64,000 nucleotides of DNA from Podarcis melisellensis (lineage: Eukaryota), in assembly GCA_964234715.1 (NCBI GenBank), contig OZ174275.1; one strand, 5' to 3'. Shown here one piece after another: positions 1 to 64,000 of the stretch. Made by a program: the position numbers and the translations under genes. Each line of letters starts with the position of its first letter. Positions within the stretch are counted from its first letter, which is position 1. The notes under the pieces were generated by a model. That model worked only from the letters and a program-made list of their open reading frames with translations, was not told the DNA's origin and did not search any database.

Positions 1-862
1 TCTCTCCAGGGTGCGAACAGCTGCTGAACTGTCAGTAAGTATACTGGCATCACATTCTTCCAGTAAGGGTATTCCACTTCTGTAACTCAGTTTCTTGTTT
101 GGAAGCAACCATGATTCAAATCCTAGCTTTGGCTTCCAACTCATTAAAAAAACTTAAACACACAAACACTTTAAGTAAAGTTTAAATCAAATGGGCAATC
201 ACTAAATTTCTTCATTTTTTAATATGGGAAATGAAGAAATGACAGCATCCATTCACTACAACTTTGATTCGTGTCAAGGGTCATGGTTTGCTTTCTGAAA
301 TATGGTCGTATTACAATTTTTTTTATAGCTTTCATTATATCCATTCAATTTAAGATATTTTAAGATCAGATATGTAGTTTTACAATGAGATCTTATAGCT
401 TGTTGCTCCATTACTATTCTAATCTGCTGTTAATTTTTACGAAAATAGATTAAGTGACAAAAAATATATATTAAAAACATCCAATTGAATTCTCACTTTA
501 TCTTGACTGATCTGGGCACATATACCTGGAAAGGTTTTCACCGTTTAATCTGCTTATGGCTTTGTAACTATATTTAACTGCATGGGATTTATTATAATTT
601 ACTTAATTATTCCTTTCATCAATGCTCGCTTTTCCATATTTCCTCCTGTTAATGACAGAAGGGAAAAAGCTACAACTTAAAAAGTGATACCTGTATTGAT
701 ACTGTGTTACTTTTTCCTGTTTACACTCACAGAAACTGTTAACACTCTGATTTTTTTCAATGATGCCTACTCAAAATAGTAGTATATTAAAAGCCTGAGC
801 CGTCCCCATTTCTCAAGTAAAGGAGGAAAAAACCAAAAACAAGGCACACAACAGGGGCTTAC

Positions 863-1008
863 CCTGGTCAGCTGACTGGAACCTGAAATGGACTGCTCCT
901 CTCTGATCGATGATGGCTTGTTTTGATCTGCTGGGAAATTCTGATCTGCTCCATTTTTGAAGTGGTTTGGCAGGGAGATCTTTGGTTCCAACCAGCTGAT
1001 AGTTGTCC
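863..1008 (-). CDS. OSBPL11: OSBPL11 coding exon 7 (146 nt, [22 protein letters not shown]...QLTR)
   Basis: Acceptor ttcag|GG, donor AGG|gtaagc; phase matches exon 6. Confidence 0.93.
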
Positions 1009-4000
1009 CTGAAGCAAACGAGAGTTTACGCTGAAACTTGCTCATATTCTAGAAGCGTATTTTGTTTTTCAAAAAGGAACTGTCATTAAGCAGCTTTACT
1101 CCCCCCTCCCCCCAAAATGACTAAAAAGCAACTGAACTTGCTCAAGCAGCTACAAAAAAACAAAGATGGGTGCAGGAGAACACCACCTCCTCGGGTCATT
1201 AGAATGATGCCTGTGATTGGGCCATGATGAAACACACAACTTGCTCCGGCAGAGGAGGAGATGGGGTTACGAAAGGTGTAATCAGACACCAGTTAAAGAA
1301 CCCAATAAGACTGGGTTGTTACGTAATCCCTTTGGACAGGTTGCAGCATCGACATTCTAGCAACACCATTAGGGGAAAACAATTGCAAACTGCAATTTAT
1401 TTCTAGGAAGTAAAGCTAAAACTAAAGAACACACGTTTTGCCAGAGGTCTTGTTGGGGCATTGACGGAGTGAGGGGGAATACTTGGTTCTGCACAGTTGA
1501 ATAAATCTCTGTTGAATAAATAATAGTTGCTTGAAAATAAAAGCTGCATCATTTGGAAAACTGTCACCCGTTCGTTTAATGATTCTGGTGTCTCCAATTA
1601 CCCCCCAGCTAGTCTATCGGAATGGATACAATTCCTCATCAATAATGAAAATGTTCCATTCTGTTCTCAAAGGCTAGTGTGTGTAGACTCTAATAATGCC
1701 CTATTAAAAGAAACACATACACAAACTTGAATAAAAGAACAGTCAATCTGGGACATAAACATTACTGGTAACTTGGCATCTTCTGCCGATCACAGTGCTG
1801 GATTCTGAGCTGAGCTGTTACACCATACAAGGACCCTGGGGAAGTTCAGCAGCAGCAGCAGCTATCTAGGTTGACTGAACATTCCCCTTCGGGTATGATC
1901 TGAAGGCACATGAGGCCACCACCATTTGGAAACTAAGCAGGTCTGGCTGGTGCCTGGATGTCGACCATTTAGGAACGCCATGTACACCATTGTGAATTCC
2001 ATGAAAGGAGTGATGTAAACTCATGATAGGCAAATGCTAAAGTGCAAGCAGCAAAGTGGGAACGTAAGATCTCCAAAGTACTGAAGGCATTTAAATGTGT
2101 TTCCTATTTTGCACAGAAGAGAAATATCAAATCAAGGCTTTATTAAAAGAAGAAGACAGAGCAAATATAACTCACCAGTAGGTAAGGACCCTTTTTGTTG
2201 CGATGCATGCTGCAGCTGAAGAATGTGGAAACAATCGTTTAAGCAATTCATTGTGGCCATAGAGGTTGCCTTGAGCATCAGCAGGTCTTGGTCCAAGGAA
2301 GAAAGATGGCCAGAGGAAGGAAGACATTCTATGTTCCTTATCAAGTCTCTCTGCTGTCCCTCAGCTTGCGACATCATCTAGCAAGCAAGCAATGCACAAA
2401 AGGCTGAGGTTTGGGTCATCTGAAACATCAGCTGAACTCTCATTTACCTAAAACTCCTTGTTATTCAAATTCAGTGTGCCAACGTAAATTACAAAAAGAG
2501 CACTCAGGCTTCATCCAATCCCCTGAACTCTTCAAACATCCACACTATATAGATTGTTAAATGAAGCTACTTCTTACTTCAGTGGAGGCAGTGGAACAAT
2601 GTCCTTCACCATCCCAAGAGCTAACGGCTAGTTATGGGGGCACAGGACAGGTCACACGTAGCCTGCCTTCCAGCAAAAAGGAACAGCCAAGGGCTCAGCA
2701 AAAACATCTGGGGTGGGTGTGTCTGCCTCCATTGCCTCCCAGGTCTCTGCCTAATTATAGGACCTGCCTTGCGTTGCAGAAATGGCTTGAGACCTCAGGT
2801 GGTTCTTTAGTCAAATTACCTTGGGAAATAACTCTATCTAAACTCACCTAGCCAGTTTTTTTGGCTAACCTACTCATTCAAACCAGCAAGAACATATTGC
2901 ACCAGACTAAATAAGCAAACACACACACACATAAAAATGTATTTTTAAAAGCACCATATGATGGCGCCAATCCATTCCTTTAGAACCATAATCATATATA
3001 TGATGACATTCCACTCCTTTGTTAACACCTATGGCAGCAAATTGTTAGTTATTTAATTTATTACTATTGCATTTTTATTGCCAGGGAGAGGCGATTGTGG
3101 GCCTTTTTGCCTCGCATTCCAAAATAACACAACCTTGGTTGGGCCAGTGGGTTGGGGTGGAGGAAGGTGGAGAAGACAGCTGTTTACTGTGAAATGTCAT
3201 GGGCTGAACCTGAATGGAAGAAACATTCGTGCTAATAATCTACCACACAAAAGTATCAGCCCTATATTAAAAAGAAGCACTATTCTTTTCCCAACTCAAA
3301 ACAAGTTTTATCTTTTGCGGATGCTTCAGATGGGATGGAAACCAGGTAAGATACCACATATCTCCAGAGTCCTGCACCCTCCCTCTTGTCTTAACCTCCC
3401 ACCCTCCGCTCTCTGAATGAAATACTTCAGCATTGGTTTTAACCACAGTCAAAGATTAACCACAATTCTTCACCCTCTTGAAGCCTCAAACCTGTCCAGT
3501 TCTCTGTCCTGCTTGTTCTTAATGCTCTTTTTAGACAGAGGAAAGCCAGAAATGTGGTATGGTTAACACTGCCGGAGCAAAGCCAAGCACCAACCTAGAA
3601 GTTAAGACACAGTAGCAGAAATAGCTCGAACTAGGTTCACCCTGACTTTCATCATAGTTGGTGCTCAGTAGGAATGAGGAGTTACCATATCCTCACCCCT
3701 CGAAACCCAAGGGTAAAAGGATGTCAATGGATCCTAAACTCCAGTGTTTTCGACTTTGTTTTGAGCAGATGATGAGCAGGCAGCACAGGACGTCTTGTTC
3801 ATGATCACTTGACAGAGTACTGAGAGCACAACTGGGTCACTCTACTTTTTGGCTATGTGATCTATTATGCATGGCGATCTCAACCTTCTGTAGCCAGCAG
3901 TGAGAGCAGATTACATAGATAATTCACTGCACAGTTTATTCAAACGAATTTAAGGGAGGCTACGAGAGGGAGACTGATGGAATTTCATCACCATCCAGTG

Positions 4001-7000
4001 CTACATTCCAGCCCTAAGACTTATTACAGGAGTGATGATGGAACTAGTCATGTGTTTCCTGCTCAGTTTCCTAATTTAAAGAATCATGGTCCAAGTGTCT
4101 GAGCTTGCTCTTCAAGAAAGAGCCAATCCCAAGTTCAGAGAGTAAGGTATCTCCCCACCCCTGTTAGGTCAAGATAACACCTGTAACCTCTTAGTTCCAT
4201 GTGTAAGATTTTCTTTTTCATCATGAAAGGATTATTTATTTATTTATTAAATTTCTACCTTGCCTTTCCATACAAAATACTCAAGGAAGCCAGCAATAAA
4301 ATAAATAAGAATAAGTCGCAACTATCACCCTCGGGTACCCAGATAAAGAAGTATAGAGAATGGAAATAGCAGTTTATCAATTACTAGTTTTGTACTAACA
4401 ACCCATGATTAAGGCAGCGAAGAATGAGAGCACATGTTGAGCTCAATGCTCACTGCCAACCTCAACCTGAGTAGATTAAGGGGAAAAGAACCAGAATAAG
4501 TCATTGACGCTGCAATGTGTAAATTACTATTATCATAAATTCAATTATTGTGCTGAATTTCAGATAGTACAGGGACTATTTGCTTCCCAAAGCAAGCTCT
4601 TCTTAACCAAGAAACTGGTAAAAAAAAGTTAAGATTATACTAACCTCTCGTACATCGATTAAATGATCTGGCTGCAAAATGGGAATTCTCCTCCCAGCTG
4701 GCAGCTTGTGATGCCCAACATTAAAAAAGGAAGCTGCATTTTGGCTGGGTCTTCTTTGCACACCAGGGGAGCCACTCCCTTGAGATGCGAGAGAGAAGCT
4801 GCGAGATTTCAGAGGAGGATTGTTCTGGTGAACAAACATACATATTAGGAAATACTTGAAAACTAATCTTTAAGTCTCCACCTTTTTTTACTTATATACA
4901 TATTAAGTACATAGATATACTATTAGAATATGCACTCAGTGATTTAGAAAACCCTGAGGACTGGCTAAATCATCAACATATATTCAGGCCTTGACCAATG
5001 CTAAATATTCTTCAGAATGCAGAACTAGCACCCATGGGGCTGCTGCTCCATCTCCCCCACCATAAAAGAAAACAGACATCTTCTCTGTTGTGCAGTACGC
5101 ACTGTACACCTACCGTATTTTTCGCTCCACAAGGCGCACTTTTTTCCTCTTAAAAACTAAGGGGAAATGTCTGTGCGTCTTATGGAGCGAATGTGTGGTC
5201 CCTGGGGCTGGGGGGGGGGACTCGGGCTTCCCCAGCCCCGCAAGCTCCAGGAGCAGCGGCAAGGCTGTGCGCAACCTTGCCACCGCTCCCTGACCTGTTT
5301 TGGGGGCTGGGGTCAGGGTAAGCTCGGGCTTCCCCCGCCCCAGCCCCGCAGCTAAAAAGGAAGCTAAGACAGCCAGCGGGATCCATCCCGGTCACTGTCT
5401 TGGCTTCTTTGCTCTTTGGGGCTGGGGGGGGGGACCCGGGCTTCCCCAGGCAGCCCCAGCAGCTCTGGGAGAAGCGGACATAAGATTTTTTTTCTTGATT
5501 CCCCCCCCTAAAAACTAGGTGCGCCTTATGAGCGAAAAATACGGTAATTTACATCTACAAGAAAAAACAGATTCGCAGTCTAATCCCATGCATGCTTCCT
5601 CAGAAGTCCATCCCACTGGGTTCAACAACGATTACTCCTAAGTGAAAGGGCTGCAGTTTCAGTTTTAAGGACTGCATTGCCATTACAATTTAAGGAAACA
5701 GACTTCAGATCTCCCAAGTGCAGAAGAGACAGTGGTCCACGGAAAAAGCCAAACCTGGTTGGAAAGTTGTAGAATTTCCTTCTCTGGGCGTTTAGCTAAC
5801 TACCTGTCAGATTATTTAGGTTTTACTGAACAGTGCCATAAGAAGCTACGGAAAAGTTACTTCGGTGGCAATCAGAGGAGGTCCCCGCTATTCAACTATT
5901 ACAACAAATACACACTTAAGTTTGCAGCATCACTTTTCAAATAAAACGTCATTAAAACCTAATTCGTCTTGGCATTGCTGCCATCTTTCTATGGTAGGCT
6001 CACGCTTCTTCAGCAATTGTAATTATGACCCTTTAAGCTACATAATTGATGGGCAGTTTAAATAACTGCTGCATAACTTAAAGTATACGTTACAGACAGT
6101 ACCTTTCCAATGGCTTCAGTGTGGTGCTGTGTGCATATCTGAAGCCTGCTGACCCAATGCTGCCGTTCTTTGGCATCAGTAGCTGGATTTAAAAAAAAAA
6201 AATCATCAGAAGGAAAAGGAAGTTCAGAGGCAAACAAGGCAAACAAGAATATAATTATTTATTTCAAGTTAAGTTTTGTTTAGGGAACGTCACTTCCAGC
6301 AATGCAGAAGGAGAGGGTGTGCAAAATGTGGCATAGATACAACCTGTGGCACCTCTTTCTTTGGGTTACTGGGTCTTATCCTGGGCATATCATAACTCTA
6401 ACCTCCCACTGCAATGGTTCTGTGATCGATGTAGCATTGGTTGTCCACAGTACACTTTTAGGTGATGCCAGGGCCACAGCAAAAGTAGAGGAAAATGTTT
6501 TCTACAGCAAACAATGGCAAATGTTGAACTAAAACAACTCCTCCTGCACTCTGAGGAAGCTATACTGAAAAAGGAGGGTGCACATGTCAAAAGGAGCGCT
6601 AAGCCCTGGTGGGCCACCCCCTTATCCGCTTGTGACTGACGGACAGTCAATCAGGATTTTTCTTCTTCATTTCTCACTTCCCTCTGTGATCCCTGGCCTC
6701 TTGTTGTGGCCCCCATTTATGCATTTTTCACCTGGGGCCCCCTTAGAATATCCTGGTGGCCCCCGGTTGGGAAACACTGTTCTAACACACCCACACCTTT
6801 TCACAATCCACTGATTGGGCTGGGACAAATATGGGAATCAGATAAGTGCAACTGTAAGATATACTAAGTGTTGCAAGTATTCACTATGAGTCAGAAGAAG
6901 CATTCCAATCTGGACTACAACAGAAAACTCCTCTTCAATGAAATGTGGCATTTGTCTGAACGCCTGTGTAAAAGGGTGAAGACCTATCAGCCCTCATTCT

Positions 7001-10000
7001 TCAGCAGTCACATTTTGCAACTATGTATTTTAGTAAAAATTTACAGCACATTGATTGGTTACATCTCTTGTTTTGACTAAAAGCACCACTCTCCCCAAAC
7101 GATGCACATAGAAAAAATGTGACTGTTTTTATGCCAACTATTGAAGTGGAATGGTTAACATGATTTCAATTGTTTAAAATATATATTTAAAAAAAAACTT
7201 GAATGAATCTCAAGAACACATGGTAATTACAATGTATAGTTTTGTATATACCTATAATATGCCTATAAATATTTTACCACATGGAGACGTTATATTCACC
7301 AACATTTGTGTTATAGTCATTATTCTTAAATTAGAGGATTTCACTTATCTTTAGTATTTCTCTTGTCTACTGTGCATTTTTTATGTAAAAAGAAAGTGCT
7401 TTATACCTCTAGCAGTTTAATTTGTAAAAAATATATTGTTCAAATTCAGACATAGTAATTTTTCAGAATGCACAAAACAGCAAGCAGACACTGACTTGGA
7501 GAAGACAGCTATCGAAATACAAGCAAAGAAGAGGCAAGGCTTCCTCCTAGTGGGGAAGTCCTAGAACTACGGAGTCTTACCTCGCAGCTTATATTGTTCT
7601 CCACTAGCTGCATTCACTGTGAATGTATGAGAATCTTCATCACTAGGAGAGATCACAGCTCCAGCCAGCTGTAATGTACCCCTGGGCTTCTGGTTTCTCA
7701 GCTGTTCATTCACAAAATACTCCAGGAGACCAGCTTCATTGTTCAAGACAAAATACCTGTAAGTTTTGAGGGAAATAAACCATGTAAGAGTAAAGCAAGA
7801 CTAAAGGTTAAACAAATTACTCTTTACGCAGATGGCCATATTTAGGTATTTTGGGATTACAGAAAACTGGGTTGTGTCAGTGAAGTGATTAGTTTTGGAA
7901 TGCCCATCAACTGACTGATCAAATATTCCATGAAGCCAAGGGCAGTCATTGTCTGCCTTGAAGACCAGTCCGCCAGCTATAACCAGTTTCTTCCTGTTAG
8001 TTCAATAAATTGACTCCCCACTCAGTGAATAAGCTGCCTCTGGGTCCACAGTCATGCTAAATGTACAGGCTGAGGGACAGGACCTGAGGGATTAGGTCAC
8101 CAAAGTTTATCAGAATACTCTCTCGTCACCAGAAAACCTCTTGAACTTGGAACTGGCTTAGAGGGTCTGCATCTGGTGCTGGGCCATAAAAACAAACTAG
8201 GCATACCACTGCTGTGCCATCCCCCCCTTTGCTGCTCAGTAACCTCAGCGACTGAACTGGCTGAAGTGGTCTCTGGTAAGATTTTGGAAGAACAAGGACA
8301 ATTATTCTAGGCAATTTCTATTTTCATGTGGGGTCTACTGTCAGTCCAGCTTGGCACAACAGACTGTTGGCAAACCGCACAGACCAGAGCATACCCTGAA
8401 TGTGGTTTTTGCTCTGAACAATGGGAGGAGCAGTCTGAAAGGAGGGGATTCCACAATACCCCTATGTCACGGACAGACTACTTACTGGGAAAGTGCGGAC
8501 TTCTGGTGCCAGTGTCTCCCTACAGGGATGGAGGACCAAGAGGGATAGCCAAGCCCTGAGATTTATGGAATCCAAGGGATTCCTGAATGATATCTGGAGG
8601 ATTTCCCACAGGTGATCCTGTTGAAGATTTCATCACATTGAGAAAAATTGAGGTAACACACAATTGACCCTGAGTGTCCTCTCAGGTGCTGCAGAGTCCA
8701 GGCAGCCCCATGGTACTCTAAGGAGCATAGAAGATGAAGCAGGGTGGATAATGACTAGAATTCAAATGGCACATGTCTCATCCTGAAGCTGATCAAACAC
8801 TAGTTAGAGTGCACAACCATGCTGACTATGCAGTAGTGCAGATGGCAAAACTTTATCAGATGCACTGCACCTTCCAGTAAATGTCCAACTGCGTTTTCTA
8901 ATGTGGCTTGAAGTTTGATCACAACTGCTGTTGTGGGTGGACCCATAGTGTCCTTGGAAGCCCTTTGTGACCATTTTGCTTTGTACTTTTGAGGACAAAC
9001 TCACTTGATGCCCGAAGGACACCTCTGTTGAGTTGTCCGTTGCCATGTCTAACCAGCTGCTGCAGCCTGACAGGGTGCATGCAGCAATGCTCTCTTAACC
9101 CCTGCTCTTCTTGGCTAATAAAAACTAGCAGAAAGGGTGTGACTGGGTGGGTTCAGAATGTAGCTAAAACATTTCTGCATTGGGGAGGGTCCCTGCTGTC
9201 CTCAAGGCAGCAGAGGTGTAGCCACTCCTCAAGCAGCCTACCCTGGACCTTTGATATAGGGCAACTTCCTTTCTAGAGGAGGAAAGTCATGGTGGAATCA
9301 TGGTGGAGCAACTGCAGGCATGCCTAGAGGATACCGATTTTCTAGACCCTTCCCCGTCTAGGTTCAGGCCTGGTTATGGGATGAATCACCCTTGGGTCAT
9401 TCAAAGGATTACCTTTATTAAGAGCAGGACACAGAAAGTATGACCATTCTCCTTCTTCTATGGTTTTTGATAGTACTGACAATGGCATCCTCTTGGACTA
9501 CTCTACAAAATTAGTACAGGAGGGACTGCACTGCATTATCTCCAATACTCATCTGCAGGGTCCAGAGAGCAGGTTTATGACCCTCTGCCCAATATTTTTA
9601 TTTAGCCAGAAAGGAACTTTTAAGAATGCCACATGATGTTTGCCTAGCTTCCAAAAGATAGAAGTCCTTTAGACTGTCTGGGCATAGGTTGTGGAACTCC
9701 TTCCCTATTACTATTAAGCAATAACAATTGGTGCTTTGTTTCAGATTCCTGCTTAAGACTCTTCTGTTTGCACAGGCCTTTTCTGATGTATGGCTCAGTC
9801 ACTGGTTATTGTGCATTGCAGCCAATATATTTGCTGAATACTTTATAGGGGGAGGGAAACACAGCAGCAACTTAGGATGGAATCATCTAGATTAGGGAAC
9901 AGGGCTTAGGGACTCCTCCCCAGCACTGATGCTCTGACCAAATTCAGAGTTCTATGCCTGTATTTAAAAAAACGGGTTGCTGCTGTTTCTAAAAAAAGAT

Positions 10001-12662
10001 TGGTAGATCCAGTCACATATCATGCATGGCATGGTCTTTTCTGTTGCTGTACTTGTAAATTATGTGTACAACATTTTTAAAACTTGCTAAGTTGTCCAAG
10101 ACATCAGGGCTGGGGAAGTGGGATAATTTTTTGTGGAGGACTTTTGTGGCACTCTGTTGGCTCACACACACCAAATAACACTAATGATAATTTTATACTA
10201 CTATTTCCGTTATTAAAATATGAAATTATGCTACTGCTGCTTCATCACCGCCTGTTTATAGGACAATAAAAATGCAATGGTTTCCTATGGGGTTAGTTTA
10301 ATCACTATATAGCACCAATAACAAAATGTGTATTTGGGAAACCTCAGTGCAACGAAAACTAGTTGCTGACACATTGAGAGTTCAAGTTCAAACTGCACAG
10401 ACAATAAAGATGGGAGAAGCAAATTGATACAGCAGATATTTAGAGGAAATCGTGAAATGCTGTTCCCTTAGCTCAAAACACACAATGCAATACAACTAAG
10501 GCATTAGGATAGAAAAGGAAGGTGAAGTGCTTGGCTCACTTTTTAATTCTTCCCCTTAACCAGCACTAAAGTCCAAGCGAATTTAACAGGCTTTAAAAAT
10601 ATACTGATGTGATTAACCTGAACCAAAACATAGTGCATACTTCAGAGAGCCGGGAGGAAAAAATAAGGAGGGGCATACCCAAATCTGTCAAATCTAAATA
10701 ACATTGAGCTTTTGGGGTAGAAGGGAAGACTGCAGGGGTTGGGAGCAGCAGCAAAATTTGAATTCCTCAAAGCCTCTTTAGATTTGTGAAAAACAAGCAC
10801 TTCAAACCTTTTTCAAATGTCCCCAAATACTAGGTATGCTAAATATTCTCCAAGAAATATCTCAGAATACCATCTGTAATATTCAACAGGGATGCAGTAT
10901 TTTCTCTTGTAAACACTATGCTTTTCAAATGTACTGTACAATATAACATTTGAAAGCAAAGCATGCCTCATTATTTGCACTTTACTCCCAAATATTAACT
11001 GTGCTCTGGGTTTTTTTAATGTGTTTCATAGCAGAGTTTTCCCTCAGAAACACACAAAACCTACTAGTCAAATGAGGGCATTTACACCTCAGGCAATCAA
11101 TGCCTGGCACAAAAATAAGAGATTACTGATGCAACACTTCTGCCTTTATCTGTAGTTTGCTTATCCTTTTCTAAAACAGAACAAAAGCAGCCCTTGACTA
11201 TTTCCAGCATTTTAAAACAAATCCCTGCCTACTGATTAAGACAACTTCATTTCATCATTAGGTAATACAGTGAATTTTTAAGAAACCGTACTTACCGGTA
11301 CTGCCAGCCTGTGACAAGATTTGTGTATTTCATTAAATAGCCCGATATATTTTCCATGTGGTCACTGTGACAAATATAAGAACAAAGTCCATCAGAAAAA
11401 GAGTAATAATGACAATGAAAACATTTCACGTAGAAGTTCTGCAATTTCATATTTGCAGCCTAAATCTTCTTCCAATAACTTTATTTTTAGAAGCTGACTC
11501 TAAGTCAGCATTAATGTCAAATGACTCTGAAACAGAGACTGCTGCAAGTGCTTGGTCTTCTCCTTGTCTTTGCAGTGTGGATTCAGAACAGGAGATGCTT
11601 TACACCTACTACGCAGATTAAGGGGAGCCAATTCCAGCATTACTGACACAGAAACCACTTTGAATCTGCATTAAAATTACGCGGCACATCTCATTTATAA
11701 AGCTTCAACATTAAGATTAAATTACTCAACACACTTAAGGTTTCTAATTTCCCCCAAGATTATGTCTGGGCTCTTGGACAACTTTTCACTATGAAAATTG
11801 TTCTTAACTAAGGCTGAAAAGAACAGGCTTAACAGAATGGAGTTAAGCAAATCCATCACTGGGCACTAGTAATTAAGGAAAGAGTTGTTTTCATTTCCAA
11901 ACTCACTGTTCTTGGAACCTCTAAGTGCACATTATAAATTATAACTCTCATTGGAAAATGGAATATTTGGTGCAATTCCAAAAATCTAAAAGAAAGCTCT
12001 GAAACCCTGCCATGGTTCAGAAGATCATAGGCTTGTTTACATGTTGCACTGAACACAGATGCAAGCAATCTTTACATACGTGCAAGTGTTTGTGCAAGCC
12101 TGTGCACTTCCTAATTGATAAAGGTAAAGGTAAAGGTAAAGGGACCCCTGACCATTAGGTCCAGTCGTGACTGACTCTGGGGTTGCGGCGCTCATCTCGC
12201 TTTATTGGCCGAGGGAGCTGGCGTACAGCTTCTGGGTCATGTGGCCAGCATGACTAAGCCGCTTCTGGCAAACCAGAGCAGCGCACGGGAACGCCGTTTA
12301 CCTTCCCGCCGGAGCGGTACCTATTTATCTACTTGCACTTTGAGGTGCTTTCGAACTGCTAGGTTGGCAGGAGCAGATACTGAGCAACGGGAGCTCACCC
12401 CGTCGCGGGGATTCGAACCGCCAACCTTCTGATCGGCAAGTCCTAGGCTCTGTGGTTTAACCCACAGTGCCACCTATACGGCTCAACTAATCTGTATAGG
12501 CTGTGCACTCATTAAATGTTATATGTGAATGTCTGTAGAAGTGTACATATCAACTCTTTGTATATACAGATCATACACTTGTTGAATGTAACATCTGAAC
12601 ACCCTTCATATCTTAGCTTAATAAAGTAAGTTCACTAGGTGCAAATAGTCAAAAGCTGCTAC

Positions 12663-12693
<31 letters not shown>

Positions 12694-15022
12694 ACACACA
12701 CACCTCTCCCTCCCTCTCTCTGCCTAAGTGCATTTCTCCCTCACACAAACCACACATTCAAATATACCTCCCCCCTCAGACACATATATATCCATCTCTG
12801 TGCCCAACTGTGTAATTCTTAAAACACACAGTCCTTTCATGGGGTGAAGCAAGTGCCTTCTGTAAGCCACTCAGAGTGGCTGGGAAAACCCAGGGTATAC
12901 CGGTAAATAATGGGCAGGGTATACCGGTAAATAATAATATCATTATTATTGAAATTATTATTTTTATTCTGCCAGTTCTAGGTAGGCAACAAACAAGCAA
13001 TGAGGATGGGCCACTAGGCAAGCAAGGAAGTCATCCCTACCATTTCTCCCCCCTCCACAATCCTTCAGACCAACCAAATCCAAGGTGGCAGGCCCTACCA
13101 GCTCAACCCTGCCCCCCGCCCCCAAATATTGAGGGTTACCAAGCTGGCAGTCGTGGGTGCCATGGTGCCTGGAAGAACCAGGGAAGGCCTTCTGCATTGG
13201 TTATCCTCAATTTAAAGAGTGTGCCTGGGCCACTAATAAATGGGCCACAGCACCTACACCAGACGCCCTCCTCCCTTTAGACACTGGATTCCCAGTTAGT
13301 ATCAGCTCCACCATCTATTCTATATATAGTTTGTTCTTCAGCCCAATGGGCCGCTAAGACATTGTTCCTAACTGAATCCGCTGTAAAGGAAACATACTGC
13401 TGTGTAATGCAAGTATATGGACATGTTACTGCCATCCTTTTGGCAATCTCTTCCAGCAAGTCCACATGGACACTCAACATAAGAGGACAGAATGAAACCC
13501 TGACATGCCAGCACAGAATTACCGAAGAGTGGAAGAACAATCCCTGATCCACCTATGAGACTTGCCCAATCAAAAAGGAGAGTTCCTCTTCTGGGTTCCT
13601 AACCCCAGTCAGATCCTATAACTGGCCCACCAAGTTGGGTTGATGTAACTCTGAAGTGATATTTCCAGCCCTGGTTAAAGTACATCAAACAATCAAACTG
13701 GAAAATCTACCATTCAATGAATCTCATGCTGTACTGGGAAGTTGTCAAGATAAAGCAATGCTTCTCCGTGGTCACTTGGGAGAAAAGCAGCCCTGCATGC
13801 CTAAACACCAGAAATAAATATTTTAAAAACCTATAGAAACTCTAAAAGACCTATAAAAATCCAAAATCAGCATATCCCATACAGCTAAGGGCACAGCGAT
13901 ATTCTACTAGGCACAGCCTTACTAAGTAAGTCAGCACTGCTGGGTGCCTATTTCATGAGCAAAACACAGAACCTGCCCTAGATGCAAGCTGAACTGAAGC
14001 ATTTACTAAATATAATGACCTATTTTTCATTTAGAATCCTACATCAAAGTGCCTTCCTTTAGAACTGCAGACACAGGGTGTGTGAATAATTGAAATAGCA
14101 TAAAAGAATCAGAAACGTTACTCAATTCAAGGGTGAGAAAGAGCAACACATCTTATACTGGCGCAAACTGCCAATATTTTTAAAGTGTTGGATGGCACAG
14201 AACGTGGTGTCTAGTACTTTTTCTCAAATTACATCAACATAGAACTACCTTGCCACAATTTGTAAAGGTGAATTGCCGCAAGTTGTAGTTCAGAGGCTTG
14301 ACTCTTTTAACAGAAACTATGGCAACAAAAGAATTAAGCCAAATCCATGATGAAAAAATTGACGAGTTACAGACAGAAAATATAGTAAAGATGAATGAGT
14401 GCGTGAATCAGTGACTGCCTCAGCAGAGTAATCAGGCATGTATATCATAAATCAGGTGGCTATGGTATTAAAATCTGGCTCCTATAAAATGCATGTTGCA
14501 ACGTGGAGAAAGATAGATATTCCTTTGACCATCTTTTCTCTTTTACTACATAATAATTCTAGAACAGCATATTAAGATTTAATCATGTTAGTTTTGATGA
14601 TTTAGTCAATGAAATTGACCATTTTACATATAGACATAGATCGGCCATAGTGGTGCAAGCATTAGGGAAAATACAAAAAAAGTCTCTTGGTATCCCAGTT
14701 GAAGCTTTGGTAACTGGTGAATTGGACTATTGGAATGCATGGGCTACCCATGAGGCTGATTTGGAAACTGCAGCTAATATAGAATTCTGCAGCCTGGTTT
14801 TTCCTTCTGGAGTAGTGAGACTAGTAATTTGGAACAATACTTTTATTGAAATCAGACAGCCACCAGTTTTGTTGCCTACTGAAAACACTTTTGTCAAAAA
14901 CTTTTAGAGAATAATTTTGACCAAGTGTTGGTCATTCCTTCCATATTTTGTTATCTTTATAATTTTACAGTGTTTTCATGATTCTGTTGTACACCTCTAT
15001 GGTTTTCAATGAGTTGGCAATG

Positions 15023-15054
<32 letters not shown>

Positions 15055-18000
15055 ATAAAAATACACATTACTCTTGTCCATTAGGCCCTTGTATATGACA
15101 AAAAGCTTCATTCCATTGTTGTCTCTGGCGTTTTTCACCAGATTCTTTCTTTGCCCTTCCCACTTGCTGAAGAAAGTCTCTTTCCAAAAGGCTAGAGGAA
15201 ATATTTCTAGCCATCAAGGTCTAACAAAAAATAAAATAAAAAAATAACCATATATTCTTTGCTGAGTGATTGGCTGCTGATCACAGTAAATGAGCTGAAC
15301 TTGTAACAGCATCTCTGTCTGTCTGTCTGTCTGTCTGCAATCAACCCAAATGACACGGGACACAAGAGATTCTATCCAACATGGCACTACATTTAATCCT
15401 TACATCAGTGCAAGGATTTCTAATTGCACAATGGAACCTTCTCCCATGCACCCCCTAGATTTGTTCCATGGGTTCCATTTGTTCCATGAACACTCCTGAA
15501 AAATTTAAGGAGGGTACAAGGCATACAGTGTGGGAGGGGGAAAGGGGAGAAGGTCCCAATGTGCAAGAAGAAATCCTTGACGGGAAAGGTTAGTTGAACG
15601 TTACCCATTATGTTCCAGCTTCCTCTGGTTCAGCAAAAGCATTACTTTTGCTAATACTATATTAATTTACCGTAATTATGTACCAGCAAGGTAGGCAAAC
15701 AACAGTATGTATCAGAAGAAAATGCACTAGCTATGAAAGTCACCTCCAGGAATGTTAATGTGTCCCAAACTTTGGTTTTAAATGCAAGCAAGAAGTAGCA
15801 CTATCCTGATTGACATTCACAATACAAATCATTCCGTGCTACTGTTCAAGAGCACTTCTTAGTTAAATACCCACTATCTGAAGAAAAGAAAGTCATTTTT
15901 GTCCAGCATCTACAGGAGAAACATTTAGCTTAAGAACCACTTAAAAGAGTTAATGCACTGCTGCCTCCCTGAAGTGTTGGGAAACACAAGAGTCTCTGCT
16001 TACCCTGTAAACACAACACCACAAAATCTCAGCAAATGTGTAATGCCCCCCACACCACCTATTGTTTTTTTCATGAGGTCACGTAGGGACAAGAGGGTAC
16101 TTCCTGCACTCACCAAAACACTCATCCCACCCCTTTTCCTGTTAACTTGCCCCTGCAGGAGGGGAGAGGAGTACAAAACAGGCAGTAACCACAAGCAAAT
16201 AAGACTTGGCCAGTCTAAAACAGATTTTCAAAAACTGCCGTAAGAAAAATCTCAAGACTGGCAAGCTGTCCTTTAAGCATCCCCAACTGTAACAGGCAAA
16301 AACAAGATAGGTTGTTTACTTCAGGTCCAAGAAAAGTGGACTGAAGCTCCAGAAAAGGAAAGGAGCACAGCCCACTGGCCCGGGTGATGCTTATCTATCT
16401 GTAGAAAACCAAACTTATAATGGGGAAAAAACAAGCTGCTTTGCTGTGCTGATGCCCCAAGCTTAGTGTGAAGAGTGGGGAGGACTTGCACCTAACTGGG
16501 AGAGATGAGGGCATGAGATAACTCTGCCACTGGTCCTGAGAGAGGAACAGTCAGGGGTGCGAGAAGAAGAGATCAGGGAAACTTTCGTGCTTCCCTTGGC
16601 AACTGTCCATATCTCACATTTTAAAACCCATTGATCTAATGCAATGAACCTTACAAAACAGCTCTGTTCTAAAACAGTACAACTTATTTATATCACAGGC
16701 AGGAAATGCAGTATTAGATCCTCTACAGAGCACTGTGAGGATAAGGAACAGAGCCCACAACACCAAGATTTTGCAACACAAAACTACTTATTTGTGGCAG
16801 TTCCAGTTGCTAAACCCTGCTGCTTAGCCTGCATCAAAATCAAATCATGTGAACTAGCTCTCTCTCTGAAATTAAAGTGCTTAAAATGAGGAGCTACACT
16901 CCCTACTCACTGCTGAGAAGCCTAGAACAAGCAAACAGTTCACAATCAATTTGCAGTTCTGAAACAAATCGCTCACATTTCTGGCCAACGTGCACCACTT
17001 AGAAAGTAGCTCTCCTATCAGTCTCTGAAACCTACCTTTGAAGGGTCTTTGAAGAAAAAGCATAGAAAAACAGAACAAGCCCATAAACAAAGGCTCATTT
17101 CCTCTCAGCTAGAAAGTGAAACATGTTTTTAAGCAGAGGTTGTAAGCCTTAGTGCTGAAGGTCTGTTTCTAGCCCCTTTTACATATCCAACTCCTCCTGC
17201 CCTGCCCAGAATGGGTTAGTTAGTGTCTGTAGATGAGAAGCATGCGTCTACATCCTCATGACCAAGTTAAGAGTCTTGTATGCTTCCACTTACTTTGGCA
17301 CAACAGTCAACAACCCTCACTGACTTGCTATCTAAGGCATGTTTTAAATTCTGAACTGAGCAGCGTGAACTGTTGAGATAACCGAAGGCCACTTCAAAAT
17401 GGCTCAATGAAGCAGCAGTTTCAGGACTTGATCTGAACTAGAAATCAGTTACAGCATTCACCCCTGAAACATATCACACACAATATCAGTACATGCCTGC
17501 AGCTCAGGGAATGAAACCTCTCAGACCTGGCAACTCCAAAGGCTGCAGCACATATTGCGTGTCAAAACCCCTCCCACCAGAAAGAAAGACACAGGACACG
17601 ATGTTTAAGTTTAATGGGCATGAAATGGCCACAACTTTATTGATTATAGAATTGAAGGTATTGGCCCTAGGCATTGGCCTCTATCCGCTACCCGGCATGA
17701 TGTCCAGGAAGGGTTAACACAAACCGTGGGAGGCCCCTGTTGAAGTACGCCAACTAGGATCCCACGGGTGTCACCGCTTGGGGCGTGCCGGGGGCCCTTA
17801 CCTAGCTAGGTTTCGGACAAGACAACGCCCCTCGGAGTCCTCTACCGGACTACCCAATTTCCTCGGGGAAGGTGATGGCGTTCCTTCCCCCCCATCCATT
17901 TGCATAACAATAGAACCCCAGCCAATGCCTAACCGCCAATACAGGGAAAGTTGTGACGTTTGCTATGAGGTAGGCGAAAAAACCAACTGGTCGAAGATCG

Positions 18001-20949
18001 CCAACTTGGAAAAATTCCTACCAGGCCCCTTGCGGCGACCAACCGAAGTCCATAGCAAGGTCATGACGACCTACGGCTGCCTAAGCGTCTAAGGGTGGGT
18101 GGGATGGGAAAACCTCTCAGCTGGTCGGGAGTGAAGAGGGCGGACCCTGGGCGTGCCCGGCTTAAAATACCTTAAGCCACGCCTCCCCCCGGCCCGCCGA
18201 TAGGCGGGCAGGGTCACGAGCACGCCCAGGGATTCCCCCAATTCTCGCGGGGGCCAAGGTCAGCCCCCGCGCTTGGGGGGGGAGGGGCTAGACCGCAACC
18301 CCCTCTCCTCTCCAGGGTCGGAAATGGCTTTATGTGTGGCAGATGAACATTTATTACCATGTGTATAGGCAGTGGAAAAGAACAGACAGTTTCACCTTTC
18401 TAGTGCACACACCACATTTTTGTGTGTGTACACAGAACATTTAGGCTGCTGTCTTATGCATGTTTACTTGGGAGCAACTCAGTGGAACTTAGTTCTAAGT
18501 TAAGTATAGACAGGATTTCACTACTAATGTGTGAAGCAGCCCTTTTTCTACTTTCAATTGTACCGTGTGGCCATATTTTTCAAAAGCTGAAAATCTGAAG
18601 TTGTACTAAGGAAACACATTTCACATTCAGAAGAGATTATTCAAATGTAGTTCCTGCAGAGAGACTGAAAAGAATGCCAGCTAGTGATAAAGCTAAACTG
18701 ATGCTCAATAACAAGAATGAATTCTAAGGATGATACTCCAGGTCAGCTCTTAGCCCTTCAGTTCCTAAAAGTTCTTCTTCAAGAAACAGGATGCTGTCAC
18801 CTTCTCTTGGAGACTAGGACTTTGCGTGTTGTTAAACAATGTTCTCCAGGCATATGGGAAGGTTAAAGAGAAACACACCCATCCCCCATGAAACTATTCT
18901 GTTGAAATCCTAAGCACTTAAGACATGGAAGAGAAGGAGTGGAATTTTCCACATCTTATAAATGGGCCCAACCAATTTGTTTGCATCCCACAGTTGGAAC
19001 TATGGCACAGGGAACCAGCACAAAGGCAACTCCCAGAACAGAGGTGAGTCCAGTCAAGGTCAGGCACATGAGCTGGAGTTGTTGACCAACAGGAGCCAAG
19101 ACAAAGTACATAGAGAAAGAGAGATCTTGGGAGCTGTTGTACCAGCAAAGGTCAGTCAGAGATTGAGATGCTAGTACAGATAGATAAACTCCTTCCTAAT
19201 CAGCAGCTGACTGCATGATACAGCTGATGCCTCCTCCTCTTGAGTAGGCTTGTCCTTCTGAAGCTACCTTGCAATCACTCCTTTGTCAATTCATTAACTA
19301 CCACAGGGCTTGCCTTCATCTTAGTTCATGGGAGTTCGGCATGAAGGGGAAAGAGCCTGGGTCCATTTTACATGTGGTGCAGCAGCTCATCAGGGGCTCC
19401 AAGAGAGTCAGTGAGGTGTAAGAGTATTGGACTATGACTTGGGACTCCAGGGTTCAAATCCCCACTCAGCCCTGAAGCTCGCTGTGTGACCTTAGGCCAG
19501 TCTCCATCACTTATCATAACCTACGTCACAAGGTTGTTGTGAGGCTGAAATGTGGAGGAGGAGAGCTATGTACATCATCTTGAGCTTCTTGGAAGATAAA
19601 GGTGGTACATACATTTAACTAACTAACTAACTAACTAATTAATAAGGTGTCCTCATTATCTGGAGAGTTGGGTTGTTTAGGGCACCCTTCAAGTGTGCTG
19701 GGGCTTTCTGCAGGGTCCAAAGCCACTTGCTCAAATAAATATGCACATTTTTGTTATTTTTATTTGGTTGAAAGTAGAAAAGGAAATAAAGAAGGTGTAT
19801 TGTACGAGACCACAAGGTGGTAAGACTCGGTTTTTTCAGAGTGATGAGAACAAATTGGACAATGCTCAGGGTAACCCATGAAGACAATGTGCGGCATTTA
19901 TAGTTACCATTACTGGGTATAATTTCTAAGAGAATTGTAGTTCAGCACCACAGTAACTTAAAGGTTGGCTTCAACCATAATTCCAAACGCCCATGAGCTT
20001 CCAAAATCATGAAGCTAGATCACCCACTTACTTACTTACTTGCTCGCTAGTAGTTTGGATCTTCTATTTATTTCTTATATTTATATCCTGCCTTTCTTCC
20101 CAAGAAGAACCCAAGGCAGCTACAAATTTCCTCCAGGAGCAACAGCCAATTTCCGCAGCACTGAGTGGCTGAGAGTGCCTCACTAATCACTATTTAGTCC
20201 AAGGCTGCAGTCTGAAAGACATTTACTTTTAAAGTAAAAATGCATAGGATCTGGCTCTAAGTGCAACTGATGTTCACTATTCAGCCTCAGTCTCTTGCCT
20301 TTGGGAAGTGGGTCGTCCATGTACAGTACTTGTTGCTGAGTCCATACTGGAGGAGACAGCACCAAGGATTTCTCATCTCTAGAACAGGTGTCTGAATCCA
20401 CCAAGTAAGCAGGTCAGTAACAATGCTGTTTCCCTAGTGCAGGCAAGTCCAAAAGACAAACAAACAACACTGCGCAATCTTTTCGGCTAACTCATGGCTG
20501 TCTGATCAGATGCCTGTGTGACAGATCTTGTCTATCAGTTCAGATTTTCAAGCCCCAAAGGTCATCCCAGCAACTCTGTCAGAGCATTACAAATCTCAGG
20601 GGGTCCTCATCTGCAGGTGTGCATTACTCATTATTTACATGGCAGTGTACATTCACATCATGCTTCACAGACAGTTCCCCTTGTTTTGCTACTTAAAGCA
20701 GGCTGCAGCCTTGTCAGAAAATATATATATATTCACATGGTTGAACACAAAAGTCAATTTATTAAAGTTTATACCCCACTAACCCAAAAAGGTTCTCATG
20801 AATTTAGTACAATGCAGTAAGAAATAGTGTTTCTGTGGAGACTTGGAATGGTAGAAAGATGTAAATACTCAGAGACATGAAAGGAGGAGAGGTCACTGCT
20901 TTGGAAGGGCAAGTCTGAAGGAACACAGACATAAAAATAGAACAGGGGA

Positions 20950-21021
<72 letters not shown>

Positions 21022-24000
21022 AGGAATGTTAGGTAATGTAAAAGCACACACGGTAGCATGAAAAGGGGTTGGAAAAGCTCATATGAACAACTTGGACTCC
21101 ATACATTAAAGCCCTGGAGGAAGCCTCCCTGTAATGACAGCTGTCTTCTTCTTATGAAGCTAAGATTCAGATCAAAGTTATTTGCGAAAAGTTAGCCTCT
21201 AATTTTAAAATACCAATATTGGTTCTAGCTGTGTCACTTTAAAGCAACTAAACGGAAACTTGATTTTCAGGAAGTACGATCTTAAGTAGGGCACCCATAA
21301 ATCATTACAGAAGCACTGCAACCAATAAATCCAAAAGATGGAAACATAAGAAAAAGGTGGGTGAGGGTATCCCAGTGATTAGCAGCTTACTTACTGATGT
21401 CACAATCCAGCCCACTACCCAATTATGAGCTGTTTTCAGAGACATAGGACAACATGAATGAATAAGCTGAAGAGCTGGCCAGAAGAAAGGCAGCAGAGGA
21501 AAAGCAAACATGCCTGGCTCAGCACAGAATCACCAGGTAAGGGTCTTAAAGCAGAAAGAACAAGGAATAAGGAACCTTAAAGACTTACACAGATTGTGGC
21601 ATAAGCTTTCGTTTGCCAGAGCCCACTTGGTCAGATTGTTAAAGCAATCATCTTAAGAAACACCATGGAAAAAATAAACAGGTCATGGTAATAGGTTCAA
21701 GCTCATTTTGAAGCTCCCAGCTGAGAATGAGAAACTGGTGCAAAGGTTAAAGTACACTGGGTAGGATACTATCTACATCAGATAAACTAATATGCTACAG
21801 GCTCTGTGCCCTAACAAGATCAGTCTCAGCAGCTCAACAACTAAAAATTCTTTATTATTTGGAACATGAGGTGCCTACAAACTGAACTTGGGGAACCAGT
21901 CAGAATCAAATGTCTTTCGCAAGTGGAAGCCAAGAGGAGTTTGTCAAAATAAAAATCAGAACAGAACATTGTACGTGAGGGAAGATATACAAAATAAAAT
22001 AGGAAAGGAGGAAAGGAAAGGCTGGGATTTTTGAAAGCATCAGAGAAAACTAGCCATCAACAAATTACGCAAACAAACCACCTTACTCATCAGAACAGCA
22101 GACACTTTCAATTTAATGGAAGCTCTGGCAAAGTCTCAACAGTCTAATCTCCATTAGGTCAATTATTACTACCTATAGAATTCTAATGCACCGTCCAATA
22201 CCCTAATATGAAAAAACACAGGGTTAAAAACTGGGAAAGATTCAACAACTGTGTTAAGGAAACCAATACTGTATCCCGATTTTCATTTTCATGACTTGCA
22301 ACCTTAAAAAAGACACAGTGCCACCCGCTTATGAAGGGTTAAACCACACATGTGATTTTGTCCAGAGCACATTGTAAGTATTATACAAATATACTCTTTG
22401 ACCCCATAGTCATTTCCAGTAGCCCAATCACTCTAAAGTGAGCTAATGTACCCAGTCTGCCTTTCCCTATTTTACTTTTGAGTCAGGTTTGCAAGAATCC
22501 AACAGTATCAACTTAAACTGCAAGTTGATACACATTGTACACAGTGGGGCAAACAATCACATTTTTAAATTTACACTAACTGATGGGATCTGAACTGGGA
22601 AATAGATATTTGGGTTCAGATGGATAGTGCAATGATAGCACCAGCTGTGGAGCAGTAAAAGAGGCAAAGTATCTAGGCATCATTAGGAAAAAGTCTGAAA
22701 ATACAACACTTAGTATCATAATGCCCCAATATAAATCTATGGTGCAGTCAGATTGGGAAAACCATGTACCGCTGTAGTCACCCCATTTCCCAAAATGGAC
22801 AGTGTAGAGCTGAAAAATGGCTTTGCTAAGAAGAAACACTAAAGCATTGGGGGCTTTTTAGTTTAGGGAAGAAAGACAAGCAAGGGCAAGGAGGAATACT
22901 CAAGAAATGTATCAAATAATTAATGATAGAGAGAAAATGGAGAGAGATAAATCTTTCTCCATCTTTCATAATACTGGATCACATGGGAAGTCAATGAGAT
23001 TGATGGGCAGTAGGTTCCGGACAGAGAGAAACAAGTACTTATTCATGTAACGTTTACAATATAAACCTTTGGAATTCGCTCTCAAGATGTGGTCATGGCC
23101 TCTGGCTTAGACGGATTCATGGAGGACCAGCCCATTACCAAGCTACTGCCTGTAGCGCAACTGAACCTCCAGGTTTAGAAACAATATACCAAGTTGCAAG
23201 AGGGCATAGATACAACAGGAGTGGGGAACAGGTATTGCCTTCATGTCCTCCTTGCAGCATTCCTAGAAGCTTCTGACTGGCCTAGCCGTGTGACCCAGCA
23301 GGACTCTTAACGACCTTAACATTGCCTTTCTCTTTTTACTGTCCCAACAGACAAATGTTATGCTATGTAGTTATGTTGGTGCCTAGAATTTCCAAACATT
23401 TTTAAACTACCCATGCTTATGTGCTTCTAACTTCATTTAGCTCATTGAAGTTTCTGAGTGTTCTGTAGAAAAGTACTGTCCAAAAATAGTGGCACTATGG
23501 AGTCACACCGCAGATCTAAGATGATGCCACAGGATGACAAATTAGTCCCAAGTTCAAAATGAAACAAAAGTTGAAAATCATGTTACATGCACACAGTATT
23601 CGCCTGGTCAAGTTACAGATGACATCCTTTGATATTTGGTACATACTGAATGTTTAGAACTTAACTATTTCTTTGTGCAATCTCCTGGCACTCCCATTTT
23701 ACTTGCCAAAGAAGATCCCTACAATTTAGGGATTTTTTTAATCAAGAGTTTGAAATGGCTTAAGTTGGTGTGTACAGCATCTAGCTTTCACACCCACATA
23801 ACCTGTGAAGTACAGGCTTAGGGAAGATAATCTAACCTGGTATGTGATGAAATGCCAGAACAGAGAGAGTATTATAGCATTTGTGGCTATATAACAACAC
23901 TGTTAAGACTCAGCATCAGGAATGAAGAGTCTTTTCTTTAATCTGGGAGTCATATTGATAATTTAAAAAGCAGCCAGCAATCTTACACATGTCCTGTCAT

Positions 24001-27000
24001 CTGTCCCTTTCCCATTCCTCATAGACAAACAGAACTGTAGTGCATTATCCCTGGGAGAGCTCAGTCGGTACAGCATGAGACACTTAATCTTAGGTCATTG
24101 ATTTGAGCCCCATGCTAGGCAAAAGGCTGCAGGGGGTTGGACTAGATGACCCTTGTGATCCCTTCCAATTGAAAAATTCTATGATTCTATTATTCTACTT
24201 AGAGGGCTATCTTCTCCCATCTAAACTAATAAATAATCTGAACCTGCCTAAAAATACAAAAGGCACAAGAAGACTGCATGCACAGTTAAATTAGACCAAC
24301 CTGTCTAATCTGCAATCTATCATGAGAAAACTGGAATGTTCTAAACATTAATAAATTCCAGAATATTTGTCCAAGTTGCCTGAAATTTGGCATGGAGTAT
24401 CTATCTATACACTGAGTACCATATGGCCAAATTTCAGACGGATCCATTACAAAGATGGTTGAAATATACAAGTTTCCCTTCTTAATAATTGTTGTGCTCC
24501 CTCATAATATCTGTTTTTTCCTTGTCTCTTCGAAGGAATTCTAAATTTAAGGAAATTGCAGGGGTCCTTCCTTCTTTTGTCAAAATGCATTGTGCCTTTA
24601 TGAGTATATTACTTTTTAAATTACTACTTTAAATCCATCAGTTCAGGGTCAATCATCTTGAAAGACACAGTAAGTCCCTGATTCGAGTCTTTAGGGTGGA
24701 GCCTTTTCCCTAAGCAAAGATGGCTGCCACCAGAATAAGGGGGAAGCTGTTAAATGGCATGTAGATTACATAGCTCTAATGGCTGGACTAAAGCAAGACC
24801 ACTTTCCATTTTCAATTGCCTTTTTTTCATTGTCTCCCAGGGCAGAAGTAAGACTTGTGTGGGAAAGAGTGGGAATTAATGCCTCTCTTTACTATTAGTT
24901 TTCAGCTTTTGGGGGGGGGTAGCAGGGGGTGGGCATCCAGTTGCCAAATCATACCTACACTAAAATCCTGAATTTCTCCATTAATGTTTATGAGCTCTTC
25001 TCACCTCCATCCTAGAGGACTTAAAAAATGGCCACTGTAATGTAAACCTAGAAACTTCCTATATAACCTATGAGATTCTTTTTCATATCTCTGCAGCGTA
25101 TTGGGGGAGTGGTACATATATGTGTATCTGTTGTAACTATGTACAGTGGGGTTAAGTGAGCTTTGTTTATCATTTCAAAAGAAAATGGGGAAGAAATAAA
25201 AAACAGATTATCATTTTGTTTTCTCCTCATGTGCTCCCACACCTGCAGAAGCTTTAGTACATTAGAAAAGTCTGTATCCTTTTATTTCTGGCTGTCAATG
25301 TGCCTAAACTAAGACAGGCAGGCATGGACATGCAAGCCAGTAACTTTTGTAAACTTGTTTGCAACGCTGCCAAACAGCACATCATATCACATACAAATCC
25401 AATGTAGATGTAATTCATTAAGGGCTCTACAATGGATATGTCATAGAAGCACAGACAGCAATTATGGCTTATCTCATACCTATAAGGTTCGCTTGCACCT
25501 TTCAGTAGCAAGCATTTCAGTCTAGCCAAATCTGAAAAGAAAAAGACATCCAGATCTGAGAGATCTATCTTTGCCTGTTACTTTTTAATTTGATCCATTT
25601 TTTAAATATAATACAGCTCTCGAGTGCATGAATACCTGCATCATCCTTGATTCCCAAACATGCTGGCTGCGGCCAATGGGAATGGATTCCAACAAGAACT
25701 GGAGTGCAACATATTCCCTATCCATGCCTTGCACCGTATTGGCATTTGGTATTCAAAGGCATTTCCCTTACCTATCCAAATATCCCATAAATTGAACCTG
25801 GGATCCTCCATGTGGAAAGCATAGTATAAGGGTGGGGAAGCCTCAGGTAGCCCTCCATGCCTCTTTGTCCAGCCTTGACACACTCCCTGTGGCCCATGTC
25901 CCCATAGGGCCATGCCCCACACCTTTCTTAAGCGCACTTGTCTCTCTATAATGTGCCCTTTAACCCTGGCAATGTCTCCTGCTTGTAATGCATGGAGAGC
26001 TGTGTGGCTGTAGGTATGCAAAAAGCTCTGATTTTTTCATGATTGGAATGCAACCTACTGTACAAAGGTAAGATTTACAACCATTGCTCCACCACGTTTT
26101 GCTTCTGGCCCTGTGCACCACCGACCTTCAGGTTGAAAACAGTTCCTCCATCCCTAGCATATGCCCTACAGCTGACCTATAGGTCTCTGAGCAAAGCTTC
26201 TGGTGCCTGGTGCCTTCAGTATGTGTGTTACATTTCTCGAAAAAGGACTGGATGAGCATATTAAGAGGTAGCATGTTAATGTGTTACGCTTTGCTTTTCA
26301 GTCACAAGCTACATCATTTCCTTAAGAACCTTTGCAGTTGAAAGATCTCTTTGTCAAGGTCAGTACAGCTAGTTTTCAACATATGATCAAGCAAGTCCAA
26401 ATAAGACGATTTAGATTATTTTTTAAAAAATAATGGAAATTACCATTAAAGCAGCCCTATTCAAGTATCATGCATATCTGGAAACAGAACACATTAATGG
26501 GGAGACAAGCATAACAGCTTCATCCTTATCTGAAGCGGTGAAACTCCTATATGCTTCTAAACCCCAGCTGCAGGGAAACACAAGCAGAAAGAGTGCTGAT
26601 GCACCCATGTCCTGTTTGCAGGCTTGCCACAGACACCTGGCTGACCACTGAAAGAACAGGATACTGGGCTAGATGAGTCTTTGGCCTGATGATGCAAGGA
26701 ATTTCTTGTGTTCTGTGCTCACTGATGATCACATGCAATGTAGAACCTTGGGAAATGTGGGGAGCCTATGAGAGGAAAAGCACGTGGGTGGCAGTGGGTG
26801 GAACTAGCAACACATCCCTAAAATCCCTGCTTATGCGTTATAGATCTAGGTTTTAATAACACCTGAGCAGGGTGTACCTAGCTCCACACCCAAATTCTCA
26901 TAGTCCATTCTTTTAAAGTAGTAAATGCATAGCCCTTCTCGTTGCAAATAAAAAACTTACAAATGCAAAGCATGTGGGCTGTGCACAACCAATGGCTTTT

Positions 27001-30000
27001 TAAAGAGCTGGATATGGTATTGTAGAGCTATCATTGCCACACTGTGCCCCTCTCTATCACCCGTCGTGATTTTACTGCTTTCTGTAACATTTCAAGGAGA
27101 TACATGGCAAAAGCTGTAACTAGCCCTCCGCAGTGTAGCTACCACAACTGCATTTTTTAGTGTGACAGTAGATGCCCATGAAAAATATCCCCTTTCCCTA
27201 TCCCACCATACCTGGAGAAACTTTGGAAGCATTGTAATGTATTGTCTAAAAACAAATTTCTTGTTTAAGTAACAAAGGATATGTGCATATCCACAATGGC
27301 ACACATTTGGTTCAGGTATGGGGAACCTGACTTAAATACCGTATTGGCCAGCATATAAGCTACTCCCGAATATAAGCAGCACCTTTAATATTTGGGGGGG
27401 GGGGTGGAGAGGAAAAAAAAGACAATACCCGAATATAAGCCGCTCCCTTAAAATTCCGCAGGCACTCACACCCATTCCGTTTTATCGTATGTCTGTTTCA
27501 ACAGTGATATCGTAAAAGCCCATTTTTGTAAGGTCGCAAACTTAAGATGCACTTTAACTTTTCACGGTCGGAATTTGGGGGAAAAGGGAGGCTTATATTC
27601 AGGCCAATACGGTATGACTGTCGAAGCCTCCCTATCTGGCCAGGCAACACACCCTCCTGAGCCATACCCCTCACCAGCCCTGATTAGCACCCTTCTGAAG
27701 TGTCTTTTCCTGGATGAATGTGTCCTTGAACTCTGATAATGCTTCTTGCTTACCTGGGTGGAGGACAGAGGATGTGTGCATGCGAAAAAACTAGCCTACT
27801 GTACAAACGTAACATCCACATTTATTGCTCTGCCCACTTTCCCCTCTGGCCCCACTCATCATTAGTCTGGGGCCCCGGAAGGGAATGTGGCCCTCAGGCT
27901 GAAAACGTTTCCCACCCCAGTGCAGTTAGTTTTAAAATGTATCTGTGATTATAAATGCAGAATGTGACACCACGTACCTGCTCCTAAATTAAGAGTGTGA
28001 TACTCCTATGGGACTGAACAGCAAGGAGCCCTCATTCTGCCTATCATCAAGACAGCAAAATACATCTCTCTCTCTCTCTACATTATTGGCTCCATTTGAT
28101 GGCAATCAAACAACAACAAACACGTAGTTGTGTTACAGACCCAGTTTGGGATGGATTTGAGTGCTATACAAATGAAAATACACTTCCCAGCCCTAATTAA
28201 ATTAGCTCTACACCACTCTCTCCCCCCTTCCCCTATTCTAGCATCTAAAATAAATAAAAAAATCCAGAGGTTACAAAGAAACCAAAGTTCTGCAGTCAAG
28301 AAGGTACAGCAAGTAAGGAAATGTGTCTAGTTTAGCACAACTTCATAAAGTTTTTGAAGCTTTAGTGCTGCAGTGTGTGGGCTGCAGTGTATGAAGTCAA
28401 GATTAAGAAACATTACTTGCTATGTGATCTATCTGCACGGCTTATTTCCTATTTTGTAACTACCGTTCCCTCATGCATTGTACCCTTCTGGGATGTTCCA
28501 AGTCAAAACTGGACAGTGAAAGAAAATTTCTGACTACCATTATTTGTCCGAAAAAGGCAAACGTTATCTTCAAAGCTGGTATAAAAGTTACCTTTCAAAG
28601 AAAGCTGATTTCCAAAACATTATAAACTAGCAGAATTGGAGCAACCTGGACTCCCAGATGAGGCTCATGATAATGAAAAGTTGTACTTTACAGATAGGAC
28701 CAAGCCTGAATCCAAGAGTAGACTCTTTAAGTAGGCTGATTTTACATAGCTCATGATTTACCATGAACGTGGGAGATTTCTCCTGCTTTGTTTCCTCCCT
28801 CTGTAAGTGTGGGAGCAACAAAACACAATCCATGGCTTAGTATTATGTCTAAAGTGGGAGATCATAGTTTGGTTTGCTCAAACTTACTAGAATTGCTCAG
28901 TCTCAGGTTCATGTATCTACCATTTTTACTCTTCTCCTCCAATGCAACCATGAGAAGTTGGGAAGCAGTGTTTCTATTTTAAACTAATTGCAGTTTGTAA
29001 TTTTGTCCAAACTGTGGTTAGTTTAAACCAGCACTCCAGATTTTGTTGAACTCAAATCAGCTCTGACTACTGGTCATGGCTGGGGTTGATGGGAGTGGGA
29101 GTCTAACATCTGGAGTTACAAATGTTAGCCCCCCTGGTTTGAATTTCAGTTTGTCAAAACAAGTCAAGATCAAGTTGTGGTTTCTGATCCTGACTTGTTG
29201 GAACAAACCATAGTTAAAACAGCAGTCCCTGCTTTGGATGAAACACAGTTGGTTTAAAATGAAAGTGGATACTTCCAATTTCCTGCTTACAGCTTCATGT
29301 TCAATTGAGGAGGGGAGGGGAGGAGGAAGCAGGTTTGTGTATGGAATTCTAAACTATAATCTGTCTGAACCAGGTGAATGCCAAGAACTAAGTGATTGGT
29401 TTCATTTTGTCATGTATGAAATCATTTACCATGTTCAAAGAAAATTCTAATAGCTTCAAGGAGTAATGTGCTGGCAACTTAGGAGGAGAAAGTGTAATGT
29501 AACATTAGAAGTGAAAATTCAAAGTGACATGCTTTAGGGGAGTTGAAGCTGGTGCTTAGCAATGTCCTGACATTTAAAAACAACAACAACATTCCCTAAA
29601 CATACTTTCTCACAATTGCTTTAAAATGAAAACACAATGACAAGGTATTTAAGGAGCATCAAAGTAGATACATTTAGTGAATTCATTGGGGTTTATTTTC
29701 TAGTACGAATGGATATGATTACACAATTGATGTATAGAACACCTGCAATTCACAAATCAATCTTATGGGAAACTGCCTTATACCAAGTCTATTGAGCTCA
29801 GCATTGTTGACTAGACCAGATATTAACTGACTGTAAATATTAAAAATCAACTGAATGTGAAATAATGAAATGCCTGTATGGGGATGATGTGTATTCATTT
29901 TTGTTTCCTTACATCAAGGAACAGGACATATAGTAATATCTAGAAAGAAACAAAGTCTATTTTGCACAAGTCTCAGTGTTATTTCACACACGGGGAGAAA

Positions 30001-31124
30001 TTCAATGTTACGCTTTCCTTTCCTGACTGTTCCATCAGTGGAAGCATTTCTACATTTATCTACTATATATTTTGGAAAGTTCCTTGCATTTGGACATCTC
30101 TTCAGATATCATAACCAAATTTTGCATAACCATTTCTGATATCAAGGAGCAGGTTTTCGTCTATGTTTGGATATAACTGATGCCACTTTGAATCAGAATG
30201 GAAGACTGAATCTTTCAAAACTGCACTGATTTTAATTACTGATTTCAAAATTGTACTGATTTTGGGGGGCTTCTTAGAATTCCCAAGCAACCCTGGGTAC
30301 AAAGCTGCTATTTTTAGGTATGCAGGCAACTCTCAACTAACTCTGGGGTTATGTTCCGGGAATAGCGCCTAAAATCAAAATCATATATAGTCAAACACAC
30401 TGGCAGTTCCACCTGCCATTGAACCCAAAGTTTTTAATCTCAGATGCCCGCCCCCTTTCCATTTTCTTTTTAATTGGTAAATGAGTGAAGCTGAATGCAC
30501 ACTAGTTAAAAGCATGTAATTTGTGAGTTACCTGTATACCCAAATATGTAAGCAGCTCTTGCCAAGGGACAATTTAAACATTTGTCAAAGCACTAAATGC
30601 TTTAAAGTACAACCCAAAGGAGTGCAATGGTAAACAGGCAGAAGATCGCAGTTCCACCACATGTGTCCACTGAGTATTCCGGCATATTTAGAAACGTAAA
30701 TTCCAGCACATCACATTTTACTGTGTCATCATTCCAAAGCCCTTCAGAATACAAAATAAAACACTTGCAACTTTAGGGTCAGGCCTCCGTGGTGAAAGCA
30801 CACCGGATGGTTTTAGGTGTATGCTTCCCATTTCTCAATACTCCCCCCTCCCCCCTAAAGAAAGAACCACCACCCACTTAAGATACCAACAAGTCAGTCC
30901 CCACTAGGCTTCAGCAGAGATACTCACCTATACTGCCAGCTTTTGGTAGTGCTTCCTCCTCTGCTACTGCTGATCCCACCACTGCTGATGCCACTACTAC
31001 TGCTGCTCTTGCTTGTGCAGTTCTGGGCTGGGATCAAAATCTCCAGCTTGCCTTCACTTTCAGACACTTTCATCGCTGTCGGTGGCGCTGCCGGAGCCGT
31101 AGACACAGGCTCCCCACTTTGCAT
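863..31124 (-). CDS. OSBPL11: Oxysterol-binding protein-related protein 11, coding exons 1-7 (PH domain and linker); gene continues beyond the left edge
   Basis: Exons 30928-31124, 11296-11364, 7581-7756, 6103-6182, 4645-4824, 2176-2377 and 863-1008 join in one frame with GT-AG boundaries. The translation MQSGEPVST...[11 protein letters not shown]...[29 protein letters not shown]...[15 protein letters not shown]...[23 protein letters not shown] is recognisable as OSBPL11. Confidence 0.96.
1925..2010 (+). mobile_element. Degenerate 5S rRNA-derived SINE head
   Basis: GAAACTAAGCAGGTCTGGCTGGTGCCTGGATGTCGACC resembles the 5S internal promoter region GAAGCTAAGCAGGGTC...CTTGGATGGGAGACC. Confidence 0.4.
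2176..2377 (-). CDS. OSBPL11: OSBPL11 coding exon 6 (202 nt, [12 protein letters not shown]...KGSLPT)
   Basis: Acceptor gctag|ATG, donor G|gtgagt; ORF 2132..2377. Confidence 0.95.
4645..4824 (-). CDS. OSBPL11: OSBPL11 coding exon 5 (180 nt, [14 protein letters not shown]...DVRE)
   Basis: Acceptor accag|AAC, donor GAG|gttagt; ORF 4603..4839. Confidence 0.93.
5113..5544. mobile_element. Non-autonomous Tc1/mariner (Tc2/pogo-like) MITE
   Basis: TA|CCGTATTTTTCGCTC ... GAGCGAAAAATACGG|TA terminal inverted repeats with TA TSD. Confidence 0.85.
6103..6182 (-). CDS. OSBPL11: OSBPL11 coding exon 4 (80 nt, [27 protein letters not shown]; PH C-terminal helix)
   Basis: Poly-T tract then ccag|CT, donor AAG|gtactg. 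Confidence 0.95.
7581..7756 (-). CDS. OSBPL11: OSBPL11 coding exon 3 (176 nt, [18 protein letters not shown]...GEQYKLR; PH domain)
   Basis: Acceptor tacag|G, donor G|gtaaga; translated by hand. Confidence 0.95.
8330..9800 (+). mobile_element. Fragmented L2-clade LINE (endonuclease remnants ~8340-8700; RT and 3' remnants ~9280-9800)
   Basis: Degenerate peptides [16 protein letters not shown] and [14 protein letters not shown] resemble L2 ORF2 motifs. Confidence 0.6.
11296..11364 (-). CDS. OSBPL11: OSBPL11 coding exon 2 (69 nt, [22 protein letters not shown]; PH start)
   Basis: Acceptor tcacag|T, donor CG|gtaagt. Confidence 0.95.
12120..12474 (-). mobile_element. Sauria SINE, near full length
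   Basis: (ACCTTT)n tail read as aaggtaaaggtaaaggt; body gggacccctgaccattaggtccagtcg...; B-box GGTTCGAATCC in the head. Confidence 0.9.
14640..14800 (+). mobile_element. L2 LINE ORF2 C-terminal fragment
   Basis: Degenerate [12 protein letters not shown]...LIWKLQLI motif. Confidence 0.55.
15027..15054. repeat. (GT)n microsatellite
   Basis: Direct reading. Confidence 0.95.
17560..18324 (-). mobile_element. Solo-LTR-like element (~765 bp, CpG-rich, densely structured)
   Basis: The - strand begins TTTCCGACCC (likely TGT-derived) and ends GGGGTTTTGACA. TATTTTAA ~18169-18162; AATAAA at 17641-17636 followed by a GU-rich tract. No clean TSD. Confidence 0.65.
19405..19640 (+). mobile_element. tRNA-derived CORE-type (Squam3/MIR-like) SINE with (AACT)n tail
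   Basis: B-box GGTTCAAATCCC, core gtgaccttaggccagt...ggttgttgtgagg, simple-repeat tail. Confidence 0.7.
20958..21018. repeat. (GA)n(GACA)n compound microsatellite
   Basis: Direct reading. Confidence 0.95.
22600..23130 (+). mobile_element. CR1 LINE 3' ORF2 fragment
   Basis: Degenerate CR1 terminal coding (ctaggcatcattagg...tataaatctatggtg...gggctttttagttta...aggttccggacag...tggaattc). Confidence 0.7.
24049..24197 (+). mobile_element. tRNA-Lys-derived short SINE with CR1 3' tail
   Basis: AGCTCAGTCGGTACAGCATGAGACACTTAATCT head followed by GGGGGTTGGACTAGATGACC...ATTCTATGATTCTA tail. Confidence 0.8.
27339..27612. mobile_element. Tc2/pogo-like MITE nested in an older hAT-like element (~27313-27919)
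   Basis: TA|CCGTATTGGCC ... GGCCAATACGG|TA; the flanks resemble CAGGTATGGGGAAC / TTCCCACCCC ends. Confidence 0.75.
30325..30534. mobile_element. Degenerate Tigger-like MITE
   Basis: CAGGCAACTC ... GAGTTACCTG|TA imperfect TIRs. Confidence 0.4.
30928..31124 (-). CDS. OSBPL11: OSBPL11 first coding exon (197 nt [12 protein letters not shown]...KSWQY)
   Basis: Kozak cccaccATGc at 31124, donor AG|gtgagt; Ser/Gly-rich N-terminus. Confidence 0.93.
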
Positions 31125-31449
31125 GGTGGGGCCTGTCGGGCCCCTGCCCACCCAAGGGTGGGAGAGTGCAACAAGCCAAGTCAACAAGGGCTCGGGGAAA
31201 ACTTTTTTTATCAAGGCTGTCAAGTATCCTTAGAAAAAAACGAGGGGTCACTCTGGAGTAGAACTTTTGTGAATGGGGCCAAATGTGGGCCAGAGATGGA
31301 GCAAGTCTATGGAAATAAGCTCGAATGACAGCTTTGAAGGGGGCACAGGGAGAATATGGAGGGGGAAAGAGCCAGGTCTGGGGAAAAGGCCAGGGATCCA
31401 ACAGAAGAGTTTCCTGAACACTCAGAGAATGAATCGGGAGCAGGGCAGC

Positions 31450-31960
31450 CAGCTGCGTTGGCAACGTCCAGGCACTCGCTCCCTAGGCGTGTTTAAACCG
31501 GGGGAGCAGCTCCGCGCACCTCAGTATCCCATGGGAGCGCAGAAGTGGGGTGGTAGGGAGACAGCGGGAAATTCCTCAATTGTTCAGAGAGGCGGGATGC
31601 TGGCGCCGAAAGGAGGGCGGCCGCCTGGGGTTTGTACCTCCTTCCCCCAGAGGCTGCCTGCCTGCCTGCCTGCCTGGGGCTGGTCTCTCACCATGAACCG
31701 CAAACGCCCCTCCTGCAGCCCCCTCCCTCACTCGGCCAGGCTCCGTCTTCCAGGGTTGGCGGCGGCGGCTCGCAGCCCACACGAACCGAGGGCAGCAGCA
31801 GCAGCAGCAGTGGCGGAGCCGCTCCCACCCCTTCCGGGTCAGGCTTAGCCGCTCCCCGCCGCCTTCGTCCCTGTTTCTCCGCCCCGTGAAGGCCGAGGGC
31901 GGGCGTGAGCGCTGGCGGCGCCATCTTTGTTAAGGGAAACGGGGGCGGGATGCCCTGACA
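31450..31960 (-). promoter_or_regulatory. CpG-island promoter of OSBPL11 with YY1 motif (CGCCATCTT 31919-31927), GC boxes, ETS core (CTTCCGG ~31831) and a short (CAG)6 tract
   Basis: High GC/CpG content directly upstream of the first coding exon; motifs read from the sequence. Confidence 0.8.
31692..31940 (-). other. OSBPL11: Putative upstream 5' UTR exon of OSBPL11 (intron 31229-31691)
   Basis: Donor ATG|gtgaga at 31691; acceptor tgacccctcgtttttttctaag|G at 31229; lies within the CpG island. The transcription start is approximate. Confidence 0.55.
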
Positions 31961-32668
31961 TAGGAAGGAGGAGCTGGCAGTAATAATAACAATAATTAAT
32001 AAATAATAACGAACAATGATAATAATACCTGCCTAAAACACCAGAAGGCTAACATAAAGGGCCTTTAAATCAAACATTGTTTGTTTGTTTGTTGTCCTCT
32101 TATTTCTGAGGAAGAAACCGAACTTGGAGCAAGGGTGTGACTCAGCTGCACGCCAACGCGCCCTCTGAGTCCACGTCTGGGTGTATGGAGATCTATCTAT
32201 TTTCACACAGCCTCTTATATTTTAGTTCTCGTCTGCTCCGTATTGTTCACGACGTTCTTTGCAGCCCCAGCAGCTCCAGTCTGCTGCAGCAAAATGAAAA
32301 ACAAAGGGCTTGTGACCACTTTTTAGCCCGAACCAGACTAAACCCGTTGAAATTAATGGGCATGGCTAACTTAAGTTCATTCATTTAAATAGCGTGCTCT
32401 AACTTAGCTGGCTGCAACCCAATGGATTTTGTGGCATCTAAAAAGGCTAGCCAATTGTGACGTATAAGACTTTTTGGACCAGAACATGCTTGATTGAAGC
32501 TAAACTTATATTTTAAAAAGCCAAATTATTCTGTTCTTTTCAGCTAAAGATAAAGCCAATTTAAATATGAAAACAAGTGTAGAAGAGCCTATTGATATTT
32601 TCTGGGCCCATAGAGTTGGTGGAAGTTGTCTGAGCCACCTGGAAGGTACCACCAGTGTCTACACTCTT

Positions 32669-33115
32669 GTTGTTGTTTAGTCATGTCTGACTCTTCGTGA
32701 CCCCATGGACCAGAGCACGCCAGGCACCCCTGTCTTCCACTGTCTCCCGCAGTTTGGTCAAACACATGTTGGTAGCTTCGAGAACACTGTCCAACCATCT
32801 CGTCCTCTGACGTCCCCTTCTCCTTGTGCCCTCAATATTTCCCAACATCAGGGTCTTTTCCAGAGAGTCGAGTCTTCTCATGTGGTGGCCAAAGTATTGA
32901 AGCCTCAGCTTCAGGATCTGTCCTTCCAGTGAGCACTCAGGGCTGATTTCCTTAAGAATGTTTGATGTTCTTGCAGTCCATGGGACTCTCAAGAGTCTTC
33001 TCCAGCACCATAATTCAAAAGCATCAATTATTTGATGATCATCCTTCTTTACGGTCCAGCTCTCACTTCCATACATCACTACTGGAAAAACCAAAACTTT
33101 AACTATACGGACCTT
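32669..33115 (-). mobile_element. 5'-truncated BovB (RTE) LINE
   Basis: ORF 32681..33094 VFPVVMYGSESWTVKK...WRALVHGVTKS; (CAA)n tail; 13-bp TSD TGTCTACACTCTT (32656-32668 / 33116-33128). Confidence 0.93.
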
Positions 33116-34514
33116 TGTCTACACTCTTATATTGCCCCAAAAGTTTAGCCATTCCTATATGCTACTCAGTAAGACAAAGCCATGGATCTTGCTGCCTTGG
33201 GATCCTACCTGTGCTGCAAAAACACAGTGGACAGTCACAGATGGAGAAGTATTCCTCATTCATCCCTGTGTGACACTGCATGGCTTTTCATTACGCACAA
33301 TGCCTGCTATACTTGATGAAATAGGTTGTTCCCTATGAGATCTAAACCAACTGAGACTGCTATACTAAACATACTCCCTAGAGCGTAAGCCTGTTTATAG
33401 ACAATGGAGCTTACTTCCTAGTAAAATGCACACAGTTGTGCTGTTAGTCTCTGTGATGTCCTAGTATAGGAGTGGAGAACCTATAGGCATTCAGGCATTA
33501 TTGCATTTCAGTTTCCTATCAGCCCCAGTCCAGGTTGTCAATAATAAGGGATTCTGGGAGCTGAATGCATCTGTATCCAACACCTGGAAGGTCACAGGTT
33601 CCCTACCCTGCATTTAGTGATTTTCCTCCTATAAAAATATGCATATTTTTGGCTTGCAATACACTAGAAATAAAGGCTCTTTCACAAGGCAGCAATTGAA
33701 AAGTCCTGGCTGGATACCGACAGTTTCCATTGTGAGCATGACAGCTGCTTTCCATATGATGGTTGTTAACATTCTTTGCCTTTCAGGTTTCAAATATTAT
33801 ATATGTGCAATATATAATATTGATGTACATAATATAATATAATATACAGTATACTAGATTGGCTAACAGATTCTAATAGACAAGGCATTAGAAAACCTTT
33901 AACTTTTAATATAAAAAGTGAAATAACTACCTGTAATTATATGTTCATGTAAGGGCTTCTTGATTACAAAAATTAAGTTATTTATTTGCATATGCATAGT
34001 AGTATGTGTCTTCCCTAACAGACTACTTTCAAATCTTCCAGCAATAGGTGCGGTCTGTTCTTTAATAGTTCCCCAGCATTAATATTTAGGCAAACACAAT
34101 AACATAAAATGAATCAAGTCTTACACCTGAAGCACACTAAAACCAAAAGAGAATTGTAGATTGATTTTATTTAGCTGCTGTTTCCCTCTAGTGACCAAAC
34201 TAAATACTACATGTGAAAGAAGAGAAGCCAGTACAATGTCAAACACCTGTTTTTTAATGGTGATGATGAAACGTCTTTTTTATCTTAAGTTTTACCAAAT
34301 CATGACACACAAAATTCACATAATTCTCACATTAAGAGATAGGTGAACCACCACACCTCTACCATATGATGTGACAGGTTACATGTTTCAAGCGGAGGAT
34401 GTGGCTGGGTTGCAAAGTATTGATTTACATGACACTTGATACTAGTTGGTTAACATAGTTTATGCCCTGAAATGCTGCAGCCAAAGGGATTGTTCAGCTG
34501 TTGGGAGACCCATT

Positions 34515-34661
34515 CAGTGGCGTAGCGTGGGTTGTCAGCACCCGGGGCAAGGCAAGTAATTTGCACCCCCTACCCGTGGATTTGCACACCCTAACCCTAA
34601 CCCCCAGATGTTGCGCCCGGTGCGGCCGGCCCCCCCCTGCACCCCCCACGCTACGCCACTG
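34515..34661. mobile_element. hAT-type MITE, copy 1
   Basis: 17-bp TIR CAGTGGCGTAGCGTGGG; perfect 8-bp TSD GACCCATT. Confidence 0.92.
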
Positions 34662-36359
34662 GACCCATTAAAGGGTTTTCATTAGTGCTCCTGCTTTCTA
34701 TTCACATAGGAAACATAAAAAACCTCTTTCCAGCACAGCTGGGCGCTCGAACTTTGGCAGAGAATTATGTTTTTAATATCTTCTACCACACACAAGATGA
34801 ATAAGATCAGGCCATCTTGGATGACATGTGAAGCCAGTCTTATAATAGGTTCAGTCAACTTTGCCCTATCATCATTCAGGGAGTGCATTCAGTTGCATGC
34901 ACCCCCTCCCCTTATTATTCATTCACAACACTTTATAATCCAGGGAAACATAAAAATACATTGAAAATACTGACCTTAACTGAATGGTTAGTGGCCACAA
35001 ATATTCAGCTCCCTCCATGGCTCCTGGTGTTCTACAGTACATAGTAATATCTACTAGATGGATTCTGATTTTCTTGATCACTGGAAAACCAAGCGTATAT
35101 GCTGGTCCTGATTATGTACAGGTCATACTTGCAATCTTTCTCTTTAAAATGTATGTTAGTAATTTGTATCAGGTAATCAATTCAGGTTTATTCCGAATGG
35201 GTTCGCTGAAGCTTTAAACAAACAGCAGACAGCTGGGTGCCTCAAACAAACGACATGTAGCTTTGAAAGTGTAGGTAGCAAACTTAACACACCCACAAAA
35301 GTCAACAGCTCACATGCCTAATGTGAACAAAAGCAACCTGTTTGTGCTTCAAAGAGCCTAAAATATGTTCCCCTGACAACCATCAAGCTATCTGAGGGGT
35401 GAAATCACATATTTATTAATGCAGCTCAAGCATGCATGACTTTTGCCTCAAAGGAATAGGGGAAGGGAATGGCCCAGTTTCGGCTAGAGGCGTGCTGTCA
35501 GAAGGAGCAGAATAAAGGACTAATTATACTGGGGTTGGGGTGCTAACTATCTGTTCAGAACAAAGCCAATTTAAAGTACCTAAGGATATAGCATAGGAAC
35601 ACAGAAAGTTGCCCTAAGTAAAACCATCAGTCTGCTTATTTCAGTCTTGTCCATGCTGGCTGGCTCTCCAGAGTGCCACACAGCAGTCTCTCTCAGGGCA
35701 CCTACCTGGGGGCACCAAAGACTGAACCTGGGACCCTTTGTATACAAAACATGTGCTCAGTCACTGAGCTTCAGCCCTTCCCCAAACTCTGACCCATATA
35801 TCATCATTTCTCTTCTGTTCTTTGTTGCTGACCAGACTGCATCCCTGTTCTCCCTTTCCTACAGCTTCCCTCAATCCTGCTTCCCTGGTTTCTACCGCTA
35901 AAAGAGTTTGAAGGATTTGCATTATTAACCTTATCATGCTGTCTCAGCCTTTGGATTAATGGATCTCTGGGTATTTATCAGAAATACTTGAGATTGAGGG
36001 AAAACTTGGAGATGAATTGGGATCAATTCCACTGAACTTAAATCTGTGCAATCAGTTCACGGCACCAGTGACTCACTTCAGACCTTTATGAGGCTGGCCT
36101 TCATGTGGTGACAAGAAAGCTATGCGCTTCTGGCATGACCATGTTCAATGTAGCATTTGCTCCTGTAAAAGAACAGTAAGGAGGGAGGTCATATTCCCAT
36201 CTGATGCTAAGATAAAAGCTGCAGCATCACACCTTTAGTCCTGCTTTTCAACATATTTAGAAAGTACTTCTATATCCATTGTGTTGCTTGAGGTCACCTT
36301 TATACTTTAAGTAGGGTTAGCTTAGCAAGCATGTATTTACAACCAGAGAGGCTACAAGA

Positions 36360-36362
36360 GAG

Positions 36363-36417
<55 letters not shown>

Positions 36418-36419
36418 AA
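36360..36419. repeat. (GAAA)n microsatellite
   Basis: Direct reading. Confidence 0.95.
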
Positions 36420-38383
36420 TAATCTTGTTTCATCAACCACACCATTTTCTTCAGCTTTGATACTTCAATTCCCTCTTGGACTATTTGTATCTTAACACAA
36501 TTATATTAATAGCTGCATCAAATGTGCTGAGTTAATTTTGCTTTCTCAGTCATGGGACTTTACTTCCTAAAAGCTACATTACCATTACTTCTACTGGGTT
36601 TTTTTGTGCTTCAGTTCCTATGGCAACATGGCAATCTCTGCATCTGCACATGCCACCCACTCTCGCTTAAATTGTGTTTCCCTTGGCTTAATTGTGGTCC
36701 TGATACTCCAGTTTTATGGATTAGCTCATGACTGCAGGGGAAGAGCAATCTTTGCCTGGCAAAAGGGGTAAAGCTGTGTTTCCCTGGAGCTAGGGATCTG
36801 TGAGGCAGGACTGGTAGTTCTGGATCAGGGCTGGGCTGGGGTCTAGATCTGATAAAACAACATACATTGCCCACCTACCCACTCCAAACTAGGATTCTTT
36901 ATGCCACATGAAACACTATTGGCATTGTAAATCCTAGCAGAAGCCTGGCTTGAGTTAATATATGGCTTGTGTGCACACCGTATATTTAAAGCACATGTTC
37001 AATGGTGCTTGCTCATAGGTGAATGGGATCAGTTTTCTGCTTCTCCAGTGTGACCTATTCTTTCTGTTTTGTAATAATAGACCCTGAACTAACAGACCCA
37101 GAGATTACTTTATGGCATCTATACTCCAGCCTTAGTCAAGAAGGCTCTCAGAGCAAGTACAGGCATTGTGCACTCTGTATATCATCACCACATTCACTCA
37201 TTAGCACCACATCCACTCATTCTTAATTAATCAATGAATCAAAGTTCAGTAGCCATAAAACAGATGTTTGTTTTGTGGTCCAGATAGTGATTGGGGAATA
37301 TGCTAATACTGAATATATTGGTCTTAAAATTTATATTTCCTTTAATCATAAAATGTGACAGTTTTCTCAGAATGTTTAAGTTGAATTCAAATTTAAAAAC
37401 CTATTAATTCATATTTAATACATGTGGGTCCTTCCAGACATTGTTTGCTCAGAAATGGTACAAGAACACAGCCCAAAGAAGAAAAATGTTCTGCATTAGC
37501 TGGTGCCTATTAGGAGTGGTAATGCAGAAACAGCACTGGATTTAGGCTAGTGTGAGCGGTTCCCCCCCACAGGCCCTGAGCAGAGGGGGTGCAAAATCGA
37601 GAAGACCCATTTGGGGATGCCAAATTTTGGTCTTGCACAGAACGCCATATTATAAAAGATTAGCAAAGCCTGCCCCTGGGCTGAAAGGAGCCAACACACT
37701 CTAGTTTTGTCCTTTTCCCTGTTGAGTGCCATGAAGGCAACACTGAGGAAGAAGAGGGAGCTATTAGCCCGTGCCAGAACCTGGACTGGTTATAAGAAAG
37801 AAGACAGGTAGGTGGGGAGGGGGTCTGGCAGAACCTGTGGAAGTTGGTCCATTAGGGCAAATGGGACACTGCCCCACCAAGCTCAGCCTGCCCCACAGCA
37901 GCTGCCAGCCTTTTTTCTTCCAATCAATCAGTCCAGGGGGTGACACTGGCAGTCAGCTTCCTTAGTCTCAGTGTTATCCTTCTTGAGCTCACCAGGGAGG
38001 AGGATAGGTTGGCTTCTGCCTGACCTTGGCTCTGGCTCCCCCTACCGTTGGCCTCCCTGCCTTCTGCCCAACGAGCACCAGCCACCACTGAGGTTGGTGG
38101 GGCCGGGCTCGTTTGCCCCAATGGCTGACCCAGCAGGAAGAGAGCTACTTCTCCCTTCCAACGCCAGCCGGCTGGGCTCCCTGACCCCGATCTTCTCTGA
38201 CTGGTCTTTAGGGGCTGACCTCCTTCCACCGCGGGCTGGATCCCGGCAGACAAGGCGGCGCATGCAGGCCGGGGTGTGTCAAGCGTCCTTCCCAGCCTCC
38301 GGGATACTTAAAGCGGACGAGCGCCGAACTTGACGCCGCCGGGCGCGAAGGGACCCAGAGACGACGTGGGGAGCCCAGACACC

Positions 38384-38424
38384 ATGTCTGCGCTCAGAGT
38401 CTGCATTATCGGTTCCGGGAACTG
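38384..38424 (+). CDS. GPD1L2: GPD1-family exon 1 ([14 protein letters not shown])
   Basis: Kozak gacaccATGt, donor TG|gtgagt. Confidence 0.93.
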
Positions 38425-41400
38425 GTGAGTACGACTCGGACGGAGCCGAGGGGGAATCGCAGGGGGGCAGAGGACGAAGAGCCCCCTATCCACCCACCCA
38501 TGAGCTGGGTGCATGTGCGCCCTTGCAGTGGCGTAGCGTGGGTTGTCAGCACCCGGGGCAAGTAATTTGCGCCCCCTAACCCGTGGATTTGCTCCCCCTA
38601 ACCCTAACCCCCAGATGTTGTGCCCGGTGCGGCCGGGGCCCCCCCCCTGCACCCCCACGCTACGCCACTGCGCCCTTGCAACAAAAGCCGAGGGTGGCCG
38701 ACGGGCTCTCCAGAGAGGGGACGAGGGAGCGCGGAGAGAGACAGCCATCCCTCTCCGGACCTTTCCTCTCTCGCTCTGCATTCATAGCCCGGTCCATATC
38801 TGTCTTAACTTGGACACCTGCGCAAAAATGCCCCCGCCCCCGCTTCACCTTAGAAAATTTAATCGCCTTTGGATTGCCCCGATCGTTCCCTACGAGAGTC
38901 CAGAGGAAACCAGCAGATGAGGTTGCTTAGGCTGCAATCCCATCCCATTTACCTGGGAGTAAGCCCCACTGAATCCAATAAGGCTTCCTGCTGAGGAGGC
39001 ATGCTAGTGCTGAGGGCGCATCTGTTCTATGCGGCTGCATATGCTCCCCTGAAATGTCAGTACCTTATAAAAACAGGAATGAGGAGCCTCTGGCGCTCCC
39101 ATGGTTGTTGGACGGTCCATCAGTCCCAGGCTGCAGGACCGATGTTCAGGGGTGCTAGGAACTTTAGTTCCGCAGCAGCGGGAGGCTACTGGTTGGCCAC
39201 CTCTGCTATAAAATAAGGGACAAGCGCAGAGCAGCTCTGTAATCCAAGCAGAAACGCTGTAGACCGACAGTCTGTCCTCTGTAGACAGTCGGACAGACTA
39301 GAAATCCCTGACCGACACAGACCTGTACCAGTTTACTCGGGAAAAATGCCCCACAGGTTTCCCTAAGACATGTTTCGGACCACAGCCTTCCAGAGCTTTG
39401 CGAGAGGGAATCGTTTGCTTGTTTTGCAGCGTTTCCACCTCCCGTCTGAACCATGCTTCATGTGTTTCTATAGCACCTGCAGATCAGACTAGAACATTGG
39501 CCTCAAAGGGAATATATATCCAGTGACAGGCTGAGTTCCCCTGGGAGAAAAAGTGCTAGGGGAAACGGGCATGAAAGTGTCGTACATTTTATACCCCCCC
39601 CCCCGAAATCAGTTTGGGATTAATTTCCCAAATTTGTTTTAGATGTGGTATTATTCCTGTGCTTTCATAATATCAGCCCTACACTGAAAGCCAGCATGGG
39701 TACTATTTCATAATGTGTACTTGCAGAGCAAGATGGTGGTTGTGCATCAGAAAGGGGAGGTTTTTGTTTATTCTTCTCAAGCGTTTTCTTTCCATAGTAG
39801 CTTCATGTAGGTCTAAGTGAAAGTCATTAGGACCAACCAGCACAGTTAATAGGACCAAAATGAAAAATTTACTAACACTGGCCAAGAAGGACACTTTGGA
39901 TTTTTAAAATTTATTTCCTAGACCAGTAGAGAAACCTGCATTTTTTTGTAGTCATGTCCTCGCAGCGTGGAATAATTTGATACCATCTATGAAATTGAAT
40001 GTTAGTTTATTTGCAGGAGTTACTTACTGGTCTCTCAAGAGAGAGAAATGTTGCACACACCCTGACCGACAGGCCGAGACTTAATTATAGTCATACCTAT
40101 TTCTCCCTGTCTTCCCCACCCTTGTCCTTTTCATGTACGTTTTCAGATTACTATGCTCAGATTTGCATAAAGATTTATGCTTACCTTTCCATTCTTTCAA
40201 AGAACAGGGCATTCAGAGACAGATCTTTGTTATCTTAACATCCAGTTTGGGCACTCACCTAGAAATCCACACCAATGAAAGGGGCTTTGTTCTTATTCCA
40301 CAATAACAACACTAAATAAATAAATAGAACCTGCAACTACACAAATTTCATTATGGCTGTACACCTCAGTGACCTTTTCTGGTGAGCTATAGAACTCCTT
40401 GACCTTAGAGATGCATACTCCATAATGTAAACCCTGGGCAAGCTTCAGAATTTATGTTAAGCAGGGTGGAGGTTGAGCTTGAAAATAACAGGGAGGATTT
40501 ATGTATTTTATTCTTATCTTTTCTCTCTTTGTGGCATACTCGAATGATGTCTCAGTTGGTAGTTTGGTGCAAATTCACCATTGTTTGTATGAAGAAAGAA
40601 AAGACTGATCATGTGAGATGGGACACAACAGCCAAGGGCAGCACAAGATTCCTGTCCGGATAGTTAGGCAGAGATTATACCTCTTTCAGGAGTGAAAAAG
40701 GAGTGGGTGGAGCAAAGGGAGGAAAGCAGTAACAGATCACACAGAGTGTAGCATGGATGAACTGTACCAACTCCACATTCAAGGTACAAGCTGTTGGATA
40801 CTTTCACAGGAAAAGCTGACACCTTAAATCTGCACCTTAAGTCCACCTACGAAGGCAAGTCCTGCAGAAAGGTAGGCAGGTTCCCTAAGCCTCAACCCAC
40901 AATGCACCAGAAATGTACCATGACAGATAAAATATGGATGTTCTGCTCCTTGTGCTTTGCCTGCTACTTGCAATTTTCCCACTCCCAGTTGCATAGCTAC
41001 AGTTCCTTTGTTGGATTGGAAGCTCTAGCTGCATGGAGATTGGCAGTAGCAGATCCTACACTGAAGCACTGGAGATATGGAAAATGGTGGCTGTTACAAC
41101 TGCTTTGTTGCTGGTCCAAGGGTATACTGGGTAGCTGGAGCTGTGCTCATGGAAATCCGCCCCTCTGGTGCCCAGAGCATCTCCACTAGTCCCTTGGTAA
41201 GCTTTGAAAGGCTGAAGGCAGCACTGGGGTGGGGGCACCAGAGGGTCATTGTTAGGTTTGATGGAGCCCTGGGCAAGGTGACCCCTGGCAAGCTCCCTCA
41301 AACATGGCACCAATCCTGGAAAAGGCCTCTTATTTGCACCCAAACACAAAATGAGCCACAATGAAAGCTGTCCCCGGACACAACAGCATAGCATGGGTAG

Positions 41401-44400
41401 CTTCAAATACCAACTTTTTGGTGATATCCTGGATACAGAGGAACTACCTTCAGAAAAGATGTCTGTCTCCCCTACAAGAAATAATAATTGTGCCTTTCAT
41501 GTACACATGCAGAATGGTTGTGTCTAACAGAGGTTAGACATTTGGTTTTGCAACCCACCTCACATCCCACCAGCACCCCAAAATACAGATGCAGCTCTCA
41601 TGTGATAGGCTGCAAGTCAGAGTCCTTCAGAGGTGGGGGGAAATTTTGAGCTTTTTTGTTTGTGAGTTGAGTCAGAGACACTAACCTCCAAGCTTATCTG
41701 TAAGATTTGCAGTCAGGGTTGCATCCCTTTAAGCTACCAAAATAGATGTGAAAGTTCAATGGTCAGCAATACTGTACTTTCAAAAACATCTAAACAACCC
41801 CTTGCATACTAAACATCCGCTCCTCAGTTGTTGTTTTTGGAGATTTCATAGTCAGACCTTGAAATCTTTATTTTCCATAATGGTTTCTGATTTGCTGCTG
41901 GTTTGGTTTTATTGTTATTATTAGCTGTTTATTTATTAGCTGTTAAATTGACAAACAAAATCAACATTTTGAAAATGTGGCCATCAAACTGATGTCAGGC
42001 ATGACATATGCGAACCTGATTCTCAGACAGCTCAATACCACACCTTCCTGTTTCAGATTAGTTGGCCTGAACTCTGGAACAACCAATGTTCTTGTTCAAT
42101 ATCCACAATCACAAATGTGGACTTGCATCCCCCACCTTATGCAAATGTTTACTTTTCTTTCATCAGTGTGACTAACTAACCCATGTGCAAAAGTTGTGCT
42201 TGAAGAGTCTTAAGGAGTAGTTTGTCTGCTCATCTCTGGTGACCTGTGGGTTAGGAGCTCTACTAGATTGTTGTATATACAGTAACTTGTGAACCTGAAT
42301 TCAATAGGTATCACAAGCTATCTTGTAGTGTCATTAGGAGAATATAAATATATTAATAAAGAAACGTACAAGCTGTCAAAATGAAGGCAGCTGCTAGGAC
42401 ATGGCTCAGTGAGGTAGAGAGATCCAATGCTGATCTAGCAGCCTTCTCTTAGCTGAGATGACCTTTGGCTTAGATATGCTTGACACAGACATATGCAAAA
42501 AGGTATTGCCAGCATTTTAAAGATTTATTTAAGTTCTAATTTCAGAGAGGTGAGTTTTATGTGTGAAGTCTGTGGTAGCTCAACACACTCAGACCACCTG
42601 AAAACCCAACTTTATTTATACAATTAATTTGAAAAGCTTTTCAACTGGTCTCTCGGCTGTAGCTTTATGTTGCTTACATTTCTGTGGAGATACAATTTTG
42701 CTGACAGAATTTTGGGACTCCCAGGTTCTGTTTTACTTTCACTTGTTCGGTCACAACACAAGGCGTTCAGATATAGCTCTCCTGAGGAAGTTGTGTTTGC
42801 TTGAATGACCTTGAATACCATTAATCTGGCTTAGAAAAACACAGTGTAACTTCACTGGATCTGCAATGGTGACACTCTGATGTTGCCCCAAGGAAGCCAT
42901 TGAGGGAACAGCAGTGGCGGCAAGTCTCACAGGGGGTGCTCCAGCGGTGGGAGCCTCCCAGGCTGGCACGCCATGGCAGGCGGCATTTGCATCCCTGGCG
43001 GGCAGATTTTCACGATTGGCACGATCGTCGTCATGAAAATCAGCCCGCCGATCGCGTAATACCACCCGCTGGGGATGTGAGTGCCGCCCGCCAAGCGAAG
43101 CAAACACCACCCGCCAGGGGGTGCCAGGCTGATCACAAGGCGTATTTGCACGATCAGCGGGCGGATTTTCACGACAGTGATCGTGCCAATCGTGAAAATC
43201 CACCCACTGGGGGTGCGAGCGCTGCCACTCCAATCCGCCCGGGGGAGTTTGTCACCCCCCTAGGCATGACACCTGGGGCAAACCGCACTCCCCCCCACAC
43301 CCCTTGCGATGCCTCTGGGGGACAGAAGTCCTGGTCTCCTTTCTATTTGCATGGAACAAGGAGAAAAGCATTAGGAATTATTGTTATAGAGATTAGGCAA
43401 GATGGCATGATAATTCAAGTAAGGTTCATGTACTCTTTTGTGTACCGAAGTATGTTCCCCGACATTTCTCCCCATTTTTATTTTCATTATTTGTTAAGTT
43501 TAATATTGCCCTTCATCTGTAGATCTCATGGTGGTTCACAACAATTTGCAATATAAAAAACACAAAATACAGACTAAAAATAAGAACAAAAACAAGCCGG
43601 AAATCCCACATCACATTTAAAAGGGCATTGGATATCAATCAGCCTGAGGCCTGGTTGAAGGGGAACACTTTCCACAAACGGGGAACTGTTGCAGAAAAGG
43701 CCCATTCTCATGTTGCCACCCTCTGGACCTTTCATGGACTCACATGAGGAAAGGGCCTCAGATTATGATCTCAGGGTTGAGATAGGCTCATATGGAGAGA
43801 GGTGGTCCTTGGGGTATTGTGGTCCTAAGCCATAAGGTTTTATTGGTCAAAACCTGGGCCTGGAAATTTATTGGTAGCCAGTTGGGCCAGGATCAATGTA
43901 ATGCTCAGACCTTCTTGCCCTGAATTCTGCATTAGGTGGAGAAGCAGTTCTAGACTAACTGTGCACAAAACTCTTTAAAGGGGAAACCATACTTCCTCCT
44001 CAGTTAAAATCTTTACGGTCTAAATATGACATAGGTATCTAAACTGCCAATTTTCTTTGCTAAAAAAACCCCACATGGAATTTTGATGTGGGGTGTTGGT
44101 TTTGGCATTTGTCTGTCTCGAAATACAATGGAGGGCACCTCCAGGGATGAAGTCAAACTGCTATGTTAGCAGCACCAAAGTGACCATCCAAAGTGCGCAA
44201 GCAGTGCATATGTACAGTACATATGTTGTATACATTGGCAGCCATTTGTGAAATTTACTATAGGAGGTAAAGCTTTATAAAGTTTGCTAAATCCAAATTA
44301 CTATGCGAATTTTGCTTGTGTCCAAATTCTTGAGATATAGTGCTTGTGCAACCATACGCTTCTGGTGCAATTAACCCTGCCTTTAATGATTTGCCTTCTT

Positions 44401-47400
44401 TTCCTCCCCCTCCCCCGCTTTTCTTTTTTTTAAAGGGGAAGTGCCATTGCAAAAATCATAGGCAAAAATACCCAGAAATCCCTCAAATTTCACCCTACTG
44501 TAAATATGTGGGTATTTGAAGAGCAAATCGATGGGCGAAAACTCACAGAAATAATTAACCAAGACCATGAGAATGTGAAGTATCTCCCAGGGCATAAGTT
44601 ACCTCCTAACGTGGTAAGTTCAATGTAACTCCTTAACTGGAGTTTCAGGTTTTAAAGGTAGTGTAGTTGGGCCATAATGCAATTCAATGTAACAAAGGCT
44701 GCTTCCACGCTGGGAATTTAGTGTACAATAGCTGCATTTTGGGTCGCTCACTTTTTATGAGGCTCGTGCTTAACGTTGTGAGCTAAACACCCTACTCCTT
44801 TTTGGATTTCTTCCACCCCCACCCCATTCCTCAAGCTTAGAAAAATCTGCCCTTTCTTTAAAAAAACATAGCAGAACAGCTGTGCAGCTTTCCCAGGAGC
44901 AGACTGAGAAGGGAATGGTACACAAAATCTATCAGAAGGATAATGCTATTGATTAAAGAGCAGCATAGGTACACACAGACATTGATATGAGTTGTGAGTT
45001 ATCTAGACTAGAGAAGAAACCCTGGCACAGCTGACAGAACAATGCAAGAACCTTGTGAGTTTTGCAATTGGTTAGGCTTAGATACATTATTTGTCTTCAA
45101 ACCTACTTGGTATTCCAGAATACTCTGAGGACCTGCAAACCATTGTGTCCCAAATTGTAGAATGTGCACAACAAAGGCAGGGCACGAGGTTGATCCCCCC
45201 CCCCCAAGTGGCTGCCAAGCTTGAGGCTCTAATCCTATACACACTTACTTGAAAGCAAGCCTCTCACCACTGGATTTATTTCTGAGCAAACATTGGTAGA
45301 ATTAGGTTGCTAAGAGAACTTCAAGAAGTTTTTCAGATGCAAAGCTTAAATCTATGTTTACTTATATATAATATAAATGTAAAAGAGTGGTTTCTTTCTC
45401 TCCAAATATTCATTTGCAGTTGAACATTGTGTTTTGATGTGAGTTAGTAGATTAATGTTATTTTGTACGGACCTCAATTCAGGACAACTGGCCATATTAA
45501 GACTGCTGCAGGAAATACTTGTGTTGCATATATGGATGTGCCTTCCTGCTTGCACAACCCCAGGAAATACACATTGCATGCTCAAAATGTGTATATATGT
45601 GAATGTCATCTCGATCCACTCTTGCCGCTATGGGAAATGCTGCTGGATAGCTGCCCTTGTTTGATTTTCAGTAATAGAATGTTTACATTTTCTTCTTCTT
45701 TTTTGTCTCAGGTTGCTGTAGCAGACCCAGCAGAAACAGTAAATGGTGCAGACATTATAATATTTGTTATACCTCATCAGTTCATTCCTAAAATCTGTCA
45801 GCAGCTAACTGGCCATGTAAAACAAGGAGCCATTGGAATTTCGCTAATCAAGGTAGTTTGTGAACCTTTCCCAAGGGGTAGGACTGGTTAGGGAGAAAAT
45901 GGAACAGTGGAATTTCCAGGGTCTTGACTGCATATAGGGTGCAGCAGGGGCACCAACCTGAATAAAATATTGTGGGGGCCCAGGTAAGCCCCACCCCACA
46001 TAATCAATAACATGTGTCACGAATATGGCTCACCTGAGCGCAGGGGAAGAGTAAGACTCAGAAATTGAGCTAAGTGAGAGACCGACTGCAGATGAGAGCT
46101 AGCTGACAGAGCCAAGAAGGGGTAGCTCAACCACCCTTCCAGAAGATGACACTGTTAGCTCTCAAGAAGCGGGAGAGTTAGGAGGCAGCCGAAGTGTTGC
46201 TAGGCAATCAGCAGATAAGCAGAGGACTGAGAGTGTGTCAAGTGGAAGTGGGGAGGGGGAAGACCAGCCTCTCAGTCCCCATTATAGGAGACTGGATAAG
46301 TTCAGAGGACAACGGAAGGGAAAGAGGGGAAGGGTGGGAATTTGGCATCCTTCTTGCTGTGAAAGGGGCGGAGGTTCAGACTGACCAACTATCGTCAATG
46401 TGAGCAGGTGAGAAGCCGTGCTGTAGATGTATGGGGTTTTTTTTGTAAATAAACGTAACATAAAATCGCTGGAGTCTCATTACTTCTTATCGGGGCATGC
46501 TTGCCTGCCTGAGATCATTATAACATGACACAGTACACACACTATTTAATGGGAATGCCCATCAATTTTTTTGGGGGGGGAGCCCCCTCAAATATTTTAT
46601 TGGGAAGGCTGAAGCCCCCATTGTCCCTAGGAGTTGGCTCCTATGGGGTGAAGACAAAATTGTTTCTAACATTGTGTTTTAATTGTTTTAACCTGCCTTG
46701 GGTGATAAATAATAGTAACTCTAGAGCACACTCCCTCTCTGCCTGCAGTTGGAATGAACCATGCCTCTGGGTTGGTTTCAAGAGCTATGGACACCCCGAG
46801 ATGCAGAACAGAAGGCAAAAGTGCCATATTTGGAAAGGACTAGTCATTTCCCCACAATATATTATTTTATTTTCTAAAGCTTATGTTATTATATAAAAAG
46901 TTGGCTATGTAACACACATCAATCTTAAGAGAAATGTACTGTGTGGGTCATAACCAAGATATATATCAACCCAACAACGTGCTGTCTGTTCCCATTATCC
47001 TTTGTTGTAAACAACTCCTGCACGGGCTCAATTTCATAGAGTAACAACAGGATCAGATCTATGTTTCATCTACTGAAGTGCAAGGAAGGCTAGTCTTACT
47101 TTTGTTCACTGCCTTCCTGTTAAACAGGGCATAGATGAAGGCCCTAAAGGACTGAAACTCATATCGGACATCATTCGAGAGAAGCTGGGCATAGAAGTCA
47201 GTGTACTCATGGGAGCCAACATCGCAAATGAAGTGGCCGATGAAAAGTTCTGTGAAACCACCATTGGTAATTCTGTGTTCAAGACTAATGACTAAACGAG
47301 GGATCAGTTCAGTCCACTTACTCAGAATATAGATCCAGAATGTTTCCCCTGCTCCACTTTGTGGTGATCTAGAAGATATATCTGTGGATCTATAGCTGCT

Positions 47401-50400
47401 GTGATGAGACTTCCCCCCACCCCACCAAAAAAACCCTTGCCAACTTTTTTGTTTGTTGTTGCTGTGTTCTGCACAACCCTGTAAGAATGAAAGGTAGCAG
47501 CTGGTAAAGACCACCCAATGAGATTCATGGATGAGTGGGAATTTGAATTTGCGTCACCCTAGTCCAACACTCTTATCCTCTATATCTCACTGACACTCAC
47601 AGCTGACCTAGGTGGTTTTTATTATTATTGCCCATCCTTTTGCAAATGGGAATGTTTGTAGCATTTGAATACAGGCATTCTTGTGTTTTCGAAAACACAG
47701 CACTGAAAGCGTATTTACAAATCATTATTGAGCATCTCTCCCTATAGAAAGCTTACTGGGTTTGGGTATGGTGAGTCTAATGGTGAGTCGCAAGCATAGC
47801 TGAGATTAGAAGAGATGCTTCCATTTAAGTTAAAGTCATATGATATGGTGTTACTTGGCCAACACCTCAGTCCTGATTTACTGTGCTTCTTTTCATAGGT
47901 TGCAAAAATCCTGAAAGTGGAAAGATCTATAAAGAGTTGTTGCAAACCCCAAATTTCAGAATTACTGTGGTAGATGACTGTGACACCGTGGAGCTCTGTG
48001 GAGCCTTAAAAGTGAGTCATTCCAAATCAAATATTGTGAGGCCAATTAAAGTTTCTTGCAAGCTGTTTGGCCAGCTAAGCTTTCAAAAAAAATTTCACAG
48101 ATTTTCTCATCCATTTGTACACTGGCTTTACAAATCTGTAAAATGGGAGAACTGCACTTACATCCCACTTGCTATACTAATTAAAAATGGCCTAGATATA
48201 GGTAGGACAATAGCTGGTTGTTAAATCGCTGCCACCAATTAGGAAGCAAATATATGTGACTTGTCACCTCAGAAAAAATGTAATCCTTTGGACATACTAT
48301 TCTCAAGTGAATTTTCTTGGCTTTGATGTAGGCAGTGGGGAAATATGTCCAATGACTTCTTTTTTAAAGCGAGATCTGTTAGTTTTATGTTGGGCACTTT
48401 TTAGATGACTTTCTAGGCAACGTCTGCACTGGAGTTTGTAGGACATATGATAAAGTACTTTTTAGAGATTTGTTGAAGGTGGGACAACATACACATACTT
48501 TTGTCCACTATGAGGAGTTGTGAAATACTTATTTTCAGGTTTCTGATAGAGGAAGAAAAACCAGCGTCCACACAACACCATAGGCATTACTCTATAATAC
48601 ATCCAAAGTTGTTTTCTTCTAGGTCAGACTATTTGTAGATCAGCTCTGTGCTGTCTACTGCTGTCATTAGTAGAGGCCCTTTAATATCACTCTCTACCTG
48701 ATGCTTTTACCGTAATTTGAGATGCAAGGGAATTTGGGATCTTCCGCCTAAAAACCATGTGCTACAGAGCTATGATCCCTCCCTCATATCACTATCTCAC
48801 TTAAAAACATTCAGTACAAGGATACATCTCATTAGCTGCTTTGATCCTATGGAAATGTCTCACCAGCTGCTTTGATAAACAAGAAGTGTGGCTTGTCACT
48901 ACCAAGACATATTTTAGCAGCATATTCTTCAACTGCAGCAGCACTTCTTATAGTGACCAGACTTGCAGACACCACTTGCTGAATATATCTGAATAGACCA
49001 CTGAACTGCATGCAGTTTTGCTCTTGGGGGCATTTAGGAGCAACCGAATAGAGAAATGCAGCTGTTGGAATGCATTTGTGAATGGCACCTTTTGCTAAGC
49101 ATTCATGCTTTCTGAAGTCATTAAACGCGATGCCTTTGTCTCATGTGATTTTTTTCTTCACTCTCCTTTTCTCCCTCTTTTCCAACTGGATTTAGAATAT
49201 CGTTGCAGTAGGGGCTGGTTTTTGTGACGGGTTGGGCCAAGGTGACAATACCAAGGCAGCTGTGATTCGTTTGGGCCTAATGGAAATGATTGCCTTTGCT
49301 AAACTCTTTTGCAAAGGCCCCGTAGTAATAAATACATTTATGGAAAGTTGTGGTGTTGCTGATCTGATTACCACATGCTACGGGGGACGCAACAGGAAGG
49401 TGGCTGAAGCTTTTGCACGTGGTGGAAAAGTAAGTATTTGACCCCAAGATTAATTGCTGTAATGGGTACACTTTTGCCTTATCAGCCCTTTCTCAATAGT
49501 ATTCTACATTTACTTATGAGGACAGGGGGCATATCTAACTATAGTATATTACAGTATGCATTTGTTTGTGGATGAGACCAGTGGTAGTGACCAAGGCCGC
49601 TTGCTAATAACTGACTTTGTGTGATGTTAAACTTTCTAAAATGGGCATAATGTGGAGAAAGTAGATAGAAAGAAGCTCTTCTCTTTCCTCCTTTCATAAT
49701 ATAACCAGGCACCATCCAGTAAAAAAGAATGGTGGGAGATTCAGAACAAAGAAAGGGACATAGTTATTCACACCACGTAACTGTGGTATCCATTCCCAGA
49801 AAATGATGTGATGGTCTTCAACTTAGATAGCTTTAAAAGATTAGACAAGTCAGTGGTGGGTATCTGCCACTACTCAACATGATAGCTGTTTCGGCTTTCT
49901 AGTGTCACACAGAGTTTAGCTGGAAATAATACCAAATGAGAGATGCTTGTCCTAATTTAAAAACACATACGTTTTTAGTATGTATAAGTAAATCTTGGGT
50001 ATTGCTTAGATTGGAAATAATAATTTTGTGCAGACTCTATTCTTTGCAAAAGAGAACGAAGGGAGTTCCAGCTTCAGCACTTTCACATTTATTACTTAGT
50101 TTTAAATGGAGTTTAGTGATGCAGTTTCCTTTAAACCAAATACAAATGATCTAACACTCTTTTAAAATAATTTCCAGACAATTGAGCAGCTAGAAAAAGA
50201 AATGCTGAATGGGCAAAAGCTACAAGGGCCTCAAACATCTGCTGAAGTCTACAAAATCCTGAAGCAGAAGAAAATGGTTGACAAGTATGTAGCTTGACTT
50301 TCTAGTAAATATCCTGCCTGAGAAGTCAGAGTATTCTCTGCACTTTGCTGGCTCCTTTGGCCATGGAAAAACTCTTGGGTGTCTCTGTTGTGAGCCATCA

Positions 50401-51047
50401 CTAGGGTTGGGGGATTAGTTTGTATTTAAAGGTGAATTTACATAATTCACGCTTTCTGAGAAGGTATGGGAACCAAAACACACTCATCATTCAAACATCA
50501 CACTTCTCTGAATTTTGCATGAAGTTCTATGGCCAAGCAATGTTTACAAAATGCATATAGTAGGATAAAGTGCACATCTAAGTGAAAATAACATACAAAA
50601 TGCATTAAATTATGGAAAACTGATTTGTAAATAACTTGTATAATGAGAAATCAGCTTTAAAATGCCAGTGAATTTTCATGAGGCTTCTTATTTAAAAAAT
50701 TGCAAATTGACGTGGAAATGTTGAGAACTGGACTTGAGACACAGAGAAACAGAAGTTGATATTCTTCCATTCATACCTGCTACAGTGCTTTAAAATATTT
50801 CGATAGTATTCTGTCCTGTATCTAATCATAAAGTTTACATCATGCATCAGCCATGTACGGAACAGCAGGCTAAAAATGACCTTGCTGGTAAAAACTTAAA
50901 TTGGTTGTATTTTGCATGAAAATTTACTTTAGCAATTGCATTTCTCCCAGGTTTCCATTATTTGTGAACGTCTACCTGATCTGCTATGAAGGGAAGTCTA
51001 TCAAAGAGTTCATCACTTGTTTGCAAAGTCATCCGGAACACATGTAA
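38384..51047 (+). CDS. GPD1L2: Cytosolic glycerol-3-phosphate dehydrogenase [NAD+], GPD1/GPD1L family, probably the third paralogue (GPD1L2-type); complete, 8 exons, 349 aa
   Basis: Exons of 41+178+141+139+113+234+107+97 = 1050 nt, all GT-AG. GSGNWG Rossmann motif and K120, K204, D260, R269, N270 are present; ends HPEHM*. The family call is certain; the paralogue symbol is inferred from synteny. Confidence 0.9.
38526..38670. mobile_element. hAT-type MITE, copy 2 (same family)
   Basis: Same TIR; perfect 8-bp TSD CGCCCTTG. Confidence 0.92.
42912..43317. mobile_element. hAT-like non-autonomous element with internal palindromic repeats
   Basis: Imperfect TIR CAGTGGCGGCAAG / CTTGCGATGCCTCTG; 8-bp TSD GGGAACAG/GGGGACAG (7/8). 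Confidence 0.7.
43480..43930 (-). mobile_element. L2 LINE 3' end fragment
   Basis: Typical reverse-strand L2 3' text (ttccacaaacggggaactgttgcagaaaaggccc..., gtggtcctaagccataagg). Confidence 0.6.
44436..44613 (+). CDS. GPD1L2: GPD1-family exon 2 (GSAIAKIIG...[15 protein letters not shown])
   Basis: Pyrimidine tract then aaag|G, donor GTG|gtaagt; 178 nt. Confidence 0.95.
45712..45852 (+). CDS. GPD1L2: GPD1-family exon 3 ([24 protein letters not shown]...ISLIK)
   Basis: ctcag|GTT ... AAG|gtagtt; 141 nt; inside ORF 45463..45891. Confidence 0.95.
45945..46645. mobile_element. hAT-like MITE interrupted by a solo LTR
   Basis: TIR CAGGGGCACCAAC / GTTGGCTCCTATG; TSD GGGTGCAG/GGGTGAAG (7/8). Confidence 0.7.
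46015..46525 (+). mobile_element. Solo LTR (Gypsy-like, ~511 bp)
   Basis: TGTCACGAA ... TTATAACA ends; AATAAA at 46448-46453; CATG at both junctions. Confidence 0.7.
47128..47266 (+). CDS. GPD1L2: GPD1-family exon 4 ([14 protein letters not shown]...[19 protein letters not shown])
   Basis: aacag|GGC ... G|gtaatt; 139 nt. Confidence 0.95.
47899..48011 (+). CDS. GPD1L2: GPD1-family exon 5 ([21 protein letters not shown]...VELCGALK)
   Basis: catag|GT ... AAA|gtgagt; 113 nt. Confidence 0.95.
49196..49429 (+). CDS. GPD1L2: GPD1-family exon 6 ([14 protein letters not shown]...[24 protein letters not shown])
   Basis: tttag|AAT ... AAA|gtaagt; 234 nt. Confidence 0.96.
49635..49870 (+). mobile_element. 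CR1 LINE 3' fragment
   Basis: gtggagaaagtagataga...gggagattcagaacaaaga...gctttaaaagattagacaag. Confidence 0.6.
50178..50284 (+). CDS. GPD1L2: GPD1-family exon 7 ([35 protein letters not shown])
   Basis: tccag|ACA ... AA|gtatgt; 107 nt. Confidence 0.95.
50951..51047 (+). CDS. GPD1L2: GPD1-family exon 8 ([14 protein letters not shown]...CLQSHPEHM*)
   Basis: cccag|G ... TAA at 51045-51047. Confidence 0.95.
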
Positions 51048-51102
51048 GATAGTGTTGTGACTTGCCTCTCTGCATGAGGATTCTGTCAGTTTGACCATGC
51101 TG

Positions 51103-51108
51103 AATAAA
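51103..51108 (+). terminator. Candidate proximal poly(A) signal AATAAA for the GPD1-family gene (a distal one lies at 52006-52011)
   Basis: Hexamer about 55 nt after the stop codon. Confidence 0.45.
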
Positions 51109-52598
51109 AGCAAGCAAAACAATATCATCTGTACTACGTGTTCATTGTCACAGGCTATACAGAAAAACAGCGTAACTATTTCCACAGAAAGTGAAGTCCG
51201 CTAGATACATCTCAGTATAAACTTCAGAAGCCAGGGAAGTGGAGGATATTACATAGGGCTCGTAAGTTGAAAATGAGGGTGTAATCTCAAAGTCACTCAT
51301 GAGAATTCGGACATGGAACAGAAGAGTGTGTTTTTGTTCAGGTGCGCTTGTTGAGCCTTTTGTTAAAGACCTCCAGTGAAAGAGTGAAGAACCTCCTGAG
51401 GCAGTGTCTTTAATTTCTGAAGCTTTCTTTCCCCTGAGTGACACATGTTTCAACTTGGATCTACTGAAGCCAAAAAAAGCCTGGCTCGGTAGTGGAAATC
51501 AACTTGTGAAATTGAGTGGGGTAGAACTTGGCAGGGAGATCAAACGCTCTAGGTATTGTATGATGTTTTGCCAGTCTCCGCCTCCCTTCAATGTCTCCAC
51601 ATCTTGTCCCATGCTTTCCTGCCCACTGCCTGCCTTGTTCTTTGTTGGCCTCCTTGGGATTCCTGTCTTTCCCCCGATTCCAGCAGGGGTGGGGGAGATC
51701 TGCCCCACCAGTTCCACTTCCTTTGCCCTGTTCTTCAAATCCTACTTCACCTCTGCCCACCCTCATCTTAGATTTCTCTTTCTCAGTCCACTGCTGACTC
51801 TCAGCTCTTCTTTCAGCTGCATACCTATTGGGAGCTTCCCCACAAAGCTATGCCATCAGTGACAAACTGCTTTCCCTCACAGTCCTGAGGGAAAATTTGT
51901 AAGCTCGTGGAGGAAAATGCAGTTATATGGAGCTTAAACACACATGGAAGCTAGGTCAAATTCCCCTGAGGCATTTAATATCTTTTGTTTACAATTTCAT
52001 TTATGAATAAAATAATTCCCATGAGGTATCCCAAAGTGATATCAAAACAAAGTAGAATAGTACTGAAAAGTTTAAAATAATGGCATGCTTATCACACAAT
52101 TCAGTTTTTTCGGAGCAGTTGCAATGTATTCTACATTTCTCGCTACAAAACTCAATTTCCTTCTAGAAAGTGTACGTTTTCTGTAAACAAAAAGGACCAA
52201 AGATTTTTTTTTAAGACAAGGTTCTTTAATTTGACACTAATGCTCAAAGTGCTTATGCTAAAAGAATCTTCCACATATTTTAAAAATAATAAAATCAATT
52301 GCACATATAAACACCATACACAATCCAGCCTGAAGTCCACTCATGACAAGAAGTGGAAAAGAATAGTTCTGCATAAATAGTATGTTGTATCAATTGGCAA
52401 AGTACAATTTACATGTAAAAATCTATGTTGACATTTTGTACTACGGAGTGACAGACTGCACATATATACGGACTCTAACTGCATTACTGTTCTGAGTCAT
52501 GATCCTGGTTCTCAAGAGATGTGCATCCGCAGACAGTTCTCTACTGCTCATCCACAGCTTATACTGGATTTTAAACTGTATAACATTCATTGAAATTA

Positions 52599-53160
52599 CC
52601 GTATTTTTTGCACCATAACACTCACTTTTTTCCTCCTAGAAAGTAAGGGGAAATGTCTGTGCGTGTTATGGAGCGAATGCCTACGGGTCGCGGGGGGTGG
52701 GGGATCTGCTGCAGTCGTGAGCAGAGGATCCATGGTTCCCCTTCCTTCCCTCCTCCGTGGCTCGCTTTGAAACAGCAAAGCGGGAGAAGAGCCGCTGAGT
52801 GGGGAGGAGAGAGGGACAGAGAGCAAAGCGGGAGAGGAGAGGAGCCTTCTCCCCTTATACCCCTCTTCTTCATTATTAGCAGCATCCTTCTCCACACCCC
52901 CGTGTGCTCCTTGTCCCTTGAGTGCTTTTCCTTCCCTCCCCACTTAAAACATGGTTACAAAGCACAGATCCACATGGATCCTCAGGATTTTTGCATTGGG
53001 CTACTCCAAACTCACTGTCAGATCACATGTCTGTGGCCACACCATGAACCACAAAAATCATACATCCACTGTTTCGTTTAGATTTTTCCCCCTTGTTTTC
53101 CTCCTCTAAAAACTACATGTGTGTTATGGTCGGGTGCGTGTTATAGAGCAAAAAATACGG
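52599..53160. mobile_element. Tc2/pogo-like MITE with termini related to 5113-5544
   Basis: TA|CCGTATTTTTTGC ... GCAAAAAATACGG|TA; shares the subterminal aaggggaaatgtctgtgcgt..tatggagcgaatg. Confidence 0.85.
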
Positions 53161-53690
53161 TAATTCAGATAAGCATAGCGTCTGCTTTGGCCCACATATG
53201 CAGAGATAGGTAAGATTCCGCCCCCCCAAAAAATCTATACCTTATTCAAGCTACACAAAATAAAATAATAAGATAAAATGTAAGTATGCTCTCATAAAAC
53301 CCTCCCACGAGCTCAAGTTGTGAATCTGAAATAGAAAACAGCTCACTGGCATGGAGAAACTTGTCTAGATAAAATTAATATTTCAAGTAGGTTTATTTTG
53401 AGCCTATCTGTACAATAACTGGGACATAACACAATGAAAACATTTAAAATGAGCAGCTTTATGTAGGAGATCGCTTTAACATTCATTTCTTTCCTCATAA
53501 CCAAGATATGCAGCATTCTATAGTATCAAGTAAAACATAGGTCATATTTCCTTATGACATTTCATCAGAATGACTGGTAGGCTAGTGAATGCCAATATGG
53601 TGAGGAGTCTTGTCAGGCTAAATACAGTAATGCATCTGTTGTTTGTGTGCTTGCCAAGAAGAAGAAGAATGGTGGCAGTGTTATTTTGTA

Positions 53691-53924
53691 CAGTCGTACC
53701 TTGGAAGTCGAATGGAATCCATTTCGGAAGCCCGTTCGACTTCCAAAGCACGGCTTCTGATTGGCTGCAGGAAGCTCCTGCAGCCAATCAGAAGCTGCAG
53801 AAGCCCCGTCAGACCTTCAGATTCTGAAGAATGTTCGCAAACAGGAGCACTCACTTCCGGGGTTGTGGCGTTCGGGAGCCAAAACGTCTGAGTACCTAGG
53901 CGTTCAGGATCCAAGGTACGACTA
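53691..53924. mobile_element. Tigger-like MITE with internal perfect hairpin
   Basis: TA|CAGTCGTACCTTGGA ... TCCAAGGTACGACT TIRs. Confidence 0.8.
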
Positions 53925-56892
53925 TTTAGAAAAATTGTGGGTATTTAACTGGACACAACAGGTTTCTGTTGTGAGCCACCCTCTAATCTTCAGAGGAAGG
54001 GCGGTATACAGATTTAATTAATGATAGTAATAGTTGAAATGTAAATACAGTTTAACTCAACTGCATCTACTGATTTCTGTCCTGAGTCAGGGATGTGCTC
54101 TTATATTCTGTGTTTTGAAATGGTCTATGGCTTCCTACTGCTACTTTTGCTCTCTTTAAAAAACAAACAAACACCACCCTGACCCATTTTTGATGAAACA
54201 CTCAATCTCATTCTAATAAACTTGAAATCTCAATGCATCCCCAAAGAACAAAACGTACCTGAAACAGAGAGGCAGTTTTGTGAAATTATTTGTTCCAGTG
54301 TGGGAAACATTATTCTACTGCAGAATCTAATCTAATTTGTCTAATCTGAGGCGAGAAGCAGTTAATACATTTTATGAATGCCTCAAGCATAGCATCAACT
54401 CCCAATGATCCTCTCATGATGAGCTACCCTCTTGCATCTTGGAGTTGCTAACATGACACACATGCATACACATGTACATACACATGTACATTGTACCATG
54501 GGAAATTATTTGGAGAGGGAAGGATTATCCTTTTTCCTCCCAGGCATGATGATCCCTTTCCAAGGCTTGTAGGTGATATATAGATAGCTCTTGTTTCTCC
54601 AGCTGCCCTCTACAGGAAGGTTGCTTGCTTGTTCTCCCTGCCACAATGCTTGGGTGAGGCAGGGCAGCAAACATGCTTTTTGCCAAGCCTAATTTCAGGA
54701 GGAAGGGCGAGTGTGCTGCCCATAACAGCTTCTCTGGTTGGCAAATGTGCACAAGGACTTGTGACCCCTGCTCAGAAAAGCGCCCAGAAGCAGTTGAGAT
54801 ATCTACAATGGTAACAGCAGTGGTAGCAGACCTTGCTTCCTGCACATGAGATTGTTCTATAACAGTAAAATATGTTTTAGATGTATTTACCTTTGCTAAT
54901 CAACCAGAATTTGTCTAACTCATAGAGGAGAATAGACTACTTCTATTTTGACTAAGGAGCATTTCTTTAAACACAGTAATCAATACCAGTCACATCGGTT
55001 AGGGCTGTGGATTATAAATTGCTACCAGATATAACTAGAATCTCATATTAAAACTGTATTTTGCTTTCACAAGATGCATAAAAGCAACTAATAGCTGCAT
55101 GCAAAGGAGCTGGAAGGTAACACAGCCAAATGCTCTCTTAAGTTCTGGGCTAACATATTTACAAACTTGCAACTTTTACAGGGACCTTTAGATATTTCTC
55201 CATTTCATTACATTCTCAGATGGACAAATGCCTAGCAGAAGAAAAACAGTTTCTCAAACAGGACAATGTTCTATTTTTACGACACAAATTCATTAACATT
55301 GGTAAAAATGCCTATACACAAAGTTAGCCAAAAAGTCGATACAGTGCAATTGTTTTGCTTCAAGACAAACAATGAGAAAAATGTTCAAGTATATAAAAGC
55401 ATCCTTACAAGATGCTATTTAAGTTCTATTATTATTGCACAGATAAGAATTAGTCTTTACTCCATGTTCCATGGAGCCATTTCCTATTAGTTGAGCTATA
55501 GATCTATTTAGAGAATTCTCATTCATATTCAAATTGGACATATTTAAAGCATTTCTTAACCCTAATATTTTATTGCTATTTCCATGCCTTCCCTCCCCCA
55601 CCCCCGCTTATTTAAGGCTAATGTCGTGTGTAATATAAATAGCATATTTATAGTAGTGTACACATATTCACATCATTGGAGGAAATCCCCTCTCAAATGC
55701 TTCAGTCAGCTTTCTCATGCTTCAGGTAGGAAGCAGTTTACTGACTAGCTGTAGTCACACAAACCCTCTTTGTAAAAATAAGGTTTATTTTAAGAAAAGA
55801 AATCTAGCAGGCACTATTAGAACGGGGTGGCCAACCTTTAGCTGTATTTGGACCGTTGACCATCCAAGTTATGGTCCAACATCTGGTTAGCCACAAGTTA
55901 GCCACTCCCAATGTACTTTCTTCAATGAACTGCATTTCTTGTTAATGGAAGAGTTCACCTGATTCCACTCAAGTTTCTGATCTCACTATGCTGATCAGCC
56001 TGCTACCACTGCACACTTTTTGAGAGGACTGGAAGATTTAGGTAAACATTTGCTTCTCCTAGTGCAGCACTGCTTTCAATGGATCAGAATGCTCAGCAGG
56101 ACCAGGTGTGAACCCCTCCAGTCCCAAGGCAAAACCAATTTGTGCCAGTTGCAAGAAAGGAAAGTTATCAGAACTATGATCCCTGAGGGTTTTTCAGTCT
56201 CATGGGAACAGATTCTTCATCTACAAGTTGCTCACTGACTGACTTTTAGCAATTTCTTCGTGGCACAAGCAGCATACGTTAAAAAAAAAAAGGAAGTTTA
56301 CAAGTCTTCATGTACCCAACATAATTGAGCTCAGCAGTTCTTTCACCCAAGAACCAGAATAGGGCCCCTGATAATAGAAACCCACATTTTAGCCCCAAAG
56401 GTGTCAGTATGGAATCTGTAAGTATCGCAGTTTGGTGTTGTTGTTTTTTAAAGCCCCCTCAAACTTAATTATGAATTCAGTGATTTCACTCTTCCTCTGG
56501 CCTACTCACCTAAGTGTGTGGAAAACCCCCCGAAGGACTGGCTGTATACCAGCATTTGAAGAAGGCCAATGCAGTGAAATGAACGAGGGCTACTCCTTTC
56601 TTCAAATTACCTTGTAAGAAACTGAACATGAGTAACCTAACCCAAAACAAGTTTACTTAGGAATGTTCAATCCTAAACATGCTGGCTAGGATGCAAATCT
56701 TCCTAGTAAGTATGCTTAGGACTGAAGGTTTAAGTCCATCGAAATTACAGCATAATACTTTAGTTTAGTAGTTGGTCTTCAACAAGTTAAGGGGAGATTA
56801 AATATTTTCATTATTTAGAATATCAAAAGTGCATGATGTGCAGCTATTGAAAAGTTCCTCCATATTCTGAGCAGCAGATACTTCAGAGAATA

Positions 56893-57124
56893 CAGTGGTA
56901 CCTCAGGTTACATACGCTTCAGGTTACAGACTCCGCTAACCCAGAAATAGTGCTTCAGGTTAAGAATTTTGCTTCAGGATGAGAACAGAAATTGTGCTCC
57001 GGCGGCGCGGCAGCAGCAGCAGCGGGAGGCCCCATTAGCTAAAGTGTTGCTTCAGGTTAAGAACAGTTTCAGGTTAAGAATGGACCTCTGGAATGAATTA
57101 AGTACTTAACCTGAGGTACCACTG
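56893..57124. mobile_element. Tigger-like MITE, probably within the LMLN 3' UTR
   Basis: TA|CAGTGGTACCTCAGGTTA ... TAACCTGAGGTACCACTG|TA; internal repeats of TTCAGGTTA. Confidence 0.9.
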
Positions 57125-57650
57125 TATCTTCAAATCACCAGAGTGTACAAAGCAAATAACAGTTCTGGAAGCATCCTAAAGCTGTACCAAAAGGCTAATT
57201 CTTTGGATACATCTGCAAGAATCCATAAAGCCACACTAGGCTCAAGTTATTAGCAATGATGGCGACTATTTTCATGGCTTTTAAATTAAAGGAAACTCTG
57301 AGGTATATCTCTAAGGATGCCAAAAATTCTGCTACCAGTCTCAGAGAATTCTGCCTATCAAGAGTGCTCCAGACCAGTGGCAACATAACACTACTGGCGA
57401 TTTTGTTCCCCACAATTTGTTACCAATGTAAAAACAAAACTTTAATACTGGCACTTATTGAGATGACGCTGTAAACTTCGCCTCTCTTGGGATGGAGGCT
57501 GTTTCTCCAGCACCTTCTGCCTGTGATCAGCCGGCCTTCTTGCCACAAGGCAGGTGGAGAAGTGTTTGCTCTTCTGGATAGCTGCCTTTGAGAAGAACTC
57601 AAATGGAGTGTACTGTGGACGTAGTCTATGGGGTAACCTGGGAGCCCAGT

Positions 57651-57751
57651 TTAACTCCATGCACAAAGAAGAAATCCAGCCAGTAGCGGAAGCAAGTTCG
57701 CCATCAATAGCCATAGGGTTACTACCAGGCTAGGGGAACAGGAACACAAAT
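57651..57751 (-). CDS. LMLN: LMLN last coding exon ([33 protein letters not shown]; GPI-signal-like tail)
   Basis: tttag|AT ... TAA at 57653-57651. Confidence 0.93.
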
Positions 57752-60700
57752 CTAAAACAAATGTTAAAATGGTATTAGCATAGTTTAAGTACTTCTGCAG
57801 ATGCTGTTCAAAATAGTCCTTAACAAACAGGAATAGAGGCAGATGCTCTTTGAGAGTCTAAACTTTAAAACAAAACAAGAACTCTCTGTTTCACTTAATG
57901 ACTTTTGAAGGGTTGCTTACCAATAGATGTGAGTCTTGTTAAATTAGCAACTGGAGGAGGATCCTGCTCAGGTGGGCAGAAATCGCAGAAGTCTGAACAC
58001 GCTGGGCAAATTAGGTTCCCAATATGTACCCATCCATTCATCTGAATATTCACTGTTAGGATTTGACCTGAGCGACTGCACAAATATGACTCATCCTTGA
58101 CCCAAACAGTCAGCCCACGGGGAGAACAAGAAACCTAAGAAATAAAGTTGGACTAGCTAGATTATTGCAAGCATTTATTTAATTTTTAAACCAAGTCTTT
58201 TAAGAGACATGTTGCTTGTAGTCGAGCTGTCAAAAGGAAAAGCTAGAACAATTTGTGTGTACCTTCACTTGTTTGCATGCAGATTTGGAAAATGACAGAT
58301 TGTTGGTCAGGCTGTGTAAGAGGGTATCTGCTCATTTTAGAGACTTATACTGTTGGCATAAAACTAATGGGCATGAGGTAGGGAGATATTTTGACTTCCA
58401 CATGACTATCTGGTCTAATACAATTAGATACAAATGTAGAAACATGTAATTTGGTCTAATACAATTAGATACAAATATAGAAACATGTAATGACTAATTA
58501 AGAGCAATAATGATTTCTAAACAGCACAACTTTACAAAATGCAACCTTAAATTAGGAGCTCCTGCAGTTACCTGGTAACAGCCACTGCCCCAGTCAGGGT
58601 AACTGAGTTTCTTTCTGCATTGTTCCATAACAAAAGCTGACTTCTGAATGAGACACACAGAATTTGGTCCATATTTCTCTGCACCATAGTTTTTGAAAGG
58701 ATCTAAAAAAACCAGGAAAGCACTGTTAACACATACTGTGGACTGCTAACCAGCTTCAGACTATGATTTCAGATCCTAGTTTCTGAGCCTGAAACAAACC
58801 TGGGTAGACTCAGATACAGATGCAACATGACAACCATGGGTTAAGCTAAAGAAGCTATGGGTTTCCCTTATATTGGAACCCAAAATTTCTGAAAGATATT
58901 AAAGGAAAAAATAAACACAAAACCAACTGACCTGGTTGATTTTCGAGTATTCTACAGTCTGAACTTCGCTGAAATTCACCACTTAAGTGCCAGCTAAATT
59001 CCTGACTGAACGGACAGAAGTCTGCAATTTCAACAGACCCACCATAATAAGGCAAATCTTCTGATGGTACCCCATAAAGACGGTCAAAATACTGCAAAAG
59101 ATACAGTGACAGAGGCAGCTATGAAGGTAGAAGAAGCACAGTCATATCATCATCATCACCATCACCTGGTAGTAATAGTAAACTTTTACAACAACGGCAG
59201 AAACCCCCATTCTATACATTGTATTCATGTTAAAGAGAACCAAAGCACAAAGCTATAGTTGCTACTGCCATTAATAATTTTTATTTTAGGACCAACAGTA
59301 TTGCTAGGTACTGCACATACAAGTCTGTTAAGCACGACAAATGCATTCTCTTTTGACTGTGTGTTGTCTGAACCCTAAACTATGGTTAATCTTAACTATG
59401 GTGAGTGGAAACAAGCCAGCTGCTTAAACTATGATTTAAAGTTGACTTGTTTCAACAAACTACAGTTTGTAAGTGATCCGACAACAAATCAAGCTGAATC
59501 TAAAATGGAAGCAAAAGCTTCTAAATTCTTCCTTGTGGTTGCACTGGAAGAGAAGGAGGAAGCGCCCAGCCCCTCTGCTTGTTCTCATGTCTGAATGAGA
59601 CTGGTGGTTCATAGAACTTACAGAGTCACACCCTTTATACCTGATATTCCTGAGGAAGCTGTTGTGGGAATTTCTGTAAATTGCACACTGCCACTGCTCT
59701 TTGGTCCTGTCTACAGGTTAACTGCAATGGATTAGTCCGCAGAGTGTCACAATATGGATCCACCAATTCTTTCCTGTGAATAAAGTTGAAAACCTCAATA
59801 AGGGAACTGTTAAAAAAAAATTATACAACACTTAACAAAAAAACCAGTACTAACCAGACAAACATTAATAGGCTATTGCAATGCCAGTGGCATCACATAC
59901 CATGCAATCTAAAGAAACGTATTCTTACCTTCTCCTCTTGTGATCAATCCAAAACTTACAGCTTTTCATCACAAAGTCACAGCCTTTATCTCTGCCCCAA
60001 TCAAGCTTTTCTGCCATGTTGTAATTGGCTTTATACCAGCTGTAAACATATGTTGAAATAGAAATTAGATTATTGTACTTCTGAACAGTCAGCAAAAAGT
60101 TATTTCAAAGCTCTTGCATGTGTTAATCAAGCTACGCGATATGAACCATTTCGTAATGCAGGTAGGCACACGTATTGTCGTCTCCAAGATTGCTGCTCCT
60201 CTTTTGGATTAAGAAGCAAAGCCCAAAAATGGAATTGCTCTTCTCCTTCAATGAAGGAATAAACATTGAAAGGGGGAAAAGATTTCAACAGCCAGCACTA
60301 ATGCCACTCTAAGGTAATTTAAATCTGACTAGTTATTGCCAGCCTTTTCCATCCCCCATTATCCACTTACAACTGGAGGGAAATGCTTGAGAATTATGAT
60401 TAGTTCAGGAGTATCCTTAATTTGACTCTACAACTTCACATTACACTAGCAGATAAATGCAAAATGAACGGAGAAATTTTGATTTCAATTTCATGTTAGA
60501 ATTTAAGTTATCCAACTCAAGGTATAGGCTTTTCACATGCATTAAAAATAGCTGACTGGCAGATGCAAATCCAGAACGGAAAGATTAATCTTAAGACAAA
60601 ACCTCACATGAAACTCCAATATTTACAAGAACAAGGAGCGGCAACAATATCGACAAAATGATTTGCATAGAAATGTTGCATTGTTTCCAAAGCCTAAAAT

Positions 60701-62506
60701 TCAAACACCTCCAACTACATAAGTTTCTTAACTATATATTTAAGATCTGTCCAAACAAGGCATATTTATGAGAAAACCCAAACCAACTATACCTCCTTAC
60801 CCAGTGTCTTCCATTAATGCCAAAGTGATGCGGGAGAAGACCCTGTTCTGAGTGTGCGATCCAGTCATAGCTTCATTCTGAAAGTAACCACCCAAAAAAC
60901 CCGTAAGCTTCGTGACAGAACAGCAACTCATTCCTCGTTTTGGGGTTGGGGAGAAGAAAGAATGTGTACCTTTGGGCATAAACACTTATTACATAGGCCC
61001 ATTAATTGTTCCTAACATTTTCTTGGTTATTTCATTTATGATCCCTCCCCATGAAACAGTCTGAAGTGATTTACATGTAAGTGCTATTGCTAAGCCAATT
61101 TGGATAAAGTCTGAGATAGTCTTCATCTCCACTTAGGAGGCCTGATGGTAGAGGATTCAATAGGTGTTTAAAGCCAGTGAAGATGGCAGCTCCCAGGTTT
61201 ATAAAGGTGTGGTTTCCAAAGGGTAGGCACTGCCATGCCACACTAGATGTCTAATTCCCACACTGTATGGGACAGGCTTCCTGATGAGCTGATATCTGTA
61301 GGAGGCCCTCTCATCACGGTATAAGTGTATAAGCTGACCACAAAATGAGGAGTTGCATGTAGTCAAACACTAGGGGACTGCCCTAAATTGCTCCTCTGGT
61401 ACTGCTCATTTAAAACAAATAGTAAGAAATGAAAGAGTGGAAAGATAAAGACAAATGAAGACAAAGGTAATAATTACAATATATCTTCTTTATATATTCA
61501 ATATATATTCTTTATAATGCATGGTATTCTTTCACAAAGCAAGCTGTGCTGCTCCTCTTTTAAAAACTGCTTTATATAATCCCATTTTATCTAGATTGCA
61601 GTGACTGTCCAATTAACAAGTTCTAAGGGAAAGATTAAATAAAAATTTGAGGATGGGGGAAGGAATCTTTCCAGTGATAAATCTTACTTTTAAACTTTCA
61701 TCAATCTGTCGTCCTGGAGACAAAGTATCCGATACCACAAAAACCTGCATTTTAGTTTATGATCACCTTGCAAAAAACCCAATAGCTACTGTATTAGAAT
61801 TAGCTGTACTGACCTCCAACAATCTCTTTTCCCAATGATTGAGCTCTGTACCCATGCCACCTTGATTTTCAAGTTCCATCCCCTCTAGAAATTGACATCC
61901 AAAGTGTTTTCGGGCCTCCTCCTTCAAAAAGATGCACCAGAAAACCGCTGTCAAAATAATTAGCAACACCCTTCCTTGAGAATCAAAACTAACCCCCCCC
62001 CCCCATATTTTAAGTTCCCAGGAGGGGCTTCCTTCATCTTGCACAGATTTCCAATGAAAAGGGTCCCCCAATTCTTCTTCCTATATGTGTTGAAATGTAA
62101 GGCTGCTATCATAATGTGGTTCACATGACTGGCAATAGGCAGCCATGCTGGACGGCAGAACAGGCAGGCAAGCAAGCAGTGTGGGTGGCAGGTGCCCCAG
62201 GCAAGATGTTTGGGAAGAGAGGCACTTCATAGAGCAGTTCTCTGAAGTGCTTCCCCTGTTAAATACAGCTGCAACAATTGTTAATGGAGGGAGGAGGCAC
62301 TTCAGAGAATGGTATTGGGCAAAAAAAGCCCCTCCTTTAAAGCTTGGGGTGAGGGGAAGGGCAAGATGCAAAGGGAGGAGGGGTTACATATACATGGAGA
62401 AGGGAGGATTGTGAAAGGGGTTGGTGCGTAGGTGAGGTTAGTGAATGGAGCGAGCCGGAGATGGAAGCTGCTAGTAAGAAATACTATTTAAAGTTCATGA
62501 ACCTGA

Positions 62507-62555
<49 letters not shown>

Positions 62556-64000
62556 GTTTAAAAATTAATTCACCTATATGAAAAACATAACACGTTCTGA
62601 TCTCATAAAACCCATAATTTAAAGTCTTCAGAATGATTCGGTTATTTGAATCACTTGGAGGATAAAAAGCATATCTAACCGGTAGCTATGCAAGCCACAA
62701 TGTGAACAGGCTTTTGCCCAACTTCCTTCCGCTTTAGTAGGCTGAAGGAATACAAGCAGCAACCCAGCGCTGACGTTTTGTGTCTGTGCTGTGGCTTCAT
62801 GCCACTCAGGTTCTATGGCGGCATGATGGCAGCTTCCATGCACAGCTTGAGATCTTTCCTTTAGGTCTCTCATTTCTTTGAACTGATATCTTTGGCACAC
62901 CTGCGATATCCGGAACCAACCCCACTCCCATGTCTGTGGGTGGCCTTGTTCTGGTGCTCTAGTAGTTGGAAAAGGGCCAGCCACTTTACTATTACAAGGA
63001 TTGATAATTTTTCTAATGAGAATTATTCCTTTCAACATGCATTATTTTACCAGTAAGCAGCTTGCCAGGGATACTGGGAGTAAGCTATTCCTATAATTCT
63101 CAAAGTGTTAGATAAACCTCCTAAAGAAGGCAAGGCAAATTGTATAGATGTCCTTATCTGAGGAAGTTGGTTAGATTTATTCTGATAAAAAGTGAAAATG
63201 ATACTTACAACTACTTTAGGAGTTATCAGAAGGAATACATTGTGAAGCAGTTTCTTATTGCCCCGTACATCCCATAACCGCACAGCGCTATTCACTACTT
63301 TATTGCTCCATTGATATACACCAAGGCTGTAAGGAAGGCAGACTGAATTAACTCGACTGGCAAGCAGGATCAATTCTTAATATGATGAACAGGCTGACAT
63401 CAGCAAATGTTAAATGCATTTCAAAAAAAATAATATTAAACATGATAACTGTGAAGCTCATGGCAGCTGGCTATGAAAGAGGACATGGAAGAAAAATCAG
63501 CCAAGGAAACAAACCCACTGAGTCACAAGGTATTAAAATGTTGACAAAAGAATTATTTCGCAACTAAGTCACATCACTTCCTTCAACAAAACTACACAGA
63601 TTCATAAAGTCCAACATAGATTTCAATATATACCTTTCATTAAAGGGTGGCAATCCATTTTGAGATGGGGCAGTCAAAGGATTTCCATCATCATCACGAT
63701 AAAATGCAAACAGCCCAGCAGAAAAACCCTTTAAGGCAATGCAAAGTCATTTATATTATTTATCAACAACATAAGAAAGCATGTTTTGCCTAGAAGTTAA
63801 CAAACCTCAAAACTACAAAAAAAGTCGTCTGAAAGTAAAATAAACATACAGTGTAGGCTAAGTTCACATCTATGTCTTTTAGAAGAGAAACAAAATCAAA
63901 TAATTTTTTGCATGGTGCACCACAAAGATGTTGCTAGTATTTTAAATGAATGCAACAAATAACATATCTTACCAGTGCATGAATGATTTCATGTTTCACA
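57651..64000 (-). CDS. LMLN: Leishmanolysin-like peptidase (invadolysin, M8 metzincin), last 11 coding exons; 5' part lies beyond the right edge
   Basis: In-frame GT-AG exons give [12 protein letters not shown] (HEXXH) ... [28 protein letters not shown] (third His and Met-turn) ... a Cys-rich C-terminus and a hydrophobic tail. Confidence 0.96.
57921..58134 (-). CDS. LMLN: LMLN exon ([13 protein letters not shown]...[12 protein letters not shown]...LTSI)
   Basis: cttag|GTT ... G|gtaagc; 214 nt. Confidence 0.95.
58411..58491. repeat. Tandem duplication, 41-bp period, two copies, one mismatch (LMLN intron)
   Basis: TGGTCTAATACAATTAGATACAAAT[G/A]TAGAAACATGTAAT x2. Confidence 0.9.
58572..58702 (-). 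CDS. LMLN: LMLN exon ([17 protein letters not shown]...DWGSGCYQ)
   Basis: tttag|AT ... CAG|gtaact; 131 nt. Confidence 0.95.
58932..59091 (-). CDS. LMLN: LMLN exon ([28 protein letters not shown]...ILENQP)
   Basis: tgcag|TAT ... G|gtcagt; 160 nt. Confidence 0.95.
59641..59773 (-). CDS. LMLN: LMLN exon ([35 protein letters not shown]...QEYQ)
   Basis: cacag|G ... CAG|gtataa; 133 nt. Confidence 0.94.
59929..60039 (-). CDS. LMLN: LMLN exon ([32 protein letters not shown]...)
   Basis: tacag|C ... AG|gtaaga; 111 nt, frame-symmetric. Confidence 0.94.
60801..60877 (-). CDS. LMLN: LMLN exon ([26 protein letters not shown])
   Basis: ttcag|AAT ... GG|gtaagg; 77 nt. Confidence 0.95.
61814..61921 (-). 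CDS. LMLN: LMLN exon ([36 protein letters not shown])
   Basis: tgaag|GAG ... GAG|gtcagt; 108 nt. Confidence 0.93.
62508..62554. repeat. (AAT)n microsatellite
   Basis: Direct reading. Confidence 0.95.
63209..63326 (-). CDS. LMLN: LMLN exon ([11 protein letters not shown]...LITPKVV)
   Basis: tacag|C ... GTT|gtaagt; 118 nt. Confidence 0.93.
63634..63728 (-). CDS. LMLN: LMLN exon ([19 protein letters not shown]...LPPFNE)
   Basis: taaag|GGT ... AG|gtatat; 95 nt. Confidence 0.92.
63973..64000 (-). CDS. LMLN: LMLN exon (partial) with the HEXXH zinc motif VKHEIIHAL
   Basis: CTG|gtaaga donor at 63972. Confidence 0.9.

Follow-up and report, generated by a model that had tools for sequence, protein, structure and literature searches.

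A four-way-junction RNA with an ENE-like U-rich loop in a young mobile-element insertion of a lizard genome: a candidate poly(A)-clamping module

In the stretch of lizard DNA analysed here (64,000 nucleotides, hereafter the window), the minus strand of 17954-18063 is predicted to fold into a four-way junction, one arm of which is a hairpin with two facing U tracts, as in an ENE. Triple helices of the ENE type are known from herpesvirus PAN RNA, from MALAT1/MEN-beta and from plant and fungal transposons. We consider it possible, with a probability of roughly 40%, that a squamate retroelement family conserves the junction as a structured module, which may have an ENE-type, poly(A)-clamping function. 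This reading is favoured because the fold is non-random, because the loop descriptor has a single site in the window and because a diverged copy, L002, keeps the U tracts and the stems. It is weakened because only two sequences were compared and they gave one compensatory pair, because there was no Rfam match, because a spacer lies on the lower side of the loop and because the AAUAAA hexamer is distant.

The minimum free energy of the minus strand of this segment was -40.3 kcal/mol, and the exact structure proposed in an earlier note on this DNA came to -39.8 kcal/mol. The z score of the fold was -3.5 and 1 of 200 shuffles folded as well. All four helices, P1 to P4, were recovered in the computed fold at the minus-strand coordinates where the earlier note had placed them, and the linkers between them are, as it had claimed, at most one U long. 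The parts of the junction are as follows.

18063-18051 with 17967-17954, minus strand: P1 (computed fold)
18050-18041, minus strand: P2, with a UUCG loop (computed fold)
18040-18024, minus strand: P3, with a GCAA loop (computed fold)
18024..18050, minus strand: P2 and P3 together, short arms that can pair in another way at equal energy (computed fold)
17969..18022, minus strand: P4, the ENE-like hairpin (fold, loop descriptor and comparison with L002)
18010..18014, minus strand: U5 tract, 5' side of the internal loop (sequence and fold; identical in L002)
17977..17982, minus strand: U6 tract, 3' side of the internal loop (sequence and fold; identical in L002)

The pair probabilities of P1 and P4 were 0.7-1.0 and those of P2 and P3 were 0.24-0.48, the alternative pairing of these two arms being equally good. 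P4 is built of a 6-bp lower stem, 2-nt spacers, the U5/U6 internal loop, an upper stem of 4 or more bp and a variable apex. U5 and U6 face each other between the two stems and both are unpaired with p >= 0.97, which bears out the ENE-like architecture that had been claimed for this arm. In 100 dinucleotide shuffles a descriptor of the ENE-type loop had no hit, and in the 64-kb window it had a single one. On the upper side, two C-G pairs that are unchanged in L002 adjoin the U tracts, and between the U tracts and the G-C pairs of the lower stem is a 2x2 non-pairing spacer, AA/CG in this copy and AC/CA in L002. In Evade the G-C pairs that directly adjoin the U-rich domain, the A-minor platform, are essential (PMC12501189). 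The two tetraloops had been taken as a sign of selection at the RNA level; the UUCG and GCAA loops are indeed there, but this sign comes mainly from one sequence. As to the tetraloops in other copies, the sole hint was a read consensus of low agreement with a longer P3 apex. Consensus strings from loose read ends likewise hint at more variants of P3 and P4, at an agreement of 0.5-0.85, which is too low for use as sequences.

The comparison is of two sequences, this copy and L002, which is the sole outside copy retrieved. L002 was reached through P0001, a match of an exhaustive phmmer search; two other phmmer matches, P0002 and P0003, were unrelated low-complexity proteins and were set aside, and word-index protein searches with ORF artefacts that run across the junction returned P0001 alone. 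The flanks of L002 are about 60% identical to this copy. Against this 60% background, 45 of the 50 stem and U-tract columns are identical (binomial P = 2.7e-6), and in P4 all the U's (11/11) and all the lower-stem bases (12/12) are unchanged. In the upper stem of P4 there is one compensatory pair, A-U here and C-G in L002, and the apex is 42% identical with its pairing retained. The arms of an 11-bp long-range helix, described below, are also in L002. Taken as a pair, the two sequences weakly indicate that homologues conserve the U tracts and covary in the stems. Pattern scans of metagenome contigs, prokaryote genomes and viral contigs produced a single hit, a chance one within a phage gene (L001). 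No further copy was found in the 64-kb window by pattern, by blastn or by a covariance model with filters off, and the ten small ORFs of the element had no exact match in the protein collection searched. In Rfam 15, which may hold no ENE model, neither a 6-kb nor a 156-nt query gave a match at the gathering score or at E <= 10. Nothing was found in support of the similar motif that the earlier note attributed to reptile CR1 3' UTRs.

The junction sits in a young mobile-element insertion. Long contigs from two related organisms (X5 and X14) have the empty site and join 17554 to 18330, while X1 contigs enter the element from both flanks. The insertion and its features are as follows.

17562..18329, minus strand: 768-nt mobile-element insertion that holds the junction (organisms B and D lack it at the orthologous site)
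17555..17561, no strand: left imperfect 7-letter direct repeat, TTGCGTG (contig joint and sequence)
18330..18336, no strand: right 7-letter direct repeat, TTATGTG (contig joint and sequence)
18162..18169, minus strand: TATA-like box with a GC-box-like sequence before it (motif match; in the low-copy 5' part)

The termini of the insertion on the minus strand are AGCC...TTGA and its flanking repeats differ at 2 positions. The label of an LTR-like element given earlier is not supported, since the termini lack TG...CA and the flanking repeats are 7-mers with mismatches instead of the expected perfect 4-6-bp target-site duplication. The retroelement setting itself holds in part: the ends of the insertion do not fit an LTR, but it is retroelement-like in that, by motif matches only, a promoter-like part is followed on the same strand by AAUAAA with a GU-rich tract, which is the order in a solo LTR. 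No transposable-element protein was found in the window, and ARAGORN found in it neither a tRNA cloverleaf nor a tRNA-like RNase P substrate as in MALAT1. Two other classes were considered and rejected. A MITE with P1 as its terminal inverted repeats does not fit because most copies, and L002 too, remain homologous beyond the low-coordinate edge, and a Pol III SINE on the minus strand does not fit because the T5/T6 runs would end Pol III transcription; a B-box in the P4 apex is not kept in L002.

The junction block is present at about 10^3 times single-copy depth and its flanks are 10-50 times rarer. The depth was 175-500 thousand over the junction as against 5-22 thousand upstream, the upstream edge of the high-copy block coincides with the 5' end of P1, and many loose read ends were seen at 18063 and 17947. 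There is a second high-copy block at 17620-17653 with AAUAAA inside it, and contigs that join about 17650 to about 17947 are apparent shorter relatives of the element. The junction is apparently a discrete, portable block that is common to families with different flanks.

The features around the poly(A) signal are as follows.

17636..17641, minus strand: AAUAAA hexamer, in the second high-copy block (sequence and depth)
17575..17600, minus strand: GU/U-rich tract, 36-61 nt 3' of the hexamer (sequence; putative role)
17621 and 17615, minus strand: CA dinucleotides between the hexamer and the GU-rich tract, candidate cleavage sites
17630..17638, minus strand: 3' arm of a 9-bp helix (I12) that overlaps AAUAAA and pairs with 17947-17955, just past the junction
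17658..17678, minus strand: 3' arms of the nested 8- and 11-bp helices (I6, I17); their partners are in 17921-17942 and the domain that they close is 17666-17934

Along the sequence AAUAAA is 327 nt downstream in this copy, and three nested helices of 9, 8 and 11 bp predicted on the minus strand bring it and the GU-rich tract beside the junction. No A-rich tract was found in cis after the hairpin. RNA reads cover the element, with no reads ending in poly(A) listed among them, and their mate bias is strongly one-sided in the family-specific parts; with an assumed strandedness convention, that of the commonest library design, this bias means minus-strand RNA.

From these features we infer the transcribed strand, the poly(A) site, the binding of the tail and the stabilisation of the RNA. 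Pol II would transcribe the element from the minus strand, and the transcript would be cleaved 3' of AAUAAA at 17636-17641 and then polyadenylated. The three nested long-range helices would bring the poly(A) site to about 20 nt or less from the base of P1, and P1-P3 of the junction would hold P4 in position. The poly(A) tail could then fold back into the U5/U6 loop of P4 to form U-A.U triples, and these triples would shield it from deadenylases and make the element RNA more stable. In the shorter relatives, which were modelled by joining the window slices 17600-17650 and 17947-18063, a single 9-bp hairpin with AAUAAA may play the role of the nested helices. A fuller form of this proposal, which we hold somewhat less probable than the reading given at the outset, is that a working poly(A)-clamping ENE would be one arm of a four-way junction beside an AAUAAA hairpin, and that this 110-nt module would be portable, with about a thousand or more copies per genome in several families with different flanks. 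If true, no ENE class would have been described before it in amniote transposable elements, and its architecture would be new. Were such an abundant, modular ENE functional, amniote transposons would join the elements that use this strategy of RNA stability. Its many natural variants would lend themselves to work on triplex rules, e.g. on the effect of the 2-nt spacer or of the junction context, and it would go some way to explaining why these families are active in squamate genomes. One of the plant and fungal ENEs has recently been shown to drive retrotransposon mobility (PMC12501189).

The U tracts could instead be a single-stranded platform for U-binding proteins that clamps no poly(A), either an upstream element that boosts 3'-end processing at AAUAAA or a site for HuR, PTB or hnRNP C. 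Upstream sequence elements that boost 3'-end processing are a feature of retroviruses and of SV40. U5 and U6 are held open in the internal loop, they are upstream of a same-strand AAUAAA that is brought near by folding, both are kept while the apex varies, and an ENE would not typically have the spacer before the lower G-C pairs, all of which such a platform would accommodate. We nevertheless regard it as unlikely, though the best placed of the alternatives, because a triplex requires just such U tracts, matched in length and facing each other between G-C-rich stems, whereas a linear protein site needs neither that geometry nor a conserved paired scaffold.

Somewhat less likely again is that the plus strand is functional and that a plus-sense retroelement has the module at its 3' end, directly followed by a polypurine tract or an A-rich tail, with the A6/A5 loop serving in reverse-transcriptase recognition, in priming or in PABP binding. 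The ENE reading is weakened by the fact that past 18063 on the plus strand the consensus in four runs, which represents most copies, is purine-rich, A-rich and then G-rich, as would fit a plus-sense element. The read depth also drops from the junction toward lower coordinates, which resembles 5' truncation of such an element, and the plus strand of the junction folds better than its shuffles too (-35.8 kcal/mol, z -2.8). This fold is, however, about 4.5 kcal/mol worse than that of the minus strand and loses the stable tetraloops. The minus strand is favoured because of its better fold, its UUCG and GCAA loops and its 3 G.U pairs, which are A.C on the plus strand. Moreover, the sole canonical poly(A) hexamer with a GU-rich tract is on the minus strand, in the other of the two most-conserved blocks, and the mate bias described above points the same way.

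We give about the same low chance to the junction being a packaging, dimerisation or reverse-transcription signal of the genomic RNA with the U tracts as incidental spacers. Such a signal would agree with a highly conserved block that is discrete and portable and with a perfect four-way junction in which P1-P3 are near-invariant in the best-supported variant list, but within P4 conservation is highest in the U tracts and lowest in the apex, a usual site for proteins or kissing loops. That a young repeat merely happens to fold in this way, neutrally and without RNA function, is very improbable: near-identical copies of a young family do seem conserved without selection, and the P1 variants listed at 17966/17967, which we rejected as covariation, are accounted for by CpG decay, but L002, whose flanks have diverged by about 40%, matches this copy at 90% of the stem and U-tract positions, it has a compensatory change and a re-paired apex, and the loop descriptor is absent from shuffles.

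Under the ENE reading the lizard hairpin can be set beside several known systems. It is like the KSHV PAN ENE and related viral ENEs in being a stem-loop with facing U tracts, here of 5 and 6 nt, between helices, in the G-C pairs that abut the loop on its upper side and in the candidate polyadenylation signal downstream on the same strand; unlike the KSHV PAN ENE, it is an arm of a four-way junction and not a free hairpin, and the 2x2 spacer precedes the lower G-C pairs that would take A-minor contacts. With MALAT1/MEN-beta it shares a vertebrate genome and a U-rich loop hairpin beside another structured RNA, but the lizard hairpin has neither a cis A-rich tract nor a tRNA-like RNase P substrate and its U tracts are uninterrupted by C or G. 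In the R region of the HIV-1 LTR, TAR is followed by a poly(A) hairpin. The lizard element has likewise a structured domain and then a hairpin that partly hides AAUAAA, in a terminal unit with promoter-like and poly(A)-signal parts; it differs in having no TG...CA ends, in showing no sequence relation and in the U-rich loop of its junction.

Among mobile elements, there are precedents for an ENE in plant and fungal elements of LTR type and in stickleback retroviruses (PMC7583470, PMC13541005, PMC12501189). In the literature searched, the stickleback retroviruses were the sole mention of vertebrate mobile elements with ENEs (PMC7583470), and nothing was found on reptile ENEs. As in the ENEs and double ENEs of these elements (TWIFB1, Arabidopsis Evade/Copia93), some of which are in LTRs, the U-rich loop of the lizard element is borne by a retroelement near the putative RNA 3' end, and the presumed gain is RNA stability for transposition. 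Unlike the double ENEs it has one U-rich domain; its host is a squamate, its ends do not fit an LTR, and no sequence or model similarity to the plant and fungal ENEs was found. Solo AB units of Ngaro retrotransposons, of the DIRS order, have also been described (PMC8547959). In a Ngaro element the A and B repeats surround the RT/YR genes in the order A1...B1A2B2. Unlike in Ngaro, neither Ngaro coding sequence nor a second A/B copy is in the 64-kb window, but the lizard element, like a solo AB repeat, is short and stands alone as a terminal unit in which one part resembles a promoter and another a 3' end, and a link to Ngaro is only a lead.

When the minus strand of the junction was folded with ViennaRNA, a free energy of -40.3 kcal/mol was obtained (z = -3.5; 1 of 200 dinucleotide shuffles was as stable), and the four-way pairing read by hand along 18063-17954, whose exact form gave -39.8 kcal/mol, was confirmed. 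Pair probabilities were 0.7-1.0 for P1 (18063-18051 with 17967-17954) and for the hairpin P4 (18022-17969), and the two U tracts opposed in the internal loop of P4, U5 (18014-18010) and U6 (17982-17977), had unpaired probabilities of at least 0.97. For the UUCG arm P2 and the GCAA arm P3 described earlier, an alternative pairing is equally stable, and their probabilities were 0.24-0.48. The plus strand of the junction folded more weakly (-35.8 kcal/mol, z = -2.8), and the junction persisted when 466 nt were folded as one. A descriptor modelled on ENE architecture (two runs of five or more U, an abutting 4-bp upper stem, and a G+C-rich 5-bp lower stem at most 2 nt away) matched the junction and nothing else in the 64-kb window, and had no match in 100 shuffles of the window, which bears out the ENE-like layout that the earlier note had claimed.

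Known ENEs are hairpins in which a U-rich internal loop adjoins G-C pairs and binds the poly(A) tail as U-A.U triples, thereby stopping deadenylation (PMC7583470, PMC13541005). They are contained in plant and fungal retrotransposons, some even within LTRs (PMC7583470, PMC13541005, PMC12501189), and in Arabidopsis an ENE increases the transposition of Evade (PMC12501189). Unlike these, P4 is one arm of a four-way junction, and a 2-nt spacer separates its U tracts from the lower G-C pairs. The scan of Rfam that had been proposed gave no match to the junction, and nothing comparable in reptiles was described in the literature searched. The best-supported reading, which we hold tentatively (probability roughly 0.4), is that P4 has a putative function as an ENE-type poly(A) clamp.

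The sequence that carries the junction is a young insertion. When contigs from three DNA runs and reads from one RNA run were placed on 17450-18450, long contigs of two related organisms ran from 17554 straight into 18330, so that 17562-18329 (768 nt) is absent from the same site there. An imperfect 7-letter repeat (TTGCGTG / TTATGTG) lies on both sides of the insertion. Its termini are not TG...CA and it therefore fails as a solo LTR, contrary to the LTR-like label it had been given; taken together, the ends and the 7-letter repeat speak against an LTR, and integration by a recombinase-type or another route would be compatible with them. For Ngaro elements, solo AB units are known (PMC8547959). 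Neither a transposable-element protein nor a second copy of the junction was found within the 64-kb window, and the searches gave no support to the similar motif suggested for reptile CR1. The insertion carries these motifs:

18169-18162, minus strand, TATA-like box with GC boxes ahead of it
17641-17636, minus strand, AAUAAA, with CA dinucleotides and then a GU-rich tract downstream

The TATA-like box is bracketed by a 27-nt imperfect inverted repeat (18139-18198, 70% complementary, 6 nt apart), beside which is a 15-nt repeat (18145-18159 with 18217-18231, 93% complementary).

Summed contig depth was 175-500 thousand over 17926-18061, 5-22 thousand over 18062-18330, 10-100 thousand over 17654-17925 and 15-120 in the single-copy flanks. 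As a rough ratio, since summed contig depth is not copy number, this puts the block at the order of 10^3 per genome. Upstream, the break at 18062/18063 coincides with the first base of P1, and 30-37 contigs diverge there into unlike sequence; downstream the depth tapers more gradually, and many copies extend into a nearby conserved motif whose opposite strand contains CCAAT. An equally high second peak (17620-17653) has the AAUAAA at its centre. Several contigs of near-single-copy depth connect about 17650 to about 17947, possible letters between the joint ends not being resolved, which suggests shorter relatives without the intervening 300 nt.

The domain 17666-17934 is closed by three nested, perfectly complementary repeats, all of which were paired in the 466-nt fold:

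17947-17955 with 17630-17638, outermost helix, 9 bp
17935-17942 with 17658-17665, middle helix, 8 bp
17921-17931 with 17668-17678, innermost helix, 11 bp

The 9-bp helix begins directly after P1 and ends within the AAUAAA, so that folding of the RNA would bring the presumed cleavage site to about 10-20 nt from where the junction's base lies. In the shorter relatives, if they are direct joins, the same helix would form a small hairpin presenting the AAUAAA right after the module, as modelled by joining slices of the window. That the module is instead a U-rich upstream element or a protein platform for 3'-end processing is a less likely explanation, though the foremost of the alternatives.

The collections searched for copies of the module were other than vertebrate genomes. 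An exhaustive phmmer search with an ORF artefact spanning the module gave one relative, P0001, whose contig, L002 (593 nt), is from an ENA metagenome assembly. In the domain interior L002 and the window are 60% identical.

Columns identical between L002 and the window
P1 3' strand: 14 of 15
P4 lower stem: 12 of 12
U5 and U6 tracts: 11 of 11
Stem and tract columns combined: 45 of 50 (P = 2.7e-6, binomial, against a 60% background)
P4 apex: 42%

The spacers of P4 changed from AA/CG in the window to AC/CA in L002, and the apex of L002 is shorter with its stem still formed. A compensatory change was found at one pair of the P4 upper stem, A-U in the window and C-G in this single diverged copy. A tRNA-derived SINE with an A-/B-box-like head (L002:365-593, plus strand of the contig) lies exactly at the P3/P4 boundary, so that P4 is cut off from P1-P3, and the contig terminates within the SINE; because the SINE inserted just 5' of P4, the comparison covers the P1 3' strand and P4 and not the P1 5' strand, P2 and P3. 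In the variant table, which is consistent with the L002 pattern, every listed indel inside the module and the differences with the best support fell at three places:

17987-17997, P4 apex
17959, P1 bulge
17966/17967, decaying CpG; on the minus strand its commonest form gives a U.G wobble

If the function resides in the internal loop, conservation of the U tracts and stems combined with an unconstrained apex is what one would expect.

The functional strand is probably the minus strand. The sole canonical hexamer and the GU-rich tract are on it, within a highly conserved block, as are the TATA-like box, the better fold with its stable tetraloops, and three G.U pairs, which the plus strand would have as A.C. 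First mates of the RNA reads in family-specific parts lay on the plus strand (8-16 versus 0-2), which in the commonest library design means minus-strand RNA. All of this weighs against a function of the plus strand with its A-rich loops, which we consider unlikely. In its favour, a tract of about 30 nt beyond 18063, seen in most module copies and in all four runs (three organisms) and missing from the window copy, is rich in purines on the plus strand (A-rich, then G-rich) and in pyrimidines on the minus strand; its look is that of a polypurine tract or an A-rich tail, and a polypyrimidine tract is a further candidate role. Depth also falls from the module toward lower coordinates, as would be seen if a plus-sense element were truncated at its 5' end. 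A signal for packaging or reverse transcription is equally doubtful, and a neutral fold is very improbable.

Elsewhere in the window, an ORF fragment at 45463-45891 (plus strand) matches Pfam PF01210, the NAD-dependent glycerol-3-phosphate dehydrogenase N-terminal domain, at E = 6e-9, and probably belongs to a GPD1-like host gene as one of its exons. At 15410-15580, about 170 nt form a long and almost perfect hairpin, which several models of plant miRNA precursors match weakly on either strand (E 0.2-8); its appearance is that of a palindromic repeat, and it may be a MITE. A 58-nt direct repeat (26054-26111 and 27795-27852) has 74% identity between copies 1741 nt apart.
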